Assembly (NCBI RefSeq): GCF_003704095.1
Contig: NW_020846649.1
Location: forward strand, 248,001 to 312,000
DNA from: Pocillopora damicornis
Lineage: Eukaryota
Reading direction: 5' to 3'
Length of the DNA stretch: 64,000 nucleotides
Shown here piece by piece: positions 1 through 64,000 of this stretch. The first letter of the stretch is position 1. Each line of letters begins with the position of its first letter. Made by a program: the position numbers and the translations under genes. Below the pieces are notes generated by a model. It worked only from the letters and a program-made list of their open reading frames with translations. It made no database searches and had not been told where the DNA came from.

Positions 1-211
1 TTTTCAGAGTAGACAGGGAAATGCACCAGTTGCCATCTTCTTTTGACAACCTTGCCTAATGGTTGCAGCAAAGAAAACCAACTTGACTTCAGAAGTTAAA
101 GAATACAACTACATGAACTATGCATGTGCACCACAAAAAATAGACTGGATAAAGTAATCTGCAGCCTATCAACTTTGATTATAACGGTTTCTACAGTTCC
201 TTCCCACTTAC

Positions 212-3200
212 TCATTACTTGGGTCTTCTCTCTTGGCATAAGCCTGCGACCTCATAATTCGTTCCATGTTTCCAGACCAACCATAAGAGCTGGCAACAAG
301 AGCACAGGGTGACTCATCCAATCGCTGTGAGACGGCAGCCTTCTCAATCAGATCTTTCAAAGCGTCCTCCTTCAGCCATTTTAGCAGAGGCTCGTATGTG
401 CTCTCTAAGGCTTCTAGCTTCTTCTTCTGTTTCTCTGATTCTTCTCCGATCTTCAAACCTTCCTTGGCTACATTTTGGAATTTCTTGCCTTCAAACTCGG
501 GCAGACTCTGGATGCAGTATTCATCAACTGGCTCAATTAAGTAGAGCACTTCATAACCCTTCTTGAGCAGACGTTCCACAAATGGAGAGCTTTCAACCTT
601 TAAATTAACATGACATAGAATTATATAAATTATATATATACATGTAGGTACAACAAAACCTGTACATGTGAAGGTATGCAAGCACATTAAAGTTACTACC
701 AACAAATTAGGTTGCCTCCTGGAAAAATTTTCATACGCACACTACTTTGAAAGAGACCATGGAAAAATATATATCACTGTAAAGCTTAAAAATTATAAAA
801 TATTCAAAATTTGAAACTTTTGAGCAGAATTTTTTGAAGTAACCTTAGTGCATCATCTTTAACCAACTAACAACTCAAGCAAAGTGGGAAAAGCTCTTCT
901 GATACAACCTTTCCATTCATAAGATAACTAACCTAATCATGCAAGTGACCAAGACAAAATTTCTCCTTACAATATCAACACAATATCAAACAGGTAGGTG
1001 ATGAGAATAGAGAAGAATATCAATTATGGGATTATTAGCTGATCCAATACCAAATTCTCTGAGCTAACATCATAAGAATTGTATGGCAGACAGTAAGGAG
1101 AATTACTAATTAGATCTTGGGAGTGAAAGGGTTAACAGCTGGTCCTGGTTGTGTGGATAACGCTATCCACTGGATAAATCTAGATGGTTAGTGATTTATC
1201 CACTGAAGAGCACTGTCATCCCTTTAACAACTGGGCCTGATTTCTATTATTGTGCAGGATCTCACCTCCTTTCGGCTGGTTCCTGCCATGAAATAGATTG
1301 CGTCTTGTTTTTCCTTCATCCTCTCAAGATAATCAGCCAGGCTTGTCATGTCCTTCTCAGAATTAGAAGAAAAGAATCGGAGCAATTTGGCCAATCTGGT
1401 TCTGTTGGAGTGGTCCTCCATCACACCTAACTTGATGCTACAATGAAAACAAAAATTTCAGTTTATTTCAAGGAGATTCAATCCAAGGAAATTATTGAAA
1501 CTAATAAAAATCAAGGATGAGATCAATTCTAGCAGCTTTGATTTTTGGGCAAACTTGAAGAGGCTGAACAAAAAAAGAAAAAAATAATAATGCAAGAAAA
1601 TTATATACCTTGTGCTGAATTCCTTCCAGAATTTATCCATGTATTCTTCCTTGGGGATCTTCTTGATCATGTCCAGAGCCTTTCGTACAAGCTTCTTCTT
1701 GATCACCTTCAGAAGTTTGTGCTGTTGAAGATTTTCACGACTGACGTTGAGAGGCAGGTCATCAGAATCCACAACACCACGGATGAAGGAAAGATACTTG
1801 GGCATCATATCTTCAAAGTTGTCAGTGATGAAGACACGTCGCACATACAGCTTAATCTGATCCATCTTCTTGCCATATTCAGAGAAAAGGTTGTTTGGGG
1901 CGGATTTTGGCACATAGAGGATTGAACGGAACGTGACTTCACCCTCAGCAACAAAGTGGGTCTTGGCAAGAGGCTCATCATGATCCTGATAAATAACATT
2001 CATTGTTAATATGTAATACAGTATTGGTGTCATTTAAAACCATGAAATTTTGGAAAGTTAGTGCAATAGGCAGCAAATTATTTTTAAGTACATTTTTACT
2101 CAACCTATGACATACTCCATGCAACCATAAAGTGTACACCTTTACCACAAATAAAACAACTTGGAAAAATAACACAAATTGTTACATTCCACACAAAACC
2201 TCTATAGTTACACATTTACTGACTTATTGACTCACAGATTTTTTATCTTCATCTTTCTTATTAATATAAAATGATTTTTCATGGCATGGGAAAGAAACAA
2301 TCCGAGAAAAAAGTCAAAAAGTGAAAAGAAACTTTAGATCACAGAATTCCAAGTTACACACTGGTTTGTTACTCAATAACAACTGTACAAGTTAAATCAG
2401 TCTTTCAGAACAACACATAGCACAGTTCCAGAAGATACCTTAGTGAACGATTTGTAAAATTCATTGTATTCTTCATCTTTGACATCTTTGGGTTTTCGGC
2501 TCCAGATGGGTTTGTTTGTGTTAATAAGTTCCCAGTCCCAGGTAGTCTTTTCCACCTGAAAAACAACAACATAAAAAAATAAATAAAAGTAACAAAAAGG
2601 TGACTTCATTAATTTCCATCCAATTGTAACTTTGTAACTTCCATATCAATTGCAGTCTGCAGACTCCAAACTTTAAGTTTAAATTTGCAAAACACTTGTC
2701 AGTAAAACTTCCTTCTACAGATAATTTGTTTGCCACAAGTACAGTTCCTATGAGGGTTAATCCTCCTACTCTCTTAGAGAAAAAAGTTCCTTCACACTTC
2801 AAACCCCAACAGTGATAGGCATCTTATTTCTCCCAATATCATTTGTGAATTAAACATAAACGCAATGAGAATAAAAGAAATGATGGCTAGATCAAAAGGC
2901 TCTTGATCATTGTGTAAATTCTTCATGAAAGTGACAAAGAAAACATTTAAAGAACAGTGTGGAGAATTTGCAAACTGATGCTAGGGTGTTAAGGGTTACT
3001 TAACCTGCAGCAGACAAACCTTTTTAGTCTTTGGTTTCTTCTCCTTTTCCTCTGATTCCTCCTCCACCTCTGCATCATCATCCTTGTCTTCCTTTTCTTT
3101 GTCTTCATCTTTCTTCTCCTCTTCCTTCTCTTCATCTTTCTTATCTTCCGCAGCTTCATCAGCTTTCTTGTCTTCTGCAGCTTCCTCCTCAACTGGTTCC

Positions 3201-6200
3201 TCTACTTCCTCAGTCTTGCTGGTCCACAGGTAAATGTTGAAGTTGATGAACTGACTGTACTTCTTGACAAGGTCTTTGATGGTGTCGGGCTCAAGGAAAT
3301 CGCGAGCTTCTTCTTTTAAGTGAAGGCTATGGGACAAAACACAATTTTATACATAATCAAATAATTCAAATAATGAGGCATTATCTTGCCTCTTAAAAAA
3401 GCATTTGTCAAACTCTTTGAAAACTAGGTGGAGGATGGAAGGGGGGAGGAAAAACACGCATTTCTGCTTAAAATGCACAGATTCAAACAAATATTTTACC
3501 TAAAAAATACAACATTAGACATAATAGGAATATTTGTCCTAAAATAGAGGGTAAAAAAAAAATAAAATGATTGTAAAATAGATGATCACAATGACTGCCA
3601 AAATAAGGTAACAACGCCAGAGGAAAAGAACTGATGTCAAGAACAAGGAGAAAATAGTTGAGGAACCAAGCTTCACCTTTTCTTCAAAGCCAGAGGCCAA
3701 AGTGTTTGATAAATATACCACATACTGGTAAATCACCCTGCATACACTATGTTTGGACAGATTGTTTAACGTACATTGAAAAGTGGATATAATCACCTGA
3801 CAGTTGTTCCCCTCTTCAGGGTGTCACCCCTAGGATCCTCTGTGATGCTGAAGGAAGCTGCATCAGACTCCCAAATGTACTGCTTGTCATCATTGTGCTT
3901 GGATGTTACAATCACACGGTCGGCAACAAGGAAAGTCGAGTAAAATCCCACACCAAACTGACCGATAAGATCACTTGCCTGATCACTAGACTGAGCGTCC
4001 TGTAGATTCAATAAAGTAAAGCTTTAAGGATATGGGGACAAAAGCAAAATGACTAATGTAACACTCAGCACTGCAAAAAATGACTGTGGGAAAACATAAC
4101 TGTAAGGGAGACCTTGAAAAAAGGGAGTACATAAGTGGGGTTTTGAATATTGCTGTGCACAATTAAGCTGACATAATTACCAGACACTTGCATCAAATCT
4201 ACAAATGTAAGCATCCACACCATCAAAGTCCTAATTTGGTTAGCGTGTGCTGCACTCTGCATCAAAGGCCTAAGGAAGTACAGAAAAAATTCTCACCGAC
4301 ATCTTCTGGAAAAACTCGCTTGTTCCTGACTTGGCAATGGTACCCAGGTTTTTGACCAGATCATCTTTTGTCATACCAATGCCAGTATCAGTAACATGAA
4401 GGATGTTGTTCTCCTTATCAGCTTTGATCTTAATTGACAGTTCCTCTGTGGCTGCAAGGGCTGACTTGTCCGTAAGTGACAAAAATCTGATCTTGTCCAA
4501 TGCATCAGAAGAATTGGAAATAAGTTCTCTCAAGAAAATCTGAAAGAAAAAAAGATAATTTCAACCTCTGATTATTACCAGGTATCTTTTTATTTTTGAT
4601 CGAAAATAATGCTAAGAACAAATTGACATCATCTACTGGTGGTACCAAAATTAATGAAATAATCAAGAAGTCTACAACAAATTTTCTTGTAACAGTGTTC
4701 AGTACAATAGTATGAATAAAGCTTGTATTTCTACCCTTCAAGATTTCGAAAAGTGCACATTTAAAGATCAAGCTGAATGTAAAAGTAGGGCTTAAAACAA
4801 ATTTTTGAATGGAGGCCAATAAAGCCAACTGACCAAAGAAATTTAAGCTTGTTCAGAACCCAACACTGACCCATCTCATTCATTAAATTACAGTTAAGAT
4901 GACTGTACATTAAAGACTTTCCAAAATGTACACAATTTATCAACTTGACGCAAGGTGGAGTTTTTGGCTGTAAGTCAATATTCTGGCTAAACACCATCCA
5001 TCAAACATCCACTTTTTAGAGTTTCTAGAACCAGCAGTTTTTTCCCTCAGATCTTGCTTATGCCATAACACGTCCAAAATGGTCAAAATAGAAAGTGCTG
5101 TCAAATTTCTCCTACCTCCTTATTTCTGTACAGAGAATTGATAATCAGCTTCATCATTCGGCTAACTTCAGCTTGGAAAGTGTGTTTCTCAGCCTTCTCT
5201 CTAAGTTCTTTCATCTGAGCCACATTCAAACCATCCAGTTTGATAGCTTCCTCCTCCCTCTGAACAGCTTCATCATCTGTCTTGGATCCATCTCTACTTT
5301 TTCCAACATCTTCATCTACTGTGGGTGGTTCTGTCTCTGTTGGTTCTTCTGTCTTTTCTTCTTCTGCCAAACAAAAAGCTGCAAAAAAGGAACCAAAAAA
5401 TTAAGTCTACCATGAAAAGTCTGACAAAAATCTCGTCTCAAAAAGTTGATACCAAGAAGAACAAGACAAAGATGATGCTACTTTAACAATTGCACATGTT
5501 CCCCAGAGCTCTGAAGACTCATGCAAATAAATTCAGTCCTACACTCTGATTTAAACTGTTGTTTTCAAGATAGCAAACCACTGTTTCAGTCAAGTACCTA
5601 TCAAAATAATAATTTATCCTTCTAAATTTCATTACTCCCCTTGCACTAATGCTTCAGACACTTTCTTGCAGTGGAATTTCTGACTTAGAATAAAGAAATG
5701 CATGTCATAATTGTGTCATTTTTTCACAATTTTTCCCCGTGAAAATAATACCTACAGCATTAGAATTATAAGCTATGCAGACAAAAATTTCAAAATCTAG
5801 CAGCAAATCAACTTGAGAGCTTTAGTACCAAGTAATTATCACATTAATTTATAGTCATGAAACAGGTATCTTTTACAAACAACATGAGAGACATTTTGTT
5901 TTATCAGTAGATAAAATAATTCCATTTTTCAATTCTCTTGCTTTTGAAACAATAAGATGCCATTAACTGAAAATGAAACATCTGGAGAAAACCTTTTTAA
6001 GTATGTAAGGTGAACAAACAAAACAACACATAAAATCCCTTAACTCAAAAACCTGTGGTAAAGAACTACATTGTTTATAACAAAGGGCTCAAGTGGACCA
6101 CAATGTTATTGTTAATGAAACTTAAAATTGCACAAGAAAAAATAAAATAAAATAAGTTGAATAAAAACAAATTTCTTTCAATTTCTTTTCAAATAGTTGA

Positions 6201-7182
6201 CAATCTCTATGAGCTACAAGTACTTGTTTATCTTCAAGATGTTGGACATATCTGGCCAATTCCTATTGGTTGATAGCAAGTATCCAATCACAGGTTGACA
6301 TATCTCGAGGGCTGGATTTTTAAAAGTTTTGAGTGCTTTTTCTAACAATTAGCTAATGCAACTTCCCAAATTAGTGCTTTTGCAGACGTTTTCCACTAAA
6401 GCTGTTTCAGAAATAACTTTTTGCCACCTCTTATATCTAAATGCATGAAAGTGTACCCTAAAAATTTTCAAATAATCCACTCCAACATGATTTGAAAAAG
6501 AAGGGATTTCCCAAACTCAAACCCTCAAAATCATCTCAGTTAGAAATCTAATAAAGATTATCTAGTGGCTCTAAGGAAAAATAATTCAACTATGTAATAT
6601 TTCGTTGTAAATTCACTTTCTATATAAGAGTATTCATTTAAATGTAATTGAAGTCAATAAGTTATACCAGAGAAACATTGTATAATAAACAATACCATCA
6701 ATGTAAGTATACAAGTCTAAATTATCCTTTAGGACCGTGTTTCGTTTCATAATATCCACAATTTCCGAGTTATATTTCCGACGGTAGACGTACATGAATC
6801 TAAATCGTTGCCAATAAGTACGTTGCTAATGGACAGTTTCCAATCGACACAAGTGAGTGGTGAAATCGAAAGGCAATCGATCGTGACTTGACAATATAAA
6901 CGTATCGAATTTTGCAATTACCCACAGACCGAATACTCTGAAGCTTACTTTTAAAACAAAACGGCCGAAACCTTCCCTGCAAATCTGACGTAGGACTATT
7001 TGCTTTCATGTACATTGAAACGAAATAAAATTTTTCGTGAGCATAAAAATTATTCGAGGAAACTGTGCGAACTGAAATACTTGCAAAACTCAACTTTTCC
7101 TTACGCAAAAAAAAGCAAGAGTACACTTACAAGAAATAAGAAGTAGCCCCAAGAGGCCTAGCAGGTACGATTTCCTTCCCAT
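212..7182 (-). CDS. HSP90B1: Endoplasmin / GRP94 (ER HSP90), 3'-partial
   Basis: Coding exons 7182-7131 (signal peptide [17 protein letters not shown]), 5378-5116, 4539-4297, 3999-3797, 3326-3020, 2555-2439, 1985-1609, 1437-1266, 597-212, all GT-AG with compatible phases. HSP90 motifs [63 protein letters not shown]; GRP94-type [11 protein letters not shown] and FQNVAKEG. Final exons (and the expected KDEL) lie beyond position 1. Confidence 0.98.
927..1135 (-). mobile_element. TTAA-flanked ~210 bp MITE, subfamily A
   Basis: Ends ...gagtgaaagggttaa; internal sequence shared with the copies at 9620, 13692, 56415 and 63491. Confidence 0.75.
1139..1238. repeat. Short palindromic MITE-like element
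   Basis: Imperfect inverted ends ggtcctggttg / caactgggcc with internal tggataaatc / gatttatcca symmetry. Confidence 0.55.
2757..2998 (+). mobile_element. TTAA-flanked MITE, subfamily B (degenerate)
   Basis: Similar to 22074-22285 (agaacagt.tggagaat.tgc..actgatg.tagggtgt.aagggtta). Confidence 0.6.
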
Positions 7183-7287
7183 TCCTTGAAATCAAGATAA
7201 AACAGATGTAAATGACAGCAGTACCGCAAAATCTGTGCTAAACTTTGAAGTGCAAGGAAGTACTATGCAGCTTTCAATCGATCCAAA

Positions 7288-7375
7288 CCAACCAAAATTT
7301 TCCACGGCCAAAGCTCGTGTCTTGTTCTAATTGGCTAATCTTAGTCACGTGCTTAACGTGGAGCCCTTTGGTTGG
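7288..7375. promoter_or_regulatory. Three ERSE-like elements in the HSP90B1/CRELD bidirectional promoter
   Basis: CCAAC-N9-CCACG at 7288-7306 (+); CCAAT-N9-ACACG at 7316-7334 (-); CCAAC-N9-CCACG at 7357-7375 (-); E-box GTCACGTG at 7344-7351. Each differs by one base from the ERSE consensus CCAAT-N9-CCACG and keeps the exact 9-nt spacer. Confidence 0.8.
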
Positions 7376-7883
7376 TTTATTTTTCCATGTCATTTCATTG
7401 ATTCCCATGAGTGAGCCCTCGCTTTGCGCCGAGGTTTAAAAAGTATTTGAGAGAATTTACTTTTAAACTTATTAAAAAGCTACTTAGCTTTGTTCTCAAA
7501 TGATCAATAGATCTACCAACTCTGAAAATTTCAGATATATTTTAATGTTTTGTCTCACCTCACGTGGAATGATTATGAATTTAGGACGCAAAAAAGTGAT
7601 ACAAATTATTGTACAATGGCTGATCAAAACTTTATTCTCCTATCTATTAGCGCGGTTTTCCCTGACTCACCAGCGGTTTTCTCTTCAAGAGAAACACGAT
7701 AATTTCACCGGGCTGAAATGTTATGCGACCAGTTTTCTATAATATAATCTTGCTTTAATTCAGTGATCGAAGTTATATTAACCTATTTTCGAATGATGTG
7801 GTAGAATTCTACCCTTCGAATTTCTGCTGTTAAATTTGCACTTGTAGACACATTGCAGCATTTTTTTTCTCACGTGAGAGCTA

Positions 7884-10800
7884 ATGGAAGTCTCTTTGAA
7901 GATGTCAAAAACCTTGATTTTACAAATCTTTATAGTTGTAAACATTTTAATGTGCACCGCACTTAGATCAGCTGCTAGGGAAAAGAAAGCCAAATGCCCA
8001 ACGTGTAGAGACATCGTAGAAGCTTTCAAGAAGGTAAATATTAAATGCTTTTATCTCACCTAACTCCTAATTATTGCATTACAGAACTTTGTCAAATGAT
8101 TAATTATGGGGCTAAGTCAGCTTAGGTATATTTTGTGGTGTCGTATTTCGTAAGATTAGATAGAAATTTAATGGACGGTTTCGATTTTTGTTTCTGGAAA
8201 AATTATCCTTTGTTTATTTTGTTTTGCTTTGTTTTTTTTCTAGTTTTTGGCCTAAATATCTCTAATGATATAATAGAGAGGATGTGCAGTAAAACTTTGA
8301 CAAAAGTTTGAGAGACGTGTTAGAATTAAATAACAAATGCATAAATTAACTCGTAAACCTTAAGTATTAGATTTTTTTTTGCCCTTGATCTTGCTATATA
8401 TCTATATTCCTTGTAACTGATTTGAGGAAATTTGGTGCTAAATCAAGGTAATACCTTCTAGCTGATAGATTTGTCAATTCTTGTGAATTCTTTGCTGTTT
8501 AATCTTTGGTTATTACAGAACTTCTTGAAGTTGAGCCATTCTTTCTTATGTTATATTTTGGTATGCAGATTTTAGGACAGATGTGAGGAATAAAAAATTT
8601 GACTGTAGCTGTTTTAAGGTGACTGGAATAAATTTGCATCTTTGAGACATCTATTTTTAATTAAAATTACTATTTTTAGGGAAAAGAAAAAACAGCAAAA
8701 GCTAACTTTGGTGGTGGAAACACAGATTGGGAAGAGAGGAAACTTGGAAGCTATGCAAACAGGTATTTTTTGGAAAAAAAAACTTTATTCAAACTTTTAC
8801 CATGACATTATTTTACTATGACTCAGCTAAATCCACCAATCACAGAATTGATCACAATTACCATAGCAACAACCACTTACCTTGAAAAGAAAACTGGGAA
8901 ATTTCCAAATTTTTTGCTTCAGACACTGTTCTTAGCGGAGACATTTGTCCTAATTGTATTTTCTTTCCAGATATTGTATTGGTTTGATTAATTGGTAGCA
9001 GGACTTCATGTTGTCCAGTTCTGTCTGTAATCATACTTATTATTGACAAATCAGACTCCCATTCATGGTCGTCCAATTTTGTTAATAACTCGTGTGATTA
9101 CTGGCTGAATTGGACCCCACTCGTTCCTATTACCATTATTAAGCTGTAATAGTCTTCCTTGACTAAGTCCTTAACCCATTAACTACCATGAGTGAGCAAC
9201 CGAAAGTGATGAGAATAAAGAAAAATATCAATTATGGGTTTACTAATTGATTCAATACCAAATTCTCCAAACTAACTTAATGAGAATCATTTGGCAGACA
9301 GTACGGAGAATTACTAATGAGATCTTGAGAGTTAAAGATTAAGGCCTGTTTCTATTGTCTTCCACCTGTATTGAATGGCCACTTAAAGCAGAACCTCTCA
9401 AATAAAACTAAGAATAATCTCTCAAGTCAAATTTATTCTCAAAATCAATGTTAGTACTTTGAGAATTCCCACAAGTTATTGCAGATTATTGTTTTTCTTT
9501 GAACTGTTAGGACAACTATTATGCACAAACAAAGCGCAAGTCATTTGCTGGTCAGACTGTATTAAAGGGTCAACTTGTTGTATTAAACTGTCACCCCGCT
9601 ATTACCCATGGGTGACTGCCTAACCTTTTAACTCCCAAGATCTCATTAATAATTCTCCCTACTGTTTGTCATACAGTTCTAATAATGTTAGTTCCAAGAA
9701 TTTGAATTGGATCAACCAATTATCCCCAAAATTGACATTAATTTTTTTCTCTATTCTCATCACTTATCTGGTTGATATTGTTTTGATATTGTAAGGAGAA
9801 ATTCTTTCTCGGTCACTCATGGGAGTTAAAGGGTTAATACAGGTTTGACTGAAGTGGGCTGTTGTCCCTTTTCTTTGATACACTCAGGAAAGTTACCAGT
9901 TTCTTGGTGATACCACATCTCTAGTCTGGAATCCCTCTGCTATGGAAAAAACACTGACTGATGATGTACTGTGGGGCACAAACAAATTTGTACCATTGTT
10001 AAGTGGATTAAATAATACCCTAGAGTTCATGCCACACCTTTTTGAAAGAGTGCAGCTTTTTATTTTAGGGTTATACCTGAAGGAAAAAACTACTAGTATA
10101 AACAGTTGGTGGTTAATGTTCTTTTGTTTTCTTTTTGACTAGTGAAACCAGACTAGTTGAAATTATGGAAGGACTTTGTGAAGATAGTGCTTCAGAGGTA
10201 ATTTTCTTTGAAATTTATTCCTTTAGTTCAAAACGTTACTGTGAAGTCACAGGATTGGAGTATTCTAAATTGTGCAAAATAACTTAGCTTTAAAATGAAG
10301 GCAATTTGCGGAGGATAAAATTTTAAAGAGATATTTTGCATTTTTGCCATCATTCTGTCTTTCTTACGCCTCCTTGAAGAAGGGCACAAGCTAGCCGATA
10401 GTTCAGTCCCCTTGACTTCTCCTAGAAAATAAACTGTCTTTGATTGTCAATTTTTTTCCTTTTTTTTTTCTTTTTTTACAGTGCCATGCAATGGTTGAAG
10501 AACAAGAAGAAACATTAGAGGAATGGTGGTTTACCCAGTAAGTGAGGTTTTGATGGTTGAAGTTTTTTATCCTATTTCAGGGAAGTCACATGGAAATCAA
10601 ATGACATTCTTTAAGTGCAGCAATTTTGTGCCCCAAAAATATCAAAAAGTTTTTTATTTAAAAACATGCAGTCCTAACGTTTAATGACTGTTTTCTTTTT
10701 CACAGCCAGTTTAAAAATGATGACATGAATACTTGGTTTTGCATTGACAAGTTAAAAGGTAAGTGTTGTACATACTGAAAGTTCCTTTTTATCACTTTCC

Positions 10801-13800
10801 TAGCTGGAGTTCATTATTTTAATTTCTTTTTTCTTTTCTTTTTTTTTCTAGTGTGCTGCCCTAATGGCACTTATGGTTCAGATTGTAAAGGTATGCCTAC
10901 TTAGCAGTCTTCATTTACCACTGATGATTTGCAAATTTCACCTTTTACGGCTTTAGACTTCAACAGTGTTCACTTTGTATGTGTTCTTTACAGTGAAATG
11001 GCTTTCATTTTAATTTATTAATGATCAGACAAATGTTTTGTTCAATGTCAGACCCCATGTTTGTCATAATGAGTAAGTCTCCTTGGCCCCTTTTCAACTT
11101 AAGCTAATGTGAACCAATTTTATATGTACTTATTTTCTGTTGCTCATTTAAAAAATAAATTCATCTCTTTCTAAAAGTTTTCCTTCTATTATTTTGAATC
11201 TGTAGAATGTTCAGGAGGAAAAGATACTCCTTGCAATGGCCATGGAAAATGTGAGGTATGCAAGTATCAATTTTGAATGAAAGGGCTGAACTTTTATACA
11301 GCTTATTTTTAAGACATTGTAACGGAATTAACTCTTGGACCTATGCATTACCAGCTCTGTGTTGCAAGGAGTAAAACACATGCACAGTGTTGACCTGATT
11401 ATTTTATTTTCAGCTTACCAGTAAATGTCAGGAATTGCAGTGCCCTTGTGAAAAGTACCCTAGTTTTATAATAAATATCTTTGCAATGATATTTAGGGTG
11501 ACGGCACAAGGGAAGGAACAGGAAATTGCTCATGTGACAGCGGGTATGAAGGTGACTTATGTGATGAGTGCGAGGAGTTGTATTTCGAGGAGCAAGATGA
11601 AAATTCTAAGCCTAAATGCACCGGTATGTATTCTACAAATTATCTTGGGTTTGCAACTCCTTGTGTTATGTATTGTTACGTAAACAGCTGGCACTTGATA
11701 ACAAACTGTTGCTTATTTTAACAGCGTGTCACGAGTCTTGTGCAGACAGTTGCTCTGGCGGCTCACCCAAAGACTGTGAGAAATGCAAAGAAGGCTGGGA
11801 TATGACAGACGAAGATGGATGTAAAGGTATTTGTTGAAAAGTATATTTGGCGCGACTGTGTAGTTCCATGTATGCCCAAGAGCTGTGCTCCTGCCCTTTC
11901 TTAACGGATTCCAAGAGCGAGGGGAAAGTTAAAGTTTAAGCAGATTACAAGCAAGACAAGGGATAGGGAAAGCAAGTTGCCGAATAAAAGCGCAGGAAAA
12001 TGGAAAGGCGATGCAAAGAGCGGGGAGTAACATGCAGGTTGTCTGTCTCAATGTTAAGTGAATGCTTGAGGAAAGTCATCGTTAGAAAAGCCCGAAAAAA
12101 TGTATAGGACTAGTAACAAGCGTTGCTTCACAAACAACGCATGCCAAGCGCAGGAAAAGATACAGGTAGAGAAAAGTGCGGGAAAGGATATGCAGGCGTT
12201 ATATACGTAGTAAGGAATAAAGACTGGAATTGGGCGTACAGGTGGGATAACGTACAACGCAAGCCAAGCGCGGGAAAACATAAGTAGCGGGGAGAAGCGC
12301 GGGAAAATAAACGGAGCTCAGCGAACTCAAAACCATAGCAAGCATACTCTGTGGTTACTTTTGAGTTTTGACAGCCAACGGGATGCATGTTGTTTTGATT
12401 AATGTATTTTATTCTTTTCAGATAAAAATGAATGTGATGAAGAACATATCTGTGGAGAGGGACAGTATTGTGTGAATAATCCAGGATCTTTTGTTTGTAA
12501 AGGTAATGTGTATGACCCATTAATCGTGGCGAGTTTATTGAGTGATTTTCATTTCGCCGACATTCAGTTGTTTGATTGACTGCTCGCAAACGTAGTCTCG
12601 AAGTTGTTACCAAATTCTCATTCGAAGACCCAAAACATAAATGAATGGTCATCATCTTGTACTTAAAGAAAACCTTACTCCGTTAGATCGGGCAATTCCA
12701 AGGCTCTCAGACTTTGCGGGACAGCTAAAGAGCGAGCGGGCTACAAAATGGCGGCTATTCCGATCCATCCCTCCATTCGGACAGATAATAAGTGACTTAA
12801 CAATTCACTTCATATGTATCTTTTTCAGGCTGCGATGATTCTTGTGAAGGCAACTGCACTGGGGAGGGTCCAAAGGGATGTCTTGAATGTGCCAGCGGTT
12901 ATGTTAAGAATGACGAAGAAGAATGTAAAGGTTAGTTTATTACAAGAAATGAGGAGCACTTTGTTACTTGGGATGTGATAGATATATCTCGCCGAGGTTT
13001 TATTTGTTGCAAAAATGCCACAAAACGCTCATAGCACTCAACACTTTTAAGAAAGCAGCCTAGGTTAGTAGAAATTCAGTTTTGAAAATAACGAAATTGC
13101 ATTTGTTGTTGAACTAAAGCTCAGCTGTAGACTAGGGGAGAAGGGGTGGAGGTTTGTCCAAGAGAACATGCGAATTAACCCCCCCCCCCAACCCCGTTGC
13201 CTTAGCGCTCGTTTAAGCCTCTGGCAAATTGTTGAAAACCGCATTTTGGACTGAATAACTAGTTGCAAAAGGTGAACTTAAGTTCGAATATATTTTAAAG
13301 TATTTAATTAACTTGAATTTTTTTTCCTTAGATGTGGACGAATGTTCCGAGAATTCAACCATCTGTACCAGCGGAAAATTTTGTGATAATACCCCTGGAT
13401 CATTTGTTTGTCGTTGTAAGAAATCTTTCTGTCTGTCATAATTGTTTTCCATCTGTCCCTTTTAAGACGTTTTGATATTTAAGGAGAGGTTGTTTTTAAT
13501 TCACCGTGCTTTTATTTCAGCCTGTCACTCTGCTTGTGAGACTTGTATCGGAGAGGGGTCTCGAGGTTGTACAAAATGCAACGCTGGGTATCAGATGACC
13601 GAGAATGAATGTAAAGGTAATAATACGCTTTCTCTATCAATGAGAATATCAGGGATAAACAGTGAACGCAAGCTAAGCGGTTCTACCTGTTTTATCCCTT
13701 TAAATCCCAAGATCTCATTAGTAATTCTCCTTACTGTCTGCAATATAGTTCTTGTGATGTTAGTTTGGAGAATTTAATATTGGATGAAGTAATAATCCCC

Positions 13801-15149
13801 TAATCAAGATTTTTTCTTTGTTCTCATCACTTGTCTGCTTGATATTGTATTGATAGCGTTAGGAGAAATTCTGTCTTGGTCACTCATGGGAGTTATCGGG
13901 TTAACCCAGTTTCCGTAGCATAAAGCGAGTTGGAGAATTGCAACTCCTCAGTCCTGTTGGACGGGATCAGTCTAGCCCGCGAGCACTAGCTTCGTTAGTA
14001 GCGCTGCAAGACGGGTATTTCTCTGTCCGTGGAAATATTTCAAGCGAATCACGGAGAGGTTTTCAGGGGGTTTGGCTCTAATAATCAGTGCTAGGCACCT
14101 TGCAGACCTCGCGGCGACTTACGTTGTTTAAGGCCTCACACTTTCCCGCGGGCGAAGAAACACTCGTGCCAAAGCACCAATGATGAGGGCCTGGTCGCCA
14201 GGATTAGCCTTTCATAGTTGACCACCCTGTGATTCGTCAAATGCCAAGAAGATTTGAACTAAGATAATTGAAAGTCGCCAGTTTGCGACCGTACACCATG
14301 ACATGGTCGCCAGAAATTATATTTAGTCGCAATTTTCCATGGAAGATGGCGACCAAGAATTGATGGTGTTTTGTGCAAATGATTATCTAAGTGGTAAAAG
14401 CGTTACACCTTACATGAACGTCGAACACAGTTTGTGAATTGTCTTTTTCGTTGTGAATTGTCTACTGCCCAAGTAGCGTTAATACTTGCGATGATGACTC
14501 TCATCTTAATAGTTCGTGAAATTCATTATGAGGACTTTCGCGGTCGCCGAAGTGTTTTCCGCCCATCATGTCGACCAAATCGGTCACCGCTTAGAGCGCT
14601 GCGTTTACACACACTGATGGCGAAAGACCGTTTGAGTCTTACATAAGGGCCGTTTGAGTCTTACATAAGGGGAGCCAACTAAGGCTCTAACCCGGATAGT
14701 TCGATCTGAAGTCTAGCGTGGCAAACATTAGGCCACCAAGTTCCCCACGAGAAATCTTCAAAACGAAGAAAAATTATTTATGTTATTATTTAGATAAGGA
14801 CGAATGTTCCTCAGACGAACACAGCTGCGACCGAGAATCAGAAAAATGCCGAAATATGCCGGGTAGTTTCACCTGCGATTGTCAGAAAGGCTTCAAACGT
14901 GATGGGGACAAATGTGTGAAAAAGAAAGGTAAAAAAAAGACGGATAAAGGCAAAAAGACAGTGGAAGAAGAGCTTGCAGATGTGCTAAAAAAGGGCGACT
15001 ACTTCAGCGAAATGCAAATGAAATTTGGTTCCGTCTTATTCGCATTATTTTTCGCTTGTGCAGTTGCCGCTGTCATGAAACGCAGCTTGCTTGCTATAGT
15101 TGTTATGACTGTTGTGTATGCTTTCATTTGGTGGTACTTCAGAACGTGA
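7884..15149 (+). CDS. CRELD: CRELD (cysteine-rich with EGF-like domains), membrane isoform with two C-terminal TM helices (CRELD1-like), ~477 aa
   Basis: Exons 7884-8033 (signal peptide, CPTC CXXC motif), 8680-8762 (KTAKANFGGGNTDWEERKL signature), 10143-10197 (SETRLVEIME), 10482-10537 (EEWW, WE domain), 10706-10758, 10852-10890, 11206-11255, 11497-11623, 11725-11826, 12422-12502, 12829-12930, 13332-13415, 13521-13616, 14794-15149. EGF, furin-like and Ca-binding EGF (DxDEC) repeats. Summed length 1434 nt is in frame. The start may be the second ATG at 7902. Confidence 0.95.
8822..9142 (+). repeat. ~320 bp interspersed repeat, copy 1
   Basis: Reverse-complement homologue of 57062-57393 (ctcagctaaatccaccaatcacagaattgatcacaat...cctattaccattattaa). 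Confidence 0.8.
9171..9342 (-). mobile_element. TTAA-flanked MITE, subfamily A (internally deleted)
   Basis: ttaacccattaact start; ggcagacagtacggagaattactaatgagatcttgagagttaaa end. Confidence 0.7.
9620..9837 (+). mobile_element. TTAA-flanked MITE, subfamily A
   Basis: taaccttttaactcccaagatctc ... gggagttaaagggttaa terminal inverted repeats. Confidence 0.8.
11985..12310 (+). repeat. Degenerate tandem-motif repeat (gcgc[ag]ggaaaa units) in a CRELD intron
   Basis: Recurrent aagcgcaggaaaa / gcgcgggaaaa motifs. Confidence 0.5.
13692..13904 (+). mobile_element. TTAA-flanked MITE, subfamily A
   Basis: ttatccctttaaatcccaagatctcattag ... gggagttatcgggttaa. Confidence 0.8.
14628..14671. repeat. Exact 22-bp tandem duplication
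   Basis: ccgtttgagtcttacataaggg twice. Confidence 0.85.
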
Positions 15150-16308
15150 CAGTTGTGGACACCTGAGGTAGAAGAAAGATTCTGCGTGATAGATGTAGGT
15201 CTGATTGTGGAGATGAAATGCAAGATCTGCATAATCAGACCCATTCACTTTTTGAAGCTTTTTGGCCTGAACACTTATTTTAGTGGTATCCCCCGAGAGG
15301 GTTTTTTAGAACAAGATAGACCCCCGTGTTTTTTCTTACCTCCGAGGTCGAACCACGTGTTGCTGTTAAACCAAAGCCTTCGTAGAGCCAATTCGTGCGT
15401 TATACATGTTCTATTAGTTGATTGAGATACCTGACTGGAGGTATCAATTCTTCTGATATCATATAATTTTTTTTCAATCTTGATAAAAATTCTAAAAAAA
15501 AATACAGAGAGAGTTAAGTTCAGGGAGATCAGGAGGTTGTCCATTTTTAACATCTTAAAAGATGTTAATGTAGCCTGAATCGTATAAAGTTTAATATATC
15601 AATACATCTATCGAATCAGAGGGCCGTTGTTTGTAATTGTTGGTTGAGCCGGGTTGGGAACTTTGCGATCCTAAACAAGCTTGGCTCTTTAGAGACATTT
15701 TGCACCACGAAAAGATTTTAAAAATATAAATGAAGAGCTCCTTTTATTTCAGCCGAAAGGCAGTTTATCTACCTACCTTAATTTAGCTGAAGTTTTACAG
15801 AAAACAATCGGTAATTTAGCTCGTTTATAAACTTTGACAATTTAGAGTAACATTTTGCCTATATTAATACTTTCAAAAAACCCCATTATTAAGGATGAAA
15901 TGTAGTTGCAGGAGTTTTGTGTATCTCTTGCGTGACAACATAGTAGTGTCACGTAATTCGAGTTACATTGTGCTAATGACGTAACTTACTCTTAAATGCT
16001 TTTATCCAGAAATTCACTTGTGTGGTGTCACTTTTGCTGTTGTTGCTTCTCTTTCTATCGGGTTTCCTCTAACATCCCTCTTTCAAGAGGAGGAAGAACT
16101 CCAAGTGTTTTTTTTTTTTATAAACGATGTCAACTCGTTTCTCTAAAGGTCGTGTGTAAAGTTCGTGAAGAGTGTTCGTTCTGCTTGGTTGTAGCTTTAT
16201 GGCGTACGTGTGCTTGTTTTTTCTTTGTTTGCTAATGTTATGTGTGTTTATTTGGGTTACTTCGTTTTGTTTATTTTGTTTTGTTTTGTTTTTCTGTTGT
16301 TACTGTAG

Positions 16309-16412
16309 CAGTTGTGAAGCATGAAGAGGAGCAGGAGGAAGATGATGACGAGGACGATGAAAAAGAAAAGGATAATAGCAAAAGTGACTCCAGCGAGAAG
16401 GAGGAATTATGA
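16309..16412 (+). CDS. CRELD: Alternative terminal exon of CRELD encoding an acidic tail ending KEEL (soluble CRELD2-like isoform, ~438 aa)
   Basis: Long T-rich tract then tag/cag tandem acceptor at 16306-16311. Phase-1 reading gives (A)VVKHEEEQEEDDDEDDEKEKDNSKSDSSEKEEL-stop. AATAAA at 16448-16453. A phase-1 donor AAG/gtaaaa after 14928 lies just after the last EGF domain and before the TM region. Confidence 0.85.
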
Positions 16413-17726
16413 AACAATTCTTTTGTAAAATTGTAAGGGAATTTAGAAATAAATTATTTATTCAATTCTTAACAAACCTTGCTACACCGCCCACTAAGAA
16501 ACATTGTAGTGAGGGTACTCAAGGTTTCTACCCTCCCAGGGGGTTCTAAGTAGAGTTATCCCCCCTATTCGCCTCCACCTCTCAAACTGCGTGACATCTG
16601 CGCACGTACACTGGCAAGTGCACAAAAGTCAGACACGAAAACACCTACAGATTGCAAGTATAAAAATGGAACGTGCGCCCCTGATCGTCACACTACACTT
16701 GGGTTTTAGACTATTCTGAGTTAAAGAAGTGCTTTACTCTACTACTTAAAAGTCGTAAACTATGTTTGCACATGATTGTACAACATGGAAGGGAAATGTA
16801 TCCCAACACAACCTGAACCAAATGCATATTCATCTTACTAAGGAAGAACTGGGAATAAGTCTAGATTGAGGGTTCCTGCGATCATGCCTGTTCACATTAT
16901 TTCTCTCGACAACAAGAACGCCAGATCGAAAGTTAGGAGCAGGGAGAAAGACCGCATTCATTGTTTAATTTTCTTTTTTTTATTAGTATCTGTTTCATAT
17001 TTCTACTTCCTTGAACATTCGAAGAAAAATCTACACCCTGTGGGGACTTTCTCGCAATGTTACTCTCTGCTCCAGGTATTTATTCACCGATTTTTGCTCG
17101 CTCGCAATATCGTCTTTGCTACACGACGGTTACAGTTCTTATAAAGAAAGTAGTGAAACAAAAGTGATGGCAAAGAGCGGCGCCAAACATCACCGTGGCT
17201 CTTTAGGAAGTAACTTTATTATCACTTAGACAGAAGGGTCCACATTGCGCCGCAATCTTTAAAATACTTTCATTTGGCTCCATGAAAACAAATTCTTTAC
17301 GCTTCAGAGTTAAATTGAGATATCATAGTCTACTTATTCTGATTGCATAAGAGATGAAACGTCGATGTATCACAAACCATGTTACGCTGTCAGACGCAAC
17401 GAACACTCCTAACGTCATGGCTCATGACAGAAAGGAAACGATTTTTAGTCACCAGTCTCCGCTACTATAGCCACGTCACATTTTTCCACTTTGTGTTAAA
17501 ATCAATACTGTATCAGCTACAACCGTATCCTCTGATTGAGGTCTGAGTTCGAGTACGAGGCAGCAATATTTGCTCGGCGCATGATGTGTGGAAGCATGCT
17601 CATTCAACTAATAATTACATTGTTATCTTTAGTTAGAAGTTCTCCGGTTTCTACAGGCAAACTGATTTGAGTATAAGGTATTCAAAGAGGACTCAATTTT
17701 TATTTCGTTTTAATCGTTACTCAGAG

Positions 17727-20700
17727 TCAATAATCGTCGTCATCGTTATCAGGTTGGGCAGTCTCCACCTCCTCGTAATCTTTCTCCAGAGCAGCAAGAT
17801 CTTCACGCGCTTCAATAAACTCTCCTTCCTCCATGCCTTCGCCGACATACCAGTGAACAAACGCGCGTTTAGCAAACATCAAATCGAACTTGTGATCCAA
17901 ACGAGCCCACGCCTCAGCGATGGCAGTGCTGTTACTAAGCATGCAAAGCGCCCGGAGCAAATTGGCCTGATCCCCGCCGGGGACAACCGAAGGGGGCTGG
18001 TAGTTGATTCCCACCTTGAAACCCGTCGGGCACCATTCGACGAATTGCACGGTGCGTTTGGATTTTGTGGCGCAAATTGACGCGTTCACGTCTTTGGGAA
18101 CGACGTCGCCTCTGTAGAGCATACAGCAAGCCATGTACTGTCCATGCCTCGGATCGCATTTGACCATCTGATTGGACGGAAGGAAACATCGGTTGGTTAT
18201 TTCTGCCACGGTCAGCTGCTCGTGATAGGCTTTTTCTGCGGAAATGATCGGAGAATAGGACACCAGAGGGTAGTGAATTCTCGGATATGGCACAAGGTTG
18301 GTCTGGAATTCAGTCAGATCGACATTCAATGCGCCATCGAAACGAAGAGAGGCAGTGATGGAGGACACTACCTGCCCGATCAGACGATTGAGATTCATAT
18401 ACGTCGGTCGTTCAACATCCAGGTTTATCCGACACAGATCATAGATGGCCTCATTGTCCATCAGGAACGAACAGTCTGCATGTTCCAGAGTGGAATGCGT
18501 GGTCAATACAGCGTTGTAAGGTTCGACCACTGCTGTAGACACTCTGGGCGAAGGATAAACACAAAACTCCAGCTTCGACTTCTTGCTGTAATCAACAGCC
18601 AAGCGCTCGATGAGGAGAGAAGAAAATCCCGAACCTGTTCCACCACCGAACGAATGCGAAAGAAGGAATCCTTGGAGACCAGAGCACTGATCCGCCTGCA
18701 AAATATAAACCAAAGCCCTTGGGTAGACTAGGAAACTCTTTACTGCGATGTAGAGAATACAGTAAGAAGTTTTCTCGTCTACCCAAAGGCAAACCACAGA
18801 TTTTCCAATACGTGATTTTAAACCGTCATCCATTAAAAAAGCACAACTGAGGCAGACAGAACAGTAGCGCAGACGTCAAGAACCGACTCGCCTGTAATAT
18901 GTCTAAACCCAAGGCTGCAATTGAAACTAAACTTAAAACGAAAACCGCCCCACATGGCATGAACCCTCCCTGCAAGAGGGTTATAAAATTAATCACAAAT
19001 ATTTTGAGCCCACAGCCGTGGGTTTATACAAATACAGAGCGAGACAATTCCTAACGGCCGATTGTCACTAATGGGTCTTTCGAACTCCTTTAAAACATAT
19101 CCTAAAATTTCGGAAATTTTGTATGAGTGTGTGCAGGTGTACATGTAATTTTTCTTTCTGTATACAGGGTGAGGTTGACCGCAGGAAGGGGCAAATAAAA
19201 TCACCAACAGATGTACTTTTCATCAGGGGATTTTCTTTTTTAACAATTTTTTTATTTTAAGCCCCGAGTCATTCATTCTTCTGATCACTTTAGAGGAGGT
19301 GGTGAACTTTTAGTTTACTTTTTTTTTCTTATGTTTTGTTGTTTTGTTTATGTCACTTTTTCCTTAAGCATTTTTATCTGCCACCACCGTTCCTCAATTT
19401 TATTCATGTTTTTTGTTTGTTTGTTTTCTATTTCTTTTTGTCTCTGGGGCTTTCTTTCTTTGATTATTTTTGTTGTTGTTGTTGTTTTTGCTTATGTTAT
19501 TTTTTTCCGTCGTTTTCCTGTTTTATGCTTTTCTTTTCCCTCCCTGGAGTACATCTGTTAGCCATTTCATTTGGGGAAGGGCCCGACCGGGTCAAACCTC
19601 AGAAACCAGTTGTTGTGGATCATTTTCCAATCACACTTTCCATTTTGCCCCCAAAACACCATCTCCGTCAACCGCAAGCCAAACCTTCAAAGTATTTCAA
19701 GTCTTTCCCTCCAAAAGCAATTTCACTACTATTCCTTCCCTACCCATATCTGCCTCAGTGGCCAAACTCTATCAACACACAACATGATATCTAACTAACG
19801 TCTACCCTTGCAGTAGTTTCGAAAAACCACTGACCATTCTTCGGATTCTATCCATCACCAGGTCGAGGATTTCCTTTCCTATGGTGTAGTGCCCGCGAGC
19901 ATAATTGTTAGCGGCGTCCTCCTTGCCACTAATCATCTGTTCCGGGTGGTAGAGTTCTCGATAAATTCCTGTACGTGCCTCATCTGTGGACAAAACACGA
20001 TCAGTGATCACCAGAATCTAATCTTCACAGAGGAAATAACCACATCGTGATAAAGCAAACAAACAAATACGATAACAAGAGCACAAAACAAAAGCAACAA
20101 GAACAGCTAAAACAACAAAAACTTTGGATAAAAATTGACTTTGGTGTTTGTTTACTGACTACTTGCAACCTCCCATTTTGTTGATAGAAGGTCAGGACAC
20201 TAGCCATTTGCAGCACAAGTTTCCTACCTCTCCTCCACGGTTGGGTAGCAGTGTCCATCCTTCCCTCCCCTCCCGCCCACAGACCTCTTTTGCTTATAAT
20301 ACAAAATTTTAGTCGAAGTTTTGACGCGATAGGGGTGGATTTTTGAAGTGGTTTAACTGCATAATTTCGTATATTCTCCTTTAAGGATTTTCTAGAGCAA
20401 GAGCATTCAAAAAAGAAATTGCAAATGACAAAAACAAAGCAAGATCAAAGGGGAGAAAACACGGCAAGTCAGATTGAGTTCTTTATGACTTTTAAGCCTA
20501 GGACCAAAATACTTATTATAATCCTTATCGGAGAAAAAGCAACAAATGCGAGAACTACAAAACAGCTTAGAAGAAGGCTAAATCACTTTCAATCGATAAA
20601 GCTTGGTTAGTATCGGTAGAATGTTACTCCTCTATTAACCAGAATTCATGTACACTTAAGTAAAGTTGGTTATATCTTGCTGAAGCCAAGTTCATAGTTG

Positions 20701-21371
20701 AAAGTTAAACTTTTGAAACACAATTCGTAAGTCCTATTAAAATATTTATTTTCATAAACGCCTTCATACTAAGGGCAACTATGGAAGCGAATATCGGATC
20801 AAATCAAAGTAGAGTAGGATATTTTCATCAAATTGTTAGCGACCTACCCACGACAGTTGGTTCCAGGTCGACAAAAATTGATCGAGGAACAAACTTTCCC
20901 GCCTCTGTCTCGTTAAAAAAAGTGTTGAATGAATCATCATGGATTTCACAGGAAGGATTGCTGATTTTACCGTTCGCTAAAATGCCATGTTCAAGGCAGT
21001 ATAGCTCCCAGCAAGCGTTGCCGATTTGGACTCCAGCTTGTCCGATGTGGACAGAAATACACTCGCGCTAAAAGACATGGTAAAAAAAACGTGAAATAAA
21101 TAAAAGAAAGTGTAAAAGAGAAATAAAGCTAAAGTGGCGGTGTTTCACAAACCAATGCACTCAAAGGGACTTCAAAAGTTTCAACAAGTTTTGTAAGCTA
21201 TGAATATCTCAAGATGGCGTAAACAAACTTGAAAGTATGTGTTTCATAATATTTCCATGGAGCAAAATAATCTCAAACTGCTGTTTTGAAAATATCCTGT
21301 CCCTCACAATAGATAAATCCACAGACGAAATTTCAATAACCATTAGAGTTTCAGAGCAAAAATCCTACCAT
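17727..21371 (-). CDS. TUBA: Divergent alpha-tubulin, ~446 aa
   Basis: ATG probably 21371-21369 followed by gtagga; exons 21067-20848 ([24 protein letters not shown]), 19983-19835 ([15 protein letters not shown]), 18695-17727 ([40 protein letters not shown]). Classic ATG/intron layout of animal alpha-tubulins. The ATG exon position is the least certain part. Confidence 0.95.
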
Positions 21372-22073
21372 TTTCTGCCAAAAAGTTTGGAGAAATTTTT
21401 GATGAACCGAGCAGCGAGCGGTTCGAAGATAAAATTGAGTTTGTGTACCAAAATCATATCATTAATTAAGTCTAAGTCAATTAGAACAATAGGATTAATT
21501 AGAAAATCGGATAATTAGAGCGATAATAATTTAGTAAAATAGTAGTTTTATTTACTTTACCTGGTGGTATTTTTAGAAAGAGGTTGTACAAAAACTGCCA
21601 TCTGTAAAGTAACTTCCGAAATTGATGGCGACAAAATTATTTGAGATTCATGTATGCCGCGTGAGTACGTCATTTAAAAACCAGCCAATGGTGTTTGAGT
21701 ATTGTGTGACGTGGAGGGTCACGCAATCGTAGCTCAAACGGTCTTGGCGTTACCACTGTTTTTACTTGCATTTAGTGAGGATCCACGAAGGAAAGGAAGG
21801 AAGGAAACGCGCCATTTTGGTATCATTTTGACAAGGGAGGGTTCCCGTCGGAACCTTCCTTTTGTTTTGCTCCAAATTGTTTGAGATAAATATGACACCA
21901 GTTGCGTGAGAGAAAGCTTCTCCTCTCAAATGTCTTTTATGGCAACGAAGGCTCTCAGAGCACATGCGCGCTGTGTTAAAATTGTAACATATATCATTGA
22001 TCAATTTTTTTAAAAGTCGTCTGTTGCCAATCGATTTTATTAAAGCTATCAATAATAAACAGTTTACCCTGTA

Positions 22074-22285
22074 TTAACCCTTTAAATTCTATGAGTGACC
22101 AGAATCTAATTTCTCCTTACAGTATCATCCCTGAATCAAACATCAAGATCAAGAGAATAAAGGAAATGATTGCCAACTAAGGAAGCTATTGATTTTTAAA
22201 CAAATTCTCCTTGTCAGCACGTTAGGAAATGTATAGAGAACAGTATGGAGAATATGCGTACTGATGTTAGGGTGTAAAGGGTTAA
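22074..22285 (+). mobile_element. TTAA-flanked MITE, subfamily B (best-preserved ends, piggyBac-like)
   Basis: TTAA-CCCTTTA ... TAAAGGG-TTAA. Confidence 0.8.
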
Positions 22286-22751
22286 AATATCTCTATTCAG
22301 CACAAACCCTTAGGATTGCCCAAGATATATGAGCCCACGATATAAGGGCAATTCACTAGAGGGGATATTCTACACTAAGCACGTAGCAACAAAGCCGAGA
22401 GAAAATTTTTAGGAGAAACTTTATTCTTCATTTATTTCCTAAAACACGAGCTTTGGGAGATGCGTACGTTCATGATCCTTTGTCGTTAAATCTCATTTAG
22501 TCTCAGCCAGACCTGGTGAGAAAGAACTTGTCAAACTTGCCAACTTGATCCTAAATTTTCAAATTTCTGATCGTTTTTATCTGATCGTGGCTAAAAAGGT
22601 CTCCTCTAAAATAGCCATTGAAATTGGAAATTTTTCGTTGGAAACAATAATCCTTATGGCCAGAAATAATTTTGGTCTAAACTGTCAAGTCACTGACAGT
22701 CACATTTTCGCAAAAACAATAATGCAGCCCATGATTTCATGATACAACCTT

Positions 22752-25700
22752 TCAGCTCTCAGTTCTCGTTTCCTTTTCTGGATATTGCTGAAGGTTATCA
22801 TAACATGAAGTTTTCTCCATAAACAACACTTCCTGTTCAAAGTCACTCTGTGATTTGTTAGATTGAAATGGCCTCGTATCATCAAGTTGAGGCTGATAGA
22901 TATTGCATCCATTGGACATGGAGACAGCTTTCATGGAGCACCTCATACTCAGCGGTTGTACGTATGAACTTACACAAACCAAGTCTCCCGCAGCCTGTGA
23001 CGTCATAATACCCTTTATGCTACCTCCCTTTGGATTAGCTCTGCGAACTGGGGAGAGCAATCCAGCTAATGGCTCCGGCTTGTAACCGAGATCATTGTTA
23101 CGCAAATCAGAGAATGAACTTGAAAACGAATCAAAATTATTAGTCAAATCTCGTTCATTTTCTTCGTCTCTTGGTAGTTTTTCTTTAGATTCAGTTAATA
23201 CTTCTGTGGAAGATCTGCAGCCGTAATTTACGTAGGAGCTGGCACAGTCACGTGCCTGTAGCATTTCATCTCTCTTAGCCTCCATGTAGAAACTTTGCGC
23301 ATGCGTGTCGCAATCTATGGCATGTTCTTTGATTTTTGCCTTTTGGCCGTCAGTAAAAGGAAACTCATCTTTTGTGTCTCCAGCGATTTTCGCCAGATCA
23401 TCATAAACAGCCTTGGTCTGGTTGAAGCTGGGCGTGGCCTTGGTGTCAACGCGTTTAAAACCATCATGAGGTTCGCGATGAGGAGCAATGAAACGTTTCT
23501 CGAATTCTCCCTCCCCAGTTTCCGCCATTTTATTTCTTGGAGGAATTTGAACAAATTGTGCATCGTAGCTTAAGTTGGATGGAAAGAAGGTCACCACTTT
23601 TGCATTTCCTTTCCCTTTTCTAGATCTTGTTTTCAAACTGCTCTTCCTTCGTTTTCCACCATCAAACAGATTTTCTGAATCATTGTATGTTCCAAGTTTG
23701 TCCATACAGGAAAGCTTTCTTAAATCGGAGTCGGAGAAAGTCAATCTGTCGGAGGCCTTAGTCTTCTTCCTGAACAATTGATCCCGGCACGGGTCAAAAA
23801 CAACCCCGGGGTCAGACTCTAAATCGATGTTTAGATAGCTCTTCGAGAATCCCAGGGGGAACTCTTGCAGCTCTATCATCTGACGTCTCCGTGGACGGAG
23901 TTTAAGAGCATACTCTACCACTTCGTCGTCTGCGTCCAGTGAATCGCGTGACCGTCTTCCGTAGCGATCCACAAATTTCTCCTTAGATTCTCTAGTGCTT
24001 CCGTAAGTGCTGGGTCTTCGATTTAAGAACGCACCGATACTCGTCCATTCAGGTTCATAGTTGGTGTGCTGTGATTGCTCTTTTTCTGTAGCTCTGAGAC
24101 GTTTGTATCGATATTTCGCGGGTTCGTAGGAGTGGCTTCCGTGTGATCCCTTAAACAAGCTGGATACTTTACTTTTAGCTTGATTTAATTTCCCAGATTG
24201 TTTATTGTTATGCGGCAAAGAGTTCTGTGGAAAAAAATCAAACAGTTTCTTTAATTTCTTTAAATATACTAGCTGCTATCGAAAGATGTCATTCGTTTTG
24301 TCACGAGCGTAAAACAAAGAGAAACTGAGTTTACGCGAGGAATCGAATTCACGCCATACCATCGAATTCCGCGCTCTAATTCTCGACATATAAGCTACAG
24401 AGACTTCTATAGTGAGTTAGGCCACTATTAGGCTGATATGTGACAGGCATCCTACATACTGAGGAGATTTGCTGAACCGTTAGTCAATCGCAAAGCGAGC
24501 TAGTAGTTCATCATTTTTCAAACTGACTCACAATCTGTCATTCAGCCGTTGGTCACTTAGACGGTCACTTGCTCGGTCATTCAAGTGGGCTGTGAGTTTA
24601 TTTAGTTGGTTTGTCAGTAGTCAATCTCTCGGTCAGACAGAGAGAAAGTCAGTTATAGTCACTCAATCCTTCAGTTCATTTTTCGATCATTGCCCGTTTG
24701 ACTTATAAGAAATCAGCATTGAGAAAGCATAATACGAGTTAAGGATATCTACCTGTGAATACAAGTTTCCTGAACTTGCTCGATAGTGTCTGTCACTAGT
24801 AGCCATGGTAACGCTGGCTTGATGCGGTTTTTCACTATATGTCATGGTTTTTGTGGCATCTCTGTGCAGCATGCATTTTCCGCATATTCGTTTCTCTGAG
24901 TCTGTAATGGGACAACTGACATCATGTTCACTTCGTTGGCGCCTCCACAGGCAACCCCAAGGGAGATGGACGCAGAGGGCCACAACAACCACCAAAATGA
25001 CGGCCCCGGCCACAGATGTGATGTACCAATTAGTTTCTGAATGTTCCTTTGGAGAGTACGCTACTGCTGTTGAAAAATGAGCAAAGTGATTTTACGATCC
25101 CCTAATAGATAGCAAAGTGTCTAAAAAAAGTTCCACCCCTTTTAAAGCGCCATAGCAGTTTTCAGTTGAGTGTGGAAAGTAATCAAAGATTGCATTGGTT
25201 TTGTGTAGCTTCGTTCTGTGTTTGGTATGGAAAACTCGCCCCACTTTTTCATGCAACCAATCGCATGCAACCAATCGCATGCAAAACTAACCCTAAGCAA
25301 TTACTGGTTACCCACATTTTCCCGCGCTTTTGACGGTTGGTTTGTTTTTTATTTCAAGTTTTCATTGGTTCTTTAGAGTATTTTCTTCCTTTGGATTGGT
25401 CGTTTAATTTCTTCGGTTTTGCTTTTACGCAACTCAGTCGATAAGCGCTTTACAAAATTTCAAAGATCCTAAAGTCGATCTGAAAGCTCTGCACACGAGC
25501 TTTGTAATTTTATTGGTCACAAACTGAATTTTTATCTGTACACGTAAAAGTAGGAATTACTATGTGGAATATGAGAAACAGTACAGAGGGTTTTATTACA
25601 CCACTTAAGTAAGATCCACCGCATAGAGCGCAAGGAAATCTCGTATAAAAGTAATGCTTGAAGCGTGGGCAAACAGGAGTGGCCATGTCATGTCGTGTAT

Positions 25701-28700
25701 GTTTTCAGGGGTCGTCGAGAGTTTTCTTAACCAATAAGAGAACGAAATAAAACATACCAATGTAGTACCATATTAGTTTCGACACAATTGTAATTTTCTC
25801 AGACACTTTAGACACTGTAACACTCAATATTTTCATAATCGTTAGATTAAATATCAGTGTTTTTTTTCCACTCTCGAAGTCTAAAATTAATGCTAATTGT
25901 GTGAATGATCATATTTGACCTCCCACCAACAAACACTTAAAATTATACGCCCAGGCGACCGGGTGCTGCTACATATGCCAATTTATCACAAACCATCAAA
26001 AACAAATTATACGCTTTGACGTCAACAAAACCACTACGTAGTATTTCAGCTGGCAAAAGAAGACATTTTCCTGAGATATATTCCGATTTACACGAAACTA
26101 TACTTTTCTTGTATCCTTTAAACAAAGAAATCTTGAAGTGGAAAAGAAATTAATTGAAATAAAGACTTTCTTCCATTCAAATCGGAAATTTTGTCGTGCT
26201 TTCAACAAGGATAACAAAATTTAGAAGAAAACACGTGGGCAATTTCAAAATTATGGATCTTCCTTCGATGTTCCTTCTTTACTTGATATCTCTTCGGTAA
26301 ATATAAGAATATTTCACAGATAACTTTTTGTTGATAACTTGGCAGATTAATTTTATTATTTACTTCTAGCTCTGACATTCCTTTATAAAACCTGACACCT
26401 TGAAAACAGGATGAATGGTATAGATAAACTTTATTTGAAAAGGGAAAAATAGATTAAAGCTGGTGAAAAATGTGCCAAAAGGCCAAGCAACGTGGAAGAC
26501 AATAAACACAATACTCATTTAAAAATTGCGCAATCATTTATCATTGGAAAGCGTCAGAATTTAAAATTTTATGTTTTCTCAAATTCATGGTTTCATTTGT
26601 TTTGAGTTAAATTTTTAGTCCTCCATGATTTAAAAATAAACTAAAGGTTTCAAGAAGTAAGCGAAATATTTGCTTTACACTTTCAAAAACGCTTTTAACT
26701 TTCTTTCTCCAAAGGTTTGGAAAATCTTAATGCAAGCTTCTCACATTACTGTATTTTCAATTAGAACGGGGGCGTCATGTAAGACAGTATAGACATAACA
26801 TACGATATGCAGATTTTTTTTTTCTTTTTCAGAAATAGTACATTCTGTTTTACACTTTGTTTTTATTAAAAAGGAAAATTCATTAAACAACTTAAGTTGA
26901 TCTCTGAAACGTACAGATGCAAGAATAACTGGGATTCGGAGCAAGAAAAAAAAGGTTAATTTGCCTTTCTTTTAGTGTTGAAGGTTATGAAAATTGTTCT
27001 TCTATTTTTTGGCAGACAATATGTCAGTTAGTTTAACCTCCTAATGGCTACTAGTCAAAATATTTCGTCTTCGAATTATCCACCTTATTCTTGCGAGAAA
27101 TAAGATTTTAATTCAATTTTTAGATCCTGTCTTTCATTATTTCTTTCTAAGTCTTTTGCATTCTCTTAAAAAAAGGGTCGTGCATATATGGAACGCGAAA
27201 GCTTGTGAAATTGTTGCTTAGAAAATACCTCAGATGCAATATCAGAAGTAATCTATCAGAAAGTCTTAAAAATATCACGTATTAAAGGAGATCTTAGCTT
27301 TCAGTCGTGCGGTTCAAAACCGCGAACAGACAATATGGTGTGCAATTTGTTCAAGATTAGTCGGTTTACGTGAAAAGGTGAAAGATCCATCCATCAGCAG
27401 ACAATGTAATCTAGTTTTGATGTTTGCTTCTCGAACGATATTTTTTGTTAATAAATGAAAAATATAAGCCATTTATTGAGTGGTGTGTTGATCGTGCTCT
27501 TCCTATTAATGAAAGCCATGTTGAATGACGTACTTACCGTTCATCAATTATTGCGTGAATGGTTTTCACCGGTTCGCGTACAATCATAATGCTTTCATTA
27601 CGTCAAACACAGCTATTATATCAAACTTCTTGTTGATAAAAGAGTTTTCCGTTTGAAAAAAAGACTCATTATTATTTTTTTCGTAGAGATTTGAAAGCTG
27701 AAAAGCTATAAGGAACTTAGAAAGCCAGACGTAAATCTAACTGAAAAGTATTCACACTGAATATTAGTTTTCTACATTCAAATGGTTTCTTTTTAACATG
27801 TTCATGACAAAAAATTATATTTAACAACTGATTCCGTCTTTCATTGGAAACATGCTAATACTCACAAGGATTTTCCATTGACAAAATTCCAAGATCGGCA
27901 AAATCGGGAATTCGCTAAAATCAGTCGCAAGGAAACTTCTGAGATTTGCCGGCAATGTTTTCCTCTCTGTGCTGCGGCCAAAATTGCTTTAAAATCATCC
28001 CGCAGATTTTGCTTACCAATTTAGATTTTCTCCAGTCGTGTTGTATATAATGAGTGTTTCATATGTTTTAGATCGTTTTAAACCTGTCACCGTTATGGTA
28101 TTTTTCTCTGCGAGGGGTCTCTCACATTTTTTTTCCTTGATACTATAATTTAAAAGATTTCCCACCCTGAATTACACTTAAAACTGGCTTGAGTATTAAA
28201 ATCATGATTAGTGAATATTACAGGAATGGGAACATTTCTGGTATACCTTTTTCCGACGAAAAGCAATATTCTCCAGTGAAGATCAAAACAGTGACGTGTG
28301 AGAATTTCCGTACGACATTTCTTGAGCTCTGATGCATTCTTAAACTACAAAGTCTGTCTTTTCGACAATTTTACTCTTTTTATCTAAATTTCATGAACTC
28401 AGTATGACTTTTTCGCTGTAACTGCACCAATAAACTTCAACATTTGCCAATCATATTTTTGCAATATTCAGCAAATCAAAATAATCCGAAATGGATTAAA
28501 AACAGAAACAATAATACATAAAATGTTTAGTAAAAGATTAGTTTTCGAATGAAGCTGTTGAGAAAGTGGCTTGGGTGGAATTGTTATTAAAAAAATTTAA
28601 CTCAGCGAAAAAAAGAGTCAACTGATCTTTATAAACCAGGTTTTTTACTATTGTTTTAGTAAAATGTGATTCTTGTTGTAACGTACTTTTGTGTCAAAAA

Positions 28701-29799
28701 TAGCAAAGACTTAAAAATAACATGAAAAAAAAATTTGAAAACGAACTCAGCACGCCTTGTTATTTTCAGAACTAAAATAAAAAACCTACCCCGTGAATTC
28801 CATGGTATGTAGGCTGTCATAGCCTCTTGCAAACTGAATTTCATTGTCTTTTTAATAATGACCCATATCAGCTGCACAGTAGAGAATCGGTTTGCATACA
28901 AAAAGACACAATATACGACACTCGTTTGGTAGACAGAAGTATATTTATATCTATTACAATCGCCGCGGGCTTTTTCGCAAAATTTCGTAATTCTATGACT
29001 CTACCATTTGATTTACTCAGTGAGCTCGCTCTTCTCAATTTCGGTCTGAAACACATTATCCAATGTGTGTTTTCCCAGGGAAAATCAGCTATCGATCACA
29101 GACACGCTGAGTTTCAGTCTAATCTGAATTAACCCTTACACAAAATTAGAATTCTGAAATAATTATATTTTTAATCATAAAAAAATAAAATATTTTTCTT
29201 TTTCGCTCTTTAAAGATACTTTAACTTACCGTAAGCGTTCGAGTTGTCGTCGTAAACAACGGCTCGAAATACATAGTCCTTGTTAAATCTTCGAACAGAT
29301 TGAGCATATGATGGCGTTGATTCCTGCGAAGAATACACTTTTTTAGTCGATTTGCCTTCGAGATAAACCCTGTTTAGCAATTTCTTCAAGTTGATCGGCG
29401 AATTTCCATCTCTATTGTCTTTAAGTTTGAATAAATCCTCCATCTGTTGCGATTTACCCGCAGTTTTTCCCACAAGGGAGGATTCACGGATTTGTTCACG
29501 CTGTCCAAACAAATTCTCGTGTAGTATTGAGTTTTCATGATAAGGTAAGTTTCCATTGAAAGACTTCGATCGCTGAAGCCGCCGATTCGGTGAGCCATAT
29601 ATTCCGTTGAAATCGTTCTGAATATGAATGAAGAAGATATCAAGACCCGATTTAAAAGGAAGTCTATCTTTCGTACACATAAATACAGAAGGGAATTGAA
29701 AAGCGAAGTCAATAATAAAATTGTTTGAATATAAAGTTGACCTACCAAAATCTGAAGTAAACAAAGGAGTAGAAGGTCACTGACGACTCGGAAAGCCAT
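22752..29799 (-). CDS. Uncharacterised type-I single-pass membrane protein with a long low-complexity cytoplasmic tail, ~742 aa
   Basis: Hand model: 29799-29746 (signal-like MAFRVVSDLLLLCLLQIL), 29617-29230 (donor gtaagt), 25066-24753 (TM WYITSVAGAVILVVVVALCVHL followed by RRQR), 24224-22752 (490-codon open exon). Phases 0/1/0 are consistent and the total of 2229 nt is in frame. No family recognised; further exons in 25.1-29.2 kb are not excluded. Confidence 0.65.
24281..24465 (-). mobile_element. Degenerate tRNA-derived SINE-like repeat
   Basis: gaggaatcgaa is the reverse complement of a B-box-like ttcgattcctc. It resembles a SINE-like repeat I recall from coral genomes (not verified). Confidence 0.45.
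25148..25451. mobile_element. ~300 bp MITE-like element
   Basis: Imperfect inverted ends agcagttttcagttgagtgt / gcaactcagtcgataagcgct; internal 14-bp duplication caaccaatcgcatg. Confidence 0.5.
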
Positions 29800-32199
29800 C
29801 TTCTCTATCAACATTTACATTTTTTTAAGGCGCGTTCTAGAAATTCAATGCGTGAAAAGTCTGTATATCTACAATAACAGAGGATCGCTAAAGTCTAGTT
29901 CAGTTTGAAGGTGTCACCAAGACTTTTGTTGACGTAAATCCAGATTAAATAAATAAATTCGAAATAAATGCATTCTACTCAAAAGAAATGCTATATTACC
30001 GGAAAAATGCACAGGAAGAACTCATAAAAACATTCTGAATGCCTGAATTAAAAATAGATGACTTTCCCGAAATTGTAACACCGCAGTTTACAACGGAACT
30101 CTCGATTGCCAGCCTTGGTTTTGTTGAGATTCAGTTTTTACAGGAAATAGACTATGCTCTCTCTCGTTTATCTCGATCGTCGTATTGAATGAGTATTTTC
30201 CTTTGGTAGAAAAGAAAAAAAAAAAACGTCTGTTGAAGGTGGGAGGCGAAATCGATTATCGGTTGGGCGTCTGAGCCGGTTTATTGGCCAAACAGTAAAT
30301 GAAGTGTCAAATAAAACAATGAACCCAAACAGTACAATGCTATTATCTTTTTTTGACACGCTGTAAATTTTTAATGTATTTTGTGTCTTCGGTGAGTGAA
30401 AAACTGAATATTACATTTACAAGGGAAATCGAAGAAAACGTACATAGTGAAACGGAGAAAATTTTTAACCAACTCTTAAAATTCAAACTTTGAGAGAGGT
30501 TTTTAAAAGTATCAAATTATTCATCAAATCCCTCTCGAAAATGATAAAAAATGTTTCCTTCGCAACATGACAATTCGCGATCTTCGTTGTGGTGAAATAC
30601 TTAAAGGTGGTCTTGCTAACTAACAAATTGCGGTCCGATGCAAACATGGTAAAAGAATCATAGCAAGTTGGATATTTGTGGTTTGACAGTTGATGATAGG
30701 TCAAATCATTTCAATCTGATCTCCTATCACCCGACTTTGTCGTATTATTGGCGTATCTCTGTAGCTGATTCCCGAGCGATAGAGCAGTCGCCATTTTGTG
30801 AAATATACATAAGTTTGTTGTTTCAGAGACGATCGTGACGTCACATGTATTATTACAAGCTTTAGGTTCCGGGAACGCACCGGTCAAACCACGGGCATGC
30901 ACGAAGGGATCTTTTTTGCCGCCGCCCGCGCGCCAATTTCCGGAGCAAAATTTTAAAGGAAAACGTACATACGAAACAACTGCGATCTCGCAAAGTAAGA
31001 GAAAGAAAATCGAAACTGCTTTAAAAAGGAAAAAAAGTAGGGAGAAGAGAAACCCAAGACTTTTTGAAAACAAAGCTTATTCACGTATTGATTTACCGTT
31101 CTCTTTTAGGCTTTACTGAAAAAGTTATTCGTTTCTAAAACGCTGTGACTTACTGGCTTCAGTTGTTGTTTGTAACTCGTGTGAGTCATCGTGGTCCTAA
31201 CAGCCTGACAGCTAGTCATTAAAAACGTTCGCACATGAGCAGAAGTTTGACCACTATGATGGTTCAAAGCTCCCAGTCATTGGAGCGAAGCAGCGGGCAA
31301 TCGACAAACAGCGTCTGCGGTTGTCAGGGGAACGGACGATGGCCCTTGCCGTTTCTCAAGAGCCCGCTTTTTTCATGTTTCTTCTGTTAACCGAGAACTA
31401 TATCACATGTATCTATATATCATATTTCCTTCTCCAAATTAAACCTAGCAGAGCATACGCTAATTTAGAAGGTGAAAGGGTTGGATTTTTATCTTTTCAA
31501 CTGAAGTTCAAAAATGCCTTAAAGTTATAGTTTGTTGGGGCATAATAAGGCAGAAAAGGGAAGAAGAACCCGAAAATGTTCGAAGATGGAGACAAATAGA
31601 AAAGTTTACCGTTTAACTGTAACTGAAATTTGGGAACCATCTCGACGCTTGGCCGTGGAAGGTCTGGATACGAGACTAAGTGAAAAGTAAAGTTTTGGCC
31701 TTTTACGGCAAACTGGTGAATTTCTTTTCCTTGCGGCTGAAAGAAAATTTTGAAGATTAATTTCAGTTATATCAATAAGTTGAAAATTAGTTTCAATAAC
31801 CTGGAAAGTTGAACATTTTCACTGGTCTAAATCACATTTACGGCCTGCCTTTTACTGCTGAGGTCGGGTCAAGTCCGGAATAAAAAAAACACATACATAC
31901 ATGGATAACTAATCAAGTAATTACGGTATTATATAAGAATTGTAACATAACATCTGATTACTTCGGTAGCCTTTAGGTAACTGAGCTATATTTCTTTGTT
32001 TTAGATATCAGGATATGTAACCGTCGTAACCGCAATAGACGCGAGAATAGACACATAACAGTCGAAGATTTAAATGTTGCATCGTAATTAGAAGAAATTT
32101 CTACAGTTAACTTTAACTTTCTTGCGACTAACAGTGAAATTTACCAATTTTTACGCCTAACAGATAAACTTTTGTCCATTTCGTGACTCGTGGTTAATG

Positions 32200-32503
32200 T
32201 AGCCCGCAGAACAGGCGTAATTTCGGCGAGCTAGCGCTTAGTATTTTCTTGATGAAAATTATAGCTGCCATCTTTTTTTTTTCAACGCAGAGAAAGGCTA
32301 CGGAGACAAATTGAGGAATTTGTACCAAGAAGATGGGTGACGATCAAAATAAAGGAAAGAGGAGGAGGTGGAACAATGGAACTTTCTCAGCCTCCTTCCC
32401 CCACCGTCCACTCGAACTCAAAATCAAACATGGCCGGTCGAATAGATGATCGCGAAGTTGTAACGTTAACTCGCCCTGATAGGACGCCTGCACTTCTAGG
32501 TTA
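32200..32503. mobile_element. ~300 bp MITE-like element
   Basis: Inverted ends tagcccgcagaacaggcgt / acgcctgcacttctaggtta. Confidence 0.5.
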
Positions 32504-33278
32504 ACCTTATGAGGACCCTCGCATAGCAAATCATGAACTTAAAACAAAATTTACGCAATCAGGGGATGACGAAATTTGAACGTAATTTGCAAACTATTCA
32601 ACAGTCTTTACCGAGAAGAGGGTCACTCCCTGTTCCTGTGTGATGTCACAAAATAATCTTATTTATCTTACACTCTAGGACCGATGGGCAATTAATTTCA
32701 GCGAGAGACTTTAAATCTCAAGAATGTTTCTTTTTCCGGGATTAACTGCAATTTTAATCTGTAAACGGCTTAAATTTTCAAGGTGGCACTAACCCGACTT
32801 CACCATTGGACACGCAATGTCTTTCATTTAATTTAAGGAGCAAGAGAGTTATAGAATAATTATCAGGTTCTTTTCCGGTCCCCCTTAAGTTGTGAATCTT
32901 TACTCCGTTTTTTATGTCGTTTGTTTATGAGGATGGGTTTGTGCGGCTTGAACAATCCATCATTTCCGTCAGTTACAAGACTATGAATCTAAGTCGATAA
33001 GATCATAACAATATTTGCTAAACTTATGGACGGTTTCCTTAATTTAGTTAGTGCGGTTTATCACTGTTCTTTATAATTTGGTATGATTTGGTATTAAGGG
33101 CGTAACCGCGAGCTAATTCTATTTGTTAACTAAAAAAAAACAACAGGCAGGTTTATTCAAGTCACAACTTGGTCAGTTTGAAAAAAAGGGCCCAAGTTTG
33201 TAATAATTTGCAATCTGTTTTAATCTTATCAGTGTCCTCGGTCATCGTTCCTTTTAGTTATAGTTGCCTCTTGGGTGT

Positions 33279-33806
33279 TTAACCTATGAACTCCTCAGAG
33301 TGCCAAGCGTTTGATTTTTCCTTATAATATTACCCCTGAATCCAGCATCAAGATCACAAGAATAAAGGAAATGATCACCAACTAAAGAAGCTCTTGATTG
33401 TTAAACGAATTCTCCCTGTCAGCACCGTACAAAATGTATAGAGAACAGTATGGAGAATATGCCGACTGATGTCAGGGTGTAAATCTTTAGGCTACACTGG
33501 TAAACGGTAGAATTAAAAGGCTTTTCCCAATTACTGAAACTGGGCTAAAACGATCCAAAATGAATGCTTAAAATATGACATTTATCAGGTGATACAGTTG
33601 ATCCTTTAACTCCTAAAATCTATTGGTTATTCTTCCCCTAGCTGCCTCGTATTTCCTGCCACGTATTTCCTAGTCATGGGAACTTGAATTAAGATAACAA
33701 CTTCTACCTGATAAGTTTGCGTGTTCTCATATCCTGTTTGATGGATGATAAATGGATCTTGTAGGGAGAGGTTACATGTTGATCACCTCTGAAGGTGAAA
33801 GGGTTA
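33279..33806. mobile_element. Two adjacent TTAA-type MITEs (subfamily B 33279-33483; subfamily C 33598-33806)
   Basis: Homology to 22074-22285 and to 56606-56812; the second ends ggtgaaagggttaa. Confidence 0.7.
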
Positions 33807-34665
33807 AGAATGAACACACCGTGACTTCTGAATCATTGGTCATGACTAAGAAACTAATTTCGTTCCCTACTTGAAGTGTATTTCTTTGAGAATCTAAGCT
33901 TTTGAGAGGCAAATGATTGTGTTTATACGACTATGAGGAGTAAACAATATGTCCCCTTATTTGCTCGTTTGGACATAAACCCGTTACGTAATCAACTGTA
34001 GTCAAATCTTTGTTGGCTTTTGAACATTTGAAACAACCAGTCAGGATTCAAATGTTGATGATTATCGCTGGTTACGCTGCAGTTATGAAGTAACTTAGCT
34101 TAATTACAGCACTCGAAATATTTGGTTTTGTGTTTCAAGTGTTACGCACATATCGTGATTAATTTACACAATCGCGGCTCTTGGGCTGCCAACGACCGAT
34201 CATTCATTTTAGAAGGCAGAAAATTAAAATGTGCACGATCATGCTGACTGGTAGTCTTTTTGGTCTCCCCTTCCTTAGGGCTCGAGCCAGCAGACGAACT
34301 TATCAATTACTGAAACCTTTGGGTGTGCACTTTCTTCTGGAGAGATCTTGAATAAATTTAGAGGAAATTGGATGAGGGGATGAAAAGACTTTACTCATAG
34401 GAATGAGGAGAATTAAAGTTTTGACGTAAAACGAAATAGTTAGAGGAATCATCACGGACCAATATTTGTCATTAAGTAATTGCAATTCGAAAGTTTTGGC
34501 TGCATCATCTTGAAAAATAAGAGTATTATATAGAATATTTACGACCGCTCTTAGGAAGTGAAAATACTGTCAAATTCTCAATAAAAATACCTCACTTTAC
34601 TTCCAAAGTGCATGGCTTGTTGTCTGATAGCTTTTTGAAAAGAGGCCATTTTAGCGAGTTATCCA

Positions 34666-35140
34666 TTTCTAGATTCACTACTCCTAAGAGAATGACAAGG
34701 CTACACACTCCATTTCCGAACGTGTGATCCGAGAAGCAAAAAAAACCATGCTCAAAATGACTGGGCGGCCACGAATCCAAGCATATATATTATATTTTCA
34801 TTTCAATTCACTACCAACTCAATCCTCCCCGTGATACCGACGCTAAGCCGCAGTTTGCTTCCAAAATTTTCAGTTTAGACGTTTCTAACGACCTGCGTAC
34901 ATATTCACCACGACGCACGACCGTTGAAAATCGGCTGTAAATTTTGCAAGCAAACTGCGGCTTAGCGTCGGTTTGAGTTGGTAGTGAATTGCAATGAAAT
35001 TGCAGTATAGTGCTTGGATTCTGCGTTAGACTTGTGGCGGCCCGGTTATTTTGAGCTTGGATTTTTTTGCTTTTCGGATCGGGTGTTCGAAAATGGAGTG
35101 TGCAGCCTTGTCCTTCTCTTAGGAGTAGTAAACCTAGAAA
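34666..35140. mobile_element. ~475 bp imperfect palindrome (fold-back MITE)
   Basis: Outer arms 34666-34770 / 35034-35140 and inner arms ~34796-34878 / 34932-35000 are reverse complements (e.g. accgacgctaagccgcagtttgctt / aagcaaactgcggcttagcgtcggt). Confidence 0.85.
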
Positions 35141-36992
35141 CAGTTTACGACAAAAATGACCGCAAGACAATCGGTGCAATTACTCGAAAGAGCGAGCGGG
35201 CTAAAATGACCAAAAACTCTATTTTGGCCGCAATATGCGCCATTATACCCGAGAGAGAGAGAAGCTTATTTGATCGGTCGGAAATTGTAACATATGGCAG
35301 GGGCTCCTGCATATGGTCTTTTGGTAAGATATGAATCGAAAAACAGAAAATAATGGAATTAAATTTGGTGAGGTCGTGACTTCGCCTTATCTTTGTCCGG
35401 CCAAGATGAGGAAAAATAGGATGTGGCCGGAATTTCACGTAGGCATAACACAAAACTGAAAGCTGTGTACGAAACCAAACCGGAACTAATCTGTTTTGAT
35501 TTGTTCTAGAATTCAGCTGTGAGGTGGCGTAACTGCCATGCCTAAGGATGTCTGCTCAACAAAATATGTGGGAGCGGATACAAAATATACGCAGACAATT
35601 TCCCGATCAAAATAATATTGCCCTTTCAATATTCATTTGCTGTTCTTTATGGAAACATTTTCCAGCTGATGGTGGGCGTAACGTATTTCCTACAGGAAAT
35701 AATCTAGAAAAAGGAAGAAAGAAAAACAGAAGCCAGATAAATATTGCTATTACGATCACTCAAAATATTACCACCTTCTACTTTATAAGGAAAAATATTT
35801 TTGTTTCCCACGCACTTATAGTTTCTATTAAGAAAAATTTATGCCCCATTATTTTGTCTTAGTTCTACCAATCCTCTTTTTTAATAATTAATTTATGTAC
35901 TCTTTAATGAAACAAAACAGCTTAAAATCCTAACACTTTTTTTGGCCACAATTTTATTAATAGCTATAATGGCCTCAAATGCCCCGACTTTCTGTCCTCT
36001 AACATGTTTGTTTCTAGAGCGTATAAATATATTTTGTCTCTCATGAACTCGGAAGACTTGTCACGGCTGGTAAGGGTAAATGTCAGTACCTCTTAACCTA
36101 CCTTAGCCCCACCATCCCCTCCCTCAATTCTTGTGAGCGGAGGTGGACTGGGAAACAAGGGGTGAGGGAGAGGGCGGGGAAGTCTTACCTTCCGCGAAAT
36201 CCATAAAAGGGAGCTGATTCATTACGAACTAGATACCAGAGTCCTTGACCCAGTAACAAACGAGTCTTATCAATTAGAAATACTCTTCTTTCTGCGACTT
36301 TTATTTATTTTTTTCTTTCAACCAAAACCTCTCTGAGATTTTAGTATCTCACTGACATTTAATTTTGGGTAGCCAAATCATTCACAAACCAGTCGAATCT
36401 TGCGTAATTATGAAATTCATAATTAAAACCTTATAAAGCTAACATTTAAGAATTTGAAAGGCACAGGTTATGATGATAAGACAGTTATCGATGCGAAAAA
36501 AAGAGAGTTTAACCATAAATGCAACTCAGAGGCAAGAATCTTTCTTTTTTCCAAGGCAAGAATCTGGTCTACATAGCTCATACATACTTTGTTGCAAATC
36601 CATCCAAAATTACGGTATTTTAGGATTGCTTCAGTGTCTGATTTTTTTTTTTTTTACTAAAGATGGAGTGGTGTCCTTGTGATGTAAAATGTAACAAAGT
36701 TGCCTGTGTCCAGACACCCGCTGAGAAATTACTTCATGTTTCACCACTACACTTATAAGGAAGTTTGTTTATCGACGTTAAGTTAAAACAACGTTGCAGT
36801 GATCAATAATCACCACTTTAACTATCTCAGTTTATAATTCCAAGTGGAATGCATAATACTTCAATGAGTTAATAAATTTTATTGAAAAATCAAGTACAAA
36901 AAAACAGCAGCGCATGTTGACGACGGAGGAACCTTTTTCTCAGGCTCTCTCTCTCGGTGCATAACTCTTCAAGAATGTCAGTCTCTTTGGGA

Positions 36993-37086
36993 CTGTGTTG
37001 TATCTCGTGCGCAGTCTGTGTTTTATCTCGTGCGCAGTCTGCGTTGTATCTTGCTCGCAGTCTGTGTTGTATCTCGCGCACAGACT
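36993..37086. repeat. 23-bp minisatellite, 4 copies
   Basis: Unit ctgtgttgtatctcgtgcgcagt at 36993, 37016, 37039 and 37062, contiguous with no spacers. Confidence 0.85.
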
Positions 37087-40000
37087 TGGAAGACCTAAAA
37101 ATAGACACACGATGTCCCTAATAAACACTTGAGCTAAGCTAACAGACGTCATCGCCATATTTCAACAAAAACTGTTCTTTGTCGATCAAAGATGGGCGCT
37201 CGCAGTCTAAACAGTTTCCGATGAATCTTTGGTCTCCAGAGAAGGTTGCATCGATAATATAAGGTCTTTGGTGTTCACGAGTAAATGGCGATAAGAAAAA
37301 CATACTCAATGAAAGTGCGCGGTTTACAATTTCTTATACGAGGTTTCTTTTCCTAAATCATTCACCAATGTACTAATCTTTCTCGGCGTCAATTATGTCG
37401 TTTCACAAGCTAAAAAATTGTAGAAGAGGTGAAGAACTGAGTTTTCTCGCCAATGATAGCAAAATGTTTTTGCAAAGTTGTTTAAAAAAGCCGGAGGTCG
37501 AAGAATTGTAATTTAACACTGAATAAAGGGAGAAGATCGAAAGTAAGCATTTCAAACCTGTCATTTTGGTGTTATTTTATTTGCTCTGTATTTCTAATCA
37601 ACTCCCACGCGTTTACGTCGATTTCGGAAAATTATTGATGACTTAACATGCTTAACTTTAACTCAACGCTTTTCTTTCGCAATCAGTTTCGTGTCGCTTT
37701 GCACAGTTATCGTTGGATTAAGAAGTTTTTTACACCAATAAATTCAGTTCGAAACAGGTAAAAATTAGTGAAGTTTATTTCAATTTACACGACTTGACAC
37801 AAGTCAGAAGAGGGATTAAATCTTCCTTTGACGAAGAATGCCTGTTTAATTAGAATTTATTTCTGTCAATGCATTCATAGCGGTGGGGCCGAGCTCAGTG
37901 GAAACCATCGGTTCCGTTCCTAAATTGTTTAGTCGAAAATGTAGAACATTCGGTTAGTTCTCCGTGGTTTTCCATAGCAATGACAACTTTGTCCTTGCCA
38001 TAAACAATCAGCGACAGGTACTCTTGCAATCTCCCTTGAAGTTGTTGTATCAGCTTGTCACGCAACACAAAAGATTCTAAAGACTAGCAAGGGGGGAAGG
38101 AAAACATCCAAGCGTCACGTGTACTTTAAACAGAACTCTCAAGCGTCACGAATTTAAAAGGGAAAACTTCAAATCTCAGCTTGACCTGCCTTTCTGAAAA
38201 ATTCACGCGTCGCGGATAGATTTTGGGCTTAATCACGTATCACGTATAAACAGTTTGCCAACCTCATTCTACCGACACAAAATATCAGACATTGATTTGC
38301 CTCAATTCTTGTTGGCGTGAACCATTTTAAGTTGGGATTCTTAAAAATTCGCTTAGACTCTAAAAAATCTCAAACAGGCTCAGGTCAAGTCCAAAACGGG
38401 ATATTATAAAAAAGTTAAGCATTTTTAAATAGTTAAGACCTCTCTGACATTGTTACAATGCTAATTGTAACCAAAGATAGCGGTATTTGGGAGGAAAGGT
38501 TTGGGGAGCGAAAGTCATATTCTATCTATAGAAGATTTACCAATAAATTATCCTCCACCTCTTTCCGTCCTTCTCTGCTCGCTGTGGTTTAAGATAACTG
38601 ACAGATGATAGAAAAATGAAGCGGAAATAATTTGCAATAATCTTCATTTTAGCGGAAATTTATTTTTAACAGGTTAGAACGTTTCATTTTATCGACGAAA
38701 GGTTTGTTTTGTAACTGCTGATTAATAGGGTTCCGCCCCAGGGTAAATACGAATAGACACTGGGATTACTGATAATTCCATTACAGCCACCTTTGTCAAA
38801 AATAAAACAAAAGTAATTCAGAACAATACACTGAAAGAGAAAGCATGAATCAAATAAAGAACGGCATCAAAATACTGCATAAATAGACAGAACAAAAGAT
38901 AAATGAAGCCGGCCCTTGTGCAATTGCCACACAAAAGATATTCATCAGAAATAACTCTTGTCTTTTAATGAACTTCATTTTGCCTGCGTTTTCAATGTTT
39001 ATGTTGTTATTGCAAGAAGTCTTTAATTAAGGTATTTTATAGTAAAACACTCATAAAAACTCTATTTCACCTGATTACAAATATATTGAAAAGCTACGTA
39101 AATCATGAAGAGAAGATGGCCAGAAAGAAGAAGTTGAAGAGACTACTTAAATAAGATCTCAGCTCCCTTTGTGATGTCAAAACTATTTATCATTCTTAAT
39201 CATCGAAAACAGAAACTAAATGGGCCTTCTGATGTAATCTAAAACGGACGTAATATTTCCAAGGGTACTGTTCCTCCCTTCTCACATCGACCTGGGAACG
39301 AGGATTTGCATCGAGCTTGATCCCAAGAAAGCAACTTATGGTATATAGCTAACCCAAATTTTCCAAGATTGTCAAATACAAACCGTGTTCAATCTTTTCC
39401 ATCTCAAACTGACTTTTTTCTGGTTTATTCTTTCTAGCATATGATTTTTACTCTCCGGGAAACTAATATTTCCATATGTTCTAGCTTTTTCTAAAGTCTC
39501 GTATATTTAGCACCATTAGAGAAGTCATCTCAAAATGGCAATGGTTTTTTTTTGTACAGTCCTCTAGAACACTCAAAATAACCACAGAATCGATGACCAC
39601 GAACCTCATTTCACATCCCACTGATTTACTGGGCGAGTCGGCATTTTTTAAAATCAGGCTATGTATGGAAGGTAATGTAACTGACTCCAAAAGCTCTATT
39701 GACAATTACAGAGCGTTGGTTCATTTCCCTAACTTTGTCCTGCCTCAAGGAATTTCTGCGATTCTTCGAGACGTATTCCATTTGGAAGTAATCACTATTG
39801 AAGACCATATATAGAATACAGAAAAGCTGAAAAGGAACCACCCTGGGAACTTAAGCGCGCATCAGCGACTCTACAAAACTAAAGAAGATAAAAAAGACAT
39901 TCGCTCCCCTGTGGGTACATGTACCGTAAATCAGTTTAACAATAAGCCGTGCTCAAGCTAAGGTGACGGAGGGGGAATTTGTAAGGCCCAGTGAGTTATG

Positions 40001-42461
40001 CAAAGCAGTTTATAATCTCGAACATTGCAACCGGCGAGGGTAGAGAAACAAAAAAAAAATGCAGGTTCTACTTTTTCTGCTCACCCATAAAATCAAAGTC
40101 CTTGTTTTACCCGTTCATACTGACAAGGAACAGCGAGGGGGCCGTGTAGATGGCGACAAAATTGTGAAGCCTGTTATTGATACAATCGAAGCATGAACTT
40201 CGAGGTTCCAGATGTCGCCAGATAGGAAATGTCGGAAGGGGGTGCTGGCAGTGTTGTAAAGGTGACTGATGTGAGATCCTAAAATAACTGAGAAAATCTA
40301 GGGAGATTTAACACTGACCCTTACAACTCAGAGGTGCTTGTAAACCGAATTTGACATGCCGCGCAAATTGATATCAGGTTTCTCTAGCTAGCATATGACT
40401 GCAAAATACTGACTATTTTTGTCGCTGTACGAATCGCAGATCATACTCCAGAATCTATATTATTGATGGTTTACCGCTAGTTTCAAGTGTTTTGGGTATG
40501 GCAGTCAAGCTGTCAGCCCGTTTTCCGGCGATATTCGCTAGTGAACCACAGCTGAAATATTGGTCGACAAGCCTGAATAGGGCGCGGTAACTCACACGTC
40601 GACTTGTCAAAATACTCTAAGCTTATAGATATTACTCTTTGGGACACACAAGCTAATTTTCTCTAAGAGCCTTTTGAAATCAAGAGGTATGTTATTTTTT
40701 TTCCTGGATTAGCAAGCAAGTAGGCTCGGCAGTATTAATCTTCCTTCCCCCAACGCCTTTAAATTTCATAATGAGCACGCAAAAGTCTTCCTTAACTGCT
40801 CATCTTGAAGCAGTCTAAACTGAAATTAAATAAACGTTTTTCCTTTATTTTGGTTTCGGGTTAGGTTGAAATTCAAAATAAAACGTTAATTAATCTCTTT
40901 TTCAATTTCGAATTAGTCTAGATCACCCATAAGGAATGGATTAAAAATTACTGTAATATTGTCAATCAATTTGATCTTTTTACCGCGTTTTTCGTTTTTC
41001 CTCACTATAACATCACAATGTAGAGCATATGCTTAAAGCAAGGCGAACTGGGAAACTGCTTTCTTTCCTAGATTTTCCGTTGCGGTTTGGCATGAAAAAG
41101 TCATAAGCGGACACATCGTCGCTAATTTACTATCAGGGCGTTGACGCATCACGGGTTAGACATTTATTTTCCGTTTAAGACTAGCGGTTTTTGCGGCCCA
41201 TTCAGCCCCGGACCTTCAATATGCCAAAAATTTATCCCGCTTCCGTACAGTAAGGTAAAGTAAGGCTTTAGTGTCAATACGTGTGAATGCTGTAGTTTAA
41301 TAAAGCTGTTATCAGACTCGATAAACTTGAGAACTTTCTTAAAGAAGCTTGAAGCTGTGAGCAAACTGTGTTTGTTCCGTTCCCTCGTATTGCTGTTTTG
41401 TAGAACAGTGAAAGTCAATTAAACTCGAAAAGAAAAAGTTTCGAACTAAAAACTGAAGTATGTTTTAAGATTAACAAAAGACACGAAAATAGACTTTGTT
41501 CAATATCTGTGGTTATTTTAAAAAGTTTTTTTTCAGGATTTCTTGGGTATGGCATTGGATTTCCGTTCGAATAATTATTAATTAAGGTAACATGCTAAGA
41601 ACAAACCAGAAAATATGACAACTTGTCGCTGATTGGCCACCAGGAAATATTCCGAGTCTTTCAGCGCGACCTAGTGACCTCAACATGTTTTGAAATATTC
41701 TGAAAATGAAATCGAGCTTGTAACAGGATAGCATGGGCCAAAAACCATTACGAAAAGTTATTTTAAACAATTTTCCTTCCGAAATAGTGAAAAATTTTCA
41801 CCAATTCCAACTTTATCGATGATACTTTTAGTGTCTGAAGCCGATCGTTCGACCGTGAAGCGAACAAAGGGCAGGATTTCGGTATTGTTACGTAAAGGAA
41901 GGCAAGCGCTTTTTGAATAGCAATTATGAGTAATTACTACCGCGCCCTAGATATTGATGTGTTCCGAACCAGCGGGATACGGTTAAAAAAAAAACTTCGT
42001 TGTTCTTTAACCAAGTCGTAAAATCGCATGTCCACGAATAAACATTATGCCCCTGTCGCTACGCTGTTCATTACTGCCGAATATGTAGAGCACTTTGGCC
42101 AACTCCGAGTGTATTATTACAGCATTTCGCAAGGCCTGTTATGATAATTTTTAGCTTTCACTTAACCGGAAGCATTTGACAGGTGAGAGAACGGGTTACC
42201 CCTCCTTTTCTTTCAAGTCCTGATATGTTGCTATGGAAATCATGACGAAAGAGCGCCTCTCTCAGCGAGGAAGACTCTGATTGGATAGTTACGAAATACC
42301 AACACATAAGTAGATAATGACTGTCAATCATCTCAACGCTAAATACAATGTGTTCATTTCACCGAATCAAATGGTTATGTTGGTGTGTGAAAGGAAAACA
42401 TCAAATCACTTTCTCTAAGAGCGTAGCTTTAGCGAACCTCAAACGTTGAACCGAGTTTGAA

Positions 42462-44451
42462 ATGCCTTCATTACTTTACGTGGACAGCCCAAGGAGTTAT
42501 CGAAGAATTCAAGGGGAGAAGAAGAAATACATGGCCAAAGGCGCCACAATTTCATGGTTGTCAGACCAACTGAGCAATGGAGCAATCTTGTTACTTCTCG
42601 ACTGCCGACCGTACGCCGAGTATGCTCAGTCCCATGTACAGGGCGCGATTAATTTAACTATTCCTTCCCTCATGCTACGAAGACTAAAGAAAGGCGCAAA
42701 CTTCGCCATAAGTTCACTGATCACTTCGGAGGATGGCAAGGCTCAGTTTAACAGGAATCTTCGCCTGGCGTCGGGAATAGTTTTGTACGATTCGGAAACG
42801 AACGATGTGTCGAGCGTATGTTCAAACAGTGCCTTAGGAGTCTTGCTGAAGAAGTTTTCCGAAGATGTCAATACGCCAGTTTGGTTACTTGAAGGTAAGA
42901 TTAAAGATTTGTATTTAATTTAACAATCGTACTTTTGTCCTCAAATTTAGTTGACTGGCGTGTAACTAAATTTTCGACAGTCTGTCGCTTGCTCATTTGC
43001 TGATTCAAAAGGGGACACCATCAGAATTTTGTTTGTTTTTGAACTAATCTCGCCCGCATTTAATCTAATATACGCCACTCACTAATTACAACGATTTGTT
43101 CCGATGTTTTTCAGGTGGCTTTACGAAGTTTGAGAATAAGTATCCCAGTTTTTGCGTCGCTGGAGAACTCGTCGATAGACCACTGCTGTCTCTGTCAGGA
43201 TTGACGATACAAGACACCGACATCAATGACCGCGCGTTGAAACTTGAACCAATTACACCACAAATCACTGATCACCAAGAGTCCACGACAAAAGTCCCTG
43301 TTCAGATCCTACCTCGTTTATACCTTGGCAGCGAAAAGGATTCTTCAGATTTGGAACTCTTAAAGAAATACGAAATTTCGTATATCTTAAACGTTACACA
43401 CGACAAGCCGAACTCTTTCGAACATTTGCCTGATTTTAAATACAAGAAACTCCCAGTAGAAGACAACTGGAGAGCTAATCTATCCGACATGTTTCCAGAG
43501 GCATTTCAGTTCATAGGTGAGTTTGTTAACACTAATATTTTTTTTCGCTCGAAGATCGATTAATGTTTTTTTTTCGATGTAGTAGATTTGATGGATAAAA
43601 AATAGCGAGATATAGCAACCGTGGCATTGCGGGAAAGTTGTAATTCTTAGCGGCAAACGCCCCCCGTAGAAATAATTTGTTACTTTTTATACGTAACTGG
43701 AACAACTTTTTAGAGCAAGTGAGTTCGGTAATTCGAAAAAAAAGTCGTTTATTAATCAAGTGAGTGGGTGGTTATGGACTCGAGAAACGAGCGCTGGTGC
43801 ATTCACTCGGCGTTTGTTTGTTTAATGCTGGTTGGTACATTGAAGAAAGCTACTACGTTGTCATCTGACGTAAATATCGCTCAGAATTGAACTAAAGTAA
43901 TCATCTATACAGATACCCCATGGGTAATCGCTAAAACATTTTTGGCTAGATTTTAGTCGCTTCTCTAATAAATTATACTCGCTATACACTCGTGGTCCGC
44001 TTTGAATAGATTTTGCCGCTAAAGCAAGAATTTCTAATTTCCTTCTTCAGTGTAGCGTAACCACTATCCATTGCTTTATTGACTGGATATTGAATTTGCG
44101 GCTTAACTTAAGTTTTGATACCTGCACTCCTAATAATCAAAACTTGTTTTCTTCCTTTTTCCAGATGAGGGCATCACACAGAACCGTGGAGTTTTAATTC
44201 ATTGTCTTGCCGGAGTCTCGCGTTCGGTGACTGTAACTATCGCCTACTTAATATCAGCCCTCAACATGACTTTAAATGAAGCTTACGACTTCGTGAAACA
44301 AAGAAAGCCGAGTGTTAATCCAAATTTGAACTTTATGGGACAACTATTGGAGTTTGAAAGGCAACTCAGAACACCTCAAACCCCAAGTTCCACGACGAGT
44401 ACGCTCTCGAGCGACTGTAGTTTAGACGGCGAAGTCGAAGACTTGAGTTGA
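42462..44451 (+). CDS. DUSP7: Dual-specificity MAP kinase phosphatase, DUSP6/7/9 (MKP3) subfamily
   Basis: Exons 42462 (or ATG 42531)-42894, 43115-43516, 44165-44451. Rhodanese/CH2 domain [29 protein letters not shown], catalytic [15 protein letters not shown]...[13 protein letters not shown]. Three-exon structure as in the vertebrate subfamily. Co-ortholog of DUSP6/7/9, so the symbol is nominal. Confidence 0.95.
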
Positions 44452-45037
44452 ACGTTGTTCGTTGGAGCTGTCAAAAGGTTGAATTCAAATCAAGCTGATA
44501 GATTATAACAGAACTTAGAATTATTCTCCGGAAACAAAAGGACGGCAAGCAATGATCTTTAATGAAAGAGTTACAATTAACAGAGGTTATGCCGAGAAAG
44601 TTTAAAACTATTTCGTATCGGAGAGATATACACTTTCTTTAAGGATAGAGCGAACGAAATCGTTTTAAAGTTGTTTAGAAATTGAAGTTATAGTTTTGTA
44701 TAGCACATTGAAACCATTTTGTGGTAGTTTGAATAATCTTGAGGGAACTTTGCATTGTATGCAATTAAACTGTAAGCACACTTTTGTGCTCATCGACTAG
44801 TTTGTACAGAGTTACACACTTCTTTAAACTTTGCCAGACACGTACTCCATTTAACACGTTTACGATCAATACCTCTACCATTAGTCTTCTCGCGCAGCCA
44901 ATAACCTTCATAACTGACGATAATTCTATCGATAAAGGAATTTCCTTTATTAAAATTCATTGTATACTCCTACAGCATCAATTTTGATAAAGAAACCCTC
45001 TCCAATTCCAGATTTATAATTTATGTTCAGGAAGATT

Positions 45038-45184
45038 TGTAAATAGTTAAAAATATTGAATGATATTTGTGGGAAATTCCTTCAATTCATAGATTCCGAA
45101 GAAGTTGTATATATGTATTAGTTAGTTGGTTATTGTTAGATATACAGATTGTAAATATAATTATGAAATATCTCCTTAAATAAA
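45038..45184 (+). promoter_or_regulatory. DUSP 3'UTR: three Pumilio-binding elements and the polyA signal
   Basis: TGTAAATA 45038-45045, TGTATATA 45106-45113, TGTAAATA 45150-45157; AATAAA 45179-45184; ATTTA motifs at ~45012-45023. Confidence 0.6.
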
Positions 45185-47010
45185 TGTAGAAAGTTCTCAA
45201 ACTCAAAATGAAACGTGTTTTTTATCATTTATTTTTGTCAGAAGTTGTAACATGGCAGCGACTGAGAATCGTAGGGAAGGAAATATAATTTACTTTGTTC
45301 AACCTCTGTGGTAGCAAGCACGAAAAGTTTGCCTCGAGCAGTTGTTGTGGTTGTTTTGTCAATAACTGTTACACAGTCGTAGTAGCCATTCACTCGTATG
45401 GTTTATTTTTAGCTTCTATACTCAGCGAATGAGTCGAGGTATGGTCTCATTCGGTTTCCAATCGACCCCAAGAGTTGATCTTTTCCACGATGTTCTAATT
45501 CCTTCTGCAAGATGGGAGGTTGAAAATGCTCCAAAGTTGAACTTCAAGCAGTGATTAATACGTGTGTTTCCGGTATTTTGTTAATAAGACTCCATTAAAT
45601 ATTGCAGCTAAAGTTTGTTTTCGTTAGTAAACTGGGAGGAGAAATCATCTTCTGTGACATGCTTAATCCGCATGATAGTTAGCAATTACCCTGAGAAGCC
45701 GTAGTTAAAACTTAAATTTTTCATCAGAGAAATTTTCAACCCATACATCTCGTGAGCAACATTCTGGCACTAATTAAAACTTGTAACCTTCAGGGCAAAA
45801 GTTGTCACAGGCTACGATTTGAATTTCTCTTCTACGGGATGACAGAAGAGAAAAAAATCGAAGAAAGTAAGCTTGATTGGAAAGAAGAAGGATAAACAAC
45901 GAGTTAGAGTTTTAATACACGCGAGATCCGGCTTGAGAGAAGTGGAATTTTAGCCTCACGCGTTTTGCCGGCAAGTTCAACAGCACGATTTCCGGTCTTC
46001 CAGACTTACTGGCGCCAACTGTATTTGCCTCTATTTTTATAATCATTATGACGCATGCGCAATGCTGTTCTTCTGACTAGATAACTTGTATGTCGCGCGT
46101 TCGACTGAATAGAATACTTCTCTCAGCCTTTGTTGACCGTCAATAATTCGTAATTTCATTTCATGATTCGAAGAAGTTGCTTTTTCGCCTGGTTCCTGAA
46201 AGACTGTTTTGTAGGCCTTCAAGCACAGATCGGTCGCGTAAATAAACCAAACGATTAATTATTCAAACGGAAGCGATCAGTTTTCAAATGGAACCCTCAA
46301 ACTCGCGACGAAGCTAACACATTTAGCCACCTACCGGAATTAGGGGTCACCTTTCAGTCATAAGACACTGATGAAGCAGTTTTGGCGTTCTTTTCATTGG
46401 GCTGGGGTAACGAAATCGACAAGTTGGGACACGAGTGCTTTGGCTAAGGGGGTCGTGCGTTTCCCTTGAGGGTAGAGAAGGAGAGGATAGCGTAGACTTT
46501 GCGAAAACTCAGACGATAAGTATCAAACATGTCCAGGACGTAGTAGTGAAGGAAGGAACCATTTTGCTTCTCAACGCCTTCCGACGTATCGTGTTTTTCC
46601 GCTTTCACTAAAGCTGAGCCATTTCCGAAAGACTGTCTGACGCAGCCATTCTTCAAACTACTGTGGGATGAAGCCCTGGGGAGATGTACTCAACAGAGTT
46701 TTATACAGGGGTGGGGGGGGAGGGTTACTCTTGAGACTGAATCTCCCCTCTTTTCATTTGCAACTTCAGATACACTTTCGTATACATACCAATGAAAAAT
46801 GGCACCCCCATGAATAACCTAGTTGGGAAGAACTTGATTAAAAGCGTTGTGATAGAATTCCCCTCCCTTTCGTACCTTTCCAACTCTTTGGTATACCTGA
46901 TAACTGTAAGGGTACTTTGCACGGGTGACCCACCTACATATGAGATATCAAAAGGAATACCACTCCCCGGAGCCCAGGTGACTAGTTTAGCACAAATCAT
47001 AAGGAAAGTT

Positions 47011-47036
47011 CCCCCCCCCCCCCCCCCCCCCCCCCC
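47011..47036. repeat. C26 homopolymer
   Basis: 26 consecutive C (poly-G on the minus strand). Confidence 0.9.
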
Positions 47037-50000
47037 TTTCCTTTCATAATCCGCCCTCGCCCACGTCAACAGGACACTTTCCGCGTTTTTTTCATTGCCT
47101 CGATGGGAGTAAATAAGCCCGTGGGCGTTTGAAGTATTACGTTTTGATATGACTAAACCGGATTGTTGCGCAACCAAGTCTTGATAAGCAAATTCAGCAA
47201 AGGTTTTCGTTTTAATTGGCACTACTGCTCAATGAATAAGTTGTTATTGCCAAGCCGGACTTTTTCTACGTGCTGAAACAACACAAGCGTCGGAGCCTAA
47301 AACGGATAACGCGATATTTTTCATTTTAGCAGGAAGCTGTGCTAACTTTGAATTTCTCAATGGGATATTGCATATTGTAATTTTCAAAACAAATTATGAC
47401 ACAAAGCGAAAGTGCTGATGTGAGCAAAACTGTGCGCAATAAGGGAGAGAGAAGCGCCCACGGCCTTTCTTCTCATCGACCTTCTTTCTGATTTCTTTCA
47501 TCGATTTCTTTACGCTCAAAAGAAAAAAATATCGAAATTTCAGTTAGATCTAAAAATAGGCGTAGTGCAAGACCTTATCAAAGGCTCATGGTTTTACGTC
47601 ACGCTTGAGCGAAGTAAACAAACCCATTTGAAATCTACCAGCGTAAAAACAAACGTCTGTAAGGAATAAGCTCTCTTTGTTTAAACGCTTCATTAATCAT
47701 TTGATGAAGTTGTTTTAACGTATTATTTGCTTAGAACTCGTGACCTGTCGAATATTTTTATAACCAGTGTAGACATTCATGGGTTTCCGATCTCGTTTAT
47801 GGTTTCAAGTGTTTTTTTACTTATTAACGAACTTATCACGCCGCATTTGATATCATTAAACTTTAATTTTACAGTATAAAGATTCCGTGGCTACTCATCC
47901 CTTTAAAGTCTTCCAAACATTCACATTAAACACTCATAATCTTGTATAGAACGAAACTTAATATTTCTTGCAAAGGTATAACACAGTTAATCAACATTCT
48001 CAATGCACTGCAAAGAAATTCAAGTTTAGAAAATTGTCTGTGTTGGCGAAGTTCACGTTTTGGAAAAGTTTCAAATTTAACATTCAACGGCTCAAGTATT
48101 TGACTCCGTTGATCAGATGAAACTCTGTCTGGGCCATAAATCTCAAGTGACTTCCACCTTCTAAATTTCCCACCTCCTCACGAATCATCGCGGCAGCTAT
48201 TGCAGCAGCGTATTGAAGCGCGAAAAAAAGGGCTTCGAATAGAACATCAGTTTTTTTATCTACTTTAAAACCAACAGGAAAAATAGCTTCAGGACCAAAT
48301 GTGTTTGAATTCTATAACACGGCACAAAGAAAGATTGAACTTAGCTTGGTTAAAAGTATTCTGTAATCACGGACAAATTTAACGAGGAAAGATCCAAGTA
48401 AACAAGCTATTCTTTAGCTTAGAACGAGCATTTCCACCATAACATTCTATTTTGTCATCGCTGCGATAAGGTAGGGATGATGATTCAATGTTTGGCGGGG
48501 GTTGAAGGTCTCGTTGCCTAGCAATATCAGACCGGAAGGCCTTACCCGATCACACCGCCATATTTTTTTGGAAGAAGGTAGCGGTTACTAAGCTCGAAAA
48601 CAATGAACCGTTAATACATCCCCGTAGCGAACCCAAACAATTTTACAAATAAGATGTTAGGCCGTTTCTGATATATGGTCTAGCATAGCGGCGATGAAAG
48701 TAAGAAAAGACAGTTAAATTCAGCTTGAAGTATAAGATCCTCTTGTGTAGGATCTTGTTTGATTTAAATCCGAATTCCCAGAACTTAAATTATAAATGAT
48801 GTAAAGCTAACACCAAGGTATTCAAACGTTTTGCAGCTTGTGTCGGTGAAAAGAGAAGAAAAGACAATGATATTTGCTGGATTGTTCCTGACTGTTTCTG
48901 CTTGTTACTGTAGAGAAAGAAAAATACTATACATGACTGCTCCAGCTGTTTAGATGCAACGGAAAGAGCCTTTGGAAAATCTAACAATATTGTTATGATA
49001 AACAACAACAAAAAGCTTAAATCAACATGTATGCATGAGGTTAGGACAAGGTTCGTGCTGAGGGTACCGATGATATAAGCTTGGCGCGACTTGATGGTAT
49101 TTCCTGAGTGCGATAATATAATTGGCTGAACCTAAATACAGAAGAGGACTCGTGTTAATATGTTTGTTTTAACGAAGGTATCATGACTTGTTTAGTTAAA
49201 ACAGTTTTGATCATGAAGCTACTTTTAATTGAGAATGGTTATTTGAATATATCGTTCGGCTCATACTTGGTAGTCAAAAGATGGTTCTTTCTGTTTTAAG
49301 CGCTTTTGCCCAGAGGTCATGAATCTGGAGGCCTTACACACACCCGCAAACAGAAGAAAATCAATTCTTCATTTGAGGATAAGCAGGTTTGCATCCAGCT
49401 TATCCGGTTTTTTGTTTTAACTTTTCTTAATTTCTCTCCCCTTCACCAGGATTTTGACTAAGCTGTTGTTTACAGCAAGTAAGTGACGCAGTTGAAATAA
49501 TATGGCAGGAATTTCGGGCTTTATACATGAAGTATTTACGGAGCCCGGTAAAAGAGCCAAAAGCTTCTCAATATACACTAAAAAAAAATCAAACCAAGAT
49601 TTGTTTTTGCTTTATGTTACGCTCAAACGTATATCTCAGCTAAACAATCTGAAAGAGCAAGTTTCTTTTCTGTTTCATCTAGACTGACGCATGGTTTGTT
49701 GTTTACACACACTTCAAGCTGTATTTTTCCGTTTTCCTCGGGAGAAAAAAGCTATTAACGCTTCATTCACCTAGTAATGATATCAAGACACTGCCGGGAG
49801 ACAAACATATTTTCATCTTAGGACGGAAAGAGTAAGTTTTTATTAATATCAACATCAGATCACCCACCACATTAGGAAAAGAGACAATTTTCCTGAATAC
49901 TGAGTGAAATTGGCACCAATCGAGCTAATGAGAAAATTCTTAGAATCCTCCAGGTCCTTTTCCAAGCTAATTACACAGTGAACTCGACTATTTTCCTTTT

Positions 50001-52644
50001 CAGGAGCTAACATTCCTGCGATAATGTTTAATAAAAACCGGAAAGGTTCTAACTTAAGCCAGCATCAGTATTTAGTAATCAGTCCTTTATCTCAGAGAAC
50101 AACATCACGTTTCAGTATCGACTCTATTGTATTTGCTGTCTGCATCGAGCAATAAAATCAAGTTGCAGGAAATTCCACCTTTTTCCGGTTCTTGATCTGT
50201 TGAACATAAAAACAATAAGCTGGATTGGTTTTAAAAGGCGAATCATGCAACTACGGTGCCCCGTGGAGAAAAACAAGCTATCAAAACGATCCAAATTAAC
50301 ACGGTTTGATTAGTAGTATTAAAAGAGATCTCCCAGTTTGGCTGATAACAAATTAGAATTTCTAAACACCTATGATATATGGAAATAATTGTTTCAATTT
50401 ATACAACACAGAAGTTTATTTCTAAAAAAATCTGACCATCAACATAGTTTCATTTTGTCGTTATTTTGATGTGGTTACTTGTTTTACCTGTTAAACCAGT
50501 CAATCCTGAGAGCGGACCTAAATGCTTAGTGTGCGTGACACAGAGGACAAGAAGATTTCGCAAATGTACACTTTGTTTAGCAATTTCTAGGTTTTTTATC
50601 ACTCTTTTCTTGCTTCAGTTTGTTGTTGATGTAGCAGTTTTGGTTAAAGCAAGGCTTCCCACAATGGGTGGGCTGGGAAAACGTAACCGGTTTCCGTAGT
50701 ACAGTTTCAATACTAAAAGCCACACATCCCTTTTTTAATATTGTCAACAAGTTTTCAACCTATGCCCTCTCTTTGTTACGTAGGTTGATGTTTACCTTAA
50801 ATGTCACGTACAACTTCAGCAAAAATCAGAACAAGGCCGATATAACAGATATTTAAAACCGCAAATTGACGACACATGGGTGCCAAACTAGATAACACGC
50901 TAGTTTTAAGCTAAAAATAATCATAATTAAAAAAATCTGGTGCTGTTTGTCTCGTTAAACTTTAACTTTTTCTGCGTAAAATATCGATCATCTTTAGCCC
51001 CTTTTTAGATATCGTTTTAGTTCTCCGCCGCTTATGTTAATATTTCTTGAAAACAATTCGACTACAAATGATTTGATTTCCAAGAAGAGTAGAAAAGCGG
51101 GTAAAAACCCTGTTTCAGAACAAATTTAAACTGGCTGAAATATATGATTTTGAACATCTTTTAAGACCTCCTTATATTGAAGCCTTGATTGCGTTCAGTG
51201 GAGAGTCCTTAAGGAGAGAGAGCCGGAGAGCTTCCATCTTGCCTTAACCTAAGTAGCTGAAAAAGTGTACCAACAGTTTTTCCAAAGTAAACGACTTAAT
51301 TGTTTAAATTTTTTTCTAACTCAGAAGGGAACGAAGCACATGCCTAAGCGCAGTTTTACATTCGAGAAGGCAGGAAAATTTTCTTGCGCGGAGAAAGTTG
51401 AATTTTTATTGAAAAGATAAGCATCTTGAACTGCAGTTTACAGAAACGGTTCAACAACATATGCCTTAGTTTATAAGTAGCATCAAGAGATAATATTAGA
51501 AAAATTGGTGCAAGTTTGTAAATGAAGCTCACAGTTCCTTCAAGAAAACGAGAGAAAATAAAGGTACCATCATTTTTTATTAAAGCAAAATGATAAACGA
51601 TTATTAAACAGAAATTAGTGTTTTTGTCGTTTAAGTTAGACTCTTGATGCATTTAACAATGACATGTAATGTTCCTTGCATGGATTTTGGTTTGGGTGGT
51701 TGTAATAAGCGTTGGAAGGAGGGAAATGAAATCGCAAGGAGACTGGGATCCTAGCAGCACCTGCAAAACAGCCGAATTTAAATTATGAATAAAGGGGGTA
51801 AGTTTCTAGAGAAACTGTGGTGCTGCGTCGGTGGGAGAGTATAAAGATTATATTATTGCGTGATAAAGTGCATTCCTAAAAGTTTGTGATTCTTAACAAT
51901 GGAGCTAAGATTAAGAGGTCTTGAGTGTGGGCATAAAAAAACGGATGTGCTTCGCTTAAGTCGAAATACAAGGTATAAAGCAGTTTCGAGAATTCTACAC
52001 CGTACACAAATATCACCGTCTAAAATCTTTAGCAGCAATCTTAGACAAAATCTATATTCCTTTTGTGGTTTTCAAGCTGATTGCTGCACGTAAGGGTTGA
52101 GTTGAACGTTTTGGACTAATTTAGCTGTTGTTTCAGTTCAAATGATATATTGCCTTCGTACCAAGGAGGTTCGATCATTTAGTTCCTCTTTGTATGAGTT
52201 AGCTAATCAAGGCTTGAGAGTTCGTATCAGTACAGCTGCAGATCGAAATTTTAATGTGGACATGGTAACCTTACCACGGTATGTGCTTCATGAGTTTTAG
52301 GAAAAATTTAGCCTTAATTTTTAAGATTATTATGAAGCAATCTGTTTTCTGAATGTTCCTCATCCTTGGTCACCTGATATTTTGTTGTTAATTGTGTTTT
52401 TACAGATTACCGAGCTAATATTTTGAAGTTTCCTTCCAGCTGAAGTAAATTTTGCAGAAACCCAAGTTGACTCGAAATACTGTGACTGGAACACGACAGT
52501 TTATTCTTCTCCAAATGGTTCATAGTAACCTGTCATTACTTATCTCGGGGGTGGGGGGGCTTACTCTTACGACCAAGAGATCACTATAATCTCTTACGAC
52601 GACTGATTTCCTCTCCATCCCCCCTGAAAATCATTTAAGCTTCC

Positions 52645-52654
52645 NNNNNNNNNN
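52645..52654. other. Assembly gap (10 N)
   Basis: Run of n. Confidence 1.
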
Positions 52655-53394
52655 CCAAGGGTAAAATGATCTTTTATAACTTCACAAACAGCACGTGTAG
52701 AGCAGCAACCACTGTTCGTTCTTTGGAGTGTCTCGAAATGTTCCTTTGTACCTCAAAAAAAGTTGAGCTTCAAAACAAATTCTAGGATATTCTTATGCCC
52801 TCCCATTTGCCAAAGAAGTCACGTATCGATTTGCTTGCGGTTGAAGAAGTTCCCGTGGGAGGATAGTAAAAAATTTTTGATAAGAGGATTGCAAGCAAAT
52901 TAAGCACGCCCTCTCAATTGGGAAAAACATCAAATAAGCTTTGACAATATTATCCAATATACACAATCGTGATATCTATTCTTAGACTATTTCTGGGTTA
53001 GATGAGTGTCTTTATAAACTAGCAAGTAGATTTAAAACCAGACTCTCTATAATTTACTTTCCCGTATGAGCAGATTTATTTGACAGGCCAATTTTGTTCC
53101 GGAAATGTTTAACAAATGGTAGAAAGGGAACACATTGAAATGATAATTGTGACGACTTGATCTAACCAAACCGGCGGAAATTAATTCGCTAAATTTAAGC
53201 TCAAAATCCAGTTGAGTGTTTTAATCGACACTAATCGTCTGTTTAGCCGTGCTGTTGAACTGTAATCGTTTTGTTTGGGTGCGCTGGTCAACTGTAATTG
53301 TGTTCTCCTGCTTTTTGACCAAAACCATGCTCCTTGTAAGAGTGAAAAAATATAAACCTTTACATTACATACATGCTGTTAAAGACTCTTTGAT

Positions 53395-54284
53395 ACAGGC
53401 ACTATGACAACAGAACGTCACCCCTTTCCTCTAGTGATAAACACTAAGTGACGAAATCTTCCAGTTTTCAAACAGGATGTCACGTTCGAAGTAACTACTT
53501 TTCCCTGGGCAGAAATTTGCGGTTTCTCACTGCCAGTCATGGGCTTTTGCTGCTGACTTCAACCCCTCATATTAATCCTGTCGTAGACTAAGGTGCAAAC
53601 AGGCACTATGACAACAGAACGTCACCCCTTCCCTCTAGTCATAAACACCAAGTGACGAAATTTTTCCGTCTTCAAACAGGATGTCTTGTTCGAAGTAACT
53701 ATCTTTCCCTGTGTAGAAATTTTCGGTTTCTCACTGCCAGTCATGAGCTGCTGCCGCCACAGGCGGCCCAAGCTCACGTCTCGAGAAAAAGCCAACGATG
53801 AGTTCATGAACGCGTCACGCGTTGTGTGACTCGGTGTTAAGTTACGGTAGGAACCGTTGAAAATTTGAACACGTTATAAGGAATAGTATGGGGAACGAAA
53901 TATGGTGGATTTACAACGATAAATATTTCGAAATATGAATATTTTACACGTAAAATCAATAAAACTTACTCATGCCCTGTGTATCCGTCGTAGTTTCTGG
54001 CGATTTCTGCCGTTTCAAGCTTGCTTTACCATCACTGTTATCCATGTCAAAAGACGAAGTGGATAACAGTGATGGTAAAGCAAGCTTGAAACGGCAGAAA
54101 TCGCCAGAAACTACGACGGATACACAGGGCAACGGTTCCTCCCGTAACTTAACACCGAGTCGCACAACGCGTGACGCGTTCATGAATTCATCGTTGGCTT
54201 TTTCTCGAGACGTGAGCTTGGGCCGCCTGTGCTGCCGCTGACTTCAACCTTTCAAATTAATCTTGTCGCAAACTGAAGGTGCAA
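53395..54284. repeat. 204-bp tandem duplication whose second copy is interrupted by a fold-back element
   Basis: Copy 1 53395-53598; copy 2 53599-53757 plus 54239-54284. Both start acaggcactatgacaacagaacgtcacccc and end aaggtgcaa. Confidence 0.9.
53758..54231. mobile_element. 474-bp non-autonomous fold-back DNA transposon with 7-bp TSD
   Basis: Termini CACAGG...CCTGTG; ~102-bp TIRs 53758-53859 / 54130-54231 (3 mismatches); inner perfect 72-bp inverted repeat 53973-54044 / 54060-54131; TSD ctgccgc at 53751-53757 and 54232-54238. Confidence 0.9.
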
Positions 54285-54995
54285 CAAAAAAGAACAAACA
54301 AAACAACAACAACAACAAGAAAACGAATCGCGATTACAACAAGTAGACCACACTCTTCATGAACCCTGTGAACTCCGGAACTGTATTCTGTTTTGCGTGT
54401 GGTTTAGGCGTTGCATGTTACGCTATCAAAAGAAACGTTGACAACTTTGATTACCGCAATGTTTTTGGCTCGTGTGGGTGTTCTCATGTGGGTCAATTTG
54501 GACCAAGTCCAAAAGATGGAGTGGGGGAAAAAGCACGGAAATAATTACCCTCCCTTGGAAAATGCCACGAACAAGGAAGCATCTTGATTGTATGATTCAA
54601 ACGAGTCCGACGTGGGGTGACTCGCGATCGGTTTCTGATCGGTTCCTGAGATCTTGCCTCACTTTTTTTCCCTTTCTTAAAATTCTCATGTTCTTCTGAG
54701 AGAAGATTTCAAGACCTCTAAGGCTTCTCACATCTTCTTCGCCATGAAAAACATCGTCATTGGTTTACTACGTGTAAGAAAATTACACCTTTGACCTTAG
54801 TTGGCCGACCAGGAATTTCCTTTACGGCGCAGAATGTAAAATTCACTGATTACTACGTGCAGACTGTGTTTGATTCCTGACTGGGTTGGCATCGTAGCTC
54901 AAATCGTCACCCAAGCCCTTTTTTTTGTTGTGACCGTGATTTCGTGTTTTTGACAGACTGGGAACGAACTCCCCAGACTTCTTTTCGGCCGTGTG

Positions 54996-55059
54996 CCTCC
55001 TCTCTCTTCCTCTCCTTCTCCTCCTGAGAAAACTGTCTTGACTTGGTTGAACAATCCAG
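54996..55059 (+). promoter_or_regulatory. TCT/5'TOP-like pyrimidine tract and non-coding first exon of RPL29
   Basis: cctcctctctcttcctctccttctcctcct, then donor CAG/gtaata at 55059/55060 and acceptor ttgtag at ~55173 just before the ATG. Typical ribosomal-protein gene start. Confidence 0.7.
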
Positions 55060-55202
55060 GTAATATCTTTGCCTCAATTAACCATCTTAACCTCCAATTG
55101 TTGACTTTTAGTGGCTCAGTGATTAAAGTGTTAAAGTGCCTTTGAACTAACCAATTTTTGGCAAAATTTGTAGGATTTTGGCGAGATTGTTCACGTCTTG
55201 AT

Positions 55203-58027
55203 ATGGCGAAGTCAAAGAATCACACCAACCACAATCAAGGTGAGTATTTAACCAGTGTAACTTGTGTTTCAGTTTATTTCAGCGAGTTGAAGTCTTTATG
55301 GCATATTTATTTCAATTTGATACACTTTGTTTACTCTTTTAGGCCACAAATGGCACAGAAATGGAATCAAAAAGCCCAAGAAGCAGCGATTTCCATCTTT
55401 GAAAGGGGTACGTTTACCGATGATTTTAAGTTGTTATTCTACAGAATGAAATAGTTTTACCTCTTTTTAAATACCTCTTTTTAATGTTAGTGTGTGCACG
55501 GTTATAACGCAAACTTCGAGTCCTGTAAAAGCTGTCGTTAGTAGCGAAAAGTAGAACCCATAATTATGTGACTCGAAATTTGCGTTACATTTCGTGACCC
55601 AGTAAATACAGAAATCGTACGTATGTGCCCTTTTTTATGTGCAATTATTTACCTCGATCGATCCTTGAGTTCGATGGTCTTAAACGAAGATGTGTGTTGA
55701 AAATTTTGATTTTAGTGATGAATGTAGAAGGATAGGTAGAGTGCTTATGATCTAAAGTAACTTGTGGACACGAGTGCTGTATTTTCGACATATATAGCAT
55801 CAAGGACTTCCTGTCAATTTCCTGGTGTTGAAAAGTTGGTGGTCATTTATGCTGGCGAATTACAATCATAACAAGGAAATATAATTGATTATCTTATGGT
55901 GTAGTCACTTCCAATCTGATATGCAAACTTTTGATAGCATACTGCAGTTTGATTAAGACAAGAAGCCTTACTGGTTACACAAAATCTCAAGGAACAGCCT
56001 AACTTGGAAGCTTGTATTGGCTCTGCAGGGCAAACCTTGACCCATACAAACTTTACATCCTCTTTGATTTAAGTTGTAAAGATATCACTTTGAATAAAAG
56101 GCACTTACACCTACAAAATTGGCTGTGACTACACCACAAAAGGGAATTTGTTAAGAAATGTCATGAGAGGAACAGTGTAAAGTGACTAAGGAATACTCTC
56201 CATGATTGGGCTATTGAAATTGAACTGGAGAATTCTGTGCAGTGATGGAATAATTTTATAATCTTTGAGAGGTAAAGAACATCCTGTACCTGGAGTGCAC
56301 CATATTTGACTTGCTCATTCGTAAACAGCATTGTGTTTGTGTGAAAAGAATTTGGATAGAAATGTAGATGTAACTGCATGGACAATTAAATATGGAAAAT
56401 ATGACCTACACTACTCAATCCTTTCACTCCCAAGATTGCACCAGTAATTCTCCTCACTGTCTGCCTTAAAATTCGGAGAATGTTAGTTAGGAGAATTTTG
56501 CATTGGATCAACAAATAATCCTCCAATTGACATTTTTCTTTAATCTCATCACTTGGTCACTCATGGGAGTTGCAGGGTTAATGAATCTTTAGAGCTATCC
56601 ACTGCTTAACCCTAAATCCCAAGATCTTAGTGTTATTTCTCTCTTTTAGCTACTACACATTTCCTTGTAAATTAGTTGTGAGAATTTGGTGTTAGATCAG
56701 GATAACAACTTCTACCTGAAATGTTTGAGTACTTATGCTGGTGTGCTGAATAATGTGAAACTATTATAGGAAGAAGTTTTATGTTTATTATTTCTGGGAG
56801 TTAAGGGGTTAAGGTACATTTCCACCAAAATACAAAGGATTATTTAAGATTTCTCTGTGAAGGCACTTGTCTGTCAATGACAATAATGTTCACACTCATT
56901 GAAATGTGCAATCAGATGGCTGAGTTCTTCTTACCCAAGATTGTTAGAGTAAATCAGTCCCCTCAAACAGTTTTAATAATATTGTGCTTTCAGCTATAGA
57001 ATTATATTCATGTTTCTGTGTTTGTAATTATGAGGGAGCTATAAATGTGTCACTTAATGGATTAATAATGGCAATAGGACCGAGTGGAGTCCAGTTTGGT
57101 CTGTAATGATATGAGTGATTGACAAAATCAGACAACTGCAAAGTGGGAGTCGGATTTGTTTATCATGAGTATAATTACACACAGAATTGGATGACAACAA
57201 AATCCTGTTACCAATAAATCATAACCATTTCAATTTCCAAAAGAACAAATACACTTAGAGCAAATATCCCCTGTGCCGACAATGGGTTTAGTTAAAAATT
57301 CCTCCATTTTGAAAATTGCCTAGTTTTTCTTTGGATAAGTGGTTGTTGCTATGGTTATTGTGATCAATTCTGTGATTGGTGGATTTAGCTGAGAGGACAG
57401 ATTACACTGTCCAATTACAACTGTAATGAATGAGTGAAAAATGAAGCTGGGAAGGCACCAATAAGAATTGAAGAATTTGTAATGGTTATGATTAAACTTG
57501 AAATCTTCACTCACTGATGTAGGTGTCAAGACAATCTGAGCTAAACAACTACTAACAGTCCACACAAACACTTTTGAAATTCTGTGCTCTCAGCTATAAA
57601 TTATTTCCTCATTTTATATTACATGTAATTATGAGTAGTGGTGAATGCTCCCCTGAATTGATTTTACTCTAAATTTTCACTTGCTAATGCATGCTCTGGA
57701 GCAAGAGTTAATTAAGAGTAAATTTTACCAACGAACTTGATATTTTCAGACATAGAGACTCTCTGAAAATATAATTGTTCATTACCCATATAATTCTCTG
57801 ACAAATAGTTTTTGAGGTTGTGTTCTTAGTCATACAAATAATTTACTTGTTTGGTTGGCAAAGCATGACCATGATTAATTTCTTTTCTTGTCATCCTAGA
57901 GGCTAACTTTTGTTGTTCATATTTGCTTTTTGTTTTTAAGGTTGACCCGAAACTCCTGAGAAACTTGCGTTTTGCTAAGAAGCATAACAAGCGCCAAGGT
58001 GGAAAAGCTGTGAATATGGAATCTTAA
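55203..58027 (+). CDS. RPL29: 60S ribosomal protein L29 (eL29), 62 aa
   Basis: Exons 55203-55239 ([12 protein letters not shown]), 55343-55407 ([22 protein letters not shown]), 57941-58027 ([16 protein letters not shown]...). AATAAA at 58042-58047. Confidence 0.97.
55895..56138. mobile_element. ~245 bp MITE in an RPL29 intron
   Basis: Inverted ends tggtgtagtcac..ccaat / attgg..gtgactacacca. Confidence 0.55.
56415..56812 (+). mobile_element. Two adjacent TTAA-type MITEs (A 56415-56581; C 56606-56812)
   Basis: Ends gggagttgcagggttaa and ttaaccctaaatccc...gggagttaaggggttaa. Confidence 0.7.
57062..57393 (-). repeat. ~320 bp interspersed repeat, copy 2, with internal hairpin
   Basis: Reverse complement of 8822-9142; imperfect ~45-bp stem at 57091-57190. 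Confidence 0.8.
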
Positions 58028-58234
58028 GCTTTTGTTTGTGGAATAAAAAAAGATGTAAATAACTCTTCCTGGTGTATTGTGTTTGGTGTGGGTCTTTTAG
58101 ATGTCTTTGTACTGAACATCTACACATACAACTTAGTTGGTATTTCCTTCATGTAAATTTTGTTGCTTAACAAGGGTGAAAAGGTTTAAAATTAGTGAAA
58201 ATCCACTGAAAGTGCTGAACAGTAGCCCATGAGT

Positions 58235-58922
58235 TTAACCCTTAAACTCCCAGAAGTGATTAACAAGTGACTTCTCCCCATAACATCCATACATCATCAT
58301 ATAGGTAACAATAATACTTAAAACTTATCGGGTAGAAGTTATCTTATTCTCAAACTTATTTACAAGGATATTTTCTAGCAGCTAGGGAAGAAAATTAACA
58401 GTTAGTTCTTGGTAGTTAAGGTTAAGTGCAATTGATTTCATTAACTCTCCTGTATCCAATGTACAGGTTGAAGTGGCACAGCTGAAGAGTTATGGCTACC
58501 TAGATCATACCCTTTCATTTTGCACCAAAGGAAAAGTTTAGGACTGGACTCAATAGATACCTTGGTAGTTTGAGAGAAAAGAGACTACCATTAGTACATA
58601 GACAGATAGACTTGATTTGCAGCTTCTAAAGAAATGGTTGAATTAATGAGCCACCCTTGGCTAAGGAATGGTACCATGAAAAGAATAGATGTGTAGAATG
58701 CAAATTAAGGGTGTATCCCCAATGAGAAGAATAAAAATTGCAGCAGTTCTTTTGAACCTTTCCACCCTTAGATCAGTATGCATATTCTCCTGACTGTTCT
58801 TTATACATTTCTATAGTGCTGGCAAGGAGAATTTAACTGTCAGAGCTCGTTTTGTCAGTGGCCTTATCCTTTATACTGGTAACAGAATTAGGAGGTTGTC
58901 TCTCTCGGGGTAGATGGGTTAA
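58235..58922 (-). mobile_element. Two TTAA-type MITEs (C 58235-58426; B ~58752-58922) between the RPL29 and TMEM43 3' ends
   Basis: ttaacccttaaactcccagaagtgat... and ...gggtagatgggttaa; reverse-complement homology to the other copies. Confidence 0.6.
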
Positions 58923-59991
58923 CACTTCACCTACCCACATCAAGGAATGACAACAGGGTCTTATCACTTTCTTTTGAAAAGATGTTTTTACCTGAGGATG
59001 AATATACCAATATCGATGTTGACATTATTTATAAGCCAAACCTTGCCAGTTTTCATCATTGAATTGTAAGGGCTAGGGCATTGTAATATATTGAATTAGT
59101 TGCATTTCACACTTGCAATGTGGCCCTAAGTCACTATATAGCCAAGGAAAAGTGATCATTTCAAGTAACAAAACAACTGACTGACTAAAAAATGCTAGCA
59201 AGACACTGGCTGATCTATATTTCCACTGTAAACCAGATGTTGGCTGAGGTATAGCTTATAAGTTTTTCTATTTCTCCAAACATTTCTTTCATGATCAAGG
59301 AAGGAGACACATTGCATTACACACTTAACTTGAGCAGAGGCATCACACTATAAAATTCTAGTAAAACTCCCTCTGACCACAACCACTACATACTGCAGAG
59401 GCTTAACTAACCCTGCACTCATTGCGTGATTCATTCTTAGTGACTGTTGACTGCTGTATTGTCAGAAGTTTCTCCCAACCCTTGCACTAGGATTTTCTCA
59501 CATGAAAACTCTAAATAATTAATTTTCAATCTCAGTCACTGGTTTTTATACTTTGTTCCATTGCTCCTTTAGTAGCTTACGTTTTTATTATTTTCCTTTT
59601 TTTAACATGTCAAACAAAGACATGAAATATTAGTGTTGTCCCATACGCATCAACTATTTTGTCTTCACACTCTTCAGACAAAGTGCTCTTTCTTGGAGGA
59701 GTTAATTTGCCGTGTGCCAAAAACTCAACAACAGCTGCAAAGAGCACTTTGTTGCCTTTGCTTTTACCTAATTTAATCATTTTACATCCAAAACATTGAA
59801 TCTAAATGTAACTTTCTATCATTTTCACACTATTGAGGCCTAAACTGTGTAGGTCTGAATAATGAACACCAATACAGAAATTTTACTTTTTGAAGTCACA
59901 CTGTCTATCGTCCTTCATAATAATACCCCCTAGTTCAGTGACTAACGACGCTACAAACGACTTCCTTAACGTTCGCATTTAAATAAACTTT

Positions 59992-62900
59992 TTAGTGTTT
60001 CCTTTGATTGAGAGCTTGTGCACGTCGTCTGGACAGAAGTATTGGAACAGCTGCTGCCGCCAGTAATGTCATGCTCAGAATTGGTCGATGAGCTATCCAG
60101 CCAATTGCTATGGTAACCAGAGACAGTGAAGTAGCAAGACATAGGCACAAGAGCGTCAGGCCCAGGCCCACAAGTTCACGGACAACAGGCAACCAGGAGA
60201 CTGGAAAAAAAAAAGGACAGAGTTCTTTATAACAGTGATGTAAGGTAAATGTTTTCCTCCAGTCATCTAGATTTTAAACGGAAGTGGTCACTTACTCAGT
60301 ACAACAACAATACTGGTCATCATCTGAAATCCAAGGAACATCAGGACCCAGCCTACTCCTCTTAAAATCCATGTTAAAGCTGTGTTGGCGGACTGTTCGG
60401 CTTCAAAAATCTCCTACAAAGAAACAATCTGTCAGTCAATCTATCAATTTTAGCAAACGTTATACCGGCATTTACTGTATTTTTACACAGAATGTTTTCG
60501 CCACTGCTGATGTTACTGATCTTTACAGTATGGAGAATACTTGTTTCACATGAACCAAGAATGTAACCCGCCTCAACAAAAAGAGCAGACAGACGAAAAA
60601 CAGCGCTTGTAAGGGAACGGCAGTTTTCATGCACTTGCCTTTTTTGCCTGCATCCTCTTAACGATTGCCTGAAACGGGCAGCACAATCCTTGAAATAAGT
60701 TGAGATATTTCTCAAGGGAAAGGAACAGGAAAGCAAGTCTTCTCGTTTAAAGGTACAAATTACGATTTCGCTATCGTGCTGAGTGTTCAGGTAATATTTT
60801 ATTATTGTCCGGTTTTAGGCCATAAAGAAACAAGGATATACTCAAATAAAGAGAATCCTCTGGACATAACAAAAAATTCCGTGCTGTTGGCTCACCTCAG
60901 CACTCATTTCTCCAGGATAAAGGAGCTCCAATGAATCGCCAGATCTTGTGTGATAATGTGATAATCTTCCACCTTGCTGTCGAGCTACAATACTAACCTG
61001 TCAAAAAATAACACTAACTGATAAGTCATTCCAAGAAAGGTAGAACTGTTTATAAAATTTCGGCATCAACAGAAACAAGGACTTGTGAAAAAGTTATGAT
61101 ACAAGGTGAGATGCAATTAGGATTTAGCTCTGACAGGGAGGAGGTATTATTCACATGATAAGCTGAATTGCGCTAGCCTAACGCTACTTATTGCATATGT
61201 GCATATTAAAAAGAGGAGTTAGGAGAATCATACCTTCATTGGGTCTCCCAAACCCGAGCCTGGCTTCCCACTAAGCCCAGCATAGGAAAACTGGACGCGC
61301 ACATCTCCCACCTGTTGATAAAATACATTTAAAATTGTTCATAAGAACTCCCAGTGAATTTACTTTGCCTATGGTCGAGTACTTTTGGACCTCAATTCAA
61401 TACACAAATTATGTGATTGCTATATGACATAAAATTAGCCAAAGGCGTTGGCTGGGTAAATTGCCTCAGAAGGCCGTTAGTCAATATGACCAGGCAGGGC
61501 TTTCAATGCATAACACCTAAGGGAAGAAGAAACAGCAAAAGGTGCAGAATAACACGGAGAGGCTCAACTAAGGCCTAAGGAACAACAGACCTGACTGAAC
61601 TAACATCCAGCAGTGAAGATCTAGAGTTGCCAAGAACAGAGGGAAATAGAAATCTGATGGACAGCATACGTTCTAGTGAGAATTATACTCATTAAATGAC
61701 CTTCAACATATTCTTTGCTTTGTGATTTTTAGGTTTGGGGGTCTTCAATCAGTAGCTTGAGCAAGTATAGAAATTCAAAGAGATAGGTCTTTGGTTATTC
61801 AAAACCACAGCGATTTCGAAGCAATTGAAAATTGTGCCATTCTGTATCGTAGTACTGCTCCTTTGAAACATCACTGTTCTTAAGCCATTTATTAGGATTT
61901 AAAAGGTCCACTAGTGTTTATTTCACGGGTTATCATCTTAACCACGGCAAGATGTAGCAAGATGCAATGCGAAATAGATGCAATTTCAATTTTTCTGCAA
62001 CCTCCAACATGAAAGAGGCTACGATAAAAAATTAAAGCTAACCATATTTACGGAATTTTTGAAGAACTAAAAGTAAATGTCACGTATGTGTAACTGCTGA
62101 GCTCACCAAAGCAATTTTAAGATAGGGTAACAGCTGTTATTATCCAACTGCACAAAGTAGGGTACAAATAACGTGCAAATAGAGCACAAATATTCTGCGA
62201 TGTTGTACGGTTATTTGAGAGTTGTTTTTTTGTACTGTTATTTTAAAAAAAAACCTGTTCAATCAGTTAGCTGCATGCACTACGCTTCTCTATTCACCTT
62301 GCTTTTTCTGCCTTATGAGAAATGAACTGAAAGACTTAGCAGAAAAAAAGCAATTGGATAATAAATAACTTATAAGACATTTTGGTGTGTATTATTGCTG
62401 AGTATTTTTATTCGTTGTTTGTATTTTACGAGCCCTACTCGTCAAAGTACGGCACAACTCGTAAAAATACTCTAAATGTCTCATAAGATATGTATAGTAT
62501 GGCATGATCGTTCGGCTGAGAGTGGTCCTGCAAAGAACTGTTAGAGTGGGTGACACCGACTAATGTTTCAACAACCTGCGAGGAAAGGGATTGTAAGTCA
62601 AACGAACGGTTGCTTTTCACACAAATGTTGTAGCGCTTTTTGGTGAAGACTGATCGGTCAGTTTTACTGTCATGTTATTAGCTGACTCTAGTTATGTAGC
62701 TGCTGTCGTCAGTTGTGATTGGCTACCCAAATGGCCTGCTCAGTTGTGATTGGTCAGTCCCAACAGTCTTATGGCCACTCACAACTATGCAATCGCAAGA
62801 CTTCAAAACGAATCGACTTACTCTGTGATAAAATGGGTCCATAGAATGATAAAACATCCCATTATGGATTTTCATCATCTTTCCTTGAGGAACTTCTTGG

Positions 62901-63182
62901 GGACTCAATGGCTGGAAAGCATCTATTTTTCCAATAAGCCCTAGCAAAAAAAAGATAACAAGTATGAAACAGGTGTTGCCCCCCTAATACAAAGTCTTGC
63001 CTACTCCTGTGGACAGTAACTGATCTTCTTTCAAAATATACCTTTGGAAAGACTGAATACCCCAACTCTCACAGAGTCTGCCTCCTTAGTGTATGACTGT
63101 ACTGGCATAGTGTTGGGATTCTGATGCCCAGCAGGGTTATCAAAACTATCACTTCTGACAATGATGTCTCTCCACTCGGTAG
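59992..63182 (-). CDS. TMEM43: Transmembrane protein 43 (LUMA), 5'-partial
   Basis: Exons 63182-63042 (TEWR...GHQNP), 62940-62822 (GLIGKID...FYHS), 61311-61234 (VGDVRVQFSYAGLSG), 60997-60896 (VSIVARQQG), 60413-60296 (TWILRGVGWVLMFLG), 60200-59992 (SWLPVVRELV...ATSLSLVTIAIGWIAHRP). Motifs match TMEM43 and phases are consistent. Confidence 0.93.
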
Positions 63183-63490
63183 CTGCAAAAAGTAAAGACA
63201 AGAATAAATGTATAAAGGGGGTAAGCTTTTAAGGAAATTGTGGTGCTGCATTGTTGGGAAAGTAAAACAAAATAATTTGGGTCTTATCAATTGAATTAAT
63301 AACGTTAACTGGCCAATGTAAAGAGTTTGAAAATTTGATAAAACTATGTGAAACTATTTTCAGTGGCCAATTTAGATTATCAATCCTGTTGATAAAACTA
63401 AAATTATCTTGAAAGACAAAAATAAGCAGATATAAGGCTTACATGTAACCATTGGGTCATGTCTCTCACAGACAGTTAAAGGTTTGTGTA

Positions 63491-63695
63491 TTAATCCTTT
63501 CACTCCCCAGATCTCATTAGTAATTCTCCTCACTGTCTGCCAAACAATTCTCACTATGTTAGTTTGGAGAATTTGGTATCGGATCAATTAGTAATCCTAT
63601 AATTGATATTTTTCCAGAACTCTCTCCACTTGACTGCATGATATTGTATAGATATAGTAAGGAGAAATTCTATCTTGGTCATTCACGGGAGTTAA
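63491..63695 (+). mobile_element. TTAA-flanked MITE, subfamily A
   Basis: ttaatcctttcactccccagatctcattagtaattctcc ... cacgggagttaa. Confidence 0.75.
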
Positions 63696-64000
63696 CTATG
63701 CAACTTTGAGAGATACTATGTGCCTGACTTTAGTTTGAAAGGACCAGGGTCAAGCCAAGCTGATAAGGTTACTGTGCAGTGTTCTTAGGGAAATACCCTA
63801 TGGTTTCACATTCAAGTGAATTATCTTTATCCTAGGCATGGAGGGGGACTTGACAGGTGGTAATCCCAATTACTTGGAATTTACTCAAGAAAGACTAGGA
63901 TACCATACATGCCATACATGAGGAGTGGAAATATTTTTAGTCACTTGATGCTATGTGATAAGCTTCAGCAGTCCATAACAGGCGACTCAGGATCACATTT

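Follow-up and report, generated by a model that had tools for sequence, protein, structure and literature searches.

A conserved ERSE module between the head-to-head GRP94 and CRELD genes of Pocillopora damicornis and related corals

Can one cluster of stress elements serve two genes that are transcribed away from each other? The unfolded-protein response (UPR) belongs to the earliest changes in transcription that heat elicits in reef corals, and in Pocillopora damicornis an ER chaperone gene, GRP94 (HSP90B1), lies head to head with a CRELD gene, with ERSE-like motifs between them. An earlier note on this DNA proposed that a single ER stress switch couples both genes. We have analyzed the locus within the window, the whole stretch of 64,000 nucleotides (positions 248,001 to 312,000 of contig NW_020846649.1) to which all coordinates refer, and compared it with related assemblies.

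The gene pair

The GRP94 ATG (7182, minus strand) and the CRELD ATG (7884, plus strand) diverge with 701 bp between them, in agreement with the head-to-head arrangement at about 700 bp given in the earlier note. The exons that matter here are the following.

5116-5378, minus strand: GRP94/HSP90B1 exon 2, encoding the acidic pre-N region and the first part of the N domain (RNA contigs of 4 runs; joint 5378->7131)
7131-7260, minus strand: GRP94 exon 1, with 5'UTR (7183 to at least 7260), ATG (7182-7180) and signal peptide (coding part 7131-7182) (RNA contig of run X1)
7672-8033, plus strand: CRELD exon 1, with 5'UTR, ATG at 7884 (or 7902), signal peptide and CPTC motif (spliced contigs of 4 runs)
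8680-8762, plus strand: CRELD exon 2 (joints 8031->8678 (+2) and 8760->10141 (+2), all 4 RNA runs)
10143-10537, plus strand: CRELD exons 3 and 4 (about 10143-10197 and 10480-10537), DUF3456-like (joints 10141 and 10537->10706; weak PF11938)
14794-15149, plus strand: last CRELD exon, with calcium-binding EGF, Lys-rich linker and hydrophobic tail of CRELD1 type (EGF_CA E 9.5e-10)

(i) GRP94. Exons 1 and 2 match endoplasmin/GRP94, and exon 1 encodes a hydrophobic leader. The top PDB matches of exon 2 were endoplasmin (E 1.6e-29), with cytosolic HSP90 far weaker (about 1e-4), and an exon-by-exon search gave HATPase_c and HSP90 Pfam matches. The gene thus encodes the ATPase and middle domains of an HSP90, together with the signal peptide at the N terminus and the acidic pre-N region that are typical of the ER paralogue; its 3' end falls outside the window, before its start. 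The run X1 contig spans 7131-7260 and begins precisely at the splice site; the exon 1 peptide and its TGTAAGT donor are kept in all relatives. For both genes, protein and domain matches refer to exons searched one by one, not to joined full-length proteins.

(ii) CRELD. The spliced contigs of the four RNA runs have their 5' ends at 7672, 7771, 7847 and 7847, and the joint 8033->8680 has GT..AG ends. The inner boundaries of exons 3 and 4 are approximate, as they come from RNA depth alone, and contig depths were not taken as expression levels. Exon by exon, we found a signal peptide, a DUF3456-type domain with CXXC, Cys-rich furin-like/EGF repeats and a calcium-binding EGF. EGF_CA is matched clearly (E 1e-8 and 1e-9), some exons are rich in C-x2-C, and the PF11938 matches are weak and below threshold (E 0.007 and 0.026), the domain being broken up into small exons. 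The last exon closes in a long hydrophobic stretch, the C-terminal transmembrane feature of CRELD1-type proteins. This tail is kept in loci L008-L011 and L015, in which the exon is 33-44% identical. The exon is single copy, with its sole full-length match in this P. damicornis genome here, and the plus-strand gene is, judged from sequence, the animal's only CRELD gene. A phmmer search of the whole library with the same exon was dominated by multi-EGF proteins, recovered no full-length CRELD and was useless for synteny. Identity of the exon 1 peptide ranges over 66-78% in L004-L007 and L029. The first Met of this peptide (7884) is not kept, being GTG in L007, so translation may in fact begin at the second one (7902). 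The N-terminal domain of CRELD belongs to the DUF3456 family, which includes CNPY3/PRAT4A and MZB1, client-specific co-chaperones of GRP94.

The ERSE module and its surroundings

Three ERSE-like elements with exact N9 spacing, one on the plus and two on the minus strand, had been reported within 88 bp of the interval, and our scan confirmed them as described, at 7288-7375. The regulatory features of the interval are listed below.

7288-7306, plus strand: ERSE-C, CCAAC-N9-CCACG, facing CRELD, 28-46 bp upstream of the farthest GRP94 RNA 5' end
7316-7334, minus strand: ERSE-B, CCAAT-N9-ACACG, GRP94 orientation (one-mismatch motif scan)
7346-7351, no strand: E-box/G-box CACGTG (TCACGTG), invariant, at a fixed +24 from ERSE-A
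7357-7375, minus strand: ERSE-A, CCAAC-N9-CCACG in this assembly (one-mismatch motif scan)
7447-7460, no strand: conserved motif TTGAGAGAATTTAC (AAATTCTCYC in GRP94 orientation), about 75 bp CRELD-ward of ERSE-A (alignments A1 and A2)
7634-7685, plus strand: CRELD core-promoter/TSS block TATTCTCC ... GGTTTTCCCTG ... CCAGCGGTTTT (alignment A2; RNA contig start 7672)

Each of the three ERSEs carries one mismatch, so none is a perfect consensus. One-mismatch matches number 5 in the 64 kb (1.79 expected from shuffles), and the 3 within 88 bp compare with about 0.0025 expected. Read from ERSE-A, the E-box lies at +24, ERSE-B at +41 and the reverse ERSE-C about 9-14 bp beyond ERSE-B; to our knowledge, the fixed ERSE/E-box/ERSE spacing (+24, +41) has not been described before. 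Bipartite boxes with an exact 9-nt spacer thus occur in multiple copies in the proximal promoter of an ER chaperone gene. The CCAAC box of ERSE-A is private to this assembly (plus-strand G at 7371); we regard it as a private variant because all 10 Tara Pocillopora contigs (n = 10, 96-99.7% identical over the region) read CCAAT.

Other candidates were set aside. The extended motif CCAACCAAA-N5-CCACG had one other genomic match, in an intron of a Glu/Lys-rich gene, and was taken as chance; we see the CCAACCAAA extension as peculiar to this locus and, in the case of ERSE-A, as a private variant. An HSF site (nGAAnnTTCn) fits the conserved AAATTCTC motif at some loci only. On the CRELD side (7376-15200), we found no further ERSE with at most one mismatch and no exact UPRE (TGACGTGR), nor any ERSE-II near CRELD. 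This side does hold further TCACGTG motifs at 7561 and 7871, which brings the CACGTG sites in the 701-bp interval to 3, against about 0.09 expected.

ERSEs also stand upstream of other ER genes of this genome. Two in tandem precede the first exon detected for BiP (KDEL tail), and a single perfect one precedes that of calreticulin (KDEL tail), in both cases by about 500-600 bp; one NF-YA gene is present. We rejected deriving an ERSE regulon from genome-wide counts, as the enrichment of perfect ERSEs (172 versus 136 in the reversed control) was too weak; the BiP and calreticulin checks were more informative.

Conservation among coral lineages

The related loci (L004-L015, L029 and L030) are grouped here into four sequence lineages. 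The head-to-head pair recurs in the same orientation in 10 other assemblies, with 645-870 bp from ATG to ATG, and the ERSEs of the related loci lie 95-139 bp from the GRP94 ATG and 454-738 bp from that of CRELD. Nine of the 10 have the rigid module (ERSE, TCACGTG at +24, second ERSE at +41), the exception being L012, and 7 of these nine have the reverse ERSE as well. The E-box is at +24 in 12 of the 13 loci checked, and its columns are 100% identical in alignment A1. Column identity reaches 97% in the ERSE boxes, 67% in the N9 spacers and about 60% in the flanks; the box value was attained in 0 of 20000 permutations, so that the boxes are constrained and the spacers drift. ERSE-A is a perfect CCAAT-N9-CCACG in nearly all relatives and ERSE-B in the second coral lineage, and the CCAAC and CCACG boxes of ERSE-C are kept in L004-L010, L029, L030 and all Tara contigs. 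The conservation of boxes, spacing and orientation over several divergent coral-like lineages argues that the ERSEs are real regulatory elements and not chance. Among the surrounding sequences, the TTGAGAGAATTTAC block (7447-7460) is kept across both main coral lineages (alignments A1 and A2), the CRELD block at 7634-7685 only in the window's own lineage (alignment A2), and the TCACGTG motifs at 7561 and 7871 are likewise not kept beyond that lineage.

In L004, L008-L011 and L015, GRP94 is followed downstream by a TPR/NPHP3-like gene. Since gene order around the pair is conserved more generally, the persistence of the pair is by itself no proof of selection for coupling, and the adjacency of GRP94 and CRELD may be passive. 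In the annelid Ridgeia, the 10 kb upstream of GRP94 contained no CRELD exon, and none was found in other metagenome contigs of non-coral origin, so that the idea of an ancestral arrangement is unsupported beyond coral-like loci. An ERSE-like cluster is present in the annelid GRP94 promoter too.

Transcript ends and heat response

Mapping of both TSSs had also been proposed. By RNA contig ends, which are not mapped cap sites (CAGE or 5'RACE), the farthest 5' ends are at 7260 or beyond for GRP94 and at 7672 or before for CRELD, at most 411 bp apart, which makes the interval a bidirectional promoter by the usual definition (TSSs <1 kb). No RNA contig from the 4 runs, of 4 studies, falls within 7364-7560. 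The distance from the module is 28-115 bp to the GRP94 5' end and 297-384 bp to the farthest CRELD RNA 5' end. The annotated P. damicornis creld2 TSS is near 7704, as implied by a printed 500-bp upstream sequence. An earlier Pocillopora analysis of this 500-bp stretch noted only a putative NF-kB site (10.1101/640177), and the ERSE cluster and the GRP94 neighbor appear to have been overlooked there.

Published Pocillopora heat data (Supplementary File S10, bioRxiv 10.1101/398602) give log2 fold changes for New Caledonia and Oman and then a baseline difference. The endoplasmin-like XLOC_007535 (+0.49/+0.47, baseline -0.95) and the CRELD2-like XLOC_007538 (+0.60/+0.65, baseline -1.13) rise similarly and are listed as co-induced, their tie to the genes of the window being by product name and near-adjacent numbering only. 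BiP (+0.64/+0.76), calreticulin (+0.53/+0.68) and PDI are among the co-induced genes too (10.1101/398602); with unlinked ER genes responding alike, co-induction is no proof of a shared element.

Comparison with known promoters

Metazoan bidirectional promoters are head-to-head pairs <1 kb apart, often rich in CCAAT/NF-Y and co-expressed. The coral interval resembles them in its divergent TSSs <1 kb apart, its NF-Y-type CCAAT boxes and its functionally related genes, but its CCAAT boxes are within bipartite stress elements and not constitutive ones. Yoshida et al. are said to have described, in 1998, clustered ERSEs in the vertebrate GRP94, GRP78 and calreticulin promoters. The coral module is similar to vertebrate ER chaperone promoters, with several CCAAT-N9-CCACG copies in both orientations within about 150 bp upstream, and GRP94, GRP78/BiP and calreticulin are ERSE-bearing families common to vertebrates and coral. 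We know of no pairing of GRP94 with CRELD in vertebrates.

The closest parallel is the mammalian CRELD2-ALG12 bidirectional promoter, which the earlier note had described correctly. In mouse and human (Oh-hashi et al. 2010, PMC3091781), a CRELD-family gene is head to head with a gene of ER function, with ERSEs between and both genes stress responsive, as in the coral. Both intervals are <1 kb (<400 bp in mouse, PMC3091781; <=411 bp between RNA ends in the coral). The single mouse ERSE gives a strong response in one direction and a weak one in the other (PMC3091781) and is CRELD2-proximal, whereas the coral has three ERSEs plus the E-box, proximal to the partner gene. That partner is GRP94 and not ALG12, and the coral CRELD has, unlike CRELD2, a CRELD1-type transmembrane tail. 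The binding of CRELD2 to GRP94 mentioned in the earlier note stands as co-purification only: GRP94 co-purifies with Creld2 CXXA trap mutants, alongside BiP and PDIs (PMC3842181).

Does one module serve both genes?

With moderate confidence, we propose that this is a conserved divergent pair of stony corals in which the ERSE module is the UPR enhancer of GRP94 and most probably the stress input of CRELD too. GRP94 and CRELD are transcribed away from a shared stretch of at most about 411 bp that is itself untranscribed. Judged by homology to the ERSEs of vertebrates, NF-Y would sit constitutively on the CCAAT boxes, and under ER stress, heat included, cleaved ATF6 and/or XBP1s would dock on the CCACG halves and raise transcription; from about 300 bp away from the CRELD core promoter, the module would also feed the stress induction of CRELD. 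Given its two distances, control of GRP94 by the module, as UPR enhancer and proximal promoter, seems near certain and shared control of CRELD plausible. We consider that the module most probably supplies the stress induction of CRELD also, because no other ERSE-type element is in reach, ERSEs tolerate changes of orientation and distance (they function in both orientations and at about 300 bp) and CRELD is heat induced with GRP94, BiP and calreticulin. Against shared control count the asymmetry of the module (28-115 bp for GRP94 versus 297-384 bp for CRELD) and the fact that CRELD owns a lineage-specific core-promoter block and TCACGTG motifs at 7561 and 7871, which are possibly independent.

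These last points lead to an alternative that we find distinctly possible, though short of probable: the module would serve GRP94 only, CRELD would have its own promoter some 300 bp off, any stress response would come from TCACGTG at 7561/7871 or from GGTTTTCCC, and the adjacency would be passive microsynteny, hard to break because the interval is short. It agrees with a module that is GRP94-proximal at every locus (95-139 bp, versus 454-738 bp to the CRELD ATG), with a separate conserved block that coincides with the CRELD RNA 5' end, with the excess of CACGTG (three in 701 bp, about 0.09 expected), with the syntenic TPR/NPHP3-like neighbor and with the asymmetric effect of the mouse CRELD2-ALG12 ERSE (PMC3091781). 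However, neither the block next to CRELD nor the motifs at 7561 and 7871 are kept outside the window's lineage, while all four lineages share the pair and the module; CRELD2 of mammals is a target of ERSE/ATF6 regulation and no other ERSE is present for the coral CRELD; and the heat induction and baseline shift of both genes are nearly equal. At the other extreme, direct cooperation of CRELD with GRP94, in keeping with the DUF3456 family membership that CRELD has in common with the GRP94 co-chaperones CNPY3/PRAT4A and MZB1, could be the reason why the pair has been maintained since ancient times as a co-regulated unit, with shared ERSEs keeping a stoichiometric balance in coral heat and ER stress and the linkage lost in vertebrates upon CRELD duplication, which we hold to be unlikely.

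The nature of the module itself could also be read differently. As a general or heat stress enhancer, it would be read mainly by, e.g., NF-Y and a bHLH-ZIP factor (USF or MiT/TFE type) on TCACGTG rather than being an ATF6/XBP1-type UPR element. The E-box is indeed as invariant as the ERSE boxes and fixed in position, ERSE-C has in all lineages a CCAAC, a poor NF-Y site, and the expression data are of heat and not of specific ER stress. We consider this reading very unlikely, as the CCACG halves are conserved at exactly N9 from CCAAT, the signature of an ERSE, the same bipartite motif is upstream of BiP and calreticulin, which are classic ERSE genes, and the annelid GRP94 promoter has an ERSE-like cluster too. 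That the three motifs are functionless chance matches to a degenerate pattern would suit the absence of a perfect consensus in the window and perfect ERSEs barely commoner genome-wide than in the reversed control, but it is effectively refuted by the conservation pattern: boxes conserved and spacers drifting over multiple divergent assemblies, with perfect consensus elements in relatives, besides the clustering of three matches in 88 bp against about 0.0025 expected.

Significance

The bipartite ERSE grammar of vertebrates is found unchanged at the GRP94, BiP and calreticulin genes of a cnidarian. The 88-bp cis-regulatory module, defined by sequence and present in several coral lineages, is a candidate reporter for corals, or a marker of the activated UPR in them. 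In mammals, the products of GRP94 and CRELD share ER folding complexes. The locus is also a natural setting in which to ask if a single stress enhancer can act on both members of a divergent gene pair.

Identity and transcription of the gene pair

The window is contig C3284:248001-312000 of a genome of 234.35 Mb in 4393 contigs. GRP94 and CRELD were identified exon by exon, with each exon queried separately. Minus-strand exon-sized open reading frames from 211 to 5370 gave HATPase_c and HSP90 Pfam matches, and the piece at 5104-5370 matched endoplasmin chains with an E value of 1.6e-29, versus about 1e-4 for cytosolic HSP90; we assign this gene to GRP94 (HSP90B1), with its 3' end beyond the window start. 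The plus-strand gene, whose later exons gave weak DUF3456 matches, Cys-rich repeats, and two EGF_CA matches in the exon-level search, is a CRELD of the CRELD1 type. The two genes are divergent, with ATGs 701 bp apart, just as the earlier note had described.

7131-7182, minus strand, coding part of GRP94 exon 1, which encodes a hydrophobic leader
7884 (ATG), plus strand, CRELD exon 1, coding for a leader and a CPTC motif
14794-15149, plus strand, last CRELD exon, with a long hydrophobic tail at its end and a single copy in the genome

The first methionine of the CRELD reading frame (7884) is GTG in one coral-like locus from another assembly (L007) and missing in a second lineage of such loci (L008-L011 and L015), and the second methionine at 7902 (MSKTLIL...) is the more likely start. 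For an open reading frame at 16236-16409 that ends in KEEL, no counterpart was seen in the second lineage over the 3 kb that follow the tail exon; the loci of the closer relatives end before that distance.

RNA contigs from four runs of four studies, labelled as coral or marine metagenome, were placed on 5000-10900. They join GRP94 exon 2 (5116-5378) to exon 1 at 7131, with one contig spanning 7131 to 7260, and they join the CRELD exons at 8033 to 8680, 8762 to 10143, and 10537 to 10706, with spliced contigs beginning at 7672, 7771, 7847, and 7847. As the outermost contig ends lie at 7260 and 7672, and no RNA contig from the four runs falls in 7364-7560, the 5' ends of the two mRNAs are at most 411 bp apart, these being contig ends rather than mapped cap sites. 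The supplement of bioRxiv 10.1101/640177 prints a 500-bp Pocillopora damicornis sequence as "upstream of creld2"; it matches the window from 7203 onward, and the gene model in that paper implies a CRELD transcription start near 7704. Together with the coral and marine labels of the RNA runs and the near-identical Tara contigs described below, this match identifies the animal as a Pocillopora coral. The pair is real, conserved, expressed, and divergent.

Within CRELD intron 2, the stretch 9137-9924 attracts hundreds of RNA contigs at 90 to 95% identity, many with loose ends, and a summed contig depth of up to hundreds of thousands, which indicates a high-copy transcribed repeat.

The ERSE module and its conservation

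The three ERSE-like sites (consensus CCAAT-N9-CCACG) of the earlier note are present, each with exact N9 spacing and one mismatch. One-mismatch matches number 5 in the 64-kb window, versus 1.79 expected, and three of the five lie within 88 bp.

7288-7306, plus strand, ERSE-C
7316-7334, minus strand, ERSE-B
7346-7351, CACGTG E-box
7357-7375, minus strand, ERSE-A
7447-7460, motif TTGAGAGAATTTAC (core GGAGAATTT) on the CRELD side of the ERSE module, conserved in both main coral lineages
7561-7566 and 7871-7876, further CACGTG palindromes
7634-7685, conserved CRELD core block

The ERSE cluster lies 28 to 115 bp upstream of the GRP94 RNA end and 297 to 384 bp upstream of the CRELD RNA end, both measured from contig ends. 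The layout is identical in all loci but L012, with CACGTG at exactly +24 from ERSE-A and ERSE-B at exactly +41, and most loci add an ERSE-C in reverse orientation 9 to 14 bp beyond ERSE-B. Both ERSE-A and ERSE-B match the consensus perfectly in the second lineage and in L030, another coral-like locus; ERSE-B is an ACACG variant within the window's lineage, and ERSE-C, where it occurs, has CCAAC. ERSE-A has CCAAT in nearly all other relatives and in all ten Tara metagenome contigs of Pocillopora (96 to 99.7% identical over 7041-7950), so the CCAAC of the window (7371-7375; variant base 7371) is either an assembly error or an allele private to this assembly, and a mirror-symmetric pair of CCAAC boxes is no trait of the species.

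When the intergenic module was aligned across loci, column identity was 97% in the ERSE boxes (30 columns), 100% in the E-box, 67% in the N9 spacers, and about 60% in the flanks, and random column sets, 20000 in all, never attained the identity of the boxes. We read this pattern as the footprint of putative protein-binding boxes rather than of a stretch that evolves slowly throughout. The ERSE module at the GRP94-CRELD pair is genuine.

The three CACGTG palindromes, all TCACGTG, are three of the eight in the window. The one inside the module is invariant in corals, and the other two are kept only in the window's own lineage; candidate binders are USF, MiT/TFE, or bZIP proteins of the G-box type.

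Age of the linkage

Loci in other assemblies were reached through exon-level homologs of GRP94 exon 2. In L004-L011, L015, and L029, GRP94 has CRELD exons upstream of it on the other strand; L012 and L030 likewise have a CRELD-type exon 1, with a leader and the pattern C-x2-C-K-D/E-I/M. The distance between the ATGs ranges from 645 to 870 bp in the window and 10 other assemblies, with the ERSE cluster ending 95 to 139 bp ahead of the GRP94 ATG and starting 454 to 738 bp from that of CRELD. Judging from exon 1 peptides and the 33 to 44% identity of the CRELD tail exon, these loci represent four lineages or more: the window's group, L008-L011 with L015, L012, and L030. The suggestion that the arrangement is ancestral found no support, as no CRELD exon was detected in the 10 kb ahead of GRP94 in the annelid Ridgeia, nor in the 5 to 7 kb available ahead of it in L099 and L102, two metagenome contigs with perfect ERSEs.

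In Ridgeia piscesae (L013, 9778-9867), an ERSE-like cluster lies directly upstream of the annotated GRP94 start, consisting of CCAAC-N9-CCACG, CCAAT-N9-ACACG, and one more site, the same box variants as in the coral. A TPR_12/NPHP3-like gene is placed tail-to-tail with GRP94, about 7 to 10 kb downstream of exon 2, in L004, L008-L011, and L015; the syntenic block therefore exceeds the pair, and adjacency alone is weak evidence.

ERSEs elsewhere in the genome

An ERSE set at GRP94, BiP, and calreticulin is known from vertebrates. In this genome, BiP (a KDEL-tailed HSP70; L016, C2200:86500-93500) has a perfect and a one-mismatch ERSE in tandem, 33 bp apart and in gene orientation (2207-2258), about 500 bp upstream of the first detected exon, and KDEL-tailed calreticulin (L018, C3290:433500-441000) has one perfect ERSE in gene orientation at 4190-4208, about 580 bp upstream. 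No ERSE was found upstream of the calnexin-like gene (L017). Perfect ERSEs number 172 in 234 Mb, which gives any one gene a chance of less than 0.1% of having one within 1 kb. With ERSEs at GRP94, BiP, and calreticulin, the vertebrate-type set is thus present in this coral, whose genome has one NF-YA gene.

Contigs C21, C433, C978, C1873, and C1915 carry many perfect ERSEs of the form CCAATCAG-N4-TTCCACG, in groups of 3 to 4 per contig and 5 to 40 kb apart, which points to a mobile element or a repeated gene family as the carrier of the motif.

Shared or separate control

The module is very probably the unfolded protein response promoter of GRP94, and we lean slightly towards its also driving CRELD. 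From what is known in vertebrates, ER stress would find NF-Y on the CCAAT boxes and ATF6(N)/XBP1s bound to the CCACG halves, and the same module may feed CRELD too. Three points argue for the latter: 7376-15200 contains no other ERSE (≤1 mismatch) and no exact UPRE, ERSEs work in both orientations and over a few hundred base pairs, and in the mouse ERSE direction and distance are immaterial to responsiveness (PMC3091781). Against a single switch stand the position of the module, which hugs GRP94 in all cases, the core block that CRELD has of its own, the TCACGTG sites at 7561 and 7871, the asymmetric response of the mouse CRELD2-ALG12 pair, and the little weight of adjacency beside a syntenic TPR/NPHP3-like neighbor.

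Published data on heat-stressed Pocillopora from New Caledonia and Oman (Supplementary File S10, bioRxiv 10.1101/398602) bear out the co-induction proposed earlier, as the endoplasmin-like and CRELD2-like genes both rise in both populations.

Response to heat stress (10.1101/398602): log2 fold change, stress versus control, per population; baseline, control-level difference, New Caledonia versus Oman
Gene; New Caledonia; Oman; baseline
Endoplasmin-like XLOC_007535; +0.49; +0.47; -0.95
CRELD2-like XLOC_007538; +0.60; +0.65; -1.13
BiP; +0.64; +0.76; -0.83
Calreticulin; +0.53; +0.68; -0.47
A PDI; +0.42; +0.56; -0.78

The two XLOC entries fit this pair by their near-adjacent locus numbers rather than by contig mapping. 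Because unlinked ER genes behave alike, heat co-induction is no proof of a shared element, and shared control of GRP94 and CRELD is plausible but unproven.

As for the claim that CRELD2 binds GRP94, what stands is co-purification and nothing beyond it: Creld2 CXXA trap mutants brought down GRP94 along with BiP and PDIs (PMC3842181), and HSP90B figures among earlier proposed partners in a later study (PMC12316087). A full-text literature search turned up neither a GRP94-CRELD pair nor ERSEs of cnidarians. The known system nearest to this one is the bidirectional ERSE promoter of mammalian CRELD2 and ALG12; the coral differs in having GRP94 as the partner, three ERSEs that lie near the partner gene, and a membrane-type CRELD. 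The GRP94-CRELD interval joins this known class of ERSE-bearing bidirectional promoters.

Follow-up and report, generated by a model that had tools for sequence, protein, structure and literature searches.

Does a single coral CRELD gene encode both a membrane-anchored and a luminal protein? CRELD proteins assist protein folding in the ER, and the question is raised by a locus of the stony coral Pocillopora damicornis lying in the 64,000-nucleotide stretch of DNA analysed here (the window), for which a preliminary description, made from the letters alone, had proposed one gene with two topologies. Vertebrate CRELD1 has two transmembrane helices and CRELD2 is soluble with a REDL/RDEL end (PMC6245729), and the crld-1 gene of C. 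elegans produces a membrane isoform (CRLD-1A) and a KDEL isoform (CRLD-1B) (D'Alessandro et al. 2018, PMC6245729); this background had been given correctly. We consider it probable, at roughly 85%, that there is one coral CRELD gene whose C-terminus is set by one splice choice, giving either a membrane (read-through) form or a KEEL luminal form.

The coral CRELD gene

The CRELD gene, the only one of its kind in the window, is composed of 14 exons on the + strand and extends over 7884-16463. The coding part of exon 1 (7884..8033, +) starts at a first ATG at 7884, with a second in-frame ATG at 7902. Its translation showed a hydrophobic signal-peptide-like leader followed by KCPTC, a CXXC motif that is the counterpart of the conserved C27XXC30 in C. 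elegans CRLD-1 (PMC6245729). Exons 2 (8680-8762), 3 (10143-10197), 4 (10482-10537), 5 (10706-10758), 6 (10852-10890) and 7 (11206-11255), all on the + strand, were read by eye. Exons 8 (11497-11623), 9 (11725-11826), 10 (12422-12502), 11 (12829-12930), 12 (13332-13415) and 13 (13521-13616), on the same strand, came from spliced RNA contigs, in which each junction from 11255>11497, the 3' junction of exon 7, through 13616>14794 was present. An RNA contig, X1 record 1, reaches 571 nt upstream of 11495, corresponding to the 486 nt of exons 1-7 and about 85 nt of 5'UTR. The exon lengths up to 14928 total 1213 nt, in phase.

Exons 2-13 (8680..13616, +) encode a region resembling the WE domain and EGF-like domains; they also encode units in which a cysteine-rich segment, furin-like to the eye, is combined with EGF_CA. 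Exon-by-exon comparison with Pfam identified EGF_laminin and EGF_2 in exon 8. EGF_CA matched exons 10, 12 and 14 (E-values between 1e-4 and 1e-9). The putative WE domain (Pfam DUF3456, PF11938) is spread over five short exons; no DUF3456 match was found at the CRELD locus exon by exon, and a six-frame genome scan matched three other loci and not this one. Compared by eye, the exon 2/3 peptide TDWEERKLGSYAN(S)E is equal to the Drosophila WE-domain peptide TAWEEEKLRSYKNSE (PMC9307246) at 11/15 positions. The CRELD-specific exons and the membrane tail described below are single copy in the assembly. When exon 14 with this tail was used as query of a protein library, multi-EGF giants dominated; the useful matches came to four single-exon fragments, and a full-length CRELD was not recovered. 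The Protein Atlas gave weak leads, with a 'Creld1 isoform X1' cluster, at 0.80, lying under the useful threshold.

The CRELD gene lies head-to-head with a GRP94-like gene, a neighbour consistent with a role in ER stress, as for CRELD2.

Two predicted C-terminal ends

Exon 14 starts at 14794, preceded by an AG at 14792-14793. Its common part (14794..14928, +) corresponds to the last EGF_CA domain and ends at an internal donor, AAAG|GTAAAAAAAAG, which is phase 1 because 14928 is codon position 1 in the ORF frame, with the GT at 14929-14930. This donor is seemingly as strong as several constitutive donors of the gene. A 'weak donor' as the cause of its partial use was rejected, several constitutive CRELD donors likewise having no G at +5.

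If the internal donor were left unused, the ribosome would go on to translate a lysine-rich linker and two helices before stopping at 15149. The read-through extension (14929..15149, +), supported by hydropathy, conservation and RNA contigs, gives KKKGKKKTDKGKK... and then two hydrophobic segments before the stop codon at 15147-15149. The segments span approximately residues 75-95 and 97-115 in the peptide of exon 14, with KRS between them and Kyte-Doolittle values of up to about 2.1 (19-residue window), as predicted for closely spaced C-terminal transmembrane helices of a CRELD1-type tail. Without splicing, the product would resemble CRELD1 and be anchored in the ER membrane, with about 477 codons and a topology predicted from sequence, and its mRNA would retain the 1.38-kb 'intron' as 3'UTR. 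The remainder of this alternatively retained intron (15150..16308, +), assigned from RNA contigs to the 3'UTR of the membrane isoform, was covered by continuous contigs in runs X1 and X13 and by fragments in X2 and X3, and lacks both AATAAA and ATTAAA. Its DNA is scarcely conserved except for one intronic island (16012..16071, +), with the core TGGTGTCACTTTTGCT invariant in four species, that may be a splicing regulator. Pairing of the island with the donor region to mask the donor was rejected, the RNA duplex being no better than shuffled ones (z of -1.9 to +0.35).

Further downstream, a pyrimidine tract and a tandem acceptor, TGTAG|CAG| (16282..16311, +), present AGs at 16307-16308 and 16310-16311, and both lead into the frame (A)VVKHEEEQEEDDDEDDEKEKDNSKSDSSEKEEL-stop, ending at 16412. 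The RNA breakpoints given below match the first AG, so the terminal exon begins at 16309. Splicing of the internal donor to 16309 would remove the helices with the intron and append a 34-residue acidic tail with KEEL and then a stop. The alternative terminal coding exon (16309..16412, +) thus reads (A)VVKHEEE...DNSKSDSSEKEEL plus stop, a CRELD2-like ER-retrieval end. It is followed by a 3'UTR (16413..16463, +) with an AATAAA at 16448-16453, located 36 nt past the KEEL stop and the sole AATAAA or ATTAAA within 15150-16500. The cleavage/poly(A) site is placed near 16463, where a loose end in X13 consists of an A-run and then Illumina adapter, and this one site would apparently be common to both mRNAs. 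The classical ER-retrieval pattern is [KRHQSA]-[DENQ]-E-L; KEEL matches it and the KEEL form has no transmembrane segment, as for a CRELD2-type protein. The spliced product would be a soluble CRELD2-like protein of about 438 codons, a candidate for return to the ER by KDEL receptors, judging from its last four residues. The preliminary description had anticipated both ends, namely the basic linker with two hydrophobic helices on read-through of 14929-15149, borne out by the ORF frame and hydropathy, and the acidic KEEL-stop tail from an acceptor at 16308/16311 with its AATAAA 36 nt on, which the sequence indeed contains.

RNA breakpoints, conservation and other readings

The RNA data were Logan contigs of four runs from four studies (X1, X2, X3 and X13); strand, true ends and reliable levels are beyond such contigs. 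In three studies, a contig ends exactly at 14928 (X2 record 13, X3 record 17 and X13 record 9) and a terminal contig begins at 16307 (X2 record 15, X3 record 23 and X13 record 11), and read-through contigs begin at 14899 (k-1 overlap) and stop at 16336. As the AG at 14927-14928 is the same as the AG at 16307-16308, the last intron bases, a 14928|16309 junction predicts exactly the observed breakpoints, and the breaks at 14928 and 16307 have the de Bruijn branch pattern expected from it. The X1 run exhibited one unbroken contig from 14792 to 16336, without break at 14928. By rough depths, not to be relied on, the terminal exon was deeper than the read-through in X13 (221 and 77, with 245 for exon 14), in X2 (27.1 and 17.9, with 45 for exon 14) and in X3. 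Concerning the junction check that the preliminary description had suggested, the breakpoints and both paths were found in RNA contigs and the 14928>16309 joint was absent among the 15 of 21 joints listed; we infer the junction from the contig breakpoints. Both C-termini come from one locus and both are represented in RNA. Another loose end of X13, at 16358, was rejected as a splice since it has no preceding AG and lies within the acidic low-complexity repeat, and it was put down to a chimera or to a contig of a different locus.

The KEEL exon might instead, in some or most transcripts, be spliced to the donor after 13616, in which case exon 14 would be skipped and the last EGF_CA lost, possibly as a third isoform. 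This donor is phase 1 too and has the same AAG ending, so the frame and the 16307 breakpoint fit equally well, and contigs break at 13616 as well. However, the break at 13616 is explicable by low-level retention of intron 13, for which just 2-5x pieces were found, in X1 and X3 and outside its repeat, whereas only the internal donor accounts for the break at 14928, and this donor is nucleotide-conserved in all loci. We regard this joining as rather unlikely, and use of the donor after 14928 as the better account of the breakpoints.

It could also be argued that the KEEL isoform alone is functional and that the read-through RNA represents pre-mRNA whose splicing is unfinished, the two-helix tail being unmade. 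The read-through has the form of intron retention, and nuclear pre-mRNA and mature mRNA are inseparable in Logan contigs. Nevertheless, the membrane tail 14929-15149, linker and helices, is stop-free in 16 sequences with identity as low as 42% (alignment A1), and DNA conservation ends exactly at its stop codon. As an internal control, most other CRELD introns were free of contigs throughout the four runs, apart from the pieces of intron 13, and a two-helix tail is found also in the CRELD1 and CRLD-1A relatives (PMC6245729). A membrane tail that is never made is therefore improbable, and translation of the read-through RNA into a membrane form is the reading that we keep.

The KEEL end is conserved as well. 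The six related loci, of which the last exon is 42-76% identical, retain the donor AAAG|GTAAAAA together with an acceptor in phase and an exon for an acidic xxEL tail, as the preliminary description had asked of a genuine KEEL frame. Their tails end in KEEL, REEL, HKEL, HQEL, HDEL and HEEL, of which HKEL, in L011, deviates from the classical pattern. The internal donor is kept in L009, L010, L011, L012, L013, L014 and L016, of which L012, L013 and L016 are distant loci, the acceptor TGTAG[A/C]AGTTGTG is conserved, and the 3'UTR with its AATAAA is conserved in L009-L011. The tail exon has a length of 2 mod 3 in 4/4 aligned species, with indels of 12, 15 and 18 nt, all multiples of three, and its invariant sites number 23/32 at first, 26/33 at second and 13/33 at third codon positions, the third varying most. 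Conservation of donor, acceptor, frame, xxEL end and poly(A) signal in six loci, together with the exact contig breaks, goes beyond chance.

That the membrane isoform alone is real, with the KEEL frame a chance acidic ORF in a long 3'UTR and the breaks polymorphism or assembly noise, is very improbable: it has in its favour the unbroken contigs from exon 14 to 16336, the unlisted joint and an acidic, low-complexity tail whose 56-residue ORF had zero matches in a large protein collection, a null result of little weight, the search being confined to proteins of 31-98 residues, but it is opposed by the frame, stop, acceptor phase, xxEL end, 3n indels and third-position variation kept at 42-76% identity, by contig breaks that three studies share at precisely 14928 and 16307 and by the deeper terminal exon. 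One gene with membrane and KEEL luminal forms through the 14928 donor, as first proposed, is supported by the contig breakpoints of three studies and by the conservation of both C-termini.

Comparison with known CRELD systems

The coral gene resembles C. elegans crld-1 in that a signal peptide, a WE-like region with CXXC and EGF domains are common to both isoforms, and in that 3' alternative splicing gives one isoform a two-helix end and the other a retrieval tetrapeptide (KDEL in the worm and KEEL in the coral). The design is different, however. In C. elegans, exons 9a and 9b serve as alternative last exons and both carry an acceptor of their own, whereas the coral membrane tail has no acceptor and is contiguous with exon 14 (14794-15149 being one open frame), so that the KEEL exon alone has one. 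The coral membrane tail sits within the intron that the KEEL isoform would splice out, and the poly(A) site is seemingly common, unlike in the worm. The coral proteins are also longer, with about 477 and 438 codons compared to 356 and 310 residues, and contain three cysteine-rich plus EGF_CA units; they are known from sequence and RNA contigs. In C. elegans, acetylcholine-receptor assembly is supported by the membrane form only.

Set beside the vertebrate proteins by description, the coral isoforms mirror both C-terminal types on a similar N-terminal body, with a single gene and a splice choice in the coral and two genes, CRELD1 and CRELD2, in vertebrates. The planarian Smed-CRELD, with two predicted isoforms, transmembrane and secreted (PMC5055394), and Drosophila Creld, with two peptides (PA and PB) by alternative splicing (PMC9307246), are like the coral in having a single gene with two isoforms, the published accounts being brief predictions.

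A splice switch older than the cnidarian-bilaterian split is the parsimonious, if unproven, interpretation. Independent origin of the coral and C. elegans switches is possible because the worm uses two acceptor-bearing last exons and the coral an unspliced extension of exon 14. More speculatively, and in our opinion doubtfully, the CRELD anchor would lie in a conserved, regulated retained intron in which 16012-16071 may govern the donor, as an ER-stress or heat switch that decides whether the disulfide isomerase is membrane-bound or is luminal or secreted, and this would be an ancestral metazoan design from which CRELD1 and CRELD2 were subfunctionalised. What is novel here is the extension to cnidarians, which was expected, and a different architecture with the anchor inside a retained terminal intron and an apparently common poly(A) site. 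Conceptually the advance is modest, worms and flatworms having already provided published examples of the principle.

A one-gene, two-topology CRELD is now placed in a non-bilaterian animal, an example that supports the view of the vertebrate CRELD1/CRELD2 pair as having shared out the tasks of two earlier splice isoforms. In Pocillopora, the gene was reported as 'creld2-like', a front-loaded stress gene (bioRxiv 10.1101/640177). Gene-level expression counts pool the membrane and luminal forms, which may act differently, so that isoform-aware quantification is needed, a point that bears on coral stress biology.

Gene model and the two C-terminal ends

The CRELD gene model, built by reading the upstream exons by eye and from spliced RNA contigs, has 14 exons on the + strand, and exon 1 (ATG at 7884 or 7902, end at 8033) codes for a hydrophobic leader followed by KCPTC. 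Up to 14928 the exons total 1213 nt, which puts this point in phase 1. With the 218 nt of read-through the membrane form comes to 477 codons, and with 101 nt from the KEEL exon the KEEL form comes to 438; that each of these sums stays in frame serves as a check on the eye-read exon boundaries. Domain and homology searches were done exon by exon and the isoform totals were obtained by arithmetic. In the Pfam search, exon 8 matched EGF-type domains, and exons 10, 12 and 14 matched EGF_CA; the WE domain (DUF3456), which is split over short exons, was detected at the CRELD locus neither exon by exon nor in a six-frame scan of the assembly. The exon 2/3 peptide TDWEERKLGSYAN(S)E is identical at 11/15 residues to the Drosophila Creld WE-domain peptide TAWEEEKLRSYKNSE (PMC9307246). 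In the 234-Mb assembly, three queries (the peptides of exons 2 and 8 and the exon 14 linker-plus-helices) each matched this locus only, with the EGF_CA part of the exon 14 query matching many other loci, and these gene-specific matches support the single CRELD gene that the preliminary description had supposed.

Exon 14 starts at 14794 as read from the sequence, after an AG at 14792-14793. The G at 14928 occupies codon position 1 and is followed by GT at 14929-14930, forming an internal phase-1 donor, AAAG/GTAAAAAAAAG, which by consensus is no weaker than several constitutive donors of the gene. Reading through this donor leads to KKKGKKKTDKGKKTVEEELADVLKKGDYFSEMQMK, then to two hydrophobic segments with KRS between them, in a frame open to the stop codon at 15147-15149. 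Downstream, a long pyrimidine tract ends in a tandem acceptor, TGTAG/CAG/, with AGs at 16307-16308 and 16310-16311, and both AGs open the same frame, (A)VVKHEEEQEEDDDEDDEKEKDNSKSDSSEKEEL-stop, ending at 16412. AATAAA lies at 16448-16453, 36 nt past this stop, and is the sole match in an AATAAA/ATTAAA scan of 15150-16500. Re-reading the sequence thus bore out the coordinates and frames of the preliminary description for the whole 3' end: the phase-1 donor, the basic linker with two helices, the acidic KEEL tail and the AATAAA.

Conservation of both tails

Homologues of the exon 14 ORF were single-exon fragments with 42-99% identity, and their alignment (A1) showed that the linker and both helices are kept without stops. 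Seven loci were retrieved, six of them long enough to include the downstream region. The phase-1 donor AAAG/GTAAAAA was found in 7/7 (as AAAG/GTAAAGA in L014), and 6/6 long loci have an acidic tail that closes with xxEL-stop 1.2-2.8 kb past the donor, together with a pyrimidine tract and an AG in phase, so that the KEEL frame is conserved in related loci as had been expected. The tails end in KEEL in L009 (last-exon identity 76%), REEL in L010 (63%), HKEL in L011 (61%), HQEL in L012 (52%), HEEL in L016 (about 44%) and HDEL in L013 (about 43%), L012, L013 and L016 being host contigs from metagenome assemblies. At L013:639-1055, the database protein P0096 has W at a TGA, and the locus does not translate to this protein; with the standard code, the membrane-tail ORF here is shorter and closes at ...TAPTDDGEL. 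The P0096 read-through is probably an artefact of the code that the gene caller applied to this eukaryotic contig from a metagenome.

The four closest species can be aligned at the tandem acceptor (TGTAG[A/C]AG) and the stop as well as over the 3'UTR with its AATAAA. Their tail-exon lengths are all 2 mod 3, with indels of 12, 15 and 18 nt; codon position 1 has 23/32 invariant sites, position 2 has 26/33 and position 3 has 13/33. At the DNA level the window resembles L009-L011 only in a few islands, namely exon 13, exon 14 as far as roughly the stop of the membrane tail, the KEEL exon and the intron around 16012-16071 (L009 has an extra short 79% match at 15920-15961). Since islands fall on both tails, the membrane tail and the KEEL tail are both, by sequence comparison, under coding constraint, which removes the readings that only the membrane isoform or only the KEEL isoform is real.

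RNA evidence for both paths

Of the words sampled from 14794-16460, 68-77% are present in twelve recorded RNA runs from three studies. Logan contigs of four runs (X1, X2, X3 and X13), drawn from four studies, were placed on 11000-16800; X13 is recorded only as a guessed RNA run, and its contigs are spliced, one with a poly(A) tail. From exon 7 to exon 14, every junction is present as a GT..AG joint. Most other introns have no contigs in any of the four runs, and intron 13 has only 2-5x pieces (X1, X3) outside an abundant repeat; this near-silence is the silent-stretch control and speaks against carry-over of DNA or of pre-mRNA in general. The repeat, of ~210 nt, lies at 13690-13900 (intron 13) and 9610-9840 (intron 2), with a related piece at 9240-9340; RNA contigs on it have summed depths of 24,000-72,000 and many joints to other sequence, and its appearance is that of an abundant element, short interspersed or MITE-like, carried by many transcripts.

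RNA covers 14929-16306, continuously in X1 and X13 and piecewise in X2 and X3. The last base of the exon 14 contigs is 14928 (X2 record 13, X3 record 17, X13 record 9), and the first base of the terminal contigs is 16307 (X2 record 15, X3 record 23, X13 record 11). Read-through contigs start at 14899 in X13 (record 10, ending at 16336) and in X2 and X3, where they stop short of 16336; 16336 is likewise the end of X1 record 6 and of X3 record 22. With 31-letter words, these contig ends are branch nodes between 14928/14929 and 16306/16307. The last bases of the exon are ...AAG (14926-14928) and those of the intron ...TAG (16306-16308), and because this AG is common to the spliced and unspliced paths, a junction of 14928 to 16309 predicts exactly the breakpoints observed, whereas with an acceptor at 16312 the node should fall at 16310. 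Of the two paths foreseen in the preliminary description, read-through is covered directly; the 14928-16309 junction, absent among the 15 joints listed of 21, is strongly inferred from the contig breakpoints. Contig depths, an unreliable measure, point the same way in X13 (exon 14 245, read-through 77, terminal exon 221) and in X2 (45, 17.9 and 27.1). On the other side, one X1 contig crosses 14928 unbroken.

Many single-base differences and small indels separate the runs, concentrated at 12863-12877 (exon 11) and 15700-16220 (retained intron), and X13 has a 13-nt deletion at 16150; such differences would fit the presence of several Pocillopora lineages or alleles in the public runs.

An X13 contig ends at 16463 with an A-run and then Illumina adapter, marking the poly(A) site. 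With the sole AATAAA/ATTAAA at 16448 and read-through contigs extending to 16336, the best description of the membrane isoform is terminal-intron retention, with the KEEL exon as its 3'UTR. Its mRNA would have no exon junction 3' of the stop and would thus lack the usual trigger of nonsense-mediated decay.

A probable terminal splice switch compared with known CRELD systems

RNA breakpoints and conservation of both tails together support one gene with a membrane and a KEEL form, to which we give a probability of about 0.85. Most likely, the CRELD C-terminus would depend on one yes-or-no splicing decision at the last intron. Left unspliced, the intron would provide a two-helix ER-membrane anchor, as in CRELD1 and CRLD-1A; once spliced, the anchor would be lost with it, and the acidic tail with its KDEL-type signal would give a soluble ER-retrieved protein, as in CRELD2 and CRLD-1B. 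Inside this intron, about 250 nt 5' of the KEEL acceptor, lies the conserved island 16012-16071, whose core TGGTGTCACTTTTGCT does not vary among the window and L009-L011, and whose flanks cannot be aligned; a base-pairing test of the island against the donor region gave no significant pairing.

On the - strand, an ORF run at 208-5370 with HSP90-family sequence and an acidic stretch looks, from its sequence, like an endoplasmin/GRP94-type gene head-to-head with CRELD, a neighbour that fits an ER-stress setting. A tubulin-like ORF of 368 residues (by eye, an alpha-tubulin; 17727-18833, - strand) lies 1.3 kb past the CRELD poly(A) site, convergent with CRELD; a tubulin gene adjoins CRELD also in L009, L011 and the P0156 contig, so this neighbourhood is conserved among these corals. 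A P. damicornis gene, perhaps the present one, is described in a preprint as creld2-like and as a front-loaded stress gene (10.1101/640177).

The background cited in the preliminary description was right: C. elegans crld-1 produces CRLD-1A (two transmembrane helices) and CRLD-1B (KDEL) through alternative last exons 9a and 9b, each with its own acceptor, and in vertebrates the two forms are, according to the same authors, divided between two genes (PMC6245729). Transmembrane and secreted isoforms are predicted for planarian Smed-CRELD (PMC5055394), and Drosophila Creld has two peptides (PMC9307246); a literature search for cnidarian CRELD isoforms found no paper. Unlike the worm, with its two last exons and their own acceptors, the coral reads its membrane tail from inside the alternative intron, and its two isoforms apparently have a poly(A) site in common. 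Given this different architecture, common ancestry of the switch is parsimonious, not demonstrated. The coral gene would be a further case of the already known one-gene, two-form CRELD, with a different exon architecture.
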